The notes beneath the pieces were generated by a model. That model ran no database searches and was not told where the DNA came from. It worked only from the letters and a program-made list of their open reading frames with translations. Of a DNA stretch of 62,821 nucleotides, positions 1 to 62,821 are shown piece after piece; position 1 is the stretch's first letter; every line of letters starts with the position of its first letter. A program made the translations under genes and the position numbers. Source of the DNA: Tannerella sp. Lineage in GTDB: Bacteria; Bacteroidota; Bacteroidia; Bacteroidales; Tannerellaceae. The DNA is taken from contig JAISCL010000158.1 in NCBI GenBank assembly GCA_031265585.1, forward strand, positions 1-62,821, written 5' to 3'.

Positions 1-623
1 TCGCCACGCGTGTTCTCCCAGCAAAGGCAGAAATAGACGGTCTTTCCGCGCTCGTCTCCTTCAAATTCGAGGGTGAACGGTGTGTGTGAATCAAATGCGG
101 AATGAGTCAGATCGGCCACATTAACAATCGGTACGTCACTGATCACCCAGCGTATGACGGCTCCGCGCTGCCCCGCCGGCTTGGCTTTGGATTTCTTTTT
201 TCCCTGGTCGAAGAAGTGAATCTTAAGGCGGCGAATGATGCTGCTGTCAATGTCATAATCCGGATAAGTCGTAGCAATAGCCGCGGGCGTGTGCGTCGTT
301 TTGTGAATGGGCAGGCCCATGGCCGTGCGGTCTCCATCGTTTACAGCAGGGTTGTACGTGATGTATCCCTTAACATCTACCCGCACCGTGGCTTCGAGTT
401 CCTTGCGGGCTTCATTCTTTAATTCTATCGTCAGCTTTGTTCGCGTGGCAGGGTTTTCTGCCGCGTTGAGCTTGATTTCGAAAGATTCTTTCTGTGCGGA
501 CACTTTCGTGGCTTCCGTTTCCGGAAAGCCGAATCGCGTTAAGGACGTCATCAGGTAATTCAGGAATGTTGTTACCCAGGTTAGGAACGTTCTGTCATTT
601 TTTGGTAAATAATCTTTGCTCAT
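1..623 (-). CDS. Conserved hypothetical protein (predicted helical N-terminus, FN3/Ig-like C-terminus), runs off the window start; absent from the ORF track
   Basis: Manual translation from ATG 623: MSKDYLPKNDRTFLTWVTTFLNYL...NPATRTKLTIELKNEARKELE...YNPAVNDGDRTAMGLPIHK...KAKPAGQRGAVIRW...FDSHTPFTLEFEGDERGKTVYFCLCWENTRG; no stop in about 207 codons. Confidence 0.9.
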   Translation of the reverse strand, partial: MSKDYLPKNDRTFLTWVTTFLNYLMTSLTRFGFPETEATKVSAQKESFEIKLNAAENPATRTKLTIELKNEARKELEATVRVDVKGYITYNPAVNDGDRTAMGLPIHKTTHTPAAIATTYPDYDIDSSIIRRLKIHFFDQGKKKSKAKPAGQRGAVIRWVISDVPIVNVADLTHSAFDSHTPFTLEFEGDERGKTVYFCLCWENTRG

Positions 624-706
624 AGTTTATTGTTTTTATTGGTTTGGTGTTTATTGAAGTCTTTCAGGGCTTTACCCGAGGCGCATGAGCTTAAACCGGT
701 AATGCA

Positions 707-895
707 GGGAGTAAAGCCTGAAGACGCCGGAGCGTGTTCTGAAGACACCGGAGTAAGTCCCGGAGACACCGGAGTAAGTCCCGGAGCCATCGGAGCGTGT
801 CCCGGAGTCGTCGGAGTAAGTCCCGGAGTTGTCGGAGCGTGTCCCGGAGTCGTCGGAGCGTGTCCCGAAGGCGCCGGAGCTTGTCCCGAAGGCGT
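707..895. repeat. 21-bp tandem repeat array, 8 well-conserved units (728-895) plus degenerate flanking units (about 665-937)
   Basis: Units such as cggagtaagtcccggagacac and cggagcgtgtcccggagtcgt start at 728, 749, 770, 791, 812, 833, 854, 875. Confidence 0.95.
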
Positions 896-1257
896 TGAAT
901 TTAGCGATGTGATGCTCGGGGTGAAGCCTGCGGAATATATATCAAAACCCGTGGAAAAAATGCAGGTGTAATTTTTGGTGATGGAGTTGTCCGGTGTGCT
1001 GTAATTAAATGTGCGTGGACTGTCTGCCGCCGGACTGTAAAAAAACCGCGCCGGAAAAAACCCGGTACGGCTACATATATATAATGTATGAAATAAAGTA
1101 CATGAATTAGCATTTATAGAATGACTGTACTCTTTCCATTCCGCAAGATTCGCGGTGCACGACGATTCGACAGCAATTCGGCTGTCTTCGGTTACAAGGT
1201 GATGTGATTTATGTGTCATTCTTTTGAAAAATATACCGTTTTCTTTTGAAACAGTAG

Positions 1258-1265
1258 CAAAAGTA
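1258..1265 (-). promoter_or_regulatory. Bacteroidetes -7 promoter element (TAnnTTTG), candidate promoter for the 1-623 gene
   Basis: CAAAAGTA on + reads TACTTTTG on -. Confidence 0.45.
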
Positions 1266-1433
1266 TAAATAAGAGAAATAGGCAAGGTGACAAATCAACA
1301 AAATATCACTTGCCAAATCGTAATCGAGGGTATTTTTTAGGTGACAAATTCACAATTTCTGCAAAGTTATTACGATTTGGATCAAAAAGGGGGTGTGAGT
1401 AGAATAATTTTTACGGGGAGCGATAAAAAAATT

Positions 1434-2110
1434 CTACCGGCATGTTTTTTACCGACATGGTATCCCGTACGGTATTTTATTAAATTTTTAAATTTCGGAT
1501 GTGCGGCGAAGGCAGGGGTGCGGCGAAGGGTAGGGGCAAGCCCGGCCCCTGCGCCGGTACCTGTAGGGGCTGGGTTTGCCCCTGCCCATATATGTCCCCC
1601 GGCCCGTTTGCCCGACATGTTATCCCGATGGGATTTTGGGATGCGTTTTTGGGGTGGGATGTGGGATAATTGGGGGATTGGGGGAATTTGCGGGTTGGGT
1701 GGGGTGGGTGGGTTGGGTACATGTGGGACAGACACGCAGGTCTGCCCCTACGCCGGTACCTGTTTTTGACCTGCCGATATGGCATCCCGATGGGGTTTTA
1801 TTAAATTTTCAAGTTTTGGATGTGCGGCGGGGGGCAGGGGTGCGGTGAAGGGCAGGGACAGACCTGCGTGTCTGCCCCACATGTACCCGGCTCATTCGTG
1901 TGGTAGCAAAACAATCGGAAATTTTGTCATTTGCGCTGCATTTCCGATAATTGTTTTTTCAATTCCTCAATTACCCTGTCTTTGTCTTTCATCGCTTTTC
2001 CCTGTTCTTTCATCGCTTTCTTCTTTTATTTATCCACACAAAACGTTGTAGAACCAAATTTCGGATGTGCGACGGAAAATCCCATCGGGATGATATGTCG
2101 GTAGAAAAAC
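1434..2110. repeat. Mosaic of REP-like palindromes and an approximately 88-bp imperfect direct repeat (1450-1538 vs 1772-1860)
   Basis: GTAGGGGC...CCC hairpins; gacacgcaggtctgcccctac and its inverted partner cagacctgcgtgtc; ccgacatg.tatcccg motif at about 1452, 1612, 1774 and inverted at about 2080-2105. Confidence 0.75.
1927..2025 (-). pseudogene. Orphan 3' gene remnant encoding a charged coiled-coil tail
   Basis: Translates KKAMKEQGKAMKDKDRVIEELKKQLSEMQRK*; upstream part missing. Confidence 0.45.
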
Positions 2111-2152
2111 AATCGGGATTTTTGACCGTCGTTGCACGGCAGGGCATTCATA

Positions 2153-2965
2153 TCAATAATAACGTTTGTATATTTTGTCGTAGACGCCGTTGTTGTGGAG
2201 GGTTTTGAACCAGGTGTTCAGGCTGTCGCGGAGGATGGGGGAGGTCTTGCGGACGGCCCAGGATTGTAGCTGGGTGAAGCTGATGTCTGTGTCTATGTCG
2301 ATCTCCGGCAGGATCTTTTTTGAGATGGCGGCTATCCGGTGGTCGCATACGGCGTAGTCAATGTCTCCTTTGGCTACCATGATGATGAGCTGTTCGGTGG
2401 AGTAGCGGTCTTCCTGGATGGTGTAGACCGTGTCGCCTATTTCGTGCTGCAGGTTGATGATGCGCAGTAGTGCGGGTGATTCTTTGGGGATGTAGAGGGT
2501 TTTTCCGGCGAGTTCGAGCTGGTTGCGTATCGGCGGGATGGAACGGTTGGCTTCCGCCGTGCGCTGTACCAGTACCTGGCGGTTGAGGACGACGGGGTCG
2601 GTGAAGAGGTAGCTGTCTTTTATTTCCGATGTGACGGGTATGTTGCGCGCAATGATGTCGTAGCGGTTGTTTTCCAGTCCGCTGAAGCTTTCGGGGAGGG
2701 ACATTTCGAGGAAGGTCTGTATTTCAAGTCCGGAGAGTTGGGCTATCGCGCGGCTGAGTTCATACTGGAATCCTTCGATGGTGTCTCCCGCGACGAAGTA
2801 TCCCAGCTGGTTGTATTCGGTGACAATGCGCAGGGTGCCTTCCGAACGGATCTCCGGCCAGTCACGGGGCGGTACGGGGCGGCTGCTTTTGTACAGGACG
2901 GTCATGGCGGTCAGGACGGCTGACAGCAGGAGGAGGTAGAGGAGGATGGTTTTGGGGCGTTTCAC
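2153..2965 (-). CDS. Periplasmic substrate-binding (SBP_bac_3 / MltF N-terminal-like) protein
   Basis: RDWPEIRSEGTLRIVT...GFQYEL...WAVRK pattern, N-terminal hydrophobic anchor. Confidence 0.85.
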   Translation of the reverse strand: MKRPKTILLYLLLLSAVLTAMTVLYKSSRPVPPRDWPEIRSEGTLRIVTEYNQLGYFVAGDTIEGFQYELSRAIAQLSGLEIQTFLEMSLPESFSGLENNRYDIIARNIPVTSEIKDSYLFTDPVVLNRQVLVQRTAEANRSIPPIRNQLELAGKTLYIPKESPALLRIINLQHEIGDTVYTIQEDRYSTEQLIIMVAKGDIDYAVCDHRIAAISKKILPEIDIDTDISFTQLQSWAVRKTSPILRDSLNTWFKTLHNNGVYDKIYKRYY

Positions 2966-2968
2966 GGC

Positions 2969-5143
2969 TCAGTTGTTGAAGAATACGGAGATGCCGAGCT
3001 TGATCAGCATCGGGTTCAGGGGGTAGTGGGGGAGGGAGAAGTATTCCGTCGGTCTTATAAAGAGGGAGCCGAGGTTGTATCCCGAAATGAAGAAGCGTGC
3101 CTGCTTGAGCTGGAAGTTGGCGTAGGCGTTGATGATGGGGTAATTGCCTGTTTTGATGCGCGTTCCTTCCGGCTGCAGCTGGAACTGCTGTGTGGCCGGC
3201 TCGTAGTAGGGGGCTTCGTAGGCGGTGTGGTAATGGGCGTCGGCGCCGAGCTGGAGATGCAGTACTTTCGCCAGGGTGAAATCCAGGTAGATGTTCGTGA
3301 ATGCGGCGATCTGCGGCAGGGGCAGGATGCTTTTTTCGCTGCTTAGCTGCCAGGCGATTTCGTTTTCCCACCCGAACGCCCGGTGGCGGAAGTCCTGTCC
3401 GATCCGTGCGGTGATGACCTGCAGGTTGCCTCTGTGCTGCTCCGGAATGCCTTCCTTTCCGAAGTAGATATGGTTTTGGATGCTTTCTACGCCGGCCGAG
3501 AGCCTGGTGCGCGTCTGTTCGACGCTGACCTGGCCTCCGGCAAAGATGCGCTGTGTGTTTCGCAGGCCGGCGTCCCAGGTGAAGTAGCGGGAGTGGTGGT
3601 GGCGCGTGTAGAAAGCGGGGGTCAGGTTTTTAATGTATCCGTTCGCCCTGACGGATGCGTCCTTGCCCAGCAGGCGGAAGCGGGAGCTGATTTCCCCGTC
3701 GGCTCGAAATTCTCCGATGTCGCTTCCTGCCAGGCAAAATTCGCCTCTTGCCCGGTAGGTGAACAGTTGGCCCTGCCGTTTTGAGAGTTCGGCTCCGAGG
3801 TAGGTGGAAAATTCGTCGTAGGTAATGGTGCTGCGCAGTGAGTCTTCGGCGGAGGGAAGGGTGAATTGCCGTTTTTCGAAATCGACGAAGGCTGTCAGTC
3901 CGAATTTGACCCAGTCCTGGAATCCTTCGCGCAGGGAGAGGGCTACCGTGTTGTTTACATACCACGACTGGGTCTGATCGTTCAGGAGGGAGTCCGCCGG
4001 GCCGTATACCTGTTCGTAGCAGGTGTCTATTCCGTTCATTCTTGAGATGAAGCGGCGCCTGTTCCTTTCAAATTCCAGGGTGTGGATGATGCTTGAAACG
4101 GGGACGAAGACGGCGTCGATTTCGTCTTCGTCATCCGACGTCTGTCCTGCCGGGCCGCTGCCGGCGAAGATGTCCGGTGCGGGGGCGTTTTCGGGGGGCG
4201 TTTCGCCGTGTTCTTCGAGGTCTTCTTCGTTTAGTTTCTGTTCTTCGAGCTGCTTTTTTACTTCCCGCTTTCTTTCGGCTTCTTCCTTTTCCCCGGCTGT
4301 CATCTCGCGGTAAAAGCCGAGGTTATAGCGGTGCGTAAGGAAAAACTGCATTCCCCGGATGCGGTTCCAGGTGTTGGTGTAGCGTGTCGAGATCGTTTGC
4401 CAGTTGACGGGCGCTCTTTCCTCGTATTTGTACGTGTGGGTGACGATGCTGTCGTTGATGATTCCGCCGTTTTCGGTGTTTACGTAGTTGTAGTTGCGCA
4501 GGAAGGCGTGCATCTCGTAGCGGTCGGAGAGGTAATTGCCGAACAGTCGGTAGGAGAGCAGCTTGTTGTTGTTGGACGTGTACTGGCCGCGGACGTAGGT
4601 GTAGTCAAAGTCCGTCCCGATGTTTATGTTTTTCCCGAAATTGGAGGTCAGTACTCCGGAAAAGAGTTCTTCCCGGCTTTGCTGGCTGCCGGCTCTTGTG
4701 TAGGTGATTCTTGTGTAAGGGTCTTTGACGTCGTAGAAAAGCGCGTTTTCCGGGGTCGTGATGTAGTATTGATAAGGGCGGGCGAATATGAAGTCATCAT
4801 CCTCCTCGCGTTCCGAAAAAATGCGGCTTTGGGCCGGGGCGCCGATGTTGGCAAGGTAGCTGACTGCCAGTCCGCGGCCTTCCATTAAGATGCTGTTGGA
4901 GAAGTTCAGCCGCAGGGTGTCCATCGGTGCGATGTAGCGCTCCCCGAACTTGCCGGTCAGGCGGAATGCCGTGGCGCGGTTCACGCTTAGCCGGGAGCTG
5001 TCGGGGTGCAGGAGGAGGCTGTCCGGCAGGTTTTCGGGCGCTGTATTCAGCTTGGGCGTGAATCCCTTCGACTGGCCCGAAAGCGCAGCGGAAAAGAAGA
5101 TAAAAAGGAATAAATGGAGTAATCCCGGTCTCATACGCGCCAC
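2969..5143 (-). CDS. Putative outer-membrane porin (Porin_10-like)
   Basis: Signal peptide, ENGGI motif, amphipathic beta strands, C-terminal GISVFFNN. Confidence 0.8.
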   Translation of the reverse strand: MARMRPGLLHLFLFIFFSAALSGQSKGFTPKLNTAPENLPDSLLLHPDSSRLSVNRATAFRLTGKFGERYIAPMDTLRLNFSNSILMEGRGLAVSYLANIGAPAQSRIFSEREEDDDFIFARPYQYYITTPENALFYDVKDPYTRITYTRAGSQQSREELFSGVLTSNFGKNINIGTDFDYTYVRGQYTSNNNKLLSYRLFGNYLSDRYEMHAFLRNYNYVNTENGGIINDSIVTHTYKYEERAPVNWQTISTRYTNTWNRIRGMQFFLTHRYNLGFYREMTAGEKEEAERKREVKKQLEEQKLNEEDLEEHGETPPENAPAPDIFAGSGPAGQTSDDEDEIDAVFVPVSSIIHTLEFERNRRRFISRMNGIDTCYEQVYGPADSLLNDQTQSWYVNNTVALSLREGFQDWVKFGLTAFVDFEKRQFTLPSAEDSLRSTITYDEFSTYLGAELSKRQGQLFTYRARGEFCLAGSDIGEFRADGEISSRFRLLGKDASVRANGYIKNLTPAFYTRHHHSRYFTWDAGLRNTQRIFAGGQVSVEQTRTRLSAGVESIQNHIYFGKEGIPEQHRGNLQVITARIGQDFRHRAFGWENEIAWQLSSEKSILPLPQIAAFTNIYLDFTLAKVLHLQLGADAHYHTAYEAPYYEPATQQFQLQPEGTRIKTGNYPIINAYANFQLKQARFFISGYNLGSLFIRPTEYFSLPHYPLNPMLIKLGISVFFNN

Positions 5144-5152
5144 TTTTTGTAC

Positions 5153-5695
5153 TTATACCTTGTGGATGATGTCCATCCCTTTCCGGATGGCTTCCTCGTT
5201 TGCCGGGAGCAGGCTGTAGTGCCGTTCGGGGAGTGTTTTTTTCAGTCCCTTCATGACACTTTCGAGTGTGACGACGGGTACGATTTTCAGCAGCCCGCCG
5301 AGGACGATCATGTTGAACGTCTTCGACATGCTGAGGGCTGCGGCCGTATCCATCGCATTGATGCGGTAGATTTCAATATCACTGCGTTCTACCGGTTTTT
5401 GTATCCCGTAGTCGTCGTAGATCAGGATCCCGCCCTTTTTTACTTTCCGTTCAAATTTGTCCATGGATGGCTGGTTGAGGATGATCGCAATGTCATATTC
5501 GTTGAGAATCGGCGAGCTGATGCGGTCGTCGCTCAGTATGACCGTGACGTTGGCGGTTCCTCCGCGCTGCTCCGGCCCGTAGGAGGGCATCCAGCTTACT
5601 TCCTTTCCTTCCATCAGCCCTGAATAGGCGAGGATTTTACCCATGGAAAGCACTCCCTGTCCGCCGAATCCGGCTATGATTATTTCATGTGTCAT
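5153..5695 (-). CDS. 2-oxoacid:ferredoxin oxidoreductase gamma subunit
   Basis: AGFGGQG and PSYGPEQRGG motifs. Confidence 0.95.
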   Translation of the reverse strand: MTHEIIIAGFGGQGVLSMGKILAYSGLMEGKEVSWMPSYGPEQRGGTANVTVILSDDRISSPILNEYDIAIILNQPSMDKFERKVKKGGILIYDDYGIQKPVERSDIEIYRINAMDTAAALSMSKTFNMIVLGGLLKIVPVVTLESVMKGLKKTLPERHYSLLPANEEAIRKGMDIIHKV

Positions 5696-5697
5696 AA

Positions 5698-6462
5698 TTA
5701 TTTATTTTTCAAGTCTCCCAGAGGATAGTAAGGGAACATGTTTTCTTTCATCCACTGATTTGCCTTTTCCGGCGTCTGTTTCCATCCGGAGGCGCATGTT
5801 GATACAAATTCTACGACGGAGGTTCCTTTGCCGGCCATTGAGTTTTCAAAGGCCAGGCGGAGCATTTTCTTCGATTTCTTTACGGCTGCCACGGTCTCTA
5901 CGCTTTGACGGGTGACGAGGCATGTTCCTTCGAGCTGCGCCAGCAAGTCGGAGATTTTTAACGGATATCCGTTCAGCTTTTCGTCCCTGCCATACGGACA
6001 GGTGGAGGTGGACATGCCCATGAGCGTTGTGGGCGCCATCTGGCCTCCGGTCATGCCATAGATGGCGTTGTTGATGAAGATGATTACGATGTTTTCGCCG
6101 CGGTTCGCCGCATGAATGGTTTCGGCTGTTCCGATGGCCGCCAGGTCGCCGTCTCCCTGGTAGGTGAAGACCATCTTTCCGGGATTCAGGCGCTTGACGG
6201 CTGTCGCGACCGCCGGCGCCCGTCCGTGTGCGGCTTCCAGCCAGTCTATTTCTATGTAATTGTATGCAAAAACGGCGCAGCCAACCGGTGAAACACCGAC
6301 TGTGTCTTTTTCCATCCCCATCTCTTCTACAATTTCGGCAATCAGTTTGTGGATTACGCTGTGGCTGCATCCCGGACAGTAGTGCATGGGGATGTCGTTC
6401 AGTAATTTCGGCTTTTTATAAACCAGGTTTTCGGGTTGTATTATTTCTTCTAATAGTTCCAT
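5698..6462 (-). CDS. 2-oxoacid:ferredoxin oxidoreductase beta subunit (TPP-binding)
   Basis: YCPGC, GDGD and NNAIYGMTGGQ motifs; start taken at MELLEE. Confidence 0.95.
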   Translation of the reverse strand: MELLEEIIQPENLVYKKPKLLNDIPMHYCPGCSHSVIHKLIAEIVEEMGMEKDTVGVSPVGCAVFAYNYIEIDWLEAAHGRAPAVATAVKRLNPGKMVFTYQGDGDLAAIGTAETIHAANRGENIVIIFINNAIYGMTGGQMAPTTLMGMSTSTCPYGRDEKLNGYPLKISDLLAQLEGTCLVTRQSVETVAAVKKSKKMLRLAFENSMAGKGTSVVEFVSTCASGWKQTPEKANQWMKENMFPYYPLGDLKNK

Positions 6463-6473
6463 CTTTTTTATAT

Positions 6474-6644
6474 TCAAAAAAATCTCATTATATACTGCGC
6501 AACCCTTAATAATACGGCTACGCCTCCAAGGATGAGGTAAGTTGGGTTCCCTTTTTCCGTGACAAAAAAGCTGACGACGACTCCTATGAACAGGAGCATA
6601 AAAAGCAGTGTGAACAGTTCGTCAAGACGGCTACCTCGTTTCAT
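6474..6644 (-). CDS. 56-aa two-TM small membrane protein inside the oxidoreductase operon (below ORF-track cutoff)
   Basis: MKRGSRLDELFTLLFMLLFIGVVVSFFVTEKGNPTYLILGGVAVLLRVAQYIMRFF*; ATGA overlap with the alpha-subunit stop. Confidence 0.8.
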   Translation of the reverse strand: MKRGSRLDELFTLLFMLLFIGVVVSFFVTEKGNPTYLILGGVAVLLRVAQYIMRFF

Positions 6645-7717
6645 ATCAGTTTTTCTTTCAGGGCATTTACAATTTCATCCGGTGTAAATACGATTCCACC
6701 GAGACGTCCGAAATGCGCTACTTTTACTTTCCCGTTTACCGACAGGCGCACGTCTTCTACCATCTGTCCGGCATTAAGCTCTACGGAAAGCATTCCCTTT
6801 ACCTTTCCGGCATAGTTCCGAATGGCTTTTGCGGGAAAAGGCCACAAGGTGACCGGCCGGAACAGTCCGAGCTTCAGGCCCTCCCTGCGTGCGATCTCAA
6901 TCGCTTTCTGGCAGATACGCGCCGAGGAGCCGAATGCGACTAACAGATAGTCGGCGTCCTCACACATATACTCTTCAAAGCGTACTTCGTTTTCTTCTAT
7001 CCGGCGATATTTTTCCTGGAAACGGAGGTTTTTCTTTTCCATAATACCGGGATCAAGTTCGAGGGATGTTATTACATTGCGTTCCCTGTCGGGTGTTTTG
7101 CCGGTTGCCGCCCAGGGGGATTCTTCCAGTATTTCGGCGTCCGTCTTGCGGTTCCTGAAAGGCGGGAGGATCACTTTTTCCATCAGCTGGCCGATCATCC
7201 CGTCTGCGAGAATCATCGCGGGATTCCGGTATTTGAATGCAAGGTCGAAGCCTAAAGAGACAAAATCAGCCATTTCCTGCACGGACGAAGGCGCCAGTGT
7301 GATCAGCCGGTAGTCTCCGTGCCCTCCTCCCTTGACCGTTTGAAAATAATCGGCCTGACTGGGCTGGATGGTGCCTAACCCCGGGCCTCCGCGCATTACG
7401 TTTACAATCAGGCAGGGCAGGTCTGCTCCTGCAATATAGGATATGCCTTCCAGTTTCAGGCTGATACCCGGACTGGAAGAAGATGTCATCACCCGCTTTC
7501 CCGTGCCGGCGCCCCCGTATACCATGTTTATCGCTGCGATTTCGCTTTCGGCCTGAAGCACGACCATTCCGGTCGTTTCCCAGGGCTTTTCCGCTTCCAG
7601 CGTTTCCAGTATTTCCGACTGAGGCGTGATGGGATAGCCGAAATAGCCGTCCGCACCGTAACGGATGGCAGCGTGGGCAATCGCTTCGTTGCCTTTCATT
7701 AATCTTACTTCTTCCAT
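6641..7717 (-). CDS. vorB: 2-oxoacid:ferredoxin oxidoreductase alpha subunit (VorB-type)
   Basis: MKGNEA, GYPITP and SSSPG motifs; start at MEEVRL. Confidence 0.92.
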   Translation of the reverse strand: MEEVRLMKGNEAIAHAAIRYGADGYFGYPITPQSEILETLEAEKPWETTGMVVLQAESEIAAINMVYGGAGTGKRVMTSSSSPGISLKLEGISYIAGADLPCLIVNVMRGGPGLGTIQPSQADYFQTVKGGGHGDYRLITLAPSSVQEMADFVSLGFDLAFKYRNPAMILADGMIGQLMEKVILPPFRNRKTDAEILEESPWAATGKTPDRERNVITSLELDPGIMEKKNLRFQEKYRRIEENEVRFEEYMCEDADYLLVAFGSSARICQKAIEIARREGLKLGLFRPVTLWPFPAKAIRNYAGKVKGMLSVELNAGQMVEDVRLSVNGKVKVAHFGRLGGIVFTPDEIVNALKEKLI

Positions 7718-7719
7718 TT

Positions 7720-7953
7720 TTAATGATTGATTTTCTTTTTGTAAACAGCAAGGCAACCATCCGGACAAACCCAGCCACAACTTGCACATCCGATGCAGGC
7801 ATCCGGATTTTTCATATACACATAGTGATACCCTTTATTATTTACTTCACGGGGATGCAGTTCGAGTACATCAGTCGGGCAGGTTACTACGCATAAATTA
7901 CAACCTTTACAGCGCTCCGTATTGACGACGACTGCTCCTTTTATTTTTGCCAT
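7720..7953 (-). CDS. 2x[4Fe-4S] ferredoxin, oxidoreductase delta subunit
   Basis: CKGCNLCVVTCP and CIGCASCGWVCP. Confidence 0.95.
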   Translation of the reverse strand: MAKIKGAVVVNTERCKGCNLCVVTCPTDVLELHPREVNNKGYHYVYMKNPDACIGCASCGWVCPDGCLAVYKKKINH

Positions 7954-7990
7954 AACCTATAATTTCTCCGTATTTTAGTTATAAAGGTCA

Positions 7991-7998
7991 CAAAAGTA
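7991..7998 (-). promoter_or_regulatory. -7 promoter element of the oxidoreductase operon
   Basis: TACTTTTG on - strand, 38 nt before the ATG. Confidence 0.6.
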
Positions 7999-8073
7999 CG
8001 AAAAAAAGAAGAATGTAGAATAAAAATGCCTGACTTTTTCATGCTGCATGAGTGTTTTTATGAATCGGAGGCG

Positions 8074-8724
8074 TCAGCGCCGGGCTTTTCTCTTTTGCCG
8101 CCAGATTTCGATCATTCCGGGCAGGACGGAAACCAGGATGATTGCGATAATCAGCAGGCTCAGGTTGTGCTTTACGAAGTCTACGTTGCCGAAGAAGTAA
8201 CCGGCATACATGAATAAGGCGACCCATGCAGCGCCTCCGATGATGTTGAAACTGAAAAAATGAGGGTAACTCATCTTCCCCATTCCGGCTACAAAGGGCG
8301 CGAACGTGCGTACGATGGGTACGAAACGGGCAATGATAATGGTTTTGCCGCCGTGTTTTTCGTAAAAGTCGTGCGTCTTTTTGAGGTAGGCCTGCTTGAA
8401 TATTTTTGAATCCGGATTGCGGAACAGCTTCTCGCCGAAGAATTTTCCTATGAGATAGTTGCAGGCGTCTCCGAGTATGGCCGCCGAAATCAACAGGATG
8501 ACCATCAGGTGAACGTTGATATGATTGTCGCCCAAAGCAGCCAGCGTCCCGGCAACAAAAAGGAGCGAATCGCCCGGCAGGAAGGGCGTAACGACTAATC
8601 CCGTTTCGCAGAAAATAACCAGAAACAATATTCCGTAGATCCATGCGCCGTAGTCCCGAACGAGTTCGGCCAGATGAACGTCTATGTGTATGATAAAGTC
8701 AATTAGAAACTGAATTAAATCCAT
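8074..8724 (-). CDS. dedA: DedA family membrane protein
   Basis: [17 protein letters not shown] and [16 protein letters not shown]. Confidence 0.95.
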
Positions 8725-8740
8725 ACTATCAGGGTTTTAG

Positions 8741-9883
8741 TCAATTATTGTGTATGTTACTTTCAAGATATTTCCTGGCCAGATCGCCTGTTCGCAGGAT
8801 CTTTTCTTTTCCGGCATCCGGCAGCGATAGCTGTTCCTTCATCAGGTTCAGGGTGGACAGGTATTCAAGAATACTGGTGGGGAAACGCCTCAGCGCTTCA
8901 CTTAACATGTCTATGGCTTCTTTGTGGCGTTCGGTTTCTATGCAGCAATAAATAAAGTTGCCGAAAACGTAGACTTCATCTTCCAGGTCTTGATAGTCGA
9001 CGGTCTGTTTTAATATCTCATACGCTTTTTCGTAGTCCCCCAGGCTCATGTAACATTCTGCAAGATACGGTTCGACTTCGGCGCCGACAAATTCATCGTA
9101 TGAAACTAGTTCTTCATAAGTTGAGATGGCTTTTTGATAGCTTTCGTTTTTGTAGAGGCAATAGGCTTTCGTCAGTTTTATTTCATATTCCAGTTCGTCA
9201 TTTTTATGGATACAGGTCAGTGCAAAATCAAGCGAATCTACCGCTTTTTCAAAATTGGCGCACAGAGAGTATAACCGCCCCTGCATATACCATATCTCGG
9301 CAGCATACGGGTCTTCGTCGATCAGTTCGCGGCAGAGTGTCAGCGCTTCTTTTGTTTTACCCTGCAGTTCAAAGTTGAAACAAAGCTCCGATTTTAATGT
9401 CAGGTTATCCGGAAACAGGGCAAGTCCGCGTTCTATAAAGTCACAGGCCTCCTGCTGGTATTTTTCGATGTCGTTCATGATGCACGCCGTCCCGACAATG
9501 GCTTCTTCCAGGTAATCGCTGTTTTCTGCGACAAGTTCACGGATTAATGCAAGCGCTTCGTCCTGCCTGCCAAGCTCGCAGTAACATTCGAGCCGCAGCA
9601 GGTCGAGGTCTTTGCTGTCTTCAAGCCCGGTATCTTCTATCAGCTTCAGGGCCGAATCGAAATCTTCGATGGATACGAGCGTTCTGCATAAGGAGATTTT
9701 AAAACCGGTGTCATCGGAGTGCAGTTCGTATCCCAGCTCAATCACCGTTTTTAAATTTGACATATCATCCCTGTCCAGAAAATGATCAATCAGGGATACT
9801 ATTTCGTCTACATTAAAGTATGGTTCCGTATTACTTTTTTGCGATTCAAAAAACCGTTTCAGTAAAGATGAGATATTCTCCAT
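8741..9883 (-). CDS. Tetratricopeptide repeat protein
   Basis: Repeated helical TPR patterns (DPYAAEIWYMQG, YLAECYMSLGDYEKA). Confidence 0.85.
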   Translation of the reverse strand: MENISSLLKRFFESQKSNTEPYFNVDEIVSLIDHFLDRDDMSNLKTVIELGYELHSDDTGFKISLCRTLVSIEDFDSALKLIEDTGLEDSKDLDLLRLECYCELGRQDEALALIRELVAENSDYLEEAIVGTACIMNDIEKYQQEACDFIERGLALFPDNLTLKSELCFNFELQGKTKEALTLCRELIDEDPYAAEIWYMQGRLYSLCANFEKAVDSLDFALTCIHKNDELEYEIKLTKAYCLYKNESYQKAISTYEELVSYDEFVGAEVEPYLAECYMSLGDYEKAYEILKQTVDYQDLEDEVYVFGNFIYCCIETERHKEAIDMLSEALRRFPTSILEYLSTLNLMKEQLSLPDAGKEKILRTGDLARKYLESNIHNN

Positions 9884-9890
9884 ATTGCTT

Positions 9891-11639
9891 TTATATACCT
9901 TTTACTTTGTTCCATGTATCTTTCAGGGAGACCGTGCGGTTAAAAACGGGATGATCCTGCCGGCTATCCGGATCTACATTAAAATATCCGATACGCTGAA
10001 ACTGGAAATGGTCGTAGGGGCGGGCATTTTTGAGTTCTTCCTCAACGAAACAGTTTGTCAGGACTTTTAAAGAATCGGGGTTCAGCAGCTCACGGAAATC
10101 CGTTTCCTTTTCATCCGAAGGATTTTCGACCCTGAAAAGCCGGTCATATAAGCGCACTTCTGCCGGAATGGCGTGTCGTACGGATACCCAGTGGATGGTT
10201 CCTTTTATTTTGCGGTTGCTTCCCGGCATGCCGCTTTTCGTTTCCGGGTCATATTCCGCATATACTTCCGTCACTTCTCCGGCTTCGTTCTTTTTATATC
10301 CGGTGCACTTTATAATGTATGCACAGCGCAGCCGGACTTCCTGTCCCAGCGTCAACCGGAAATACTTTTTCGGGGCTTCTTCCATGAAGTCTTCCGCTTC
10401 GATGTATAACTCGCGGGAAAAGGCGATCTGGTGGGCGCCGGCAGACAGATCTTCCGGATTGTTGACCGAATCAAAGAGTTCGACCTGTTCTTCCGGATAG
10501 TTCGTAATAACCAGCCTGATCGGGTTTATAACGGCTGCTACCCGTTTAGCTGTTGCATTCAGGTCTTCCCTTACGGCGTGTTCAAGCTGCGCTACATCAA
10601 TGGTGCCGTCATATTTGGTATATCCGATCATACGGATAAAATTGCGGATAGAGGAAGGCGTAAATCCCCGCCTGCGGTATCCGCAGATCGTCGGCATACG
10701 CGGATCATCCCAGCCGCTTACCATTTTTTCCTTTACGAGTTGCAGCAGTTTACGCTTACTCATCACCGTGTATGTCAGGTTCAGACGGTTGAACTCGGTC
10801 TGGAAGGGGCGGTAGTTACCGTCGTATACCTTATTTCTTTCGAATCCGTCTCCGCTTTTATTCACTTCTTCTACCAGCAAGTCAATGAAACGGTCATACA
10901 GCGGCCGGTGCACTTCAAATTCCAGCGTACATAAGGAATGTGTAACGCCCTCGAAATAGTCGCTTTGTCCGTGTGCGAAATCATACATCGGGTATACCTT
11001 CCACCGGGCGCCCGTGCGGTGGTGCGGATGTTTGATGATACGGTATATGATCGGATCGCGGAAGTGCATGTTCGGGGAGGCCATATCTATCTTTGCCCGC
11101 AGGATCATGGATCCTTCCTCAAATTCGCCTTCATTCATACGGCGGAACAGATCCAGGCTTTCTTCTGCGGGTCTGTTGCGGAACGGACTGTCTGTCCCCG
11201 GCTGCGAAGGCGTTCCTTTCTGCGCTGCGATCTGTTCCGCAGTCTGTTCATCTACGTAGGCGTTTCCCGATTGAATAAGCCGTACGGCAAAATCATACAG
11301 TTGCCGGAAATAGTCGGATGCATAATATACATTGGCCCACTGAAACCCGAGCCATTTGATATCCTCCTGTATGGCATCCACATATTCAACCTCTTCCTTC
11401 GTCGGGTTTGTATCGTCGAAACGCAGGTTGCACAAGCCGTTATACTGCCCGGCTATACCGAAATCCAGACAGATGGCCTTTGCATGTCCGATGTGAAGAT
11501 AACCGTTCGGTTCGGGCGGGAAACGGGTCTGGACACGTCCGCCATTCAGGCCTTCTGCCAAGTCGTTCTCTATCTTCTGTTCAATAAAATTTAAACTTTT
11601 CCTGTTCTCTTCCTGAATTGTATTTTCTGCCATAGTCAT
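9891..11639 (-). CDS. glnS: Glutamine--tRNA ligase
   Basis: RFPPEPNGYLHIGHAK (HIGH), MSKR, FQFQRIGYF. Confidence 0.98.
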   Translation of the reverse strand: MTMAENTIQEENRKSLNFIEQKIENDLAEGLNGGRVQTRFPPEPNGYLHIGHAKAICLDFGIAGQYNGLCNLRFDDTNPTKEEVEYVDAIQEDIKWLGFQWANVYYASDYFRQLYDFAVRLIQSGNAYVDEQTAEQIAAQKGTPSQPGTDSPFRNRPAEESLDLFRRMNEGEFEEGSMILRAKIDMASPNMHFRDPIIYRIIKHPHHRTGARWKVYPMYDFAHGQSDYFEGVTHSLCTLEFEVHRPLYDRFIDLLVEEVNKSGDGFERNKVYDGNYRPFQTEFNRLNLTYTVMSKRKLLQLVKEKMVSGWDDPRMPTICGYRRRGFTPSSIRNFIRMIGYTKYDGTIDVAQLEHAVREDLNATAKRVAAVINPIRLVITNYPEEQVELFDSVNNPEDLSAGAHQIAFSRELYIEAEDFMEEAPKKYFRLTLGQEVRLRCAYIIKCTGYKKNEAGEVTEVYAEYDPETKSGMPGSNRKIKGTIHWVSVRHAIPAEVRLYDRLFRVENPSDEKETDFRELLNPDSLKVLTNCFVEEELKNARPYDHFQFQRIGYFNVDPDSRQDHPVFNRTVSLKDTWNKVKGI

Positions 11640-11655
11640 AACCTTATTTCGGGCG

Positions 11656-11722
11656 CAAAGTTACAATAATAATTAACATAAGAGAATCAATGGTAGACAA
11701 TTTCGATAAATTACTATCTTTG
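11656..11722. promoter_or_regulatory. Divergent -7 promoter elements for glnS (11656-11663, -) and the ECF sigma gene (11715-11722, +)
   Basis: TAACTTTG on - and TATCTTTG on +. Confidence 0.6.
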
Positions 11723-11796
11723 CAGTTCAAAAAAAGGATCCCGTGCAGCGTTTCAGATAAAAGTTGCATCTACATAAAAGAACGTGTGTGACAGCA

Positions 11797-12321
11797 ATGG
11801 ATGAAAAACAACTGATAAAAGGTTGTATTGATGGTAACCGCATAGCCCAGAAGGCTTTGTATGACAAGTATTCCCGCAGAATGATAGGGGTTTGCCTGCG
11901 ATATGTGAAAGATATGGAGGATGCCCGTGATTTAATGCAGGAAGGCTTTATTAAAGTATTCACCAACATTCGGAGATATACGGGCGACGGCTCGTTTGAG
12001 GGTTGGGTGCGGAGAATTTTTATCAACTGTGCTTTGGAACGCTTGCGCCAGCATGACGTATTGAAAGATGCGGGTGATATAGACGGGATGAATTATACGG
12101 ATATACCGGACGAAGCGGAGGTGCCTGTCTTGTCATCCGAAGAGTTGATGGCTTACGTAAGATCATTGCCCGAAGGATTCCGTATGGTATTTAATATGTA
12201 TGCTGTTGAAGGGTATTCTCACCGGGAAATAGGTGAAATGCTTCATATTTCGGAAAGTACATCACGTTCACAGTATATGCGTGCGCGTAAGATGCTTCAG
12301 AAGATGATACTCAAAAGTTAA
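11797..12321 (+). CDS. ECF-type RNA polymerase sigma-70 factor
   Basis: DARDLMQEGFIKVF and EGYSHREIGEML...TSRSQY; start at MDEKQ. Confidence 0.95.
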   Translation: MDEKQLIKGCIDGNRIAQKALYDKYSRRMIGVCLRYVKDMEDARDLMQEGFIKVFTNIRRYTGDGSFEGWVRRIFINCALERLRQHDVLKDAGDIDGMNYTDIPDEAEVPVLSSEELMAYVRSLPEGFRMVFNMYAVEGYSHREIGEMLHISESTSRSQYMRARKMLQKMILKS

Positions 12322-12340
12322 TTTATGAAGGGGTGATTAA

Positions 12341-13624
12341 ATGAAAGAAGAAAGAGGAAAGTGGGAAAAAATAATACATTCGAAATTATATGATTTCGAA
12401 TCGGATGTAAATCCGGCTGACTGGGAGATCATATCCGGCAGGTTACCGGGAGGCCGGTCTGTCAGGCTGCATCCTTACCGCAGGTATGTTGCGGCAGCTG
12501 TTATAGCCGTATTATTGATCGCCGGAGGAGTCTGGTTTTATCCGGATCGTGACCCCGGCCGGGATACGGTCGCTGTCACGGAGCAGGATGCCCCTGTTCA
12601 GTCCCTGCCTGAAAAAGATCTTCCCGCTGTTAAGGAATCCGCTGATGTTATGGTTGAAAAAACGGCAGATAACCTGCTGGCGGCTTCCGGCAGGCCTCCG
12701 GTAAAGAGGTCTCCGGCAAAGCGTGACACGCTAACGGCGGCGGATCCCCCTGCTCGCTTAAGACCGCTGGGGGCGGAGGCCGCTTTTATAAAAGAGACGG
12801 AGGTGGATGCTGAAAACGGGAAAGAAAAGGAACGCGAAACGGTCAAACCGGAGGCGACTCCCTATGAAAAACCGCTCATTGCGGATGCGTCGTCCGTTGA
12901 AGTGAAGAAACGTCGCCGGTGGGGGTTCGGCATGGGCGGCGGCAGTTACTCCATGACTTCCAGTTCGGAAAATACACCTTCGCTCACCCTGTCTTCTTCC
13001 ATGCTGCGTGATGAGAATACGCTGAAAGAGGTAGTAAACAGTGATTCGCCGGAATTGGCGGTTGCTGATTCCAGAGAGGAACTGCGTCCGTATGCCTATA
13101 AAGTCCCTCCGGGCAAGGTGAAACATAAAGCTCCGCTATCGGCAGGTTTGGGTGTCAGTTATTTTCTCAATGATCGCTGGTCGTTGCAGAGCGGTGTCAC
13201 CTATACGTTTTTACGTTCGGAATGGAATTCCGATCATTTGACGGATAGCCATGCGGAATATAAGCAATACCTTCACTTTATAGGCATCCCGCTGTCTCTG
13301 TCGTATAAAATCGCGGAATGGAAACGGTTGCAGGTATATGTGTCTGCAGGCGGCATGAGCGAGTTTAACGTAGCCGGGAAATATAAGGAAACCCGGTTTT
13401 CGGAGAACCTGGAAATAACAACCAGTGAAAACCTGCACATGAAAAGGCCGATGTGGTCCGTAAATACGCGCGCCGGAGTTTCCTATCCGTTGTGGAGGTT
13501 TATAAATGTATATGGAGAAGCAGGCGCTTCGTATTATTTTGATAATAAAAGCGGCATAGAAACCATCCGGTCGGATAAGCCTTTCAACGTATCGTTACAG
13601 GCCGGAATCCGGTTAGGCTTTTAA
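12341..13624 (+). CDS. Putative anti-sigma factor with N-terminal TM anchor, disordered linker and C-terminal outer-membrane beta-barrel
   Basis: Short W-containing N-terminal domain, TM helix YVAAAVIAVLLIAGGVWFY, Pro/charge-rich linker, beta strands ending QAGIRLGF. Confidence 0.8.
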   Translation: MKEERGKWEKIIHSKLYDFESDVNPADWEIISGRLPGGRSVRLHPYRRYVAAAVIAVLLIAGGVWFYPDRDPGRDTVAVTEQDAPVQSLPEKDLPAVKESADVMVEKTADNLLAASGRPPVKRSPAKRDTLTAADPPARLRPLGAEAAFIKETEVDAENGKEKERETVKPEATPYEKPLIADASSVEVKKRRRWGFGMGGGSYSMTSSSENTPSLTLSSSMLRDENTLKEVVNSDSPELAVADSREELRPYAYKVPPGKVKHKAPLSAGLGVSYFLNDRWSLQSGVTYTFLRSEWNSDHLTDSHAEYKQYLHFIGIPLSLSYKIAEWKRLQVYVSAGGMSEFNVAGKYKETRFSENLEITTSENLHMKRPMWSVNTRAGVSYPLWRFINVYGEAGASYYFDNKSGIETIRSDKPFNVSLQAGIRLGF

Positions 13625-13668
13625 ACGAATAAATCAGAAATGTTTAATTTAAAATATAAAAAAAGGAA

Positions 13669-14466
13669 ATGAAGAAATTAAGTGTGTTTTTAGTTACAGC
13701 GCTCATCGCTTTATCGGGCCTTACCTCCTGCCTGAAAGGAGACAATACACGTTCCGGTTACGGTGTCGGTATTTTGACTTATGCCAGCAATTATTCAACG
13801 CTTGTTATCAAAACTTCATTCGGGAATTTTTACGGCCCGGAATTGAATGCATACGTAACAAAGGGTCAACTGGAAATTGACGAATACTATTATTTTTACT
13901 ACACAATGGATTATGACCTGCCTGAAAACTCGACAGAAATGGTCAATGCAAACGGTTACTATACCGTGTCAATTTCACCCGGCACCCGGGCTGACAAATA
14001 CTATGCAATGCCTGTGCTTACGGATACATCTGCCGTTATGACGGATGAAATCCCGGTTTTGGATGTTTTATATGCCGATGGCCCCTTCGGATATGCCGAA
14101 AGCTATTTATGCATGACGCACATTGTCAGTTATGAAAAAGACCTGACTGTACAGTGGGACATGTCGTATGACGGCAGCCGGGAGATCATGTCGGAAGTAA
14201 ACGGCAAACGGTATTATAACCTGTTTCTCCGTGCAACAGTATCCGGCAGCAATGAAGGAAGCACAAAAACAGAGACCGCTCATTTTAACGCCTACCGTCT
14301 GAGGGAATTTTTAGAAAGAGCGGCAATGGATGAAAAATCCATGCCAGGCTACGTGTCCGGTTCCTCCACATTCCTGGTAAAATTCAACTATGTATCGGAT
14401 ATAAAGGAAGACCAAATCACCTGGAGCTATAAATCCGCAGAATTTCCGATCAATCTGTTCGAATAA
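13669..14466 (+). CDS. NigD-like lipoprotein
   Basis: Lipobox LTSC; position after ECF and beta-barrel genes. Confidence 0.6.
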   Translation: MKKLSVFLVTALIALSGLTSCLKGDNTRSGYGVGILTYASNYSTLVIKTSFGNFYGPELNAYVTKGQLEIDEYYYFYYTMDYDLPENSTEMVNANGYYTVSISPGTRADKYYAMPVLTDTSAVMTDEIPVLDVLYADGPFGYAESYLCMTHIVSYEKDLTVQWDMSYDGSREIMSEVNGKRYYNLFLRATVSGSNEGSTKTETAHFNAYRLREFLERAAMDEKSMPGYVSGSSTFLVKFNYVSDIKEDQITWSYKSAEFPINLFE

Positions 14467-14545
14467 ACAGCTTCTTGCCGGCCTGTCGCCTTTTACCGGC
14501 ATTTCATTCTTACGGTACGGGGCAGGAAATCTGAAGTTAAACGCC

Positions 14546-14573
14546 GTAGGGGTATGGCACGCCATGCCCCTAC
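14546..14573. repeat. GTAG-type REP palindrome
   Basis: GTAGGGGTATGGC-AC-GCCATGCCCCTAC, 13-bp arms with one mismatch. Confidence 0.75.
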
Positions 14574-14682
14574 ATAATGCACAAAACCAACCCGCGTGCA
14601 GTATAATTGCGGTTCGATCCGCTACGGGCATAGCCGTCACAGTAAGGTCTGAAAGTTCAATGAGCAATAGCGTACGGGCAAT

Positions 14683-15096
14683 GATATTGACTTTTATTTT
14701 ATCACTGATTTTCAAAAACTTATTGTAACCGCGTTTATTGACTTTGTCTTTGTTCAGCGTTGTACTCTTGTATTCTTTTTCGAGACGTTTGACGCCTTTT
14801 TCGCGGTTATGAGTGTCCTTTTTTGCACGACTTTTGGAGTAGCTCACTATCAGTCGCGATTTTGGTAATTTTCCTGTTTCATAAAAATAACCGTCTGTTT
14901 TTTCTAACGATAATATCCACGATTTGATTTCTTTACTTTCCGTTTTTATCCGCGCTCCAAGTATGTATTTGTAGTTTTTCTGTTCTAAATCAGCAATATT
15001 TTCTTTGCTCATTAAGCCCGAATCGGCTACAACTACAAATTCTTTCATCTCAAATTTCTTTACAAAATCCTCAACTACAGGGTTAAATGTTTCATA
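14683..15096 (-). mobile_element. Internal fragment of an IS1634-family DDE transposase
   Basis: EDFVKKFEMKEFVVVADSGLMS...YILGARIK...RLIVSYSKSRAKKD...NKRGYNKFL; both ends missing. Confidence 0.8.
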
Positions 15097-15105
15097 ATAT
15101 ATACA

Positions 15106-16488
15106 TTATAAACCCAACAGCGTTACAATACTGTTTGCCGTATGCGCCATGGATCCGGTTGTGTTTTCGTTGATTTGAGTACCTGTTTCATAAGGACGGT
15201 GCGACCAACTGCCAACCCTTATCTGCACGCCTTTCTCGTATATTCCACTGCCTTTCAGGAACTGTGCAATAGCAATGAGCGTATTTTCATATAATTCATT
15301 GGGTTTAGTGCCGTTTACTGTTCTTTTCATCAGGGTTAAACCGTTATAAAACAATTCTTCATTGTCCTGCAAACTGGCTTCGACGACATTGATACCCAGT
15401 TGTACACCTTTGGTTTTCAATGCAACGGCATGTCGTTTCAGCACTTCTGTAACGTAGGGGATGCTGTAAGTCCAGTCCACGTCCATATAGACGGTTCGGG
15501 GTTTGAATCCTGCCGCATCCAGCAAGTCAATCAGATTGTTAAGGTATTCAACAGAGTTATATTGGGAATACTGCCACACCATGTAGAAATTATTGGCGCT
15601 ATTGAAATAATTCGGATTTTGGGAGTAAATGGCGTCCAAGCCCTTCTGGTCTCTCCAGTCCCATCCGACAACTACATTCCAGTGTATTCCTACATCTGGC
15701 ATTTTGTCGCCCCATTTTGCTTTTGCAACATTCAAAAAATCAACATAATCCTGCATAAGGGTCGATAAAAGAACATCGTAATCGCCCATGGATACAGCAC
15801 ATCCGTTATTTATTTTAGCTGCATTTTTTCGTTCTTCCCAAGTCCCTGCCGTTCCGGCAAGTCTGTTAGCATCAAATTGGGGAAGCAGGTTGGGCATCCG
15901 TTCATCGAAAAGGATTTCATCGGGTATAAACGGCTGCCTGTCTTTGGTTACGAACCATCCCTTGCCGTCAGGGTCGGTACGGTCAGCCGGATTTCTTATC
16001 GTAAAAATCGAAGAAAATATGTTTGCACCATTAACCGGTTTTCCATTCAATTCAGCCTCGCCCAACAATTTGCCTGTTATACACTGGGTAAAACCGGGCA
16101 TTTCGATGGACACGGGTATTCCTTCCGATTTTAATATTGGGAGGAGACCGCTTACGGACGACATATATCCTATTTCGGTGGCGTAGATCGAAAACGAGCC
16201 GCCGCATCGTTTCAGATTGTCTATCAGTTTCGGCCACAAGTCTCTGTTTCCGAAACTTTCGTCGAGGTGTGCATTGACAATAGTTCCGCCGGGGCGATAC
16301 CAGACATTACCGCCACATTGATTGGACACAAAAGAAAACGATACCGGTGTAGCGATTACCTCCGGATCGTCTTTCGGTTCGCCTTCGTTGTCGGAACGGT
16401 TTTCTTTGCCGCAACTGCTGCCTGTAATGACACAAATACTTGTCATAAGAACAGCATACAGGTTTATTATTTTTTGATTTACAGTCAT
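15106..16488 (-). CDS. PUL-encoded lipoprotein of unknown function (candidate glycan-active enzyme)
   Basis: Lipobox SSC; 460 aa; aromatic- and acidic-rich; last gene of the SusCD cluster. Confidence 0.7.
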   Translation of the reverse strand: MTVNQKIINLYAVLMTSICVITGSSCGKENRSDNEGEPKDDPEVIATPVSFSFVSNQCGGNVWYRPGGTIVNAHLDESFGNRDLWPKLIDNLKRCGGSFSIYATEIGYMSSVSGLLPILKSEGIPVSIEMPGFTQCITGKLLGEAELNGKPVNGANIFSSIFTIRNPADRTDPDGKGWFVTKDRQPFIPDEILFDERMPNLLPQFDANRLAGTAGTWEERKNAAKINNGCAVSMGDYDVLLSTLMQDYVDFLNVAKAKWGDKMPDVGIHWNVVVGWDWRDQKGLDAIYSQNPNYFNSANNFYMVWQYSQYNSVEYLNNLIDLLDAAGFKPRTVYMDVDWTYSIPYVTEVLKRHAVALKTKGVQLGINVVEASLQDNEELFYNGLTLMKRTVNGTKPNELYENTLIAIAQFLKGSGIYEKGVQIRVGSWSHRPYETGTQINENTTGSMAHTANSIVTLLGL

Positions 16489-16506
16489 AAGGTATCATTA
16501 ATAATG

Positions 16507-16536
16507 AAAGCAGAGATGCGGATGCCGCTCTGCTTT
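16507..16536. terminator. Intergenic stem-loop within the PUL
   Basis: AAAGCAGAG...CTCTGCTTT, perfect 9-bp arms. Confidence 0.5.
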
Positions 16537-16549
16537 ACTGTATTTTTTT

Positions 16550-18046
16550 TTAATAGGGCGATGTTCTGACTGTCATTCCGGCAGTCAGTACAAAATACTT
16601 GTTTTGCGCATCATAACTCATGCCTTCAAACCTTATTTTGCTACCTGCATTTTCGGGCGTAGCTTTGCGTTGCCAGATAAATGCCAGTTCTTCGCCAGTA
16701 TTTACTTTTTCCGGATTTATTACTTCAAAGATGACATAATTGTTTTCCGGATCAATGCCATCGACTGAAACGAATGCCGTAGCTGTTTCGTTGGAAGCCA
16801 TGTCCGCGTCGGTCAGGTCGGATATATGGTTGCAAACATACAACCGGAAATGGATGTCGGGAGCAAAAGCGCGGGCGTATGGATCCTGATTTCCATGCTC
16901 AGCCGGGATGCCTTGCGATGTAAAGGTATAATCGTTCGGACGCACTCCGTTGCCAATTTTGAAATAGCAACTTATATCGCCGTTACCCTGTACAAAATAC
17001 TTGTCGCCGTCTTCTTCCCTGATAACATTCTGATAAATAATGGGTATCATACCGCTGGATGGTTTCGGGGTAGCCGAGATGACGGGTATCTGCTGATCTA
17101 CCGGCTTGCTTGCTTCGCTATCCTTATACAGACTGATAGCCTGGTCATAGGCGGCGTCAAAACCGCCGTTCAGGAAAGTAACGGGAAGTCCCCACGACTT
17201 GAGCACCCATCCTTCAGCATCTTTGGCACCGTTTAAATGGTCGCGGCGCAACATATAGGCCTGTCCGCCTTCCAGTTCGACAGAATTAACCAGATTCGCC
17301 TGATTCCCTTCCGTATAGACATTATAACCAACCAGATAACCATTCAGATCCCTGTGAGCCTCAGAAACTGTCAACGTATAAATACCCCGTCCCAGTCCGG
17401 CAGGCGTTGTAAGTGTCGAAGTACTGCCTATTCCGGCAATTTTGATTTTTGTACCGGCGCCTCCGGTTTTGGGGCTGAACGATACCAGCGTAACTCCTTT
17501 TTGTTCAATGGTAATTACGCCATTTTCGGGTAAGACTACGCCTGTTGCAAAGTCGTTGCCGATGAACTGTTCGCCGTTCAGTTTTGCATAGAATTTCCCT
17601 TCAACCAGTGTGACTTCAGTGGCTGTTACGTCCACTGCCGGGAAGTTTGCCGCCGGCAGATTGACGGTTTTGTTCGCAAATTGTGAACTGATAGCATCTT
17701 TGTCGGAGTCGATGCTGACGGTTACGATTACTTCATTGCTTTTAATATTCCCCACGCTTGCCCATACCTTGGCAACGCCTGCCGACACAGCTGTAACCGT
17801 TCCATTGGAAGATGCGGTAACAATGTCCGGACTGCCCGAAGTCCATGTATAAGTTTGTGCACTAATGCCGTTGGGTTTAGCCGTAGCCGTAAGTGATGCC
17901 GTTGCACCGATATCGGTCAAGGTAACCGTAGCGGGCGCAACTTCAATTGCCGTCAGTGTGGCTTCCTCTGCATCATCTTTGCCACATCCTGCTCCTGCAA
18001 TAACAAGAGCGATAAATACCGAAAAATTTAAAATTTTACTTTTCAT
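16550..18046 (-). CDS. Surface lipoprotein with N-terminal Ig-like (Big_2) domain, probable surface glycan-binding protein
   Basis: Lipobox GAGC; TWTSGSPDIVTASSNGTVTAVSAG Big_2 pattern. Confidence 0.75.
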   Translation of the reverse strand: MKSKILNFSVFIALVIAGAGCGKDDAEEATLTAIEVAPATVTLTDIGATASLTATAKPNGISAQTYTWTSGSPDIVTASSNGTVTAVSAGVAKVWASVGNIKSNEVIVTVSIDSDKDAISSQFANKTVNLPAANFPAVDVTATEVTLVEGKFYAKLNGEQFIGNDFATGVVLPENGVITIEQKGVTLVSFSPKTGGAGTKIKIAGIGSTSTLTTPAGLGRGIYTLTVSEAHRDLNGYLVGYNVYTEGNQANLVNSVELEGGQAYMLRRDHLNGAKDAEGWVLKSWGLPVTFLNGGFDAAYDQAISLYKDSEASKPVDQQIPVISATPKPSSGMIPIIYQNVIREEDGDKYFVQGNGDISCYFKIGNGVRPNDYTFTSQGIPAEHGNQDPYARAFAPDIHFRLYVCNHISDLTDADMASNETATAFVSVDGIDPENNYVIFEVINPEKVNTGEELAFIWQRKATPENAGSKIRFEGMSYDAQNKYFVLTAGMTVRTSPY

Positions 18047-18106
18047 GTTCTTGGTTTTTAAATTGTGAAACTTCTTATTTAAATAATTTATAATATGTTA
18101 TAAGAT

Positions 18107-19939
18107 TTACCATCCGGGGTTTTGCCAGTTATCGCCGGTATATTTTTCCATTTTGCACACCTCGTCGTAAGGCAAAGGGAAAAGCAGAAATTTGTCGCTG
18201 TTACATCGCCGATTGCCGATACTGAAACGATTGTACGAAAAACTGTTCTCATCGGCAACGGTTGTATTGACGCCTGAAACGCCTATGTCGGTCTTGTCTA
18301 ATATTTTCCAACGGCGCACATCATAGAAGCGGTGCTGTTCAAAAGCCAGTTCCACACGCCGTTCGTTCCTCAGTTTTTTCCGAAATTCCGTTTGCGTTGG
18401 TATTCCGTTTGCATTAAATCCGGGCATCCCTGCCCTGAGCCTGACTGCATTAACAGCCGACATGGCATTCAGAACCGTTCCCTGTACGCCGGGTATATTC
18501 GTGACGGGGTCGTATGCTTCGTTGGCTGCCTCAGCGAAATTGAGATATAATTCTGCCAAACGGAAGATTTTCATATATCCGTCGGCCTGGTTACTGATAT
18601 CGGAACTGTTGTTGTTGAATTTGCGGAGATAATAACCGGTGCGCGTGTATCGCAGGTCGGTAGCGGACAACCGGCAATCGGCATCCTGATAGATGTTGAT
18701 TGCAGAATTTGGGTCTGTAAAATTCAGCAGCGATCCGTTATAATAAATGGAAGCCGTTAGCCGAGGGTCTCTGTTTTCATACGGTTTATCAGGATTAAAT
18801 CCACTTGACGGATAAATACGGGGTATTACGACGTCGTATATCACGCATCCGTCGACATCGGTTTGAAACGGAGGTGTCCCGTTTATCATTTCGTAAGCGT
18901 CCACCATTTCTTGCGACGGGCATGAACCGGCCCGCAGAGAACCTGCATTCAGCGGCAATCCGGCATCGCGCCATACGGCTAACTGCGCTTTACATTCAAG
19001 AACCGTTTCTCTGTCAATGGTTCTTGACATATCCATACGGCTTAAAAAATACATCTGGTAAGCATTTGCCGAACTTGCGGCGGCTTCGCCTGTCGGCAGA
19101 GCGCTGTACAGTCTGTAAGTATTGGCCAGACATTCATTCAGCGCCTTTCCGGTAATAACGGCTGCCCGTTCCCATTTGGCTTGCCGGTTGGCGACGTCGC
19201 TATTCCACAGGTCGCTGGAGGCATAGAGCGCCGCTTCCGATTCTATGGCATAGGCAACCGCGCGTGTCATCCGTCCGCGTTCGCCTTCCGTACCCAATCC
19301 TGTGTTCCACATAAGTCCGTATGAAATAGCCTTTTCACAATCTGCAATGACCGAATCCACGCATTGTGCAAAAGAAGGTCGAGTGTAAGCCGTGTAATCA
19401 TATTCGTTTTCGACAAGTTTCCTGATGATGGGCGCGGGACCATAGCGTTTCAGTATCTGCCAGAAATAGAAGGCGCGAAGCGTATATACCTGTGCTTTCC
19501 AGTCATCGGCTTCCCCTGCTAAATTAGGTCTTTCAACAAGCAGTGGCGACCGTTCTATTTCCTGTAGAAAGACGTTACATATCCGAATGCCATCGTAATA
19601 CAGCCGCCAGTAATCGTTCATCGGAAAAGCATTTGAAGACACATTTCCCAAGTACCAGTTCCGTATGTTCCCGCTTTGCACATCCTGTACGTCTTCCGCT
19701 TCGTCGCAAAACGATGCGAGCAATGTCCCTGAATAAGACATGGCATAATCTCCGATGTAGCCACCATACGGCATATAGGAATAGCATTTGTTTACATAAC
19801 CTCTCGTCAAGTCGAAATTGCTGAAAATGTCAGTCATGCTTATCCGCCCGTCTTCCGGCATTTCCAGCCAGTCATTACATGATGATAAAAAAGCGATAAA
19901 GATGATTGCGAAGAACATTTTATTTTTCATATTTTTCAT
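18107..19939 (-). CDS. RagB/SusD family lipoprotein
   Basis: LSSC lipobox, NRDPRL, RLAELYLNFAEA, ERRVELAFE, QNPGW. Confidence 0.95.
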   Translation of the reverse strand: MKNMKNKMFFAIIFIAFLSSCNDWLEMPEDGRISMTDIFSNFDLTRGYVNKCYSYMPYGGYIGDYAMSYSGTLLASFCDEAEDVQDVQSGNIRNWYLGNVSSNAFPMNDYWRLYYDGIRICNVFLQEIERSPLLVERPNLAGEADDWKAQVYTLRAFYFWQILKRYGPAPIIRKLVENEYDYTAYTRPSFAQCVDSVIADCEKAISYGLMWNTGLGTEGERGRMTRAVAYAIESEAALYASSDLWNSDVANRQAKWERAAVITGKALNECLANTYRLYSALPTGEAAASSANAYQMYFLSRMDMSRTIDRETVLECKAQLAVWRDAGLPLNAGSLRAGSCPSQEMVDAYEMINGTPPFQTDVDGCVIYDVVIPRIYPSSGFNPDKPYENRDPRLTASIYYNGSLLNFTDPNSAINIYQDADCRLSATDLRYTRTGYYLRKFNNNSSDISNQADGYMKIFRLAELYLNFAEAANEAYDPVTNIPGVQGTVLNAMSAVNAVRLRAGMPGFNANGIPTQTEFRKKLRNERRVELAFEQHRFYDVRRWKILDKTDIGVSGVNTTVADENSFSYNRFSIGNRRCNSDKFLLFPLPYDEVCKMEKYTGDNWQNPGW

Positions 19940-19943
19940 ATTT

Positions 19944-22847
19944 TCAAAAAGTTATACGAATACCGGCATTCCATATCCTGTAATTCTGGAATACGTTAAG
20001 AGCAGGTATTTCCGGATCTATACAGTTTGTTTTCAGGAAATCCCATGTATAAAGGTTATGCGCGTTCAGTACAAGACGAATCTGTCGGGCATGAAATAAC
20101 CGAAGTGTCGGAGAAGGAAGTAACCATGCCATTTCCAGATTTTTAATGCGGATGTAAGCCGTGTTCATTGTGAAAAAGTCATTGAGCTGACGGCTGGTTG
20201 ACTGTTGTGCGGACAGCGCAGGGAAAGTGATTTTTTCGCCTGACGCCGCCCTCTCAGGCGTCCATGCATTCTTATGTATGTCGGAATACATCCCCCCGTA
20301 AAGGCTTTCATCTATTCCCGCCGCATTTTGATATTGCCGCGATGAAAGCCCTGTTCCATAAACTAAACAACTCAATTCCAAATTTTTATAATTCACAGAA
20401 AAAGAAAAACCATAGTTTATTTTCGGGATAACGGGATTGCCTGTTGGTGCCATATCTTTTTCGTCAATAATATCTCTCCCATCTTCCGTTTTATCTCCAT
20501 TCAGGTTTTTATATCTGAAATCGCCCGGACGTGGCGTTCCGAAACTGTAATACACACTTTCCGTTTCTTCCTGCGAATTGAAAAAACCGTTCCCTGAACT
20601 GTAATCTACCAGATAACCGAACGGCTGCCCTGTCGCATATCCTTCCTGTCGTTTTGTATAAGCGTAATCAGCGCCTTTGGGCGTTTCAAACACATCAGTC
20701 ACCGTATTTGAGGTATAATTGAAAAAGGTTGTTACCGTTGCGGATATATGATTGTTCAGTTTTCCGGCATAACCTGCCGTTATTTCGATGCCTTTGTTTT
20801 GCATTTTACCCCTGTTAAACGGGGGATAGATTCCAGAAATCAAACCTGTAAACGAAGGTATGGCGCCTGTAGTTGTAATCAACATATTATCTGTCATTGT
20901 TGTGAAATAATCTACTGAAAAAGATGTATTTCCTATACCTGCATCTATCCCGTAATTCCATCCGGTGATGATTTCAGGCGCAAGTTCGGGATTTCCAATA
21001 TAGTTTTCCGTGATCATATAATTCAGGTTTTCAATGTATCTTCCACCTCCATTTATCAGTTTATCCGTATAAATAAAGCGTTCGCCCGAATAATCGTTTG
21101 CCGTCTGTCCGGCTGACAAACGGAATTTCAATTGTGTCAGCCAATCAACGTCTTTCATGAAATTTTCGTTTGAGACAATCCATGCCGCCGATAAACTCGG
21201 CGTGAGAACAAACCTTTTGCTACGGGCATACTGGTCGGTACCGGAATAACCCGCATCGCCTTTTAGCACATATTTATCTCCATACGCATAACATACGGAT
21301 ATACCCGAATAAATGCGATTGTAGGGAAATACATAATCGCCGTCGCTTCGTTCGGGTATCTGATTTTCATAATATCCGTAACCCATTCCCGAAACGGAAT
21401 GTTTTCCGAAACGGTTTTGATAGGTTAACTGGCCGCCTGCACTCAGACAGTAAGAAAAAACAGACGATTTGCCATACGCAAGAGGGGTATTCTGCCATGT
21501 GCCTGCCCCTGCCTGATTGAAAGACAGTTCGTCCGTCCGGTCGCTCCTTATCCAGCGTTCATAATCCTGGCCGGTTATTTGGTTTCCAGCCGAATTTGTC
21601 TGGTAGGCAAACCGTCCTTCGAGCGTCAGACCTTTGGCGAGAAAGGCAAGGTCGAAATTCAAACCTGCTTGCGCCATCATTTCCGTTTCGGTATATCGCA
21701 GGTATCCTGAACGGTTTAACATACCGTACGCCGGATTGTCAACAAGAGAGGTGGTTACCACTTCACCCCCGAATATCTTGCCGGGCTGCTGCGGGTCTTC
21801 ATACAGGGGCGTATAAGGTCCGTACATGACCGGCGGCAATGAAAATAGACCACTGTAAATCATTTTATTATTTTGACCGCCAACATTTTCCCTGGTCACA
21901 TTGCCGCTTAAACGGATGAAACCGTCAAGAACCTTGTGTAATTTGAAATCAAGATTTGACCGGAAGTTAAACAGGTAATTTTCACCGGCTCTGGAATCAT
22001 ATTTTATCTGTCCGGGTTTAAACGTGCTTTGGTCGGTAATGAATTGTCCGCCCCCGTGCAACAGATTCACATCCGAAAACATCCGTATCCTGTCATTACC
22101 GGCGGTAGCGTTCAGACTTGCCCTTTCCATCAGTGAATAGGTCTTGAACATCATATCATAAAAATTATTATCCGGATACAGTGTTCTGTCAGTTCTGGAA
22201 GCATAGCCGTCCAGTTCCGGTTGCGAGTAAGGTGCGACGCCTGTTCCGCCGTCGTTTCGCCATGCCTGATTGCGTAGCGTTGCATATTCATAAGAATGAA
22301 TGAAAACAGGTTTACGTGTCATTTGCCGCAAGGACTGGTCATAACTTGCGGTTACTTTTGTTACGCCTGCCTGTCCTTTTTTTGTATTGATAACAATAAC
22401 ACCGTTAGCGCCACGTATGCCATAAATAGATGTTAACGAGACATCTTTCAATATTGATACGGTTTCTATCTCATCAGGCGTAATATTATCTATCCGTTTG
22501 AGCGGGCATACCATCCCGTCAAGGATTATCAGAGGTTGTTGCCTGTTGATGGTGGATATGCCGCGCACATAACTGTCAATGCTCTCGTTACCGGGTTCGC
22601 CGTCCGCCTCCATAAGGAACAGCCCGGGCAGACGTCCCGCCAGCACCTGTAACAGATTGGAAGCGGGAGATTTGGCAAGTTCTTCTCCCGTAACAATGCT
22701 GACAGCACCTGTAATGTAATCGGCGTTTTGTGAATAATATCCCATATTAACCGACCTTACCGCATTCTGCCCATGGATTGCAATGGGCGCAAGCAGCGCA
22801 CAGTAAAGTATTACTTTGATTATTAGAGGCAAACTATATATTTTCAT
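19944..22847 (-). CDS. SusC/RagA TonB-dependent transporter lacking the N-terminal extension
   Basis: PLIILDG...ILKD...YGIRGANGVIVINTKKG plug; C-terminal F. Confidence 0.92.
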   Translation of the reverse strand: MKIYSLPLIIKVILYCALLAPIAIHGQNAVRSVNMGYYSQNADYITGAVSIVTGEELAKSPASNLLQVLAGRLPGLFLMEADGEPGNESIDSYVRGISTINRQQPLIILDGMVCPLKRIDNITPDEIETVSILKDVSLTSIYGIRGANGVIVINTKKGQAGVTKVTASYDQSLRQMTRKPVFIHSYEYATLRNQAWRNDGGTGVAPYSQPELDGYASRTDRTLYPDNNFYDMMFKTYSLMERASLNATAGNDRIRMFSDVNLLHGGGQFITDQSTFKPGQIKYDSRAGENYLFNFRSNLDFKLHKVLDGFIRLSGNVTRENVGGQNNKMIYSGLFSLPPVMYGPYTPLYEDPQQPGKIFGGEVVTTSLVDNPAYGMLNRSGYLRYTETEMMAQAGLNFDLAFLAKGLTLEGRFAYQTNSAGNQITGQDYERWIRSDRTDELSFNQAGAGTWQNTPLAYGKSSVFSYCLSAGGQLTYQNRFGKHSVSGMGYGYYENQIPERSDGDYVFPYNRIYSGISVCYAYGDKYVLKGDAGYSGTDQYARSKRFVLTPSLSAAWIVSNENFMKDVDWLTQLKFRLSAGQTANDYSGERFIYTDKLINGGGRYIENLNYMITENYIGNPELAPEIITGWNYGIDAGIGNTSFSVDYFTTMTDNMLITTTGAIPSFTGLISGIYPPFNRGKMQNKGIEITAGYAGKLNNHISATVTTFFNYTSNTVTDVFETPKGADYAYTKRQEGYATGQPFGYLVDYSSGNGFFNSQEETESVYYSFGTPRPGDFRYKNLNGDKTEDGRDIIDEKDMAPTGNPVIPKINYGFSFSVNYKNLELSCLVYGTGLSSRQYQNAAGIDESLYGGMYSDIHKNAWTPERAASGEKITFPALSAQQSTSRQLNDFFTMNTAYIRIKNLEMAWLLPSPTLRLFHARQIRLVLNAHNLYTWDFLKTNCIDPEIPALNVFQNYRIWNAGIRITF

Positions 22848-22873
22848 ATCTTTTTACTTTAAAATCATTTTTA

Positions 22874-24787
22874 TTACCATCCGGGCGTTTGCCAGTGCAC
22901 GCCTGTGATTACTTCCAGTCTCGTGGCTTCGTCTAAAGGTATAGGCATAAACAGAAATTTACTTGCATAACATTCACGCGGATTCTCTCTGGCGGGTCGT
23001 CTGACAAAAGTATGCATGCTGTGGTTTTGGGTTGGCGACACATCCGTTATTTCCATAGCGGTAATCCACTTGTCTGTTGCGGAAAGGTCTTTGTCATCGC
23101 CTTTTTCGAGCCACCGTCGCACGTCAAAATAACGGACTTCTTCAAATCCCAGTTCTATCCTGCGTTCCTGGCGCACCAATAGCCGCATCGTTGCCTGATC
23201 GCCCGCATTGCCGGTAATTTCAGGCATAGCCGACCGTCGCCTTATTTCATTCAGTAATGGAGTGGCTTCTGCCGGATGACCGGCTTCAACCGCCAGTTCG
23301 GCTGTATTTAGGATGATTTCACCCAGACGGAACAGTTTCCAGCCTGCTCCATAATATGATAAATCGTGCTGACCTTCTGTCGGATGCAGGAATTTCTGAG
23401 CATAGTATCCTGTCCGTGTAAAGGTACGGTATGCATCGCTGCTCCCCGGTCGGATACCGAATTTTTGATCGCCGACATCGGTATAGATGGTCGTCCATTG
23501 ATTTTCACCCACGATAAACCTTTTGGAACCATGATAGTATATCGTGGCATAAAAACGGGGATCGCGGTTTTTATACGGATTCTGTTCATCATACAGATTC
23601 AAGGCCAGAGGGTTATAGTTGGGCAGGAGATGCGTCGGCTCGTCGACATCATTATACGGACGCGACAAATCCAGTAACGGATAAGCCACAGCGCCGTCGG
23701 TTATTTCAAATGCGTCCACATATTCCTGAGTCGGACACACGCCGCATTTATAATTTCCGAAAGGCGATGCCACCAGCCACTGCCTGTCCTGTGGCTGCTG
23801 ATGTTGCCAGATGGTTTCCCTGTCGCGGGGGTTCGGTGCATAATCCGCCCAATTACAGAAATATTCCTTATTGGCGCCAACAGCATTGATACGCGCCTGT
23901 TTATTAGCGCCTTCAAATGTGTCCATGTACGGGTCGGTATATACCGATGCTGACATGAATGTGTTATCTCTGTTAAACAGTTCGTAACCGTTATCGCGAA
24001 GATGCTGTAACGACTGTTTGTTGATTTGATAGGCCTGTCCGGTTGTATAAGTGCCGTCGTCATAACGGGGGCTTACTGCAAAAAGGACTGATTTTGATTT
24101 GATGGCTTCGGCTATCGCCTTGGTAATACGCATCTTTTCGGCTTCAGTAACTATCCGCCATGGCAGTTCTTCAATCTCCAGCGCCGCATCACAGTCGGCA
24201 ATGATAAACTGCACAATCTCGCCGTATGGTGCAGGTCGCAGTTGCGTAAAATCCTGATTTACTTCGTATGGATTTTTATTCACTGGAAACGAAGCGCCGT
24301 ACCACTTGAGAAGTTCCATGTAATAGTAAGCCCTGAGGACATACGCTTCCGCTTTCCAGCGTTGTCTGTCATTTTCGCTATTGACGGCAGCGTTATCTAT
24401 CTGCGATAAAAATACGGAACATTTCCGAATACCTGTCCAGTAATACTGCCAGTAAGTGCCGGTTTTCATATTAGATCCGTCTTCGTAAAGAGGATCTCCG
24501 CCGGGTGAAACATTGCCGTTGTAATATTGTACTACGCGCATCCCCACACAATCGTCGGCATCCCATCCTTCATCGCTCAGCGCAGTAGGAACGGAGGTAA
24601 CAAAATAGTACCAGTTACCCTTGGCAGGAACATAATTGTAACAACTGTTCAGGTAGGCAGCCACTTTGTCATTGTCGGTAAATACCTGTTCAAGCGTGAT
24701 AATACCGTCAGGTGCTACATCCAGTACATCGGAACATCCGGATAACATCAACAGCGATGCCATGTGAATTATCATTGTTTTTTTCAT
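22874..24787 (-). CDS. RagB/SusD family lipoprotein
   Basis: LSGC lipobox, NRDPRF, ERRIELGFE, TPGW; start at MKKTMII. Confidence 0.93.
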   Translation of the reverse strand: MKKTMIIHMASLLMLSGCSDVLDVAPDGIITLEQVFTDNDKVAAYLNSCYNYVPAKGNWYYFVTSVPTALSDEGWDADDCVGMRVVQYYNGNVSPGGDPLYEDGSNMKTGTYWQYYWTGIRKCSVFLSQIDNAAVNSENDRQRWKAEAYVLRAYYYMELLKWYGASFPVNKNPYEVNQDFTQLRPAPYGEIVQFIIADCDAALEIEELPWRIVTEAEKMRITKAIAEAIKSKSVLFAVSPRYDDGTYTTGQAYQINKQSLQHLRDNGYELFNRDNTFMSASVYTDPYMDTFEGANKQARINAVGANKEYFCNWADYAPNPRDRETIWQHQQPQDRQWLVASPFGNYKCGVCPTQEYVDAFEITDGAVAYPLLDLSRPYNDVDEPTHLLPNYNPLALNLYDEQNPYKNRDPRFYATIYYHGSKRFIVGENQWTTIYTDVGDQKFGIRPGSSDAYRTFTRTGYYAQKFLHPTEGQHDLSYYGAGWKLFRLGEIILNTAELAVEAGHPAEATPLLNEIRRRSAMPEITGNAGDQATMRLLVRQERRIELGFEEVRYFDVRRWLEKGDDKDLSATDKWITAMEITDVSPTQNHSMHTFVRRPARENPRECYASKFLFMPIPLDEATRLEVITGVHWQTPGW

Positions 24788-24797
24788 ATCTTTTGCA

Positions 24798-27700
24798 TTA
24801 AAAGGTAACATTTATTCCGAAATTATACATTTTGGTATTGGGATAAACTATTCCGTTCAGGTTAGAACTTGTAGCATAGACTTCGGGGTCTAAGGTATTC
24901 ATTCTCAGGTTATCCCATGTTATAAGATTTTGTCCGCTGATATACATTCGAATATTACTTATATTGAACATATTTAACCATTTCCGCGGCAGCGTGAAAC
25001 CCAGTTCCGCATTTTTCAGGCGAATGAAAGACCTGTCCATTACAAAGAAACTGTTGGGTACATGATTTGTGCTGGTGGTCAGATGCAGAGCGGGATAGGT
25101 AATCTTTTCACCATTGGCATAACGTTCCTCTGTCCATGCTGTCCGATGATAATCAAAATAATAACCGCTGTATATTGTTTCCCATACGCCTTCGTTGTAA
25201 TAGTAAGAACTTGTTTTCCCAAGACCTTGAAACATCACAGAAAAATCAAAACCTTTATATTCTGCACCCAGATACACTCCATAGGATACTTCAGGTATCA
25301 TGGTTTTGCCCAGGGGCACCTGGTCTTTAACGTTTATGACCCCGTCGCCATTCTGGTCAATATATTTGAAATCACCTAATCCGAATTTCCCAAAATCGTA
25401 AGTAACCGGACTTCCGTTTTTATCCACGTAACTGTCTATCTCCTCCTGCGAGTTGAAATAACCGTTTCCGTTGCTGTAATCAATTTCATATCCGAAAAAA
25501 GTTCCCAACGGGTATCCTGTTCTTCGGTAGCGGACGGCATAATCTTCGTCCAACAGCGGCTCGTCGGCAAAAACGACTTTATTTGTGTTATGGGCAAAAT
25601 TTCCCTTTACATGGAGTATAAAATCCCGAAACAGCATTTTCCGAAAATCCGCCTCTATTTCAAATCCATGGTTATCCACTTTTCCCATATTTGTCTTGGG
25701 GATATTTCCGATTTCAACGCCTTGCAGTTCGGGTACCATAGAACGGGTAATCAGTATCCTGTCGCGGTTTTCCACGAAATAGTCAAAATTTAAGTTTATA
25801 GTCTGAAACAGTTGTATTTCAATTCCGTAGTTTTTCTTGACGGCAACTTCCCATCCCAGATCTTTATTGCCAATCAGTCCTTCGTCGATGTAATATCCGT
25901 TACTCAGACTGTTCAGATAAAAGTTATTACCCTGTCCGTTACTGTAGTACATCTTGTCGAGGTACAGAAACCGTCCGCCGCCCATCTTGTCGTTTCCCAC
26001 TTTTCCGTATGAGCCTCTCAGTTTCAGTTGTGAAATTACAGGTAACAAAGGTTTGAAGAATGCCTCGTTACTTATGCGCCAGCCCAGCGAGACAGCAGGG
26101 AAGAAGCCAAACCGGTACGAAGGCGCAAACTGTTCGGATCCGTTATAACCGGCGTTAATTTCACCCAGATACCTGTCGTCGTAAGAATAAGTAACACGTC
26201 CTGCTATGCCCAGCACATTGTACGGTATTTCTCCGCCGGAAGTTTCCCAGTAATCGCGTTGCGCAAGCAGTAATCCCCCAACACGATGTTTTTCTCCGAA
26301 AACGCGGGCATAATTTAGCGACGTCTGCAAGTTTACGTTATATTGCGACGCGACGCCTTTGGAAAAGGACATGGTGCCTTTCGCCATATTGGTAGCAAAA
26401 ACGGGTACCTGCTGACCGGATATGGTCATGATCCTTGCCGTATATTGTTGAACGCCGTTGTGGGCGTCGAGTGTGGTTCCCGAATAATTGTCATACGAAA
26501 CCATTCCTTTCAGAGACAAGCCTTTCGTAAGCAACGACATATCCCACTCCATTCCGTATGTACCGTTGAAATTCATTCGCGTATCGTTACGGTATCCCGA
26601 CCGGTTAACAATTTCGTACCCTGTCCGTAACACGTTATCGAATTTAAGAACTTCACCTGCTGCAACACTCGAATTGGGAACACTGACGGTAACAGGTCCC
26701 ATCTCAAACGGACGCGAATATTGCAAATTACGGAAGATTTCATTTACCATGGTGTTCACATCTCCACCATAATTTACGACGCTGGGCATCGCAGCTTTCT
26801 CAAGATAACTGCCGATATTCAGAAACGCCTTCAGACTTGACGATAACTGATAATCCACATTTGTCCGAAAACTGTATCTGTCCAACCGTATCTGAGGATT
26901 GTACGTCAAATCGGGTTCCGTGTTGAAGTGTCCTCCCTGATAAACGTAAGCAGCATTGACAAAATAATGCATACGTTCCGTACCTCCGTTCATGTTCAGG
27001 CTTATTCTTGATTGAGGCGCATACGGCCGTATCAGTTCGCCGTAATAAAAATGGCTCGGATACATGTATTGTTCCAGTTCGTTCTTGTCTGGATTTGTGT
27101 ATCTGGCAATATCTTCTTCTGTATAGATAATGCCAAGATGATCATTTTTAGATGCTTCATTTTTCAACCTCATGTAATCCCATGATTCTAATTTTTCAGG
27201 AGTACGGGTAAATGATTGAAATGATGTTTCCATATTGAGCGATAACTGCATCTTGCCTGTTTCACCTCGTTTGGTCGTAACAATGATGACACCGTTGGCT
27301 CCACGAACGCCAAATACGGAGGTTGCCGATGCATCTTTCAGTACCGATACCGACTCAATTTCGTTAGGGTCTAATACGCTTATATTATCGCGCGGTACTC
27401 CATCTATCAGTATCAGGGGATTTGAAGAGTTTGTAGTCGCTGCGCCCCGCAGGTATATGGCCGCGTTATCATTGCCGGGCATTCCCGAACTCTGAACAAT
27501 CGTAAGCCCCGAAATACGCCCTGATAGCGCATTGCTCAGATTGACGGCGGAACTTTTCTTCAGGTCGTCCGTGCGGATGGCTGAAATAGCGCCTGTTATC
27601 GATTCTTTTTTCTGTGCCCCATAACCTACCACCAGAACCTCCTCCATTTCAGCAGTGGCTTCAGTCAGCGTTACGTCAATGGTCTGACGCCTGCCGACCT

Positions 27701-28256
27701 TTACATCCTGTTTATTAAAGCCGATGTACGAAAACGTCAGCACCGAATTCTCATCAGCCACTTCGAGCGAATAGCGCCCGTTAAAGTCCGTTACTATACC
27801 TGTAGTAGTGCCTTTCACTACCACGTTCACGCCGGGTAAAGCCTCGCCCTCCTCATCGAAGACAACTCCTCGCACCGTACGTCGGTCGGTTTGCTGCAGC
27901 TTCGAGGTCTCTGTCTGTGTCATCGCTACCTGACGTTTCGCATCGCGATATACCGTTACCTGATTATCAATTATTCGATACCACAGAGGCGAATTGGCAA
28001 ACAACCGCTCAAGTACCGCCGCCATTTCCTCATGGTCGGTTTCAATGCTCACCTTCTTCTTTAAATCGGAGCGCAGATTGTCGAAAAAAATGAAAACATA
28101 ATCGCTCGACTTCTCAATATGGTTTATCACCTCTCCTACCGTTGCATCTTTCATGTTAAACGTCAGGCTTGTTTGCTGTGAGAACGACTTGGAGGCAAAG
28201 ACATTCGTCAACGCTACGGTAACCGTCAGAAAAAGTAAATTGGATCTCCTTCTCAT
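24798..28256 (-). CDS. SusC/RagA TonB-dependent transducer with N-terminal signalling (STN) domain
   Basis: N-terminal extension, LPGVNVVVKGTTTG, LKDASATSVFGVRGANG, GINVTF end. Confidence 0.95.
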   Translation of the reverse strand: MRRRSNLLFLTVTVALTNVFASKSFSQQTSLTFNMKDATVGEVINHIEKSSDYVFIFFDNLRSDLKKKVSIETDHEEMAAVLERLFANSPLWYRIIDNQVTVYRDAKRQVAMTQTETSKLQQTDRRTVRGVVFDEEGEALPGVNVVVKGTTTGIVTDFNGRYSLEVADENSVLTFSYIGFNKQDVKVGRRQTIDVTLTEATAEMEEVLVVGYGAQKKESITGAISAIRTDDLKKSSAVNLSNALSGRISGLTIVQSSGMPGNDNAAIYLRGAATTNSSNPLILIDGVPRDNISVLDPNEIESVSVLKDASATSVFGVRGANGVIIVTTKRGETGKMQLSLNMETSFQSFTRTPEKLESWDYMRLKNEASKNDHLGIIYTEEDIARYTNPDKNELEQYMYPSHFYYGELIRPYAPQSRISLNMNGGTERMHYFVNAAYVYQGGHFNTEPDLTYNPQIRLDRYSFRTNVDYQLSSSLKAFLNIGSYLEKAAMPSVVNYGGDVNTMVNEIFRNLQYSRPFEMGPVTVSVPNSSVAAGEVLKFDNVLRTGYEIVNRSGYRNDTRMNFNGTYGMEWDMSLLTKGLSLKGMVSYDNYSGTTLDAHNGVQQYTARIMTISGQQVPVFATNMAKGTMSFSKGVASQYNVNLQTSLNYARVFGEKHRVGGLLLAQRDYWETSGGEIPYNVLGIAGRVTYSYDDRYLGEINAGYNGSEQFAPSYRFGFFPAVSLGWRISNEAFFKPLLPVISQLKLRGSYGKVGNDKMGGGRFLYLDKMYYSNGQGNNFYLNSLSNGYYIDEGLIGNKDLGWEVAVKKNYGIEIQLFQTINLNFDYFVENRDRILITRSMVPELQGVEIGNIPKTNMGKVDNHGFEIEADFRKMLFRDFILHVKGNFAHNTNKVVFADEPLLDEDYAVRYRRTGYPLGTFFGYEIDYSNGNGYFNSQEEIDSYVDKNGSPVTYDFGKFGLGDFKYIDQNGDGVINVKDQVPLGKTMIPEVSYGVYLGAEYKGFDFSVMFQGLGKTSSYYYNEGVWETIYSGYYFDYHRTAWTEERYANGEKITYPALHLTTSTNHVPNSFFVMDRSFIRLKNAELGFTLPRKWLNMFNISNIRMYISGQNLITWDNLRMNTLDPEVYATSSNLNGIVYPNTKMYNFGINVTF

Positions 28257-28278
28257 ATTGTTGTCTGAAAAATTAAAA

Positions 28279-29505
28279 TCAAAGTTCTATGTATATAAGA
28301 TTATTTTCACGCCTGAAAGAAACGTTCGGTATCTGCGAGAACATCGTTTCAAGCACATTATCAAGGCTCAGCGACAGCGAAAGTTTGCCGGAGCAGGTAA
28401 TGTTGCGCAGGTCAAGACTATCAGGTATGCTGAACCGCAGGTTGTAATACTGCTCTATGCGTTGCAGTGCTTCCGGCAGTGGCGTGTCGTCGAAAATCAG
28501 AAACCCCTCTTTCCAAGAGATATATCGTTTGAGGTCTGCAGGATGTGTTTCTAAACCGTTCACGTCAGAAACGGCCAGTTCTCCCGGTTTTATCGTCAGA
28601 TGTTTGCCTGAGAAACGGTTTTTGACCGCTACGCTACCTTCCACAAGTGCCACGGTTTGGCTGTCGCTTCCTGCGTAAGCCGAGACATCGAGAGAGGTGC
28701 CGAGGACGCTTATCTCTATGTCGGATGTGTTGACAATGAACGGTATGGATGGGTCGTGCGCTACTTCAAGGTATATCTCGCCTTGCAGACTCACTGTCCG
28801 TGCTGCATCGGTAAAGGCTGACGGAAACTCAAGTGTGGTGCCGGAGTTAAGCCATATATGGGTGCCGTCTGCCAATGTCAGTTGCGACCGTTTGCCGTAG
28901 GGTACGGATATGCGGTTCAATTGCGGGGCAGGTTCTGCGGCGATTGTTTTAGCGTCTGTTTGGGTTTCTGCAGCGGGTATAGACTGCAAGTCGGTGTTGC
29001 CTGTTGGGTCTTCAACCTGTATAGTGCCGTCTTCGCGTACACTGATATTTATATTATCGGCGAAAGTGGTCGTACCGGAGGAAGTAGTGAGGCGTATTTC
29101 ACGATCTTCAAGGTTCTGCTCCATTATCACGCCGATAGTTGCGACATGACGTTCAGGCTGTTGTGTTCCTTTGTAAATATAGTAAGCCGTTGCAGAAACG
29201 ACAATAAACGCAGCGCAGGCGGCGACATAACGCCAGAGGTTTATACGTTTGCCTTCATGTCGGTCGCTAACACGCTCAATACGCTGCCAGAGGGCTGCAA
29301 AATCGGCATCGCTCATGGTCATGGTCTCGGCATCTAAACGTACCTTGTGAAACCTGTGTTCGGCAGTCTGCAAAAGCAATACGTTTCCCGGTTCACGGGC
29401 AGTGTATTCCTGCTTGAATGCTGTCAGGCTCTCGCCGCCTTCAAGCATGCAGCGTATAAATTCTTCATCTGTGAGTAACTGTTGTAATTTCTGTTTTTCG
29501 GTCAT
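28279..29505 (-). CDS. FecR family anti-sigma factor
   Basis: TM helix, LADGTHIWLNSGT, VLGT and LVEGSV motifs. Confidence 0.93.
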   Translation of the reverse strand: MTEKQKLQQLLTDEEFIRCMLEGGESLTAFKQEYTAREPGNVLLLQTAEHRFHKVRLDAETMTMSDADFAALWQRIERVSDRHEGKRINLWRYVAACAAFIVVSATAYYIYKGTQQPERHVATIGVIMEQNLEDREIRLTTSSGTTTFADNINISVREDGTIQVEDPTGNTDLQSIPAAETQTDAKTIAAEPAPQLNRISVPYGKRSQLTLADGTHIWLNSGTTLEFPSAFTDAARTVSLQGEIYLEVAHDPSIPFIVNTSDIEISVLGTSLDVSAYAGSDSQTVALVEGSVAVKNRFSGKHLTIKPGELAVSDVNGLETHPADLKRYISWKEGFLIFDDTPLPEALQRIEQYYNLRFSIPDSLDLRNITCSGKLSLSLSLDNVLETMFSQIPNVSFRRENNLIYIEL

Positions 29506-29556
29506 AAAGTTGTCCTTTTTTTGTTAAGGACAATTCTTTTCCCCGAATCTTCGCTT

Positions 29557-30144
29557 TTAAATACGAAATAATGTTAAATACAGAAAAAATGAGAATAATC
29601 CCATGTCTGTTTCATTTTTGCGCAGGTTCGATATCGCACGGTGCAGCAGACTGTGGCTTTGTGGAACAGTGATATTCATCACTTCGGCTATCTGAGGGTA
29701 GTCCATGTCCTGCATATATCGCAGCCATATTACTTCGCGCTGCCGCCGCGGCAGTTTGCGGAGCATAGCCTCTACACGTCGTCGTAAGTCCTCGTCTTCT
29801 TCCTTGCCTATTATCTCGTCCTCAATTGTTACGCCGGTAGTGAAAGGCAGTTCGCCAGCAGCCTCTGACGTCCTCGCTTCCCACATCGGGCGGCGCATTT
29901 TATAAACATTGACAAGGCGGTTTTTCAGGGAACAGAATAGATATACTCTCACGTCGTTTATCTCATTAAGGTTATCTTTATGCTCAATTACACTGCAAAA
30001 CACATCCTGAATGCAGTCGAGCGACGTTTCCCTGTCGAAGCCTAAATGACGTGCAAAAGTATATAGACTACGCGCATAAGCATTGTACGCTGTTTCTATT
30101 ATTGCCTTTTCAGGGCTAATTACTATTTTACCCCCCTCCTCCAT
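29557..30144 (-). CDS. ECF sigma-70 factor of the PUL
   Basis: DCIQDVF; LPRRQREVIWLRY...YPQIAEVM region 4. Confidence 0.92.
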   Translation of the reverse strand: MEEGGKIVISPEKAIIETAYNAYARSLYTFARHLGFDRETSLDCIQDVFCSVIEHKDNLNEINDVRVYLFCSLKNRLVNVYKMRRPMWEARTSEAAGELPFTTGVTIEDEIIGKEEDEDLRRRVEAMLRKLPRRQREVIWLRYMQDMDYPQIAEVMNITVPQSHSLLHRAISNLRKNETDMGLFSFFLYLTLFRI

Positions 30145-30232
30145 ATTTTAGCATAGCCGTAGCAAATGTTATCTTGTGAAATTTTTAGCACATGGCATAA
30201 ATTTAAAAAGTTTGTAACTAATCAGGTACTAT

Positions 30233-30370
30233 TCACCTCTTCGATTTCAGCACCGGCTCTAAATTTATTTTAGTCCGTCCATCTGCATTTTCTACATGAA
30301 TGTGTACCGGTAAATATTCGTCCGAATAAAAATAGAACCGAAATCCGAAAATATTTAGCTGTGTAGGCAT
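30233..30370 (-). pseudogene. Truncated DUF4160-like gene (45 aa)
   Basis: MPTQLNIFGFRFYFYSDEYLPVHIHVENADGRTKINLEPVLKSKR*; TATCTTTG promoter element at 30389-30396. Confidence 0.7.
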
Positions 30371-30424
30371 AATTTTTTTTTTACACGGCAAAGATAGGGA
30401 CAAATTCCCCTGATATTTAACATG

Positions 30425-30498
30425 TGGAGTATATCGGACTCGAACCGATCACCTTTAGACTGCCAGTCTAACGCTCTAGCCGGATGAGCTAATACCCC
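30425..30498 (-). tRNA. tRNA-Ala(GGC)
   Basis: GGGGTAT/ATACTCC acceptor stem with G3:U70, anticodon arm TTAGA-CTGGCAG-TCTAA, GTTCGAGT T-loop; CCA not encoded. Confidence 0.97.
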
Positions 30499-30566
30499 GG
30501 AATGTGAAAATCCGGCGCAAATATAGGCGTTTTATTTAAAATAGCGTAAGATTGTTGCGTGTTTTT

Positions 30567-30917
30567 TTAATCTTTAACTGTAACTGTCGCTTTTTCAGCT
30601 TCTCCGTTAACCGGCGGGTTTAGTTTTGATATTTTGACGGTCGTTTCCTGTATTTGCGGAAATCCGGTTTTGATTGCTTTTACTATGCGTCCGGCTACAT
30701 GTTCGATCAGTTGTGACGGTTTCATCATTTCGCATTTGACCAGGTCGTACAGTTCGGCGTAATTTATCGTATCCTTCAGGTTGTCTGTTTCAGTGGCTTT
30801 CGTTTCTATGATACAGGATATATCGGCCAGAAATGATCCGCCTGTTATACGTTCTTCTTCCATTACGCCATGGAAGGCATGGAACTTCATGGATTCTAAT
30901 GTGACTGTGACTCTCAT
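30567..30917 (-). CDS. folB: Dihydroneopterin aldolase
   Basis: FHAFHGVMEEE, DTINY, LIEHVA, KLNPP. Confidence 0.95.
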   Translation of the reverse strand: MRVTVTLESMKFHAFHGVMEEERITGGSFLADISCIIETKATETDNLKDTINYAELYDLVKCEMMKPSQLIEHVAGRIVKAIKTGFPQIQETTVKISKLNPPVNGEAEKATVTVKD

Positions 30918-30926
30918 AACAGAGTG

Positions 30927-30954
30927 CAAAAGTATAAAAATATATGTATATTTG
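30927..30954. promoter_or_regulatory. Back-to-back -7 promoter elements for folB and the rhomboid gene
   Basis: CAAAAGTA at 30927-30934 and TATATTTG at 30947-30954. Confidence 0.55.
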
Positions 30955-30961
30955 CTACCTT

Positions 30962-31642
30962 ATGTATGATAAATCAATAGAAGAGGAGCATGAATTGAGG
31001 CTTGCCGTATGGTATGCTGCCCTGTTGACGGCATTGCCGTGGATTGTGCAGGCTGTAACGGTTGTGTTTTCGCTGCAGTTAAAGCAGTTCGGCTTGAGGC
31101 CGCTTGAGTGGAGCGGACTGTCCGGTATTTTTACGATGCCGCTGCTACATGCGGACTGGGGGCATCTTATTTCCAATACGCCTGCCATGCTGTTACTTCT
31201 ATTCGGACTGTTTTTGTTTTATAAGCGCGGCGCATGGCGTGTTTTGCTGTTCCTGTATCTCCTGGGTGGATTTTTGACCTGGCTTATGGGGAGAAGTTCC
31301 ACACATATAGGGGCAAGCGGGCTTGTTTATGCACTGGCTGCTTTTCATTTCGTAAGCGGGGTTATCAGGAAGTCGCCCCGCCAGCGTGCTTTTGCGCTTT
31401 TGGTTGCCTTTCTTTATGGCGGTTTTGTCTGGGCTTTTTTCCCGACACTTTACAGGGGTACCTCGATCTCGTGGGAAGGGCATCTTTCCGGGCTGATTGC
31501 CGGCATTGTGCTTGCTTTTTACTTTCGCGGCAGAGGGCCGGAGCCTCCTGCCGATCCGTTTCCGGAGGATGAAGATCCGGACGGTACGGAGGATGGGGAT
31601 TATTACCGGGATATTCCGGAAGGGGATGAGCAGCAGTCATAG
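30962..31642 (+). CDS. Rhomboid family intramembrane serine protease
   Basis: HADWGHLISN, HIGASG, SWEGHLSG. Confidence 0.92.
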   Translation: MYDKSIEEEHELRLAVWYAALLTALPWIVQAVTVVFSLQLKQFGLRPLEWSGLSGIFTMPLLHADWGHLISNTPAMLLLLFGLFLFYKRGAWRVLLFLYLLGGFLTWLMGRSSTHIGASGLVYALAAFHFVSGVIRKSPRQRAFALLVAFLYGGFVWAFFPTLYRGTSISWEGHLSGLIAGIVLAFYFRGRGPEPPADPFPEDEDPDGTEDGDYYRDIPEGDEQQS

Positions 31643-31741
31643 CGTGCCGCTTTTCGAAGCGGAAGCAATAAAAATAGGGATTTATTTTGTATTGCGTCCG
31701 ACTTGCATTATCTTTGCGACGAAACAAATAATAGAAATATC

Positions 31742-32146
31742 ATGGCGAAAACAAATGAAGAACCCAATGGCGGGTTACATAATGTGTTGGCAACGGGTAC
31801 GGTATTGACAGGAACTATTGTTACGGAATCGGATTTTCGTCTCGACGGGCGCGTTGAGGGAGAAATCAACTGTAAGGGTAAAATCGTCATCGGGCCGAAA
31901 GGAAGTGTTAAGGGCAATATTCTGACAGACAATGCGGAAATTTTCGGAACGGTAGAAGGGACGATCCGTGCGCGTGAGCGTCTGATCCTGAAATCGTCCG
32001 CTGTCATTAAGGGGGATATCTTTATCCAGACGCTGGAGATAGAGCCGGGCGCCAAGCTGAACGGTTCATGTACGATGGCCGGGAAAGAAGGTATCGGAGC
32101 GCCTGCGCCGTCCGTCCCGAATCCTGTAAATAATCAAAAGAAATAG
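31742..32146 (+). CDS. Bactofilin (polymer-forming cytoskeletal protein)
   Basis: RLDGRVEGEI...IGPKGSVKGNI...LEIEPGAKLNG beta-helix pattern; TATCTTTG at 31709. Confidence 0.92.
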   Translation: MAKTNEEPNGGLHNVLATGTVLTGTIVTESDFRLDGRVEGEINCKGKIVIGPKGSVKGNILTDNAEIFGTVEGTIRARERLILKSSAVIKGDIFIQTLEIEPGAKLNGSCTMAGKEGIGAPAPSVPNPVNNQKK

Positions 32147-32218
32147 CTTGTGTAGAGACTGACCGGGCGTATGGAATGTCTGTTATTGAGGTTCTATAAC
32201 GTTTTGTGCGGGTAATTT

Positions 32219-32402
32219 GCGGAGATGCGTCCGTAAATTGCGGACACGTGTCCATAAACTGCGGACACGCGTCCGTAAATCGCGGACACGCGTCCGCAAA
32301 TTGTGGACACGCGTCCGTAAATTGCGGACACGTGTCCGTAAATTGTGGACACGCGTCCGTAAATCGCGGACACGTGTCCGTAAATTGCGGAGACGCTCCG
32401 GA
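32219..32402. repeat. 21-bp palindromic tandem repeat array (8 full units and 1 degenerate unit)
   Basis: Consensus gcggacacgYgtccgtaaatt; units start at 32219, 32240, 32261, 32282, 32303, 32324, 32345, 32366, 32387. Confidence 0.97.
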
Positions 32403-32464
32403 AGGTCGATGACCGGTACGGGTATGATATGCCTGTACAAAATGTTGTGGAGCCGGAATGTTTG

Positions 32465-35164
32465 TTATTTATGCCGTCCGCTTGCGGTTATCAGATGTTT
32501 AATTTTGTTGTTGAAACTGTCTGTGCATATTAGTGTTTCGAGTGGAATGTGCATGCGGTAACACCATTTGTTATCCGGATTGGCCGGCAGGTTGATCCGT
32601 TCGGCAGCGGGGTCTTTACGTTTTATGCTGTCATCTGTTGCAAACCAGTCCTGGAGAGGGATGATCGTTAGCATGGATGATGATTTCAGGTGGTTTAAAA
32701 TGATTTGTTCAGCTATGCCGGATGAACATTCTTCGGGAGCTTCCCCATCCTGTTTTAATACGGAGGTGTAGTATCGCTGTGTTTTTTCCCTGTCTTCTTT
32801 CCACCAGGTGCGGATCGGACTCATGTCGTGCGTTGAGGTCGTGCAGACCGAGTGATAAGCTAATGTGCCGGGATCCGTAAATTCACGGTTCATTGTTTTG
32901 GGCATGCGTTCCGGTTCGAGGGTGAAGATCTGTAGCTTTTCCATTACTTCATGAACGGATGCCGGGATCATTCCCAGGTCTTCACCGCAGACAAGCATTT
33001 CCGTGTTGCGTATTAAGGGTGTGAGGCGGTTCAGGGCGATCTGTTTCCAAAATTCATTGTGCCGCAGGAAATAGAAGTCGTTGTACAGTCGGTTAAAGGC
33101 GTGCCTGTTTCCGTCCGACAGTTCACGGTATGCGTATGATTTGCAGGCCGATATGCGTGGATGATAATGCTTTTTACGGTAAGGATCTTCAAGGAATAAT
33201 ACTTCGTTTGCAACAGTCATCAGTCCGTCTCTGATGATTTGCGATTTTGTGTCTGTTTTTCCTTCAAAAATCTTTTTTATCTTTCTTTGTGTTGAGCAGA
33301 TTCCGTTTAGCGTCAGGTGCTTTGCATCCGTGTGGAGGATGTATTTAGATAGCGTATCTGTTTCCACGTTCTCTCCGAACAGTTCGGGGAGAGAGCGGAT
33401 GTGAATGTGCGGCCTGGTCCACCGTTCGTCGAAGGCCGTTATGCCGTTTTCTTCGATTTCTTTTACGGAGAGGGGCAGGGCGGGCCTGAAATGGCCACAT
33501 AAGCCTTCGGTATATTCCAGCGGGATTTCCCATATCCGGAAAAATCCGAGGATGTGGTCTATGCGGAAGCAGTCAAAGTAACGGTTCAGGTTATGAAAGC
33601 GTTTTTTCCACCAGGAGAATCCGTCTTTTTCCATTACGTCCCAGTTGTAGGTGGGGAAAGACCAGTTTTGACCGGTAACGGAAAATGCATCCGGCGGAGC
33701 GCCTGCCTGTTCCTGCATGTTAAAATACTCCGGCTCCGTCCATGCCTCAACACTTTGACGGTTGATGCCGATCGGCAGGTCTCCTTTGAGAACGATCCTG
33801 TTCCTGCGTGCATATTCGGCTACGGCTGCGAATTGTATATGGAGTGTGTATTGAATAAAAAAGAGGTATGAGAGTTCATCATACGCTTCGTTTTCCGGAT
33901 GGCAGAACGGTTCGATTTTTTCCCGCCTGTAGTGTGCATATTCTCCCCACCGGGAGAAATCGGCCGTGTTGTTTTTATCCCGGAGGTAGGAGAAGGCAGC
34001 GTAGGGAATCAGCCATTCCCTGTTTTCGGCAATGAATTTCTTAAAGTCAGGGTTCTTTACCGTGTTTTCTTTTTCCTGCCGGAAGTATTCGCGAAGGCAG
34101 GCGGTTTTGTGTCCGGCTACGGCTTCGTAGTCCACGGCATCCGCTGCATTCAGTTTTTGTTGTATTGCGCTGTAGAAGCGGGCTCTTTCCGGATCTTTCA
34201 GGTTTCCCAGCATCGGGATGTTTATATAGAGCGGGTGAAGTGCATAGATCGATATGGCGCTGTAGGGATAGGCGTCTTGCCATGTGTGCGACCGTGTGGT
34301 ATCGTTCACCGGCAGGAGCTGGATGAAGTGCTGTCCCGTTTTTTTTGCCCAGTCGATCAGCAGTTTGATGTCACCAATGTCTCCGATGCCAAAGCCGGTT
34401 TCCGAGCGGAGGGAAAAGACCGGAATGACCGTGCCGCAGGCTTTCCATGAAAGATCCGGCGTTCGCAACGGACAGTCATTGATGATCATGCGGCTTTTTT
34501 TGTTTTCATGGAGATTGTTTATCCTGCGGTTATTGCCCTCTTCCCAATAGCATAGCCTGTTTGTCCTGCTTTCCAGGACGATGAATTTGTATTCCAGGGG
34601 AAACGAAATATCTCCGGCGTGAAGTCCGGTTTCCCATTGCGGGAAATTTGCGCCGGAAAGGATGACGGCATGATCCGTGTTCCAGTTGCCGAGGCATGGC
34701 TGGTTGCCGGTTACGGCGACTACCTGTTCCGGTGTGATTTCCGGGGCATCCAGGCGTAAGAGGATGCCGTTTGGCGTTTCCGCAGGATCCGCCCCGGTCA
34801 TTTCCTGCCGGGCAAAGAGGTTCCGGGTAAAGGCTGATGTGTAGAATATCCTGTCGACAGGTTCCCGTAACCAGTAATCATACAGGAAGTACGAATCACA
34901 ACCGTCACTGAAAAGCGCATGATGCACGAACTTCTCCTCCTCCATCCTGCGTATGCCGTTTTCATCTTCTATTATATAGTTGTATTCCAATTCCCTGACA
35001 GGGCCGGACAGCCGGATTTCCAACTGCCACTCTCCCGCGTCGCGGTAAAGCATTTCTTTTGCCGCGTGGATGCTGCCGTCTCCCAGCTCCGTGCATGAAC
35101 CCGTTATCAGCAGTTTCTGTCCCCAGACGGTGCTGTATTTTATATTGAACGTAATTTCCATCAA
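32465..35164 (-). CDS. malQ: 4-alpha-glucanotransferase (GH77) with two N-terminal CBM20-like domains
   Basis: GDLPIG, GAPPDAF, RIDHILGFFRIW, GEDLG, STHD. Confidence 0.95.
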   Translation of the reverse strand: MMEITFNIKYSTVWGQKLLITGSCTELGDGSIHAAKEMLYRDAGEWQLEIRLSGPVRELEYNYIIEDENGIRRMEEEKFVHHALFSDGCDSYFLYDYWLREPVDRIFYTSAFTRNLFARQEMTGADPAETPNGILLRLDAPEITPEQVVAVTGNQPCLGNWNTDHAVILSGANFPQWETGLHAGDISFPLEYKFIVLESRTNRLCYWEEGNNRRINNLHENKKSRMIINDCPLRTPDLSWKACGTVIPVFSLRSETGFGIGDIGDIKLLIDWAKKTGQHFIQLLPVNDTTRSHTWQDAYPYSAISIYALHPLYINIPMLGNLKDPERARFYSAIQQKLNAADAVDYEAVAGHKTACLREYFRQEKENTVKNPDFKKFIAENREWLIPYAAFSYLRDKNNTADFSRWGEYAHYRREKIEPFCHPENEAYDELSYLFFIQYTLHIQFAAVAEYARRNRIVLKGDLPIGINRQSVEAWTEPEYFNMQEQAGAPPDAFSVTGQNWSFPTYNWDVMEKDGFSWWKKRFHNLNRYFDCFRIDHILGFFRIWEIPLEYTEGLCGHFRPALPLSVKEIEENGITAFDERWTRPHIHIRSLPELFGENVETDTLSKYILHTDAKHLTLNGICSTQRKIKKIFEGKTDTKSQIIRDGLMTVANEVLFLEDPYRKKHYHPRISACKSYAYRELSDGNRHAFNRLYNDFYFLRHNEFWKQIALNRLTPLIRNTEMLVCGEDLGMIPASVHEVMEKLQIFTLEPERMPKTMNREFTDPGTLAYHSVCTTSTHDMSPIRTWWKEDREKTQRYYTSVLKQDGEAPEECSSGIAEQIILNHLKSSSMLTIIPLQDWFATDDSIKRKDPAAERINLPANPDNKWCYRMHIPLETLICTDSFNNKIKHLITASGRHK

Positions 35165-35174
35165 AATGAAACCG

Positions 35175-37715
35175 TTAATTGCACTTTGAAGCTCCGCAGT
35201 TTTTACAGATCAGGCATCCTTCCTGATATATTAACGTTTCAAATCCGCAATTCGGACATTTTTGTTCTTTAAGCTCCGAACCGTCGGGAAGGTATTTTTT
35301 TAATGCCCGCTCTACCCCGTTCTTCCAGGTATTTATGCTTTCGTCATTCAGTTCCATCCCCTGTACCAGTTTGATTACCTGGTCTATGGGCATGGCATAG
35401 CGCAGTACTCCGGATATGAATTTGGCATAGTTCCAAAATTCGGGATTGAATTTTCCATCCAGTCCTTCGATGGTCAGCTTGTATCCGCGTTTGTTTTTGA
35501 ACTGGAAATCGTAGTGTTTCCGTCCGTTCTCGTCATAGCTTTTGATGATAGAGCCTTTTGACACGTTTTTAGGGAGCATGATCCCCTCTTCGTCGTCGGC
35601 GAGACCCGTGAATATTTCGTATGGACGGCCGTTTAGCAGTCCCACAAAAGCGATCCATTTGTCCTTGTTGTTCTGGAATTTGACAACGTCCGCTTCCAGT
35701 TCGCGCGGGCGTACTGCCATGATGACCGGCGGTTCCATGCAATGGCTTTCTTTCTTTTTCTTTTTATCGTCGACGGAGACCAGTATTCCCGCACGGGAGC
35801 CTTCGCGGTATACGGTACAGCCTTTGCATCCCGATCTCCATGCCCGGACGTAGAGTTCGTTCACCAGATCTTCGGAAGCTTCGTTCGGCAGGTTGATCGT
35901 TACGCTTATGGAGTGATCCACCCATTTTTGTATGCGTCCCTGCATGTTTACTTTCTGAAGCCAGTCGACATCATTGGATGATGCTTTGTAGTAGGGCGAC
36001 TGTTCGACCATTTTCTGCGTTTCTTCTTCCGCGTATTTTTTGACGGGGGAATATCCGTTTGCGGTCATCCATGTGACGAATTTGTGATGGAAGACGGTGT
36101 ATTCTTCAAATGCGTCACCTGTTTCGTCGACAAAGTCCACACGTGCGTTCGGGTCGTTGGGATTTACTTTGCGCCGGCGTTTGTAGACGGGGAGAAATAC
36201 CGGTTCGATGCCGGAGGTCGTCTGCGTCATCAGGCTGGTGGTGCCTGTCGGCGCTATGGTAAGGCATGCGATGTTCCGGCGTCCGACGGCCGTCATCTCT
36301 TTATACAGGTCGGGGTCTGCATTGCGTAACCGGTTTATAAACGGGTTTTTTTCTTCGCGTTTTGCGTCATACACTTCAAATGCGCCTCTTTCTTTGGCCA
36401 TTTTTACAGACGAGGCGTAGGCTGCAAGGGCTAATGTTTTCTGTACTTCTTCCGCAAAACCGGTGGCTTCATCCGTGCCGTAACGCAGGTTCAGCGCTGC
36501 CAGCATATCTCCTTCGGCGGTGATTCCCACGCCGGTACGCCGTCCTTGCAGTGTTTTTTTTCGGATTTTTTCCCAAAGATGATATTCGGTCTGTTTAATT
36601 TCTTCGGATTCGGGGTCGGATTTTACTTTTTCGATGATCTTTTCAATTTTTTCCGCTTCCAGGTCGATGATATCATCCATGATCCGCTGCGCCAGCCCGG
36701 CGTGTTTTTTGAAAAGTGCAAAATCAAAACAGGCCTCCGGGGTAAACGGATTTACTACGTAAGAATAGAGGTTTATGGCTAATAACCGGCAACTGTCGTA
36801 GGGACACAGCGGGATTTCCCCGCACGGATTGGTTGACACGGTTTTGAAACCCAGGTCGGCATAGCAGTCGGGAACAGATTCTTTTATGATTGTATCCCAG
36901 AACAGGACGCCGGGTTCGGCCGATTTCCAGGCGTTATGGATGATTTTTTTCCATAGCTGTGTCGCGTTCATATCTTTGCTGACGGTTGGCAGGGGCGAAT
37001 CGATCGGATACTGTTGCCTGTACGGGGTTCCGTTTATCGCTGCGTTCATAAATTCGTCGTCAATCTTGACCGAGACGTTGGCGCCTGTTACTTTTCCTTC
37101 GGTCATTTTTGCATCAATAAACGCTTCTGAGTCGGGATGCTTGATGGAGACGCTTAACATTAACGCGCCGCGCCGTCCTTCCTGGGCCACTTCGCGGGTG
37201 GAGTTTGAATACCGTTCCATAAAGGGGACAAGGCCGGTTGATGTCAGTGCGGAATTTTTCACGATGGAATTTTTCGGACGTATATGCGACAGGTCATGCC
37301 CTACGCCTCCGCGGCGTTTCATCAGCTGCACCTGCTCTTCGTCAATGCGTATGACGGCGCCGTACGAGTCCGCATGGCCGTCCAGTCCGATCACAAAACA
37401 GTTGGACAGGGAGGATATCTGGTTGTTATTGCCGATACCCGTCATCGGACTTCCCTGCGGTATGATATACTGGAATCTGTCGAATAAATCAAGTAATTCC
37501 TGTTCGGAAAGAGGGTTTGGATAGTTGTTTTCAATCCGGTTTATTTCCTTTGCCAGGCGCCGGTGCATATCCGCCGGTGTTTTTTCGTAAATGTTACCGA
37601 AACCGTCTTTGAGAGCGTATTTGTTCACCCAAACTTTGGCGGCCAGTTCATCACCCGTGAAATAGATAAGAGAAGCTTTGTAGGCTTCGTCGAAAGAATA
37701 GATTTTTTGTTCCAT
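35175..37715 (-). CDS. nrdJ: Adenosylcobalamin-dependent (class II) ribonucleoside-diphosphate reductase
   Basis: SLSNCF, TNPCGEI, IAPTGT, KGCTVYR, C-terminal CxxC...CxxC; no adjacent beta subunit. Confidence 0.93.
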   Translation of the reverse strand: MEQKIYSFDEAYKASLIYFTGDELAAKVWVNKYALKDGFGNIYEKTPADMHRRLAKEINRIENNYPNPLSEQELLDLFDRFQYIIPQGSPMTGIGNNNQISSLSNCFVIGLDGHADSYGAVIRIDEEQVQLMKRRGGVGHDLSHIRPKNSIVKNSALTSTGLVPFMERYSNSTREVAQEGRRGALMLSVSIKHPDSEAFIDAKMTEGKVTGANVSVKIDDEFMNAAINGTPYRQQYPIDSPLPTVSKDMNATQLWKKIIHNAWKSAEPGVLFWDTIIKESVPDCYADLGFKTVSTNPCGEIPLCPYDSCRLLAINLYSYVVNPFTPEACFDFALFKKHAGLAQRIMDDIIDLEAEKIEKIIEKVKSDPESEEIKQTEYHLWEKIRKKTLQGRRTGVGITAEGDMLAALNLRYGTDEATGFAEEVQKTLALAAYASSVKMAKERGAFEVYDAKREEKNPFINRLRNADPDLYKEMTAVGRRNIACLTIAPTGTTSLMTQTTSGIEPVFLPVYKRRRKVNPNDPNARVDFVDETGDAFEEYTVFHHKFVTWMTANGYSPVKKYAEEETQKMVEQSPYYKASSNDVDWLQKVNMQGRIQKWVDHSISVTINLPNEASEDLVNELYVRAWRSGCKGCTVYREGSRAGILVSVDDKKKKKESHCMEPPVIMAVRPRELEADVVKFQNNKDKWIAFVGLLNGRPYEIFTGLADDEEGIMLPKNVSKGSIIKSYDENGRKHYDFQFKNKRGYKLTIEGLDGKFNPEFWNYAKFISGVLRYAMPIDQVIKLVQGMELNDESINTWKNGVERALKKYLPDGSELKEQKCPNCGFETLIYQEGCLICKNCGASKCN

Positions 37716-37981
37716 TATTTTATAGTTTAAATTTGGGAGTGCAAGTTTAAGGATAGTTTATGACTTGTCCAAATTTTCGGAGATTAAAAATGAGTAATGT
37801 TTAAAAGTTTCCTGATATTTTTTCTTAATTGTTGATTATTTGCGCCTTAAAAAATCGCCGGCATTAAAAAGTTTTCCAAAAGTGAATACATGTGAGAATG
37901 GAGGTTTTCTTTTTCTGTCTCGAACGCTTGGAAATCCGGAAATTTCATGTAAGTTTGCCGTTCATTATCCATAACGTTATC

Positions 37982-38353
37982 ATGATGAAAGAAATACTTT
38001 TGGTAGGACTGGGAGGCGGAATAGGGAGTATTTTGCGGTATCTCGGTACGGTTTATTCGAATAAGCTGTTCCATACGGTTTTCCCGGTCGGGACTTTTTT
38101 TGTAAATGTGACCGGGTGTTTCCTGATCGGCTTATTCATCGGCCTTATTGAACATCAGCAGGTACTGAATGTAAACCACCGGCTTTTGTTCGTCACGGGA
38201 TTTTGTGGCGGCTTCACTACGTTTTCCGCCTTTTCCGCCGAAACCTTTGCCCTGTTTGAAACCGGGCATATTTTATCGGGAATCTGCTATATCGCGGCCA
38301 GTGTGCTGTCCGGGTTACTGGCCGTATGGCTGGGGATTTTGCTTTTGAAGTAA
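37982..38353 (+). CDS. crcB: Fluoride efflux channel CrcB/FluC
   Basis: GGGIGSILRY, FPVGTFFVN, GFCGGFTTFS. Confidence 0.95.
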   Translation: MMKEILLVGLGGGIGSILRYLGTVYSNKLFHTVFPVGTFFVNVTGCFLIGLFIGLIEHQQVLNVNHRLLFVTGFCGGFTTFSAFSAETFALFETGHILSGICYIAASVLSGLLAVWLGILLLK

Positions 38354-38413
38354 GCCGCTGCTGCCCGGTGTAGAAAAATGATTACTTTTGCCCTCAATTA
38401 AATTAAATTTGGT

Positions 38414-39574
38414 ATGAAAACTTTTTTAATGCATACTTTCTTATTTGCAGCGTTTATTGCAAATGCACAGACAAGCCGCATAACGGTTCATCCCGAAGTC
38501 AGGCTGCCGAAAGACAGCGTTCAACTCGTTGCGGCGCTGAATGACTTTTTGGACGCCATTCAAAACGGTAATACGGAAAAATGGGTATTACCTGCCGAAA
38601 AAACGGAAACCGAACTCTTAACAGACGAAATGAAAGGCATGGATAAAAAGGATTCCATAGATTTTAAGCCGTATCTTGTTAATGTGGAAGCCCTTGCCGG
38701 CCGAAAAGCGTATTCGGTACAAGTGTCGTACATGGGTATTCATGAGGACGCGCCCGTTTTGAGAGCCGTGTTTGAATTGATTGCGCATAAAACCGAAGAC
38801 GGTTTCCGATTTTCGTCGCCCTTGTTGAGGAATACGGAGAATTGGAAGATTAAAGCGTATGAGCATTTAACTTTTCATTATCAGGATACTTCTGTCGAAA
38901 ATATAATCAATCAGTGGGCAAAAGAAATCCTTGAGTTTGACAGGAAGATGCAAATTGCAAAACCCTACGACATTTATTTTTGCGGCGAATGTGATGATAT
39001 GGCCTGTATTTTTCGTTTGACGGGAATAAATTATAAACTTGAGATGAATGGAGACGGTGGACACATGGCGTCTTTCACGTTAAAAGAAAAAGATCTCGAT
39101 CTGTTCGTTCGCCGCTATCTTCAACAACAGCCTGATAATGCTCACGATTTATTTCACTGGCGGGCAGGAATCGCTATTTCCAATGACGAAAAATACAATC
39201 ATTATATGGTATGCGGAGGCGCGTATGTTTATGGCGGCAGCTGGGAATACAGCTGGGAAGAAATTCAGAAAATGTTTAAGGCGAGGATGAAATATGACAG
39301 GAAAACAGACTGGCTGAAACTGTATTTCGAACGGTACAACTTTGGAGAAAGTCAGGAGAATCATCTGTTGGTAACTCAATTTATCAATGCTTTAATTATC
39401 CAAAAAGTAGAAAAGGAACAGGGATTTCCGGCTGTTATGGAGTTATTGTCAAGCGGAAACATATATAACGACAGGGAAAACTTTTTTAGGATACTGGAGA
39501 AAGTTACGGGAATCAACGAAAAGAATTTTAACAGGGAAGTGGGGAAATTAATACAGGGTATTCACAATGACTGA
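38414..39574 (+). CDS. Secreted hypothetical protein
   Basis: Signal peptide ending ANA-Q; 386-aa open frame. Confidence 0.75.
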   Translation: MKTFLMHTFLFAAFIANAQTSRITVHPEVRLPKDSVQLVAALNDFLDAIQNGNTEKWVLPAEKTETELLTDEMKGMDKKDSIDFKPYLVNVEALAGRKAYSVQVSYMGIHEDAPVLRAVFELIAHKTEDGFRFSSPLLRNTENWKIKAYEHLTFHYQDTSVENIINQWAKEILEFDRKMQIAKPYDIYFCGECDDMACIFRLTGINYKLEMNGDGGHMASFTLKEKDLDLFVRRYLQQQPDNAHDLFHWRAGIAISNDEKYNHYMVCGGAYVYGGSWEYSWEEIQKMFKARMKYDRKTDWLKLYFERYNFGESQENHLLVTQFINALIIQKVEKEQGFPAVMELLSSGNIYNDRENFFRILEKVTGINEKNFNREVGKLIQGIHND

Positions 39575-40238
39575 CAAAAAAACCGCAAGAATTGCGGGAC
39601 TGTGGTACCTGGCGAATATTCTGTTGTGCGTATTTGCCATCATGTACGTTGATGAGAAATTGTCTGTGGCGGGCGATGCGGCGGCTACCATTGAGAGCTT
39701 TCGCGCAAACGGTGTGCTGTTCGGCTTCGGCCTTATCGCCTATATCGCAGGGTTTGTCTGCTTTGTGCTTATGGTGGGTGCGCTTTGCAGGCTATTTAAA
39801 TCTGTGGATAGTCGCTTGACACGTTTGATGATGGCATTTACATTAGCCGGAGCCGCGATTGCTCTCATCTGCAAACTCGCGCAGACTGCAGCCACGGCTA
39901 TTCCGGCTATCGAACCGCAGAGCAATACCGCCGGAACGTTGTTGGCCTTTTATACGAATGGAGGCATGGCAAACGAGATTTTCTACGGCTTATGGCTGCT
40001 TCCTCTCGGATTGCTTATTTTGAAATCAGACCTCATTCCCAAAGTAATCGGGATTCTGTTGCTCGTGACCTGCATTTGTCATTTAATCGACTTCGGTACA
40101 TTCTTCTTTGCTCCGGGCGTTTCGGCAACGGTTCAACCCGTTCTGTATGCCGGTGAAATCGGCGAGTTCGTATTCGTCCTGTGGCTGTTAGTTAAGGGCG
40201 TGAAAACACGGAAACAGGGAGGTGAACCAGGTGGATAA
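39567..40238 (+). CDS. DUF4386-like membrane protein
   Basis: KKTARIAGLWYL, GDAAAT, FYGLWLLPLG, WLLVKG. Confidence 0.8.
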   Translation: MTDKKTARIAGLWYLANILLCVFAIMYVDEKLSVAGDAAATIESFRANGVLFGFGLIAYIAGFVCFVLMVGALCRLFKSVDSRLTRLMMAFTLAGAAIALICKLAQTAATAIPAIEPQSNTAGTLLAFYTNGGMANEIFYGLWLLPLGLLILKSDLIPKVIGILLLVTCICHLIDFGTFFFAPGVSATVQPVLYAGEIGEFVFVLWLLVKGVKTRKQGGEPGG

Positions 40239-40334
40239 AACCGGGCAGTTTCTTTTTTAGAAGAGATCATTCATCCGGTTGTCCCGGAAAATCATTACCT
40301 TTGAGGCCATATTGTAAAACTAATTATAAAAGTT

Positions 40335-41177
40335 ATGAAATCACTGGAAGATACATTTGAATTGAGCAATGGAACCGGCATTCCCTGCATAGGATTCGGC
40401 ACATGGCAGACGCCGGATGGAACGGTGGCCGTAGAATCGGTGCGGCTTGCCATCGAAACAGGATACCGCCATATTGATACGGCGGCGGTGTATGGAAATG
40501 AAAAGAGTGTAGGGCGGGGAATTGCAGAGGCTGGAATTGCAGGAACGGAACTGTTCGTCACCTCTAAATTATGGAACACGGAAAAAGGGTATGACCGGAC
40601 CCTGCGGGCGTTCGACAAAACGATGTCCAACCTCGGATTGGACTGTCTTGACCTGTACCTGATCCACTGGCCTGCGATCGGACATGACGGCCCGGCATAT
40701 AACCGGGAAACCTGGCGCGCCTTTGAAAAGCTGTACAGGGAAAAACGCATCAGAGCGATCGGTGTGAGTAACTTTAAGCCGCATCATCTGGAATCATTGA
40801 TGGAAACAGCCGAAGTCGTACCGATGGTTAACCAGATCGAATTTCATCCCGGACAGATGCAGCAGGAGACGCTCATTTTCTGCAATAAACACAGGATCCT
40901 GGTCGAAGCCTGGTCGCCCCTGGGAACGGGACGTATGCTTACGAATCCCCAGCTGATTGAACTTGCAGCCCATTACGGGAAATCGGCAGCACAGTTCTGC
41001 ATCCGCTGGTGCCTTCAGAATAATATACTGCCGTTACCTAAATCGGTGACGCCGTCACGTATCCGGGAGAACGCGGAAGTATTTGACTTTGAAATATCCC
41101 GGGAAGACCTGGACACAATCCGTTCAATGCCCTATTTCGGAGGTTCGGGCCTTGATCCCGATAACCGGAACTTCTGA
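40335..41177 (+). CDS. Aldo/keto reductase (AKR5/DkgA-like)
   Basis: GFGTW, IDTAAVYGNE, LYLIHWP, IGVSNF, LPKS. Confidence 0.95.
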   Translation: MKSLEDTFELSNGTGIPCIGFGTWQTPDGTVAVESVRLAIETGYRHIDTAAVYGNEKSVGRGIAEAGIAGTELFVTSKLWNTEKGYDRTLRAFDKTMSNLGLDCLDLYLIHWPAIGHDGPAYNRETWRAFEKLYREKRIRAIGVSNFKPHHLESLMETAEVVPMVNQIEFHPGQMQQETLIFCNKHRILVEAWSPLGTGRMLTNPQLIELAAHYGKSAAQFCIRWCLQNNILPLPKSVTPSRIRENAEVFDFEISREDLDTIRSMPYFGGSGLDPDNRNF

Positions 41178-41246
41178 TCATTGATCCGTAAGGCATTATA
41201 ATAAATATTTGAATTGTACCCGTAGCAATCACGGCCATGGTGGTCA

Positions 41247-41278
41247 AAAATCCCGTAAGGATGGCATGTCGGTAGGAT
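41247..41278. repeat. Copy of the atcccg..ggatg.catgtcggtag dispersed repeat also found at 1434-2110
   Basis: aaaatcccgtaaggatggcatgtcggtag vs aaaatcccatcgggatgatatgtcggtag at about 2076-2104. Confidence 0.65.
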
Positions 41279-41381
41279 TGTGGGCGTTCTTTATTTAACC
41301 TGAGTTCGAGATAAGATATGTTTTTTTGCTGTTTTTTTAGAGAAAAAACGGATGATGATATTTTTTATTTGGAAAATATAA

Positions 41382-41389
41382 TATATTTG
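41382..41389 (+). promoter_or_regulatory. -7 promoter element upstream of the third array and the truncated gene
   Basis: TATATTTG. Confidence 0.55.
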
Positions 41390-41488
41390 CAATCTAATTT
41401 TCAGCATTTTTATGTACTGTATTGAAAATAAATACTTATTCTGTTTAGAGCTAATTAACACGTTCGTGCCGGTTCGCTTTGGATACTT

Positions 41489-41572
41489 ATTTCGGGACGT
41501 CCCAAAACCATTTCGGGAAGCCCCAAACTCATTTCGGGACGCCCCAAATTCAAATGGGGGAGGCCCATTTTT
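41489..41572 (+). repeat. 21-bp palindromic tandem array (3 units and 1 divergent hairpin unit)
   Basis: atttcgggacgtcccaaaacc / atttcgggaagccccaaactc / atttcgggacgccccaaattc / aaatgggggaggcccattttt. Confidence 0.85.
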
Positions 41573-41622
41573 ATTCATTGAATCCCTAATAAACAAATCA
41601 TTAATATCAAAACTCAAAGACT

Positions 41623-41886
41623 ATGGCAGGACTGCATGACTGGTTGCCAAGTAACCATGAGGCGCTTATCAACAAGGCTACCCAGACAGTAACTTTTTTA
41701 ACGGCGGCGGTATTTGCGCGCATCGGTGTTGCGGGTGCAGCGCTGATGTGGTATCAGGATAAATTCATGATCAGGTATAACCGATTCAAGGCCGCTTTCG
41801 AGAACAGGAAGAATCCGGCAGAAAGGACGCCGGTTAAAACCACCGTTCTGCAGGAAACCAAAGAAGAATTTATAAAAGTGTACAGG
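41623..41886 (+). pseudogene. 3'-truncated homolog of the 1-623 protein
   Basis: Shares D[YW]LPxN, R[FI]G, NPAxRT and LxEx[RK]xE[LF] with the 1-623 protein; after KVYR the frame runs into a tRNA-trailer-like repeat. Confidence 0.75.
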
Positions 41887-41951
41887 ATACTCCACGGGTT
41901 AAAATTCAGGAGAATAAGGGTTTTTGCGTTGTGCAGTGCTTCTTATTTTTT
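41887..41951 (+). repeat. tRNA-less copy of a tRNA 3' end plus trailer/terminator (att-like scar)
   Basis: ATACTCCA equals the last 8 nt of tRNA-Ala; 41893-41951 matches 48840-48898 at 51 of 59 positions (hand count). Confidence 0.8.
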
Positions 41952-41975
41952 ATGTGCAGGAGTAAATTATTCATT

Positions 41976-44300
41976 ATGAAACAGTATTTTAAAAGTATTT
42001 TTGTGATTTGTACGGCGCTTGTTTTCAGCGCCTGCGTTGGACAGGCTACCGAAGATACGGCCGGTCCTGCCGCTTATGTGAATCCTTTTATCGGTGCCAG
42101 CACGAGTATCGGCGCTGCCGGAGTGCATCACGGGTTGGGGAAGACATTCCCGGGAGCAACGACTCCGTACGGGATGGTTCAGGTCAGTCCGAATACCGTA
42201 ACCGGGGGGGATAACGGCCCGGGATACAGCTACGAACACCGGACGATAGAAGGTTTCCCGTTTACGCAGATGAGCGGTATCGGATGGTACGGCGATCTGG
42301 GAAATTTCCTGGTTATGCCGGCGACAGGGCCACTGTTGCTTATTGCCGGGAAGGAGGACGGCAGCATCAGGGGGTACCGCTCCCGCTATGATAAGGATTC
42401 AGAAAAGGCATCGGCGGGATATTATTCCGTCAAATTGACAGACTATGGCATCCGCGTGGAGTGTACGGCTGCACCGCATAGCGGAATATTGCGGTTTACC
42501 TTCCCGGAACACAAACAGTCACGCATACAGGTTGACCTGGCCCGTCGCGTGGGAGGGACTTCCACGGAGCAGTATATCCGGGTGGCGGATGACCATACCA
42601 TACAGGGATGGATGAAATGCACGCCCGAAGGGGGAGGATGGGGAAACGGCGCCGGGAAAGCCGACTACACGGTCTATTTTTATGCAAGATTCAGCAAGCC
42701 TTTGCAGGATTACGGATTCTGGAGCGCCGACATCCCGGACGGCTGGTCCAGGAAACGGGAAGATGTAACCGGCCTGCCCTACCTTACCCGCATATCCGAA
42801 GCGCCGGTTATCCGCGGGGAAAAAGAACTGCAGGGCAGGCACCTCGGCTTTTTTACCTCTTTTGAAACGCGGGAAGGGGAGGAGGTAACACTTTCGGCAG
42901 GCATCTCTTTTGTTGACATGGAAGGGGCCCGGAAGAATTTCGAAGCGGAGATTGCCCGCAAAGATTTTGACCGGGTGCACGCCGAAGCCCGCGAATCATG
43001 GAACAGGGAACTGGGACGGGTTGCCGTACAGGGCGGTTCGGAAGAACAGAAAACTGTTTTTTACACGGCGCTCTATCACACGATGATCGATCCGCGTGCC
43101 TGTGCCGATGTAGACGGCCGTTACACGGGAGGCGACGGACGCATCCATACGGACAGGGAGTTTACCAAACGCACCATATTCAGCGGCTGGGATGTATTCC
43201 GCAGTCAGTTTCCCCTGCAAACGGTTATCAATCCGGCCCTGGTGAACGACCAGCTTAATTCGCTCATCACACTGGCCGAACAGAGCGGGAATGAATACTA
43301 CGAGCGCTGGGAGTTTCTGAACGCCTATTCGGGATGCATGATTGGAAACCCGGCGATTGCTGTCCTGGCAGATGCCTGGGTGAAAGGCATACGCGGATAC
43401 GACGTCGAAAAAGCCTACCGGTATGCCCTCAATACGTCCCGGAAATTCGGCAACGGCGAACTGGCCTATACTCCGAACAGCATCTCCGAAACACTCGAAT
43501 ATGCCTATTCCGACTGGTGTGTCTCCCGCCTGGCGGAAGCGCTGGGGAAAGAGGACGATCATGCCGCCTACCTGCAACGGTCGCAGGCTTTCCGGAATAT
43601 CTTCGATGCCGGAAAAGGATGGTTCCGCCCTCGGCTGGCGGATGGTTCCTGGCAGCCCTGGCCTGAAAATGCACGTACAAAAGAGGGCTATGGCTGCGTT
43701 GAATCCAATCCCTACCAGCAGGGATGGTTTGTTCCCCATGACGTGCCGGGAATGGTAGAACTGATGGGAGGACGGGATCAGGTAACAGCGGATCTTACCC
43801 GTTTTTTCAGCATGACGCCTGAAAACATGCTGTGGAACGAGTATTATAACCATGCCAACGAGCCTGTACACCAGGTGCCTTTCCTGTTCAACCGCTTAAA
43901 TGCACCGTGGCTTACGCAGTACTGGACGCGCCATATATGCGACAGGGCTTACGCAAATTCCGTGGAAGGACTTGTCGGCAACGAGGATGTCGGTCAGATG
44001 TCCGCCTGGTACGTCCTGGCCGCTATCGGAATACATCCCTATTGTCCCGGTGAAACACGCTGCGAAATCACAAGCCCCCTCTTCGACCGGATTGATATCC
44101 GTCTGGATCCGGCTTTTTTCCGCGGGGAAACATTTACTGTCCTGACCCGCGACAACCTCCCGGAAAACGTCTACATACAGAAGGCCCTCCTGAATGGAAA
44201 GCCATATGATCAATGCCATATCGACTTTTATGACATCGTGAACGGAGGCGTCCTGGAACTGTTCATGGGGCCGGAACCGAACAGGGAATGGGGTAAATAA
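41976..44300 (+). CDS. GH92 family alpha-mannosidase, lipoprotein
   Basis: FSAC lipobox, TFPGATTPYGMVQVSP, WDVFR, HANEP, GNEDVGQMSAW. Confidence 0.95.
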   Translation: MKQYFKSIFVICTALVFSACVGQATEDTAGPAAYVNPFIGASTSIGAAGVHHGLGKTFPGATTPYGMVQVSPNTVTGGDNGPGYSYEHRTIEGFPFTQMSGIGWYGDLGNFLVMPATGPLLLIAGKEDGSIRGYRSRYDKDSEKASAGYYSVKLTDYGIRVECTAAPHSGILRFTFPEHKQSRIQVDLARRVGGTSTEQYIRVADDHTIQGWMKCTPEGGGWGNGAGKADYTVYFYARFSKPLQDYGFWSADIPDGWSRKREDVTGLPYLTRISEAPVIRGEKELQGRHLGFFTSFETREGEEVTLSAGISFVDMEGARKNFEAEIARKDFDRVHAEARESWNRELGRVAVQGGSEEQKTVFYTALYHTMIDPRACADVDGRYTGGDGRIHTDREFTKRTIFSGWDVFRSQFPLQTVINPALVNDQLNSLITLAEQSGNEYYERWEFLNAYSGCMIGNPAIAVLADAWVKGIRGYDVEKAYRYALNTSRKFGNGELAYTPNSISETLEYAYSDWCVSRLAEALGKEDDHAAYLQRSQAFRNIFDAGKGWFRPRLADGSWQPWPENARTKEGYGCVESNPYQQGWFVPHDVPGMVELMGGRDQVTADLTRFFSMTPENMLWNEYYNHANEPVHQVPFLFNRLNAPWLTQYWTRHICDRAYANSVEGLVGNEDVGQMSAWYVLAAIGIHPYCPGETRCEITSPLFDRIDIRLDPAFFRGETFTVLTRDNLPENVYIQKALLNGKPYDQCHIDFYDIVNGGVLELFMGPEPNREWGK

Positions 44301-45479
44301 CTACTTTTTCCTGCGGCACAGGATGATGAGGTCATTGCTCTCTCCATTCATCCGGGAAAGTTGTTCTTTCAGCGGCGGGGGTGGGGTGAAATCTCCGGAT
44401 TTGACCTTTTCCAGCAGTTCCTCCGCCGTAATCGCGTTAATATAGTATTCGTCCGAAATCCAGCGCGCCCAGACGGGAGGGCCGCCCAGGATGTCGTCGG
44501 TCAGACCGATGCCTTTACTGTCTTTTACGGAGAATCCCTTTTTCTGTTTTTTGTCATAGACGATATAGTTTAGAATCGTGTTTGCTTTAGTGGATCCTCT
44601 GTTTTGGGACAAAAGGAAAAAATAACGGCCATCTTCGACTGCTGAAGGTACACACCAGTATTTATCGCGATTCCGTCGATACGCTTCATCGGAAACCCAG
44701 CGTTCAAATTCAACCGGCATTTTGTATTTTCCCATATCAATAAAAACGTATGGTTCCGCATGTGCGCCGGATAATCTCCAAATCGTGTCGTTAGACTCAT
44801 CTCCCTTGAAAAATAAAGAATCGTTTTTATGATAGAATAATTTTGTAAGTGGAAAATTAGTCGCACCTGTTTTATCGGATTTTATGATCCCGTACAGGGC
44901 ATTGGGTATGCATGCGAGCGTATCTTCCGGATCCTGTAATGAGACCGCAACCGCTTTGTACTTTTGCCGGTTTGCCGAATAGATTACCTCGCCTGTCCAT
45001 AAGATGGAATCGAAAATGCCAAAATCTTCAATGTCCATAATTATTTTGCTGCGCAGGAAATTTCCGTCCAAATCGAAAAACAGCAATTTCTGTGTATCGG
45101 AAATAACGATTTCTTTCTTTTTACGGTCAATTTCTATCTCACCGGGCACAAGATATTCTCCCGGACCCTGTCCACGGGAGCCAACCTGCCGGATAAACTG
45201 CCCGTTCGTATGGAAAAGATAGACATCCAAACGCGCTCGAATAATCAGGAACTTGTCAATCTGTTTTACATCCCAGATTTTGGTGATAATAACATCTTCC
45301 GGCGTTTTCAATTCGATGTATTCCACCCTGTCGGCGATCTCCGATATCGCCATCTGCCTTTCCGTATCGAAGCATTGCACAAAGTCGATGGTGTAAATGT
45401 CCGTGTTATGGTTTGCGTGCGGAGTGCATCCGGGAAGCAGGAAACATATTACCCAGTAAAAAAAGTAACAGTGTTTCAT
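44301..45479 (-). CDS. 6-bladed beta-propeller lipoprotein (DUF4934-like)
   Basis: Lipobox LPGC, YIELKT, GSRGQGPGEY, DDILGGPP. Confidence 0.8.
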   Translation of the reverse strand: MKHCYFFYWVICFLLPGCTPHANHNTDIYTIDFVQCFDTERQMAISEIADRVEYIELKTPEDVIITKIWDVKQIDKFLIIRARLDVYLFHTNGQFIRQVGSRGQGPGEYLVPGEIEIDRKKKEIVISDTQKLLFFDLDGNFLRSKIIMDIEDFGIFDSILWTGEVIYSANRQKYKAVAVSLQDPEDTLACIPNALYGIIKSDKTGATNFPLTKLFYHKNDSLFFKGDESNDTIWRLSGAHAEPYVFIDMGKYKMPVEFERWVSDEAYRRNRDKYWCVPSAVEDGRYFFLLSQNRGSTKANTILNYIVYDKKQKKGFSVKDSKGIGLTDDILGGPPVWARWISDEYYINAITAEELLEKVKSGDFTPPPPLKEQLSRMNGESNDLIILCRRKK

Positions 45480-45496
45480 GAATTTGTAATTTTTTA

Positions 45497-46111
45497 TCAG
45501 GATAACCAGGGTATGTGTGTTAACCGGTCGAAAAATATATGGATGAATGAGGGCTGCAGGAGTACGGGGAAAACCATGCCGTAGATTGCCCCATAGAAGT
45601 GTGCGTTATGGTTGATATTGTCGGCTGACTGTTTGGCCATATACTGGCAATAGATGAGATATAATACTCCAAAAACGATGCCCGGAACGGGAATGACGGC
45701 AAACAGGAGGATGATTCCCCACGGATCGAACAGGATGGACGAGAATAAAACGGCCGATACGGCTCCGGAGGCCCCGATGGACTGGTAATAAATGTTGTCG
45801 CGGTGTTTTATTAAATCGTATAGCGAGGAAAAAATCATCCCGCCGAAGTATAATCCCATGAATCCCCATTGTCCTGGCCCTGCGTTTGCAAAGATGGATT
45901 CCATGTAAACGCCGAACGACCAGAACGTGAACATGTTTACAAACAGGTGCATGGTGTCGGCATGGACGAATCCATGGGTGATCACACGATACCACTCGTT
46001 TCTTTTAAGTATGGCATACGAATTAAACGAAAGTCTATTGATCAAATCCCGGCGACCGAAGCAAATTAATGACACGGCGACGGTCGTTCCTATAATCAGA
46101 TATGTCAGCAT
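45497..46111 (-). CDS. Rhomboid family intramembrane serine protease
   Basis: HADTMHLFVNM, IGASG, NHNAHFYG. Confidence 0.93.
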   Translation of the reverse strand: MLTYLIIGTTVAVSLICFGRRDLINRLSFNSYAILKRNEWYRVITHGFVHADTMHLFVNMFTFWSFGVYMESIFANAGPGQWGFMGLYFGGMIFSSLYDLIKHRDNIYYQSIGASGAVSAVLFSSILFDPWGIILLFAVIPVPGIVFGVLYLIYCQYMAKQSADNINHNAHFYGAIYGMVFPVLLQPSFIHIFFDRLTHIPWLS

Positions 46112-46398
46112 ATTGTATGATTTTTATTCAGAGGTACAAAGAACAGGATTTATTTGCAGTATTACAAAATTATGACGGGAAAATATGTATGATTGCAAAA
46201 AAACATATACCGCAAGAAAATCTGAAACTTTTTGACTTGCAGCAACTGCAAATGAATTATTGTTGGAATTAGACCGTAATTTACAGAAAATCAACACCCC
46301 TGAAAATAAGTTACGATACGGTTTTCCAATGGGTTAAATTATTTAAAATTATTGCCTGCAAAATTACAGGTTTTTCGTGAATTAGCAAACTTTATTTC

Positions 46399-48606
46399 TT
46401 ACCGGTTGAACAGTTCGATGGTCAGTTTGATACCTGCACTGTGAAATTTGCCGTTTTTGTTGCTGATGAACAGGCCGGAATCAAAAATGTGAGTGCCGAT
46501 CCCGTAACCAAATTCCATATAGGGATTAAGGTGGGACATGGTCAGGATGCCAAAGTAGATCCGTTCGTTCAACGCATTCGGTACGCGCTTGAAAAGATGC
46601 GGTATTATGATAAAGGGCGCTTCGTAGGTAATGTTTGCACGCATATATTCCCGGGATGCATTATACCAGCGCCGGTCCAGGATCTGGAAGGTGCCGCCGA
46701 TATCGTCATTCCAGCCTGACGGGAGATTGTTTTTGGCAAAATTCCTGAAGTCAACGAAATACATCTGCCCCTGGTCCGTGAACTTGCCTGCCCCGGCGCG
46801 ATAATAGATATTGTGCAGAAACCCGAGCGGTATGGTTTGCTGCATGTCAAACTCCAGCCTTTCAAATTTGCCGGTACTGTTGAATACGCCTTTTATGCCG
46901 CGCTCGTAGTCGAAAGAAAAAGTCGGCCACCGGGATGACAGGTTTATTTTTTTGTTTTCCACCCTGTAATAATACTGTCCGGGTGTCCATGAAATTTTCA
47001 GGCGCGGTGCAAAACCGGTGTATATGTTCCTGATAATGTCCGTATAATCGCTGTCGCCGGTTTTTTTTATCTCCGGTTTGTCGATTGCCGAACGGCGGTA
47101 GATAGAGATCCCTCCATCAACCGTAAGCCCGTTGAGAACTTCGATGCTGTGGGTAAGGTCAATGTAAAAATTCCGGAAATATTCAATATGTATCGAATCA
47201 AAATCGATGTTATTATCGGGGATTTGCTTCAGTTCGTTCATGATGTCACTGCTATAGATCCGGTTTCCGTTTCCGACCCTGAGGCTGAGACTCCCTCTTT
47301 TGGCCGGCAGGTATTCAAGCTCGACGGGAACACGCCAATAAAACTCTTTATAGCTGAAATTATATCCGATCATGGGTGACAGGGCGAAACGCCTGTTATT
47401 GCCGAACAGTCGCTGATACCGGATGTCCTGCCTGTATGAAAATCCGCCGCCGCCGCTGTAACTTATTAAAAACGGGTTTATCAGCGGGGAAAAGCGGACT
47501 TTCTGTTGAGGGGAATTGACGGAATAGCTGCTGATCAGGAAATCCCCAACGTTTCCCCAGAACAGGCCTCTTTTCCCGTTTATGCTGTACTTGTTCGTAT
47601 CAGGGCTTTCCTGATTCTTTTCCTTTTCGCCGTAATATTTTTCATACATGCTTTTTTCATCTTCGCTCAGAGGGATCGGGCGCAGCTTTGCAAAATAATT
47701 GCTGTCGCTTCTCAGGTATGGCGAAGTATCATTCCGTAACGTAAAAGACCGGGTAAGGTCATAGCTGCTTTTCCGGCTTTGGGGAAGGGTGTCGTTTCCC
47801 GGCAATCCGACGGATTTATAATCCATATCGATTGTGAAATGCCCGTCAATCACATTTCCAAGCAGGTGAAACGACGTTTCCGAGTCGAACCGTCCGGGGA
47901 GTAACCTTGCCTGTCCGTAGCTGTCATGGCCCATTTGCAGGTGATTCGTGTAGTTCAGGTATTCCGACTTCCCGCTGAACTTTAGCTCCCGGATGATCCA
48001 TGTACTGTCGCATACGGCCATGTATCCTTCGATCAGCTGATAACTGTTCAGCCTGGGCATGAAAGAGATATAATAGAGGTACCTTCCGTTTTCATCCCGG
48101 TGGACGGAGTCTGTCCGGTAGGCGTAATATTTTTTTGCATTGGATGAGACCGGGGATATCAGCTTTACGTCAAAGACGGAATTGGAATAAACGTTTACAT
48201 CAAAAAAATCCAGTATGCTCTCGTTGAAGTTTTTTGTCTTGTCGATCGTTCCAAGACTGGCCCTTATTCTCCGGTCAAAGATCCCCGGAGGCGTGTAGTG
48301 CAGTTCGCTGTATGATTCCGTGATATACTCCCGTACTCCCTTTTTCAGTTTGAACATGGAGGGGATATAGTTTATCAGGAGGTTGCTTTTCCTTATATTG
48401 ATCCGTCCTTTGGTGTACATGTTTGCCGTATATTCTTCGATAATATTCCTGTGTACGGGCGCTGTCCCGATCGTTTTGTCCATAATTACCTCCACAGGGA
48501 TATGAGGCGGCATGCTGTCCGGGGGCAGTGAATCCTTCGGATTGCCTTTAGTGAACTGGCAATGAATAAGAAAGATGCCGGTTATGGATATGAATAGATG
48601 CCTCAA
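46399..48606 (-). CDS. DUF5686-like outer-membrane protein
   Basis: Signal peptide, RPIPLS motif, beta-rich C-terminal half ending IELFNR. Confidence 0.75.
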   Translation of the reverse strand: MRHLFISITGIFLIHCQFTKGNPKDSLPPDSMPPHIPVEVIMDKTIGTAPVHRNIIEEYTANMYTKGRINIRKSNLLINYIPSMFKLKKGVREYITESYSELHYTPPGIFDRRIRASLGTIDKTKNFNESILDFFDVNVYSNSVFDVKLISPVSSNAKKYYAYRTDSVHRDENGRYLYYISFMPRLNSYQLIEGYMAVCDSTWIIRELKFSGKSEYLNYTNHLQMGHDSYGQARLLPGRFDSETSFHLLGNVIDGHFTIDMDYKSVGLPGNDTLPQSRKSSYDLTRSFTLRNDTSPYLRSDSNYFAKLRPIPLSEDEKSMYEKYYGEKEKNQESPDTNKYSINGKRGLFWGNVGDFLISSYSVNSPQQKVRFSPLINPFLISYSGGGGFSYRQDIRYQRLFGNNRRFALSPMIGYNFSYKEFYWRVPVELEYLPAKRGSLSLRVGNGNRIYSSDIMNELKQIPDNNIDFDSIHIEYFRNFYIDLTHSIEVLNGLTVDGGISIYRRSAIDKPEIKKTGDSDYTDIIRNIYTGFAPRLKISWTPGQYYYRVENKKINLSSRWPTFSFDYERGIKGVFNSTGKFERLEFDMQQTIPLGFLHNIYYRAGAGKFTDQGQMYFVDFRNFAKNNLPSGWNDDIGGTFQILDRRWYNASREYMRANITYEAPFIIIPHLFKRVPNALNERIYFGILTMSHLNPYMEFGYGIGTHIFDSGLFISNKNGKFHSAGIKLTIELFNR

Positions 48607-48767
48607 TTTTGACTTTGTATATTTGATTATGACTGCTAAATAAGCAAATAATTATGTTAAATCAAATCTGTTCACAATGTTTTTGATTTACGGTGGAAAT
48701 ATTTATTCCGTCCGTTGTTTGGTAAAAATGAAAAAATATTTAACTTTGCACGCCGAAAAAGCAGAAA

Positions 48768-48841
48768 GGTTCCGTAGCTCAGCTGGATAGAGCAACAGCC
48801 TTCTAAGCTGTGGGTCGAGCGTTCGAATCGCTCCGGAATCA
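48768..48841 (+). tRNA. tRNA-Arg(TCT)
   Basis: GGTTCCG/CGGAATC acceptor stem, ACAGC-CTTCTAA-GCTGT anticodon arm, GTTCGAAT; TAACTTTG promoter element at 48741. Confidence 0.97.
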
Positions 48842-48859
48842 CCGGTTAAATATCAGGGG

Positions 48860-48899
48860 AATAAGGGGTTTTGCGTTGTGTAGGGCCTCTTATTTTTTT
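48860..48899 (+). terminator. Intrinsic terminator after tRNA-Arg
   Basis: aataaggggttttgcg-ttg-tgtagggcctcttatt hairpin with G:U pairs, followed by a T run. Confidence 0.65.
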
Positions 48900-49137
48900 G
48901 TTATTGGGTAAAATGTCATGATAATTTTGCTATATTTTTACAAATAAATTACACGAATATGGCAACTCTTAAATTCCTCCATCAGGGCTTTGGGGATACA
49001 GGATTACCTTTACATAGTGCGTTGCACTATGTTATTGCTTATAAGGCTTTCAGCTTTATTTTCGGGATTAAGAATGCTTGTTTTTTTTCACCGGATATAT
49101 ATATATTTTGTTTTAGCCTGCGTGAGTTTAAACGGTT

Positions 49138-50523
49138 TTAAAATTCAAGCTTTTGTTTTAACTGTTCTGCATACTGATCTACACGGCGCATTTCCTGCGG
49201 GATATTTATTCTTTGAGGACACTTCGGACGGCACTGGTCACATTCTATGCAGTGATTGGCCTGCCTCAGTTTCGGGACACTCCGGTCGTAACCGATCAGG
49301 AATGCCCGCCGTGCTTTACGGTAGTTTTCATCCGTGGAGTTTTTCAGTATCCTTCCGGCGCTTACGCAGCGGTTATAGTGTCCGAAGACGCCCGGGATGT
49401 CCAGTCCGTAAGGGCATGGCATGCAGTACTGACATTCGGTGCACTGTATATATGCCGAATCAATCAGTATTCCCGTAGCCTGTTCCAGCATCCCGTAATC
49501 CTGTTCACTGAGCGGAACCAGGGGGGAACAGGTGCGGATGTTCTCCTGCAGATGTTCCATATAAACCATGCCGCTGAGTATGCTCAGGACGTTTTCGGGA
49601 GTGCCGGCATAACGGAACGCCCACGCTGCCGCGCTGTCGTCCGGACGGAGTTTTTTCATCATCGTGAGAACCTGTACCGGCACCCTGGCTAAACGGCCTC
49701 CCAGTAACGGTTCCATGATAATGGCCGGAACGTTCTTCTTCAATAATTCGGCATAAAGATATTCCGCATTGACATTCCTGGGAGGCTCGGCATGCCGCCA
49801 GTCCTGGTAGTTAAGTTGTATCTGTACAAAATCCCAGTGTACATCCATGGCGAGTACATAATCGAAGACCTTCACATCGCCATGGAACGACCAGCCGAGA
49901 TTGCGGATACGGCCTTCTTCCCGTTCCCTGAGGAAATAATCAAGCAGTCCGGTATGAATAAACCGGTTGTTGAAATCCTCCAGGCTACTGCCTACACTGT
50001 GCAGCAGGTAATAGTCCAGGTAATCGACCTGAAGGTGCTCCATCGACCGGTGATACATTGCGATTCCCCCTTCGCGGGTGTTGTTTCCGCGCTGATTGGA
50101 TGCTTTTGTTGCAATGAAGTACTTATCGCGGGGATGGCGTTTCAGGGCAATGCCTGTGGCGGTTTCCGACCAGCCCCTTACATATACCGGCGCCGTGTCA
50201 AAGTAATTAACGCCGTGGGCGATGGCGTAATCTACCAGTTCGTTTACGGCATCCTGGTCAACTTCTTCGCCGCTGCCATCCGCCTTCTGCCTCAACGGCC
50301 AGCGCATGCATCCATAGCCCAGGAGCGATACCGTATCTCCCGTATTATGATTTATCCGGTATGTCATTTGATCCGCCGGGACATCCTTATTGGAGGCTTC
50401 TCCTCCGGCCGGCACGGTATTTTGGGGCTTGCATCCCGTCATCGCCGCCATTGCAGCAACAGCGCCTGTTCCCCCCGCCTTCAAAAAATCACGGCGGCTT
50501 ATTTCTCTTTTTTTCTTTGTCAT
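49138..50523 (-). CDS. Tat-exported aldo/keto reductase with C-terminal [4Fe-4S] domain
   Basis: SRRDFLK, LGYGCMR, YFDTAPVY, CTECQYCMPCP, CIECDQCRPKCP. Confidence 0.92.
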   Translation of the reverse strand: MTKKKREISRRDFLKAGGTGAVAAMAAMTGCKPQNTVPAGGEASNKDVPADQMTYRINHNTGDTVSLLGYGCMRWPLRQKADGSGEEVDQDAVNELVDYAIAHGVNYFDTAPVYVRGWSETATGIALKRHPRDKYFIATKASNQRGNNTREGGIAMYHRSMEHLQVDYLDYYLLHSVGSSLEDFNNRFIHTGLLDYFLREREEGRIRNLGWSFHGDVKVFDYVLAMDVHWDFVQIQLNYQDWRHAEPPRNVNAEYLYAELLKKNVPAIIMEPLLGGRLARVPVQVLTMMKKLRPDDSAAAWAFRYAGTPENVLSILSGMVYMEHLQENIRTCSPLVPLSEQDYGMLEQATGILIDSAYIQCTECQYCMPCPYGLDIPGVFGHYNRCVSAGRILKNSTDENYRKARRAFLIGYDRSVPKLRQANHCIECDQCRPKCPQRINIPQEMRRVDQYAEQLKQKLEF

Positions 50524-50526
50524 AAT

Positions 50527-52020
50527 TTAAACCGAATGATGCCTTAGATTACCTTCTACATAGATTGCACTGAAGGGCCGGGCAGGACATAAATATTCGC
50601 AGGCGCCGCAACCAATGCAAAGTTCCTTATCTATTACAGGCGTTTTCAACGTATTTTTACTGTCAGGTTCGAGGGCGACCAGCGTAATCGCTTTTGTCGG
50701 GCAGTGCCGTTCACAATTCGTACAGGGCACCCTGTCGATGTTTACGACACAATAATCCCTGTTCCATACTGCGTATCCGATGGATATGCCCGTTTTATCC
50801 GCAACCGTGACGGGCTTTATTGCTCCGGCAGGACAGACTCGGGAACACTCGGTACATTCCGGACGGCAATACCCTCGCTCGTAAGACATTTCCGGCTGCA
50901 GGAACGTTGCGAGTTTAACGGAAGGGTGCAGTATATTTTCCGGACAGGCCGACATGCACAGCTGGCAGGCCGTGCAATGGGTTTGCATATTTTTTAGTCC
51001 CTGCGCTCCGGGAGGAACCACCGGCGTTTTCCGGTCCGGCGCTTTTTTATCTTTTATTTCGGCGAGTCCTCCGTCTACCTGTAATAACTGTTGCGCTTCG
51101 GTCACCTGTGTGAGTGCAAGCGCTCCGGCAACAGCCAGCAGGTTCCGGCGCGACAGTCCTTCCTGCGCTGATCCGCCGGCCACTTCTGCCGGCTTCTGCT
51201 TTCCTATCCGGACGGAGGTATATTTCAGGGCGTTAAAATGACATGCTTCCATGCAGTTAAAACAGGCTACACAGCGGCTACGGTCAATGCTCCGGTTTTT
51301 AGAGTCAATGCAGGACGCTTTGCAGATTCTTTCACAGCGGCCACACTTCGTGCATTTATCCGTATCGAAAGTGAGCCTGAAGATCGAAAAACGGGATAAA
51401 AAGCCAAGTACGGTTCCAACCGGGCAAACCGTATTACAGTAAGTGCGTCCGTTCAACCAGGCAAGGATTCCGATTGCAAGCAAAGTAACGGCAGCCACTC
51501 CGGACAGGATCCCGCTTTTTATCCGTACCTCGGTGGCGTAAAAAGCATAGCTGTCGACCTGCTCGGCGAACCGGGCCAGCAGGTTGTTTCCCCAGTGGAA
51601 GAGCGGGGCCGGCAGGCTTGACGCGATCCGTCCGTAGGCGGCGTAAGGGTCGAGCAAGGATACCACCGCGTTGACGCCGGCCATCGCAGCCGCGATAAAC
51701 AGGACGAGAACGCCGTAACGCAGCCACGATTTAGCCTTTGAATACCGGAAGCGGGTCTTCTTCCCCCTGCGTCTTCCCGAAAGGGCTGAAATCCCGTCCT
51801 GCAAAATGCCCAGGGGACAAATTACCGAGCAGTAGATGCGCCCGGACAGAAGCGTAATAAAAGCCAGGATGAACAGCATCATCCCGTTTACGGACAGTAT
51901 CGCCGGAATCAGCTGGATTTTCGCCAGCCAGCCGAACCACGGGTGTAACACTCCCGTAAAAACAAGCGTGATCAGTACAAAAAACAAACCGGCTGTCAGT
52001 ATTCTTATCTTTCTTATCAT
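50527..52020 (-). CDS. Membrane polyferredoxin (NapH/MauN-like TM domain fused to a multi-[4Fe-4S] domain)
   Basis: GRIYCSVICPLG, GRTYCNTVCPVG, six CxxCxxCxxxC-type motifs, internal SRRNLL. Confidence 0.9.
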   Translation of the reverse strand: MIRKIRILTAGLFFVLITLVFTGVLHPWFGWLAKIQLIPAILSVNGMMLFILAFITLLSGRIYCSVICPLGILQDGISALSGRRRGKKTRFRYSKAKSWLRYGVLVLFIAAAMAGVNAVVSLLDPYAAYGRIASSLPAPLFHWGNNLLARFAEQVDSYAFYATEVRIKSGILSGVAAVTLLAIGILAWLNGRTYCNTVCPVGTVLGFLSRFSIFRLTFDTDKCTKCGRCERICKASCIDSKNRSIDRSRCVACFNCMEACHFNALKYTSVRIGKQKPAEVAGGSAQEGLSRRNLLAVAGALALTQVTEAQQLLQVDGGLAEIKDKKAPDRKTPVVPPGAQGLKNMQTHCTACQLCMSACPENILHPSVKLATFLQPEMSYERGYCRPECTECSRVCPAGAIKPVTVADKTGISIGYAVWNRDYCVVNIDRVPCTNCERHCPTKAITLVALEPDSKNTLKTPVIDKELCIGCGACEYLCPARPFSAIYVEGNLRHHSV

Positions 52021-52045
52021 AATTGAAAATAATTAATGGCGGCAA

Positions 52046-52651
52046 TCAGGGAAGTTCCGGAAGTATTTCGTTCAGGAATATTTCCCGTTTGATGATCCGG
52101 TAATGGAGGTCATAGGCTTTGGAGAACGGTTCGCTGTGGTGTACCACATACTTGCCCTGTTCGAGCAGCGAAAAGAGCTTTTCCCGATCCTGTCCGTAAC
52201 CGGCAAGGGACAGGTTCATGGTTTGAATAACCGAATCGATCCTGTTCCATTCCATCTTCCATTCTTCGGGCGTGATGGTTTGCATATCGCTTACACTGCG
52301 TATGAAGGCATTAAAAAACACATCACGCGGGATCAGTCCTTCTTTTATCACTGACAGGTGCACCCTGTAGAAATTACTGTTGAAACCTGTCGGTTCATAA
52401 TAAACGCCACCGGCTGCCTGTTCAAACGAAGCAAGCTCCCTGTCCAGGTATGCGCCGGCGGATGCTGTGTCGCTAACGATGTGTCCGGGGCCGAAGTAAT
52501 CCTGAAAAAAATTCTTGTACAGATCCTGCAGGGTTGATTCCGGATAGCTGTTTAACTGGTTTTTGACCGCCAGACGGATCCGTTCGCTTTTTTCGTCTTT
52601 ACAGGAGATCAGGAGAAGCGCCAAAGCTGTAACGGTTATGAAACGTCGCAT
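52046..52651 (-). CDS. Conserved hypothetical lipoprotein
   Basis: LISC lipobox; QDLYKNFFQDYFGPGH and HHSEPFSKAYDLHYR; start at MRRFIT. Confidence 0.8.
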   Translation of the reverse strand: MRRFITVTALALLLISCKDEKSERIRLAVKNQLNSYPESTLQDLYKNFFQDYFGPGHIVSDTASAGAYLDRELASFEQAAGGVYYEPTGFNSNFYRVHLSVIKEGLIPRDVFFNAFIRSVSDMQTITPEEWKMEWNRIDSVIQTMNLSLAGYGQDREKLFSLLEQGKYVVHHSEPFSKAYDLHYRIIKREIFLNEILPELP

Positions 52652-52662
52652 CGTAAAGGATC

Positions 52663-54546
52663 TTATAAATTTAATGATACTCCTGCCATAAAGGTCGCTC
52701 CGGGCATCGGATAACCGGCCATTGTTTCGTATTTTTTCGCCAGCAGGTTGTCTCCTCTGAGAAAAACTTCCATCCATTTCAGCGGACGGTAAGCCGCCCG
52801 TGCATCTACCAGTGTATAGTCCGTTGTTTGGGGCGTATCTCCGGTGACGAGATAGAGCTTGTCGATCACCTGCGCTCCTGCGCTTACGGTGAATTTTCCG
52901 GGACGGTAGGTCATTCCTGCATAGAACTTATTTCTTGGCGCGCCGGTAACGGGCGTTTCCATGTCCAGATAGCTGTAGTTGGTATTCAGGCTGAGGTTGT
53001 CCCGTATCAGACAGTTCAGACTGAATTCGATCCCTTTGTTGGAGAATTGCCCTGTATTCCTGTTTTGCATACGGCTTTCACCGATCGGAACAACCTCTAT
53101 CATGTTGTCTCCCCTGATATAATACAGGGTTAATTCGGTAGACATCCGGTTGTCAAGCAGTCCCTGCGATACGGTGAAATCGTAGCTGAAGCTGCGTTCG
53201 GGCAGCAATTCTTCGTTGGCGGGAGCATACATGTACAGTTCGCGCATATTGGGTGTGCGGAAACCTTTGGAGAATGAAAATTTCAGGCTTGTCTGTTCGG
53301 CCGCTTTAAATGAGACGCCTGCCTGCGGAACCCATTCGGCGCCGTATAAACTGTGATTTTCCAGACGCAGTCCCGCTTCCAGCATAAACTTCCGGAGCTG
53401 TTGCTGGGCAAGAACGTATCCGGCCACTTCGTTTAATTTCACATGGTCGGCATAGATCTCGCTTACCGGGTCGCGATAGGCATTCCCTCCATATAGCTTT
53501 ACATCGAATCCCCCGGTAATGGTGTTGCCTTGAAACAGGTTCACCGCCTGGTATATATTTACACCACCCATATAGTCTGTTGAGTTAAAAAGATACGGAC
53601 GGGGCGTGCCTCCTTCGAAATAGCCGTCGTTAATCTTATGATCCCCCCAGTTATAGTAAAAATTTGCCGCTCCCCTGGTTTTTCCATAGTTATTTTCCAG
53701 CGAAAGTTCCGCCATGCCGCGTAAGACATCCGTTGTTCCGTCTAATAAAGGCTGGCTTTCCTGTCCCGGGACTTGCGCCTTCACTTTTGCGATATTCAGG
53801 TTGCCGGTGGATTTCCAGTTTTCGGACAAATCATACCCCAATTTAACAAATCCCGTCCACGAGTCAAAGTCGGAATTTGGACGGTGCCCGTCCGTTCGTT
53901 CGTAATTACTGCTGGCAACGCCCGAAAACCGTCCGTTACGATAGGTATCTGTTATTGTGTATCTTTGTGTGCCGTACGAACCGCCCGTCAGCCTTGCCGA
54001 CAGTCTGTTTCCGTCTTCGGTAGCCTGGCGGGTAATGATATTGATTGCACCCCCCATGGCGTTTGAGCCGTAGAGGATGGATGCAGCGCCCCGCGATACC
54101 TCCACGCGCTGGGCATCCGATGCCATATAAGCATCCCCTACGGGATGTCCGTAAATGGTTGCATATTGAGGATGTCCGTCAATAAGCATCAGTATTTGCC
54201 CTGGCCCCCCGGAGAAACCGCGCATGTTAATACCGCCTGCCGCTCCTCCCGACACGCCGTATCCGGCCATCCCGCGGGAGGTGACGAACAGTCCCGGCAC
54301 CTGTTGCATGAGTACGGGCAGTAATGCCGCCTCTTCGCGCTGTTCTATCGTACTGCGGTGTATTACCGTGACCGGAACAGGGATCACATCGCGTGGAACC
54401 GGTATTCGCGTACCGGTTACTACCACTTCGCTCAGGTTGACGGTTTCATTTCTTACCGTGTCCGGTGATGCCGCTTTACTGTTTTGAGCCATACTCATTG
54501 CTGCATACATGCAGGAGAATGTGAATAAGAATATTCCTTTCTTCAT
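52663..54546 (-). CDS. Small TonB-dependent receptor (BtuB/CirA-like)
   Basis: EVVVTG TonB box, LIDGHP, RVEVSRGAASILYGSNAMGGAINIIT plug. Confidence 0.92.
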   Translation of the reverse strand: MKKGIFLFTFSCMYAAMSMAQNSKAASPDTVRNETVNLSEVVVTGTRIPVPRDVIPVPVTVIHRSTIEQREEAALLPVLMQQVPGLFVTSRGMAGYGVSGGAAGGINMRGFSGGPGQILMLIDGHPQYATIYGHPVGDAYMASDAQRVEVSRGAASILYGSNAMGGAINIITRQATEDGNRLSARLTGGSYGTQRYTITDTYRNGRFSGVASSNYERTDGHRPNSDFDSWTGFVKLGYDLSENWKSTGNLNIAKVKAQVPGQESQPLLDGTTDVLRGMAELSLENNYGKTRGAANFYYNWGDHKINDGYFEGGTPRPYLFNSTDYMGGVNIYQAVNLFQGNTITGGFDVKLYGGNAYRDPVSEIYADHVKLNEVAGYVLAQQQLRKFMLEAGLRLENHSLYGAEWVPQAGVSFKAAEQTSLKFSFSKGFRTPNMRELYMYAPANEELLPERSFSYDFTVSQGLLDNRMSTELTLYYIRGDNMIEVVPIGESRMQNRNTGQFSNKGIEFSLNCLIRDNLSLNTNYSYLDMETPVTGAPRNKFYAGMTYRPGKFTVSAGAQVIDKLYLVTGDTPQTTDYTLVDARAAYRPLKWMEVFLRGDNLLAKKYETMAGYPMPGATFMAGVSLNL

Positions 54547-54694
54547 TTTGCTTTTCTTTTTTATTAGTTATTACTTGATATAATATTGTGCTACGATGAT
54601 TGTAAAAAGTGGCACAAATGTAAAGCAATAATTTCATTTATTAAGGTTTATGTAGGGAAAGCGAAAAATCAGGAGATAAAGGCGAAAAAAATCC

Positions 54695-54772
54695 CCAACT
54701 GCTCTGCCTGCTGGAAAACACATCGTCAAAGTACGGGCAACCGACAGGTATGGAAGATTTTTTTCGCATTAA
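54695..54772 (+). pseudogene. Possible C-terminal scrap of a calcineurin-like phosphoesterase gene
   Basis: PTALPAGKHIVKVRATDRYGRFFSH* resembles, from memory, the end of MetallophosC domains. Confidence 0.4.
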
Positions 54773-55387
54773 GTCAGTATGAAAAAAATGACTTAAATGC
54801 CTGCAAGTGTCAAACCGCTTTACATAGTTTTCGGCTGCATATTGCTTTGGAAATGTTAATCATTTATAAAACTTGCGGAGATTAAATGATCTATAAAATG
54901 AATGTATTATCTTTGGCACCGAATTTAAAAAAATTATATGATCTCCGTGAAAGCAAAATATTTGACCTGTTTTGGATTAATTAACATCATTTTGTTGGTT
55001 AGTTCGGGTTATTTCGTTAGAGAGAGCACAAAATATTCATAACAAACAAATTAAAAGGCATAAAAATACTTAACGCCTTTCTATTTTTTGTTTCCTGTAT
55101 GAATAATGTACTGTGCCTCATATTCTTCTATTTATTAACCGTTCTTATTTTTTTGGTCGAGGCAAAGATAGCGTATTTTTTTTATTTACTGAAAAAAATA
55201 AAAAAATAACAGTAGCATATAAAATAAACGAGATTTGGTTACGACACGGACACTGCTTAATGTCATAATCCCTCTTGCTATCAAAGGAATATCCGACATT
55301 TTCACCATCTGAACTTTTTTATCGGAAGCCAAGTAATTTTTCTGTATTCATGATTCTTTAATTATTCAATATTTCAATCCGGCAGCC

Positions 55388-55551
55388 CAGGGCAAACGCA
55401 TCTAATTTTTATTGTTAATTTGCAGAGAAGTTGTATCTTCCCGCAAAAACTGCTTATGGAAAGTCCTGTCAGTTATTTTTCGTCCTTAACAGATCCTCGC
55501 GTAGAGAGGACACGGGAACATTCCCTTGAAGACATCTTATTCGTCCATTAA
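55388..55551 (+). mobile_element. ISAs1-family stub (left end and first 31 codons)
   Basis: CAGGGCAAACGCAT terminus; MESPVSYFSSLTDPRVERTREHSLEDILFVH* at 55456-55551. Confidence 0.8.
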
Positions 55552-55751
55552 TATGTCTATTCGTTATAGAGCCGTTTTTTATACTGTACAGAACCGGGCC
55601 GGGTGCAGCATATCTGCATTATTTCCGGCCCAGACGGATTTTTTTCTAAAATCCCCCCCCCACTAATGGGCTATGATTATCCTGTTTTGATATTGTAATT
55701 TTGTGCCGGGAGTTATTAAGTTAAATTTACCAATTTAAAATTATATGCCTT

Positions 55752-57842
55752 ATGAAAAAGATTAGAACAATTACAGTCAGTATCTTATGCTTACCTTTCC
55801 TATTCACTGCAAACGGAACGGGAAAGGTCGGTGATGAATCGAAAGCAGCCCTGTGGCTGGCAACACAAGTGGATGAATACAGTCAGCGAATCTACGTTTA
55901 TGCGGATTACAGCGACTCGAAAAATGCGTTTACACAAAGAGGCTTTATGGGAGAAGGCGTGGGAGAACCGGTTTTAGACGAAGCCTCACGGACAGCGTAT
56001 TCGGGAATTACATCAATCAAAGTAACGGCGCCTGTCCGGAGCGGCGGATGGTCCGGCATTGTTTTTGCCAACGGCATACTGGAAAAAGGAAGCATCATCC
56101 CTCAAATGGACTGGGGGGATCATAACGCCGGAGTAAACCTGACCGGAGCGAAAAAATTAGTGATCCATGCCCGCGCAGCCGACGGCGAAACGGCATACGC
56201 CGAATTTAAAATGGGAGTGATCGGCGGCACATACCCCGACACCGGCATAAAGTCATCGGGACTGGTCAGACTTACCGACAGTTGGTCAACCGTAGAAATA
56301 AACCTTCAGGGCGTGAATTTATCCCGGATTGCGGGCGGATTCGCGGTTCTCTTCAATGACAGCAACCGGGGAAGCGCCGTAACCGTTTACATCGACGAAG
56401 TTTACTATGAAATGTCCCCCCGTTCGGGGCCGGTTTTCTTACCCAGCTATGAGCCTGTTTCCCTGGATAAGGCCAGTTCCTTTATCAATTCATACACCTA
56501 TTCGTATGATATGGCCATGACGGTACTGGCGCTCGCCCACGCCGGCAAGACGGAACAGGCGGAAAAAGTCGCCGATGCGCTCTTATTCGCTTTCGAGAAT
56601 GATCGTAAGTTCTCTGTTACAGAGCGGGGAGTGCGCAATGGATATGCTTCGGGTAATCCGACGTCGTTTCCGGGCTGGTATTCGGAAACAGGGAAAGCCC
56701 CTTTTGCAAAGCTCGCAGGCACCTATGATTTGGCGGAAAACATATGGAAAGAAGATTTCTACAGCGACAGCTATGCCACCGGAAATAATGCATGGATACT
56801 CCTTTCTTTTCTTAAAATGTACAGCGCTACGCTCAACAGTAAATACTTAGACGCCGCGATCCGGCTGGCGGACTACCTGCAAACCTTGAAAGATGATGTA
56901 AACGGAGGTTTCAGAGGGGGCTGGGACGGCTTTGACGATTCGCAGACAAAAGCAACCTACGCAAGTACGGAACACAATATTGATTTATACAGCGCCTTCC
57001 GCCAACTCGGCAATATCCTTAAAAAGACCAGTGAAACAGCAGCAGAACCCTACTATGCAGCTGCCGAACATGCTAAAAAATTTGTCTTCAAAATGTATCA
57101 TGCGGAAGAAGGATTCTTTTACACCGGCACGATGGACGACGGAGTAAATATTAATAAATCCATTTACCCTCTGGACGCAAACACGTGGGCGATACAAAGC
57201 TTTTACAGTGAGCCGGGATTTGACGCCGAAAAAGTCATGTCGTATATCGAAAACAACTTTCGCGATCCGGCGAGCGGCTTCTATAAATTCAGCGACAAAA
57301 CAACGGCCGGCTACTGGACAGAAGGCACTTACCAAAAAATCGTATCCGACCGGGTATTAGGCCATACCGTCAAATATCAGGAGCAACTGGCGCAGTTAAA
57401 TGCCTGGGCGAAACCGGACGGCAGCATCACCGCCGCCAGTATTGACGGTTTAAAAACCGGTTTTTATATAGGCGACGGTTCGGAATGGATATACGACAAC
57501 CGTGTCAGTATAGGAGCAACTGCCTGGAAAGCCCTGGCAGAACTGGGCGTCAACGTACTGGATCCCAACCTCTACCTCGACGGCGGCATGGGAAATACCG
57601 CCGGAGCGGCAATCTCGCCGATTATATTCATAAGCAGCGGAATACTGTATGCAAAAAATGTCATGGAAGGCGAAATCATCCGGATCTATTCCATCACCGG
57701 CCGACTGTTATACCAAATCCAACCGTCGGAAAGCAGCGCCGTCTACCCCGTTTCTTCATCCGGCGAGCGATTATTCATAGTAAAAGGCAGTTCTGGCTGG
57801 GCAAAAAAAGTAATGCAACAGACGCCACAATTAAATCTGTAA
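55752..57842 (+). CDS. Secreted modular protein: CBM-like beta-sandwich, (alpha/alpha)6 glycosidase-like domain, T9SS-like C-terminal domain
   Basis: Signal peptide; NLTGAKKL...VYIDEVYYE; YSYDMAMTVLAL, GNNAW, STEHNID, LDANTW, WTEGT; IRIYSITGRLL tail. Confidence 0.7.
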   Translation: MKKIRTITVSILCLPFLFTANGTGKVGDESKAALWLATQVDEYSQRIYVYADYSDSKNAFTQRGFMGEGVGEPVLDEASRTAYSGITSIKVTAPVRSGGWSGIVFANGILEKGSIIPQMDWGDHNAGVNLTGAKKLVIHARAADGETAYAEFKMGVIGGTYPDTGIKSSGLVRLTDSWSTVEINLQGVNLSRIAGGFAVLFNDSNRGSAVTVYIDEVYYEMSPRSGPVFLPSYEPVSLDKASSFINSYTYSYDMAMTVLALAHAGKTEQAEKVADALLFAFENDRKFSVTERGVRNGYASGNPTSFPGWYSETGKAPFAKLAGTYDLAENIWKEDFYSDSYATGNNAWILLSFLKMYSATLNSKYLDAAIRLADYLQTLKDDVNGGFRGGWDGFDDSQTKATYASTEHNIDLYSAFRQLGNILKKTSETAAEPYYAAAEHAKKFVFKMYHAEEGFFYTGTMDDGVNINKSIYPLDANTWAIQSFYSEPGFDAEKVMSYIENNFRDPASGFYKFSDKTTAGYWTEGTYQKIVSDRVLGHTVKYQEQLAQLNAWAKPDGSITAASIDGLKTGFYIGDGSEWIYDNRVSIGATAWKALAELGVNVLDPNLYLDGGMGNTAGAAISPIIFISSGILYAKNVMEGEIIRIYSITGRLLYQIQPSESSAVYPVSSSGERLFIVKGSSGWAKKVMQQTPQLNL

Positions 57843-57879
57843 CAAAAATTTTCAGACCCGCGGGTCATTGACCCGTCCT

Positions 57880-57907
57880 GTAGAGACGCGATGCATCGCG
57901 TCTCTAC
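57880..57907. repeat. GTAG-type REP, perfect 28-bp palindrome (degenerate copy at about 61315-61340)
   Basis: GTAGAGACGCGATG|CATCGCGTCTCTAC. Confidence 0.85.
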
Positions 57908-58086
57908 ACCTGAAATCCAGCCTTCCGGGCTATCGGAATACACAAAGTCATACTGTCGAAATCAAATTCGTCAAATTGATATTTTTGCGAAATATAATTC
58001 ACATTTCTATTTATACCGTATGCAAAAAGAGCGGATAAGGGAAAAAGCGCTACCTTTGCGGCGATAAGGATAAAATTAAGAACCGG

Positions 58087-58757
<671 letters not shown>

Positions 58758-58761
<4 letters not shown>

Positions 58762-60029
58762 CACTCGCAGATTATCTAAATTCCCGCATCACGCTGTTTT
58801 TTACGGCAGTCATGCTGCTCTGGGCGGCTGTCTACTTCCTTTTGCAGATGAAAGAAATCCACGACGGCATCGACGAGGGACTGACCAACCTCAAGCAGGA
58901 GTATATCGTCAAAGCCAATACAACGCCCGGATTTACCGAAATCCTGAAAGACAATACCCCGCCCAACTTCCATATCCGTGAAATTACGGCGGAAGAAGCC
59001 GAAGCAGTCATTGAAAGCTTCACAACAGCCCGAATCTATTTCCCTACCGAACTCGAAAAGGAAGAAGTGCGCATGCTCACCACCGCCTTTCGCTGCGAGC
59101 AGAACGGGAAATACTATCAGTTGCAGTTTTTTATCTCTACCGTCGAAAGCGAGGACCTGATAGAAAACATACTTTATCTTTTGCTGGGGCTGTGGATTGC
59201 GCTCTCGCTGACGATGTTTATTGCCGGCAAAATCATTATCACGAAAGCCAGCAGGTCGTTCTATCGCCTGCTGGACGAGCTGAAAAAATTCCATCTGGAC
59301 AACAGCCGCATGATCGACCTGCCCCCCGCCAAAATCAGGGAATACATCCAGCTGAACAGCGCCATAAAAGAACTGCTCGAAAAAAACATTCATATCTATA
59401 CCGAACAGAAAGTGTTTATCGAAAACACTTCGCACGAACTCCAAACCCCGCTTGCCATTGTCATTGCCAGACTGGAAACCTTGCTCGAAAAATACCGGAA
59501 CGATGAAACGCATGTGCAGGAACTGGCAGGCATCCTGAACGTCCTGATCCGGATGAAACGCTTAAACAGTAACCTGCTGCTGCTTTCCGGAATAAAAAAC
59601 AGGCAGTTTGCCGAAAGCCGGACGGTGAATTTGCGGAAGGCGCTGGAAGCGGTTCTCACCGAATTTGAAGACCTCGCCGCATACCGGCAAATCACCGTAG
59701 AACAGGAAGGCAATGCCTCGCCCGTACTGCAAATAAATGAAGACCTGGCGCATATTCTCCTTACCAATCTCATAAAAAACGCCATCGTCCACAATGAGCC
59801 AAACGGAAAAATTAGCATCCGTTACACCCCCGACGCCATTACGATAGCCAACACCGGAAACAGGGCGGCTGTGGCGGTATTCGACCGCTATCAGACCGGT
59901 GCGGGCAATGAAAAATCGTCGGGCATGGGGCTTTCCATCGTCAAGTCCATCGCCGATTTGTATCAAATCGACATCCATTATTGCTGCGACGGAGAAATGC
60001 ACGTTTTTGAATTAAGAATTAAGAGTTAA
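58758..60029 (+). CDS. Sensor histidine kinase
   Basis: Two TM segments, SHELQTPL H-box, NLIKNA, GMGLSIV. Confidence 0.95.
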
Positions 60030-60102
60030 GCGTTTTTTCCCAAATCTTTTCAGAATTGCCTTCTACCTTCGCCTTCGAAAATAATTTAAAGAGGAATTTA
60101 AA

Positions 60103-60630
60103 ATGAAAGTAGTAAAGTTTTTAATTGCACTTGCTGCCTGCGCGCTGTCTGTGCAGGTAGCCACGGCCCAGTCATCGCCCGCTCCGGCGATTTCCAGCGA
60201 CTGTTCCAATGAAGCCATTGCGGAAATGATTCGGAAACACCGGACGTCCCATTCCCGTGATGTAATGCCGCCGGCGAACCTGGCGACAAAATTCAAAGCT
60301 GATTTTCCCGGGGCCTCCGACGTGGAATGGGAAGTCGCCGACAGTATTTATGAAGTCGAATTTGACGTAAGGTTCAGGGATTGGAAGGCATATTACGACG
60401 TCGAGGGAAATTTGCTGATGACCGTCGAAGAAATTTACCGTTCGGAGTTGCCTGCCGTAGTGAAAAACGCCGCCGAGACAAAGTATCCCAAATATCACTT
60501 TGAGGATATTGACAGAATCCGTCGCGGAACTGAAGTTTTCTATCGAATTGAAATGGAACTTCGTGACACGGAAGTCGAGTTGCTCGTACAGTCGAACGGC
60601 ACGATAACGGAGGAGAAAATAGATTACTAA
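60103..60630 (+). CDS. PepSY-like (BLIP-like) periplasmic protein
   Basis: Signal peptide, FPGASDVEWE...YEVEF, ELPAVV. Confidence 0.8.
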   Translation: MKVVKFLIALAACALSVQVATAQSSPAPAISSDCSNEAIAEMIRKHRTSHSRDVMPPANLATKFKADFPGASDVEWEVADSIYEVEFDVRFRDWKAYYDVEGNLLMTVEEIYRSELPAVVKNAAETKYPKYHFEDIDRIRRGTEVFYRIEMELRDTEVELLVQSNGTITEEKIDY

Positions 60631-60649
60631 CCCTTAAAAAAAAATTGAA

Positions 60650-61096
60650 ATGAAAAAAGCAGTATTTTACGTAACGTTTTTCGCTGTCGCGACCCTGTTT
60701 GTTGCCTGCGAAGAGGAAAGTCTTATTCAAAAAAACGAACTGCCTGCCGTCAGCAGAACGTTCATCGAAACGCACTTCACGGGCGTCGAAATAACCGCGA
60801 TTGTCAGGGAACGGGATGGTACGGACATAGACTACACGGTTTATCTGGCAAACGGTTTCGACATTGATTTCACTAAATCCGGTGACTGGGACGATGTGGA
60901 CGGACATTCCCTACCTGTTCCCGAAAGTATCCTGACCCTGTTGCCGCAATCGCTTTTGCAGCACATGGCGAGCACCTTTCCAAACCTTTCGATAGTAGAA
61001 ATAAACAGAGAACGCTACGGGTATGAAATCGGTCTTTCCAACGACCTGGACTTGAAATTCGATTCAAACGGCAAGTTTACAGGTATCAATGATTGA
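60650..61096 (+). CDS. PepSY-like (BLIP-like) lipoprotein
   Basis: FVAC lipobox, LPAVSRTFIETHF, LSNDLDLKFDSNGKF. Confidence 0.85.
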   Translation: MKKAVFYVTFFAVATLFVACEEESLIQKNELPAVSRTFIETHFTGVEITAIVRERDGTDIDYTVYLANGFDIDFTKSGDWDDVDGHSLPVPESILTLLPQSLLQHMASTFPNLSIVEINRERYGYEIGLSNDLDLKFDSNGKFTGIND

Positions 61097-61403
61097 TAAC
61101 GGAGGAAAAAGTGCAGAAAGCTTCCCTGAAGCTCGCAGGAAGGGAGTCAATAAATGCGCTATTGGACATTTGGGGATTATAATTACACTTCGCACGGCAC
61201 GGTTTTGTGCATTGCCCGCAGAACGGAGTGTAGTCCCAGGCCTGGGATTTCGTGAATGACATGCGATTCATAAAATCCGAGGACTCGGAAGATGTGTACG
61301 GCAGGAATAAAAACGTAGAAACGCAATGCATCGCGTTCCTTTAACCATTTTTCTGTCTTCATCTCACAATTTTAGCCCGCGCGCAGTATTAATCCGAAGA
61401 AAT

Positions 61404-62630
61404 TTCTTGTCGCTGAAATAGTCGTAGCCTTTCATGTCGCCCGCCTGCGACGACAGTTCGTGCGGCGCCGGCGCGAGCGTCAGCGACTGTCCGTCGCGCC
61501 CGGCGAGGTCGATGCCCTGCCCGATGCTGTGGTAGAAGTATTCGTGCTTCACGTCCCGTCCGTCGTTGCGCGCCGAGCAGAAGATGTCGACGACATAGGC
61601 CGACGTTTCGCCCGTGCGGACGATGCCTGTCAGCCGCTCCTGCCGCGTGTCGGTCTTCGGCTCGGTCAGGGAGACGCGGGCGAACGTTACGCGCTCGGAC
61701 GGGCGCAGGTTGCCGCCGTGTGCGGAATAGCAGGAGAGGAGGCGGTAGGAGTAGTCGCTGCGCATCATGCGAGATGCTGTCGACCACGACCGTGTTGTGC
61801 GCCGGGAAACGGGCGTAGTATTCCTGGTTGTCGCGCGTGCCGTACGTCTCGCCGTACGAGCTTTCGGGCGCGAGCATCAGGCCTTTGCCGTACATTTCGA
61901 GCGAAATGCCGTTTGCGTGCGCGTGATTGCCGTAGGAGCCGGTCAGCGTGGCGGGCGGAACGGACGCCGGCTCGTCGACGTAGAAGAAGAGCGAGAACAT
62001 CGACCGCCCCTGTCCCCGGTCGTAAACACCGTCGTGCATCATCCGGCGGAGCACGCGTGCCAGTTCCGTCTCGCGCTCCTTCTCGCCGTATTTGCGGTAG
62101 AGCGCAATGAGCATCTCGAAGGGCTGCGGACGCAGGGTGGCGTAGCGGGCGTCGCTGAACGCCGTGACGCGGCCGTTGGGGAAGAGGTACTGCACCCTTG
62201 CCGACACGGCCTTGCGGATGAAGGGGAAGGTGTCGAGCATGTGGATCTCCCTACCGGAGGCGTTGTCGATGAGCGAGACGATCTCCAGCAGGTCGTTGCA
62301 GACGCTCATCGAGTACGTCGCCGATTCGTGCCACAGGCCGGTCTGCGCGTCGAACGACTCGCCGACCATTTTCTTCAGTGCAAACTGCCGTATCGTGGTG
62401 TGGTTCAGTATTTCGTTCAGGTAATACTGCTGTCCGCGCCCGTCAACGTAATGCCCGTCGTCTTCGAGCGCGAGCGCGATGTAGGCGATGTGGCGCGCCT
62501 GGAAGATGTTCCAGTTGTTGTCCGGCACGCCGTACAGGATTTGCTACTCGGCAAACCGCTTGAGCACGCCGGTAATCATCTCCTCCTCCGCCCGCAGGCG
62601 GTCATGCATGAAATCGTAGCACAGCGGCCG
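61404..62630 (-). pseudogene. GC-rich heparinase II/III-like lyase pseudogene fragment
   Basis: GVPDNNWN, WHESATYS, GNHAHANG...PAHNTVVVD; in-frame TAG at 62544-62546; frameshift near 61770. Confidence 0.8.
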
Positions 62631-62632
62631 GT

Positions 62633-62821
62633 CAATGTCGTCAACTTAAGGGAAAGAAATAAAAAAAGCCATTGGAAATTGCTTCAAAAGTATTATTTTA
62701 GAATTGAAAATAAAAAATGATACGCAATGAACAATCCAATGGCAGATGCAAATGTAGCAATAATAAATGAAATAGAAAGATTTATGGAAACAGCAATTAC
62801 CGACTGTGCGGAGAAAAGCAA
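62633..62821 (+). mobile_element. Left end of a probable IS4-family element (runs off the window)
   Basis: CAATGTCGTCAACTTAAG resembles IS4/IS231-type termini; abrupt GC drop; open frame from 62727, MNNPMADANVAIINEIERFME... Confidence 0.6.

Follow-up and report, generated by a model that had tools for sequence, protein, structure and literature searches.

The window, that is, the whole stretch of 62,821 nucleotides analysed here (contig JAISCL010000158.1 of Tannerella sp.), opens with a cassette at positions 1–1265. The cassette is a one-gene unit, built of a promoter-like element, an open leader frame with a 21-bp array and a gene for a helical-bundle/FN3 protein (Table 1). In the initial annotation a gene of at least 207 amino acids was placed at 623 (-), and an open reading frame from 623 to 3 is indeed seen there, cut by the contig end; whole relatives are 221–222 amino acids long and are called hypothetical where they are named (254 matches). 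The 8–13 units of 21 bp that were described ahead of the gene were also found, as eight clear and about five decayed units, and the array ends ~35–100 nt from the ATG. A period of 21 is detected over 708–895. The eight clear units, running from 888 to 721, have 14–21 of 21 bases identical to one unit; three decayed units down to 658 match at 5–10 of 21 and two upstream at 9–10 of 21. The TAnnTTTG element was correctly located at 1258–1265 (-), where the letters from 1265 to 1258 are TACTTTTG, and we take this motif to be the Bacteroidota -7 promoter consensus. The leader ORF from 1219 to 620 had been overlooked, as had the gene-less copies and the other periods of other families. In sequencing run X1, which may be the source sample, one contig covers 303–1091 with zero differences. 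Between the cassette and an mltF-like gene, the regions 1500–1860 and 1930–2120 carry GTAGGGGC...GCCCCTAC-type palindromes, presumably REP-like, together with G/T-rich repeats; this zone has a high multi-copy cover in contigs. In three relatives the neighbour of the mltF-like gene is a gene that we take, from its sequence, to be a DEAD-box-like helicase gene, with no cassette between the two.

Table 1. Features of the two cassettes and of the lone array, in window coordinates
Feature	Position	Strand	Remarks
Helical-bundle + FN3 protein gene	3..623	(-)	207 aa present; last 14 codons lost at contig end
Leader ORF, 199 codons, spanning the array; stop overlaps gene ATG	620..1219	(-)	Open in three paralogous leaders; peptide not codon-conserved
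21-bp array core, 8 units	721..888	(-)	Decayed in-register units out to ~658 and ~930
TAnnTTTG element, 39 nt ahead of leader ATG	1258..1265	(-)	Seen in the sequence; putative function
Gene-less 21-bp array, 9 units	32212..32400	(.)	Between bactofilin gene and convergent gene
TAnnTTTG element of second cassette (TATATTTG)	41382..41389	(+)	Seen in the sequence
Leader ORF of second cassette, 75 codons, spans array, overlaps gene start	41412..41639	(+)	
Short 21-bp array, ~3.5 units	41489..41567	(+)	Similar unit both gene-linked and gene-less in genome G041
Truncated family gene: N-terminal helical part, then unrelated sequence	41623..41889	(+)	

The same layout had been claimed to recur at 41382–41886. 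The element, the array and the gene do exist there, but the array has only ~3.5 units, of a different sequence, and the gene matches the family profile solely at positions 4–83 of 221 (E 8.9e-7), with the likeness lost after ~88 codons; it is therefore a truncated copy. Two repeats lie around this second cassette. A dispersed element of ~60 nt at 41222–41290 is also found near cassettes on contigs C124, C290 and C48 and at other sites, and could mark a hot spot for insertions or be a small mobile element in its own right. A short repeat at 41893–41970, after the break in the gene, is shared with contig C149 and with 48840–48898, and the latter copy flanks a tRNA gene at 48768–48841. The third array, which had been reported at 32219 as related, is present as nine units at 32212–32400, but it is only loosely like the first and no family gene adjoins it. 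The spacer that holds it measures 318 nt here and 0–58 nt in 18 of 19 syntenic loci (array absent from 18 relatives). A unit resembling this array precedes a family gene in genome G007. Genome G041 has a unit that is linked to a gene once and occurs at four loci with no family gene.

The protein family is a large one and falls into 5,904 clusters when a 50% identity threshold is applied. The helical/FN3-like character that was first suggested for the protein is supported by structure prediction and fold comparison: in the full-length model of paralogue P0004 (pLDDT 97) a proline-rich linker joins a three-helix bundle to an FN3 domain. The FN3 domain has a structural match with a Z of 11.7 (rmsd 2.4, 96 aligned) and the helical part resembles generic bundles (Z 9.1, rmsd 2.8, 88 aligned). 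The view that this protein type is unannotated also stands, as neither a family model nor a recognisable catalytic family was found in Pfam, NCBIfam, PHROGs or PADLOC. Its supposed expansion in termite-gut bacteria agrees with the record titles of relatives and with the number of matches, which reaches 33 in a single genome of the genus, and an Atlas cluster whose commonest phylum is Spirochaetota matches the N-terminal domain (TM 0.91). No solved relative was found by sequence, viral contigs, phages and plasmids yielded no relatives at the sensitivity of the searches, and there is no Pfam match to an HU domain in ten family members or in the window protein. The N-terminus has no signal peptide in its sequence; the window protein is cytoplasmic. 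Among the fold-search matches listed there is no known DNA-binding fold, which does not thereby exclude such a fold. The proteins are not basic, with a net charge of ~0 in both halves and a median pI of 6.7 (104 proteins); conserved basic residues are found on helix 3 (K69, R73, R81), with some more within the FN3 domain. A homodimer prediction scored 0.00, which counts neither for nor against. The family gene is under purifying selection, judging from mismatches that fall 27/19/70 by codon position. It has no conserved neighbour gene (158 neighbours fall into 143 clusters), and proteins that are 55–59% identical are found in different phyla. Two family members (L038 and L072) occur in Geminisphaera colitermitum TAV2. 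In a phylum-wide draw of 300 other genomes, two had the family at E 1e-8; of its four loci there two have clear 21-bp arrays and two have arrays that look decayed by eye.

That array and gene form a recurring cassette, as the initial annotation had inferred, is borne out by the homologues. From 126 loci fetched, 105 distinct genes with a start were obtained, 84 of them with at least 350 nt upstream and three of these 84 from the source genome. A lag-21 array ends within 300 nt of the ATG in 76 of the 84 loci, which is the upstream enrichment that had been suggested as a check, compared with 34 of 2907 ORFs of the source genome; an earlier control gave 31 of 734 ORFs, on contigs that were picked for having an array. 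By record title, the pairing is seen in 60/64 loci of Bacteroidota, in 12/13 of Planctomycetota/Verrucomicrobiota and in 4/7 from metagenomes. Because the loci are kin and best-scoring matches, these counts are not independent. An unbiased scan of periods 12–59 found 21 upstream of 81 family genes, 42 upstream of seven and none upstream of six (n=94), and the same scan downstream found nothing in 94 of 97. One paralogue has a 20-bp array, and the loci on contigs C151 and C282 have no array. One family member (L269, at 11947–12291 of contig C363 in the source genome) has a 17-copy 20-bp array, with similar gene-less copies on C37, C151 and C248. The TAnnTTTG motif occurs upstream in 32/49 homologue loci on the sense strand and in 23/49 on the antisense strand, so that across homologues a promoter role is weakly indicated.

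The period itself follows the protein family. The source genome (G000) contains 156 arrays of period 20, 21, 22, 23, 41 or 42. Since 54 of them have period 21 and the genome has no array of period 17, 19, 24, 25 or 26, a period of 21 is no chance result. Clustering the neighbours of the 156 arrays sorted the arrays by gene family, and each family was then represented by the best 30 loci of a search that ignored the arrays, together with order-wide draws, with short flanks omitted. Upstream of DUF6261 genes a period of 41 or 42 was found in 22 of 29 loci (one locus has a distant 21-mer) and, in the order-wide draw, in 18 of 29 with no other period. For the HU family PF14848+DUF4469 the arrays are downstream, with periods of 22, 23 or 46 in 17 of 23 loci and in 9 of 14 in the order-wide draw, and none are upstream (0/27 and 0/13). 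HU-HIG genes have periods of 22 or 23 downstream in 10/28 and upstream in 5/28 (15/56 flanks). Crossing of periods between families is nearly nil, amounting to the one DUF6261 locus with a 21-mer, although kin loci are not independent. The period is thus set by the gene family, at 21 for helical-FN3, 41/42 for DUF6261, 23 for HU-plus-DUF4469 and 22–23 for HU-HIG. As each family has its own fixed-length repeat, the protein likely reads the repeat by spacing and DNA shape. HU-type domains occur in two of these array-carrying families, which makes DNA binding the simplest reading for the whole class, and by analogy with the HU families the window protein may bind DNA as well. A doubled domain as the reason for the 42-bp period is unsupported, as no homology was found between helical-FN3, DUF6261 and a second 21-bp family (hhalign probability <1%). 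The latter is an unnamed family of 243 amino acids (L258:860-1591 and L259; C48 and C255 in the source genome) that has 21-bp arrays downstream, gene-less array copies on C316 and C243 and no significant Pfam match. Apart from the intergenic arrays, coding 21-bp repeats are seen in the source genome at gene ends on C100, C118, C11, C334, C81 and C67:14389, in genes that we presume to be of the Rpn-type PD-(D/E)XK kind.

The open leader is a general tendency as well. Among 58 loci with 400 nt upstream, an ATG-frame spans the array in 43 in the sense direction and in 18 in the antisense, against 22.8 ± 3.3 and 21.6 ± 3.0 in shuffles, and in 33 the leader frame extends as far as the gene start, compared with 8.5 and 8.3 in shuffles. 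DUF6261 leaders, 41-bp arrays included, follow the same trend in 13 of 18. One possible option is that the protein's target is the array RNA of its own leader, where the bound protein would block the ribosomes of the leader ORF and uncouple translation of the gene. These sense frames would be expected from such a feedback, and in every family the arrays are found on that side of the gene which is probably transcribed. Yet the signal is weaker in a strand-symmetric stop-free control (31 vs 18 loci, p 0.03) than in the shuffle test, and an open leader may merely guard any long leader against polarity; taken with the folding evidence on the units given below, we consider this option unlikely. Another option is that the leader ORF yields a functional peptide of 7-residue repeats that pairs with the helical bundle. 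It draws on 21 bp being seven codons, on the frame being kept open and on indels between paralogous leaders that total multiples of three. It seems hardly credible, however, as variants within the arrays have no synonymous bias (the share is flat at 0.28–0.32 in all six frames), mismatches in the leader are spread evenly over the codon positions (16/19/18), each of the three possible frames relative to the gene occurs (15/11/8) and the 20- and 41-bp arrays break the heptad. Because the codon pattern is flat, the indels keep the frame and any frame is used, it is likely the passage of ribosomes through the leader, by putative translation, that counts, and not the peptide. The flat codon pattern also leaves no conserved sensing codons of a leader-peptide attenuator, and a general attenuator is not enriched, with terminator-like sites in 7/59 leaders and in 5/59 antisense. 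A hairpin with a T run lies at 1051–1065 (-) within the leader frame of the window, and similar hairpins are seen in the leaders on C208 and C124; the hairpin alone is not above chance and is not general among leaders.

What the units keep can be seen by comparing many arrays. Below 70% protein identity the units are alike at 9.5–10 of 21 positions against 9.2 in shuffles, and because this is near chance, the exact sequence is not what is kept. Length is kept, and so is a dyad: of 10 dyad positions 6.39 pair in the 67 strongest arrays, against 5.45 ± 0.10 when shuffled. In the same arrays purine runs and then pyrimidine runs recur every 10.5 bp, with a power of z 10.6 (z 9.0 against palindrome-keeping shuffles), TT and AA are enriched and TA and TG are depleted. 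The DUF6261 42-mers have a 10.5-bp harmonic too (z 7.6). The units of all families have the dyad; the 10.5-bp rhythm occurs only in helical families and is absent from HU-family units. An R5Y5 pattern is described for bendable nucleosome DNA in PMC3097165, and we infer from the alternation of runs that the rhythm of the arrays is of this type.

In the initial annotation each unit was read as a small hairpin, and the repeats were suggested to be either a structured RNA or phased protein-binding sites. The hairpin and the structured RNA are not supported: array RNA of the window folds no better than shuffles (z -1.04), the sense strand folds better than the antisense in just 31 of 67 arrays, there is no Rfam match, and the dyad mismatches of the 67 arrays have no strand preference or G-U bias (G.T 50 vs A.C 58). 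As there is no G.U bias, neither strand folds better and the window array folds like shuffles, the dyad is a symmetry of duplex DNA. The same results count against the RNA feedback in the leader, and so does the 10.5-bp rhythm, which is the repeat of B-DNA. Phased protein-binding sites on DNA fit the dyad, the 10.5-bp rhythm and the family-specific period, the binding being putative. The array axis, taken mod 21, is not phase-locked to the ATG (R 0.07, p 0.74; the best of ten tests gave p 0.039) and no phase lock to the TAnnTTTG element is seen either (35 loci, p 0.93). There is no polar decay of the arrays, the 5' and 3' flanks being equal (p 0.32).

Many arrays stand without a gene. Of the 156 arrays in the source genome, nine are coding repeats, 42 have a family gene within 650 nt and 105 do not. 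At a threshold of ≥75%, a match among the gene-linked units exists for 12 of 37 gene-less 20/21-mers (0 of 370 shuffles) and for 16 of 38 gene-less 41-mers, the latter count being made too high by a single array, which probably does no more than lie next to a gene scrap. The unit of the window cassette recurs gene-less on contig C193. Besides the 32212 site, two further sites are empty in relatives (2–57 vs 147 nt; 46–59 vs 179 nt) and two other array sites are shorter in relatives. The copies vary, some keeping leader or gene scraps of varied length and others beginning and finishing at the array, and whole-cassette decay and array-only copying probably both occur. A gene-less 21-bp family of the source genome, on C127, C220, C225, C243:9891, C321, C149, C366, C183 and C45, has common flanks of 20–80 nt that shorten from the outer ends and an inner unit that differs; no intact parent gene was identified for it. 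A search for empty sites of the C193 array returned paralogues only, no relatives with both flanks were found for the C149 and C69 arrays, and no joints skipping arrays were found among the listed contigs of runs X1–X3.

The matching gene-less units and the empty sites, together with the 55–59% identical proteins in different phyla and the lack of a conserved neighbour, would suit a protein that promotes the duplication or insertion of fixed-length units, so that cassette and arrays are selfish and bring no benefit to the host. Such an activity can be compatible with DNA binding. Against it, the protein belongs to no recognisable catalytic family, the HU-type partners are not known enzymes, no period-20/21 array has an 11-base inverted repeat between its 200-nt flanks (0/56), and no clear target duplication was found at array sites, where the spacers of relatives are too diverged; gene-less arrays with leader or gene scraps also look like the decay of whole cassettes. 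We regard this explanation as improbable. The arrays could also be neutral minisatellites: slippage in a long leader would create them, and they would hitch-hike, some of them within MITEs. Their units turn over fast, the source genome has 14 DDE_Tnp_1 matches, and according to PMC4596501 the 23- and 41-nt arrays of P. gingivalis form part of IS5-type MITEs. Slippage, however, predicts neither a family-fixed period, nor a fixed side of the gene, nor a dyad and 10.5-bp pattern in unrelated units, and neutrality is quite a poor explanation.

The mechanism that we favour, with a probability of about 0.5, is DNA binding: the protein would recognise its own array by spacing and shape, restrain its own expression from the leader and encounter more sites scattered over the chromosome. 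The protein would read the two-turn spacing, the dyad symmetry and the purine/pyrimidine bend pattern of the duplex array and not its exact sequence, and protomers would align every two helical turns along one face of the DNA. Within the transcribed leader, a bound array would be a road-block by which the gene's expression is curbed. Keeping the leader open would let ribosomes travel on to the gene start, with no importance attached to the peptide, and the chromosome-wide copies of the array would offer further binding sites, for local DNA compaction or for titration. Several points stand against the reading as DNA. Wherever the gene can be traced, the array lies within the probable transcript, in the leader here and just after the stop for the HU families, which an RNA model explains equally well. 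One HU-Ig structure was argued by Burroughs et al. to be unlikely to bind DNA (PMC5499826), a view that weighs here together with the non-basic proteins, the missing phase lock and the HU units that have no 10.5-bp rhythm.

More tentatively, and short of an even chance, the families may form a class of one-gene elements, each with its own DNA ruler (helical-FN3 21, DUF6261 41–42, HU-Ig 23 and HU-HIG 22–23 bp), in which the protein would polymerise on phased, bendable, sequence-free arrays and seeded copies would build a lineage-specific chromatin-like layer. If this is true, both the constant-length bacterial repeats and the Porphyromonas 22-, 23- and 41-nt repeats would have their proteins named, and arrays that are read by shape, with a nucleosome-like bend, would be a new kind of bacterial protein–DNA element. 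Why unrelated bacterial tandem repeats hold a fixed length is posed as an open question in PMC8161180, and for the expanded HU-HIG proteins a role is so far only proposed in PMC5499826. A period that follows the family gives each repeat class a candidate protein, so that both questions become testable.

We compared the cassette with known systems. Unlike a CRISPR array, its units are head-to-tail without spacers, with no conserved neighbour and no Rfam match. It differs from REP/RAYT in having no conserved neighbour as well, and the lone Y1_Tnp fragment of the source genome is on another contig. With a leader-peptide attenuator it shares an enriched open leader frame, putatively translated; sensing codons and a terminator were not found. 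The iterons of plasmid Rep proteins and the parC/ParR system have tandem, helically spaced sites that adjoin the gene of the likely binder, with possible self-repression. The cassette has such sites beside the gene of a candidate binder, and may repress itself, but it is chromosomal, has no Rep, ParA or ParM partner, is free in sequence and has many distant copies.

The HU-HIG clade of Bacteroidota is described as solo genes with lineage-specific expansion and fast divergence, and a role in conflict was proposed for it (Burroughs et al., PMC5499826). Our genes are likewise solo, expanded and divergent, one HU-HIG subclade has an Ig-like C-terminal domain, and arrays are seen here beside both; the window protein, in contrast, has a helical bundle where HU-HIG has HU. 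The main text of that paper uses 'repeat' once, for a protein domain, and describes the expansion of HU-HIG without arrays. In Porphyromonas gingivalis the minisatellite MITEs BrickBuilt (23-nt) and MITEPgRS/464 (41-nt) are described together with 22-nt repeats (PMC4596501). Like our arrays, these have periods of 22, 23 and 41 in Bacteroidales, intergenic copies, filled and empty sites, and a leader and tail that grow shorter from the outside inwards. They differ in their IS5-type inverted ends, which the 20/21-bp arrays here lack, and the text of PMC4596501 links them to no parent gene family.

The closest parallel is found in the 20–21-nt tandem repeats of bacteria, which have a constant size, a variable sequence and an intergenic position and form species-specific families (Subirana and Messeguer, PMC8161180). 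Their authors noted that the length is two helical turns and suggested an unknown polymerising protein, and fixed-length 20–21-nt repeats are described without a partner in PMC6749651 also. The arrays studied here share with those of PMC8161180 the 20–21-nt length, the unrelated unit sequences and the several unit families per genome, and they encode no amino-acid repeats, as the absent synonymous bias indicates, although an open leader frame crosses many of them. The fixed-length repeats are thus known in print; a link of arrays to a gene family was not found in the open-access literature searched, and within that literature the dependence of the period on the gene family is new. We rate the cassette as a new kind of element, with a proposed mechanism. 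What sets it apart from the repeats described in PMC8161180 is that here the array is tied to a gene family, that other families go with other periods, and that a dyad and a 10.5-bp pattern were measured.
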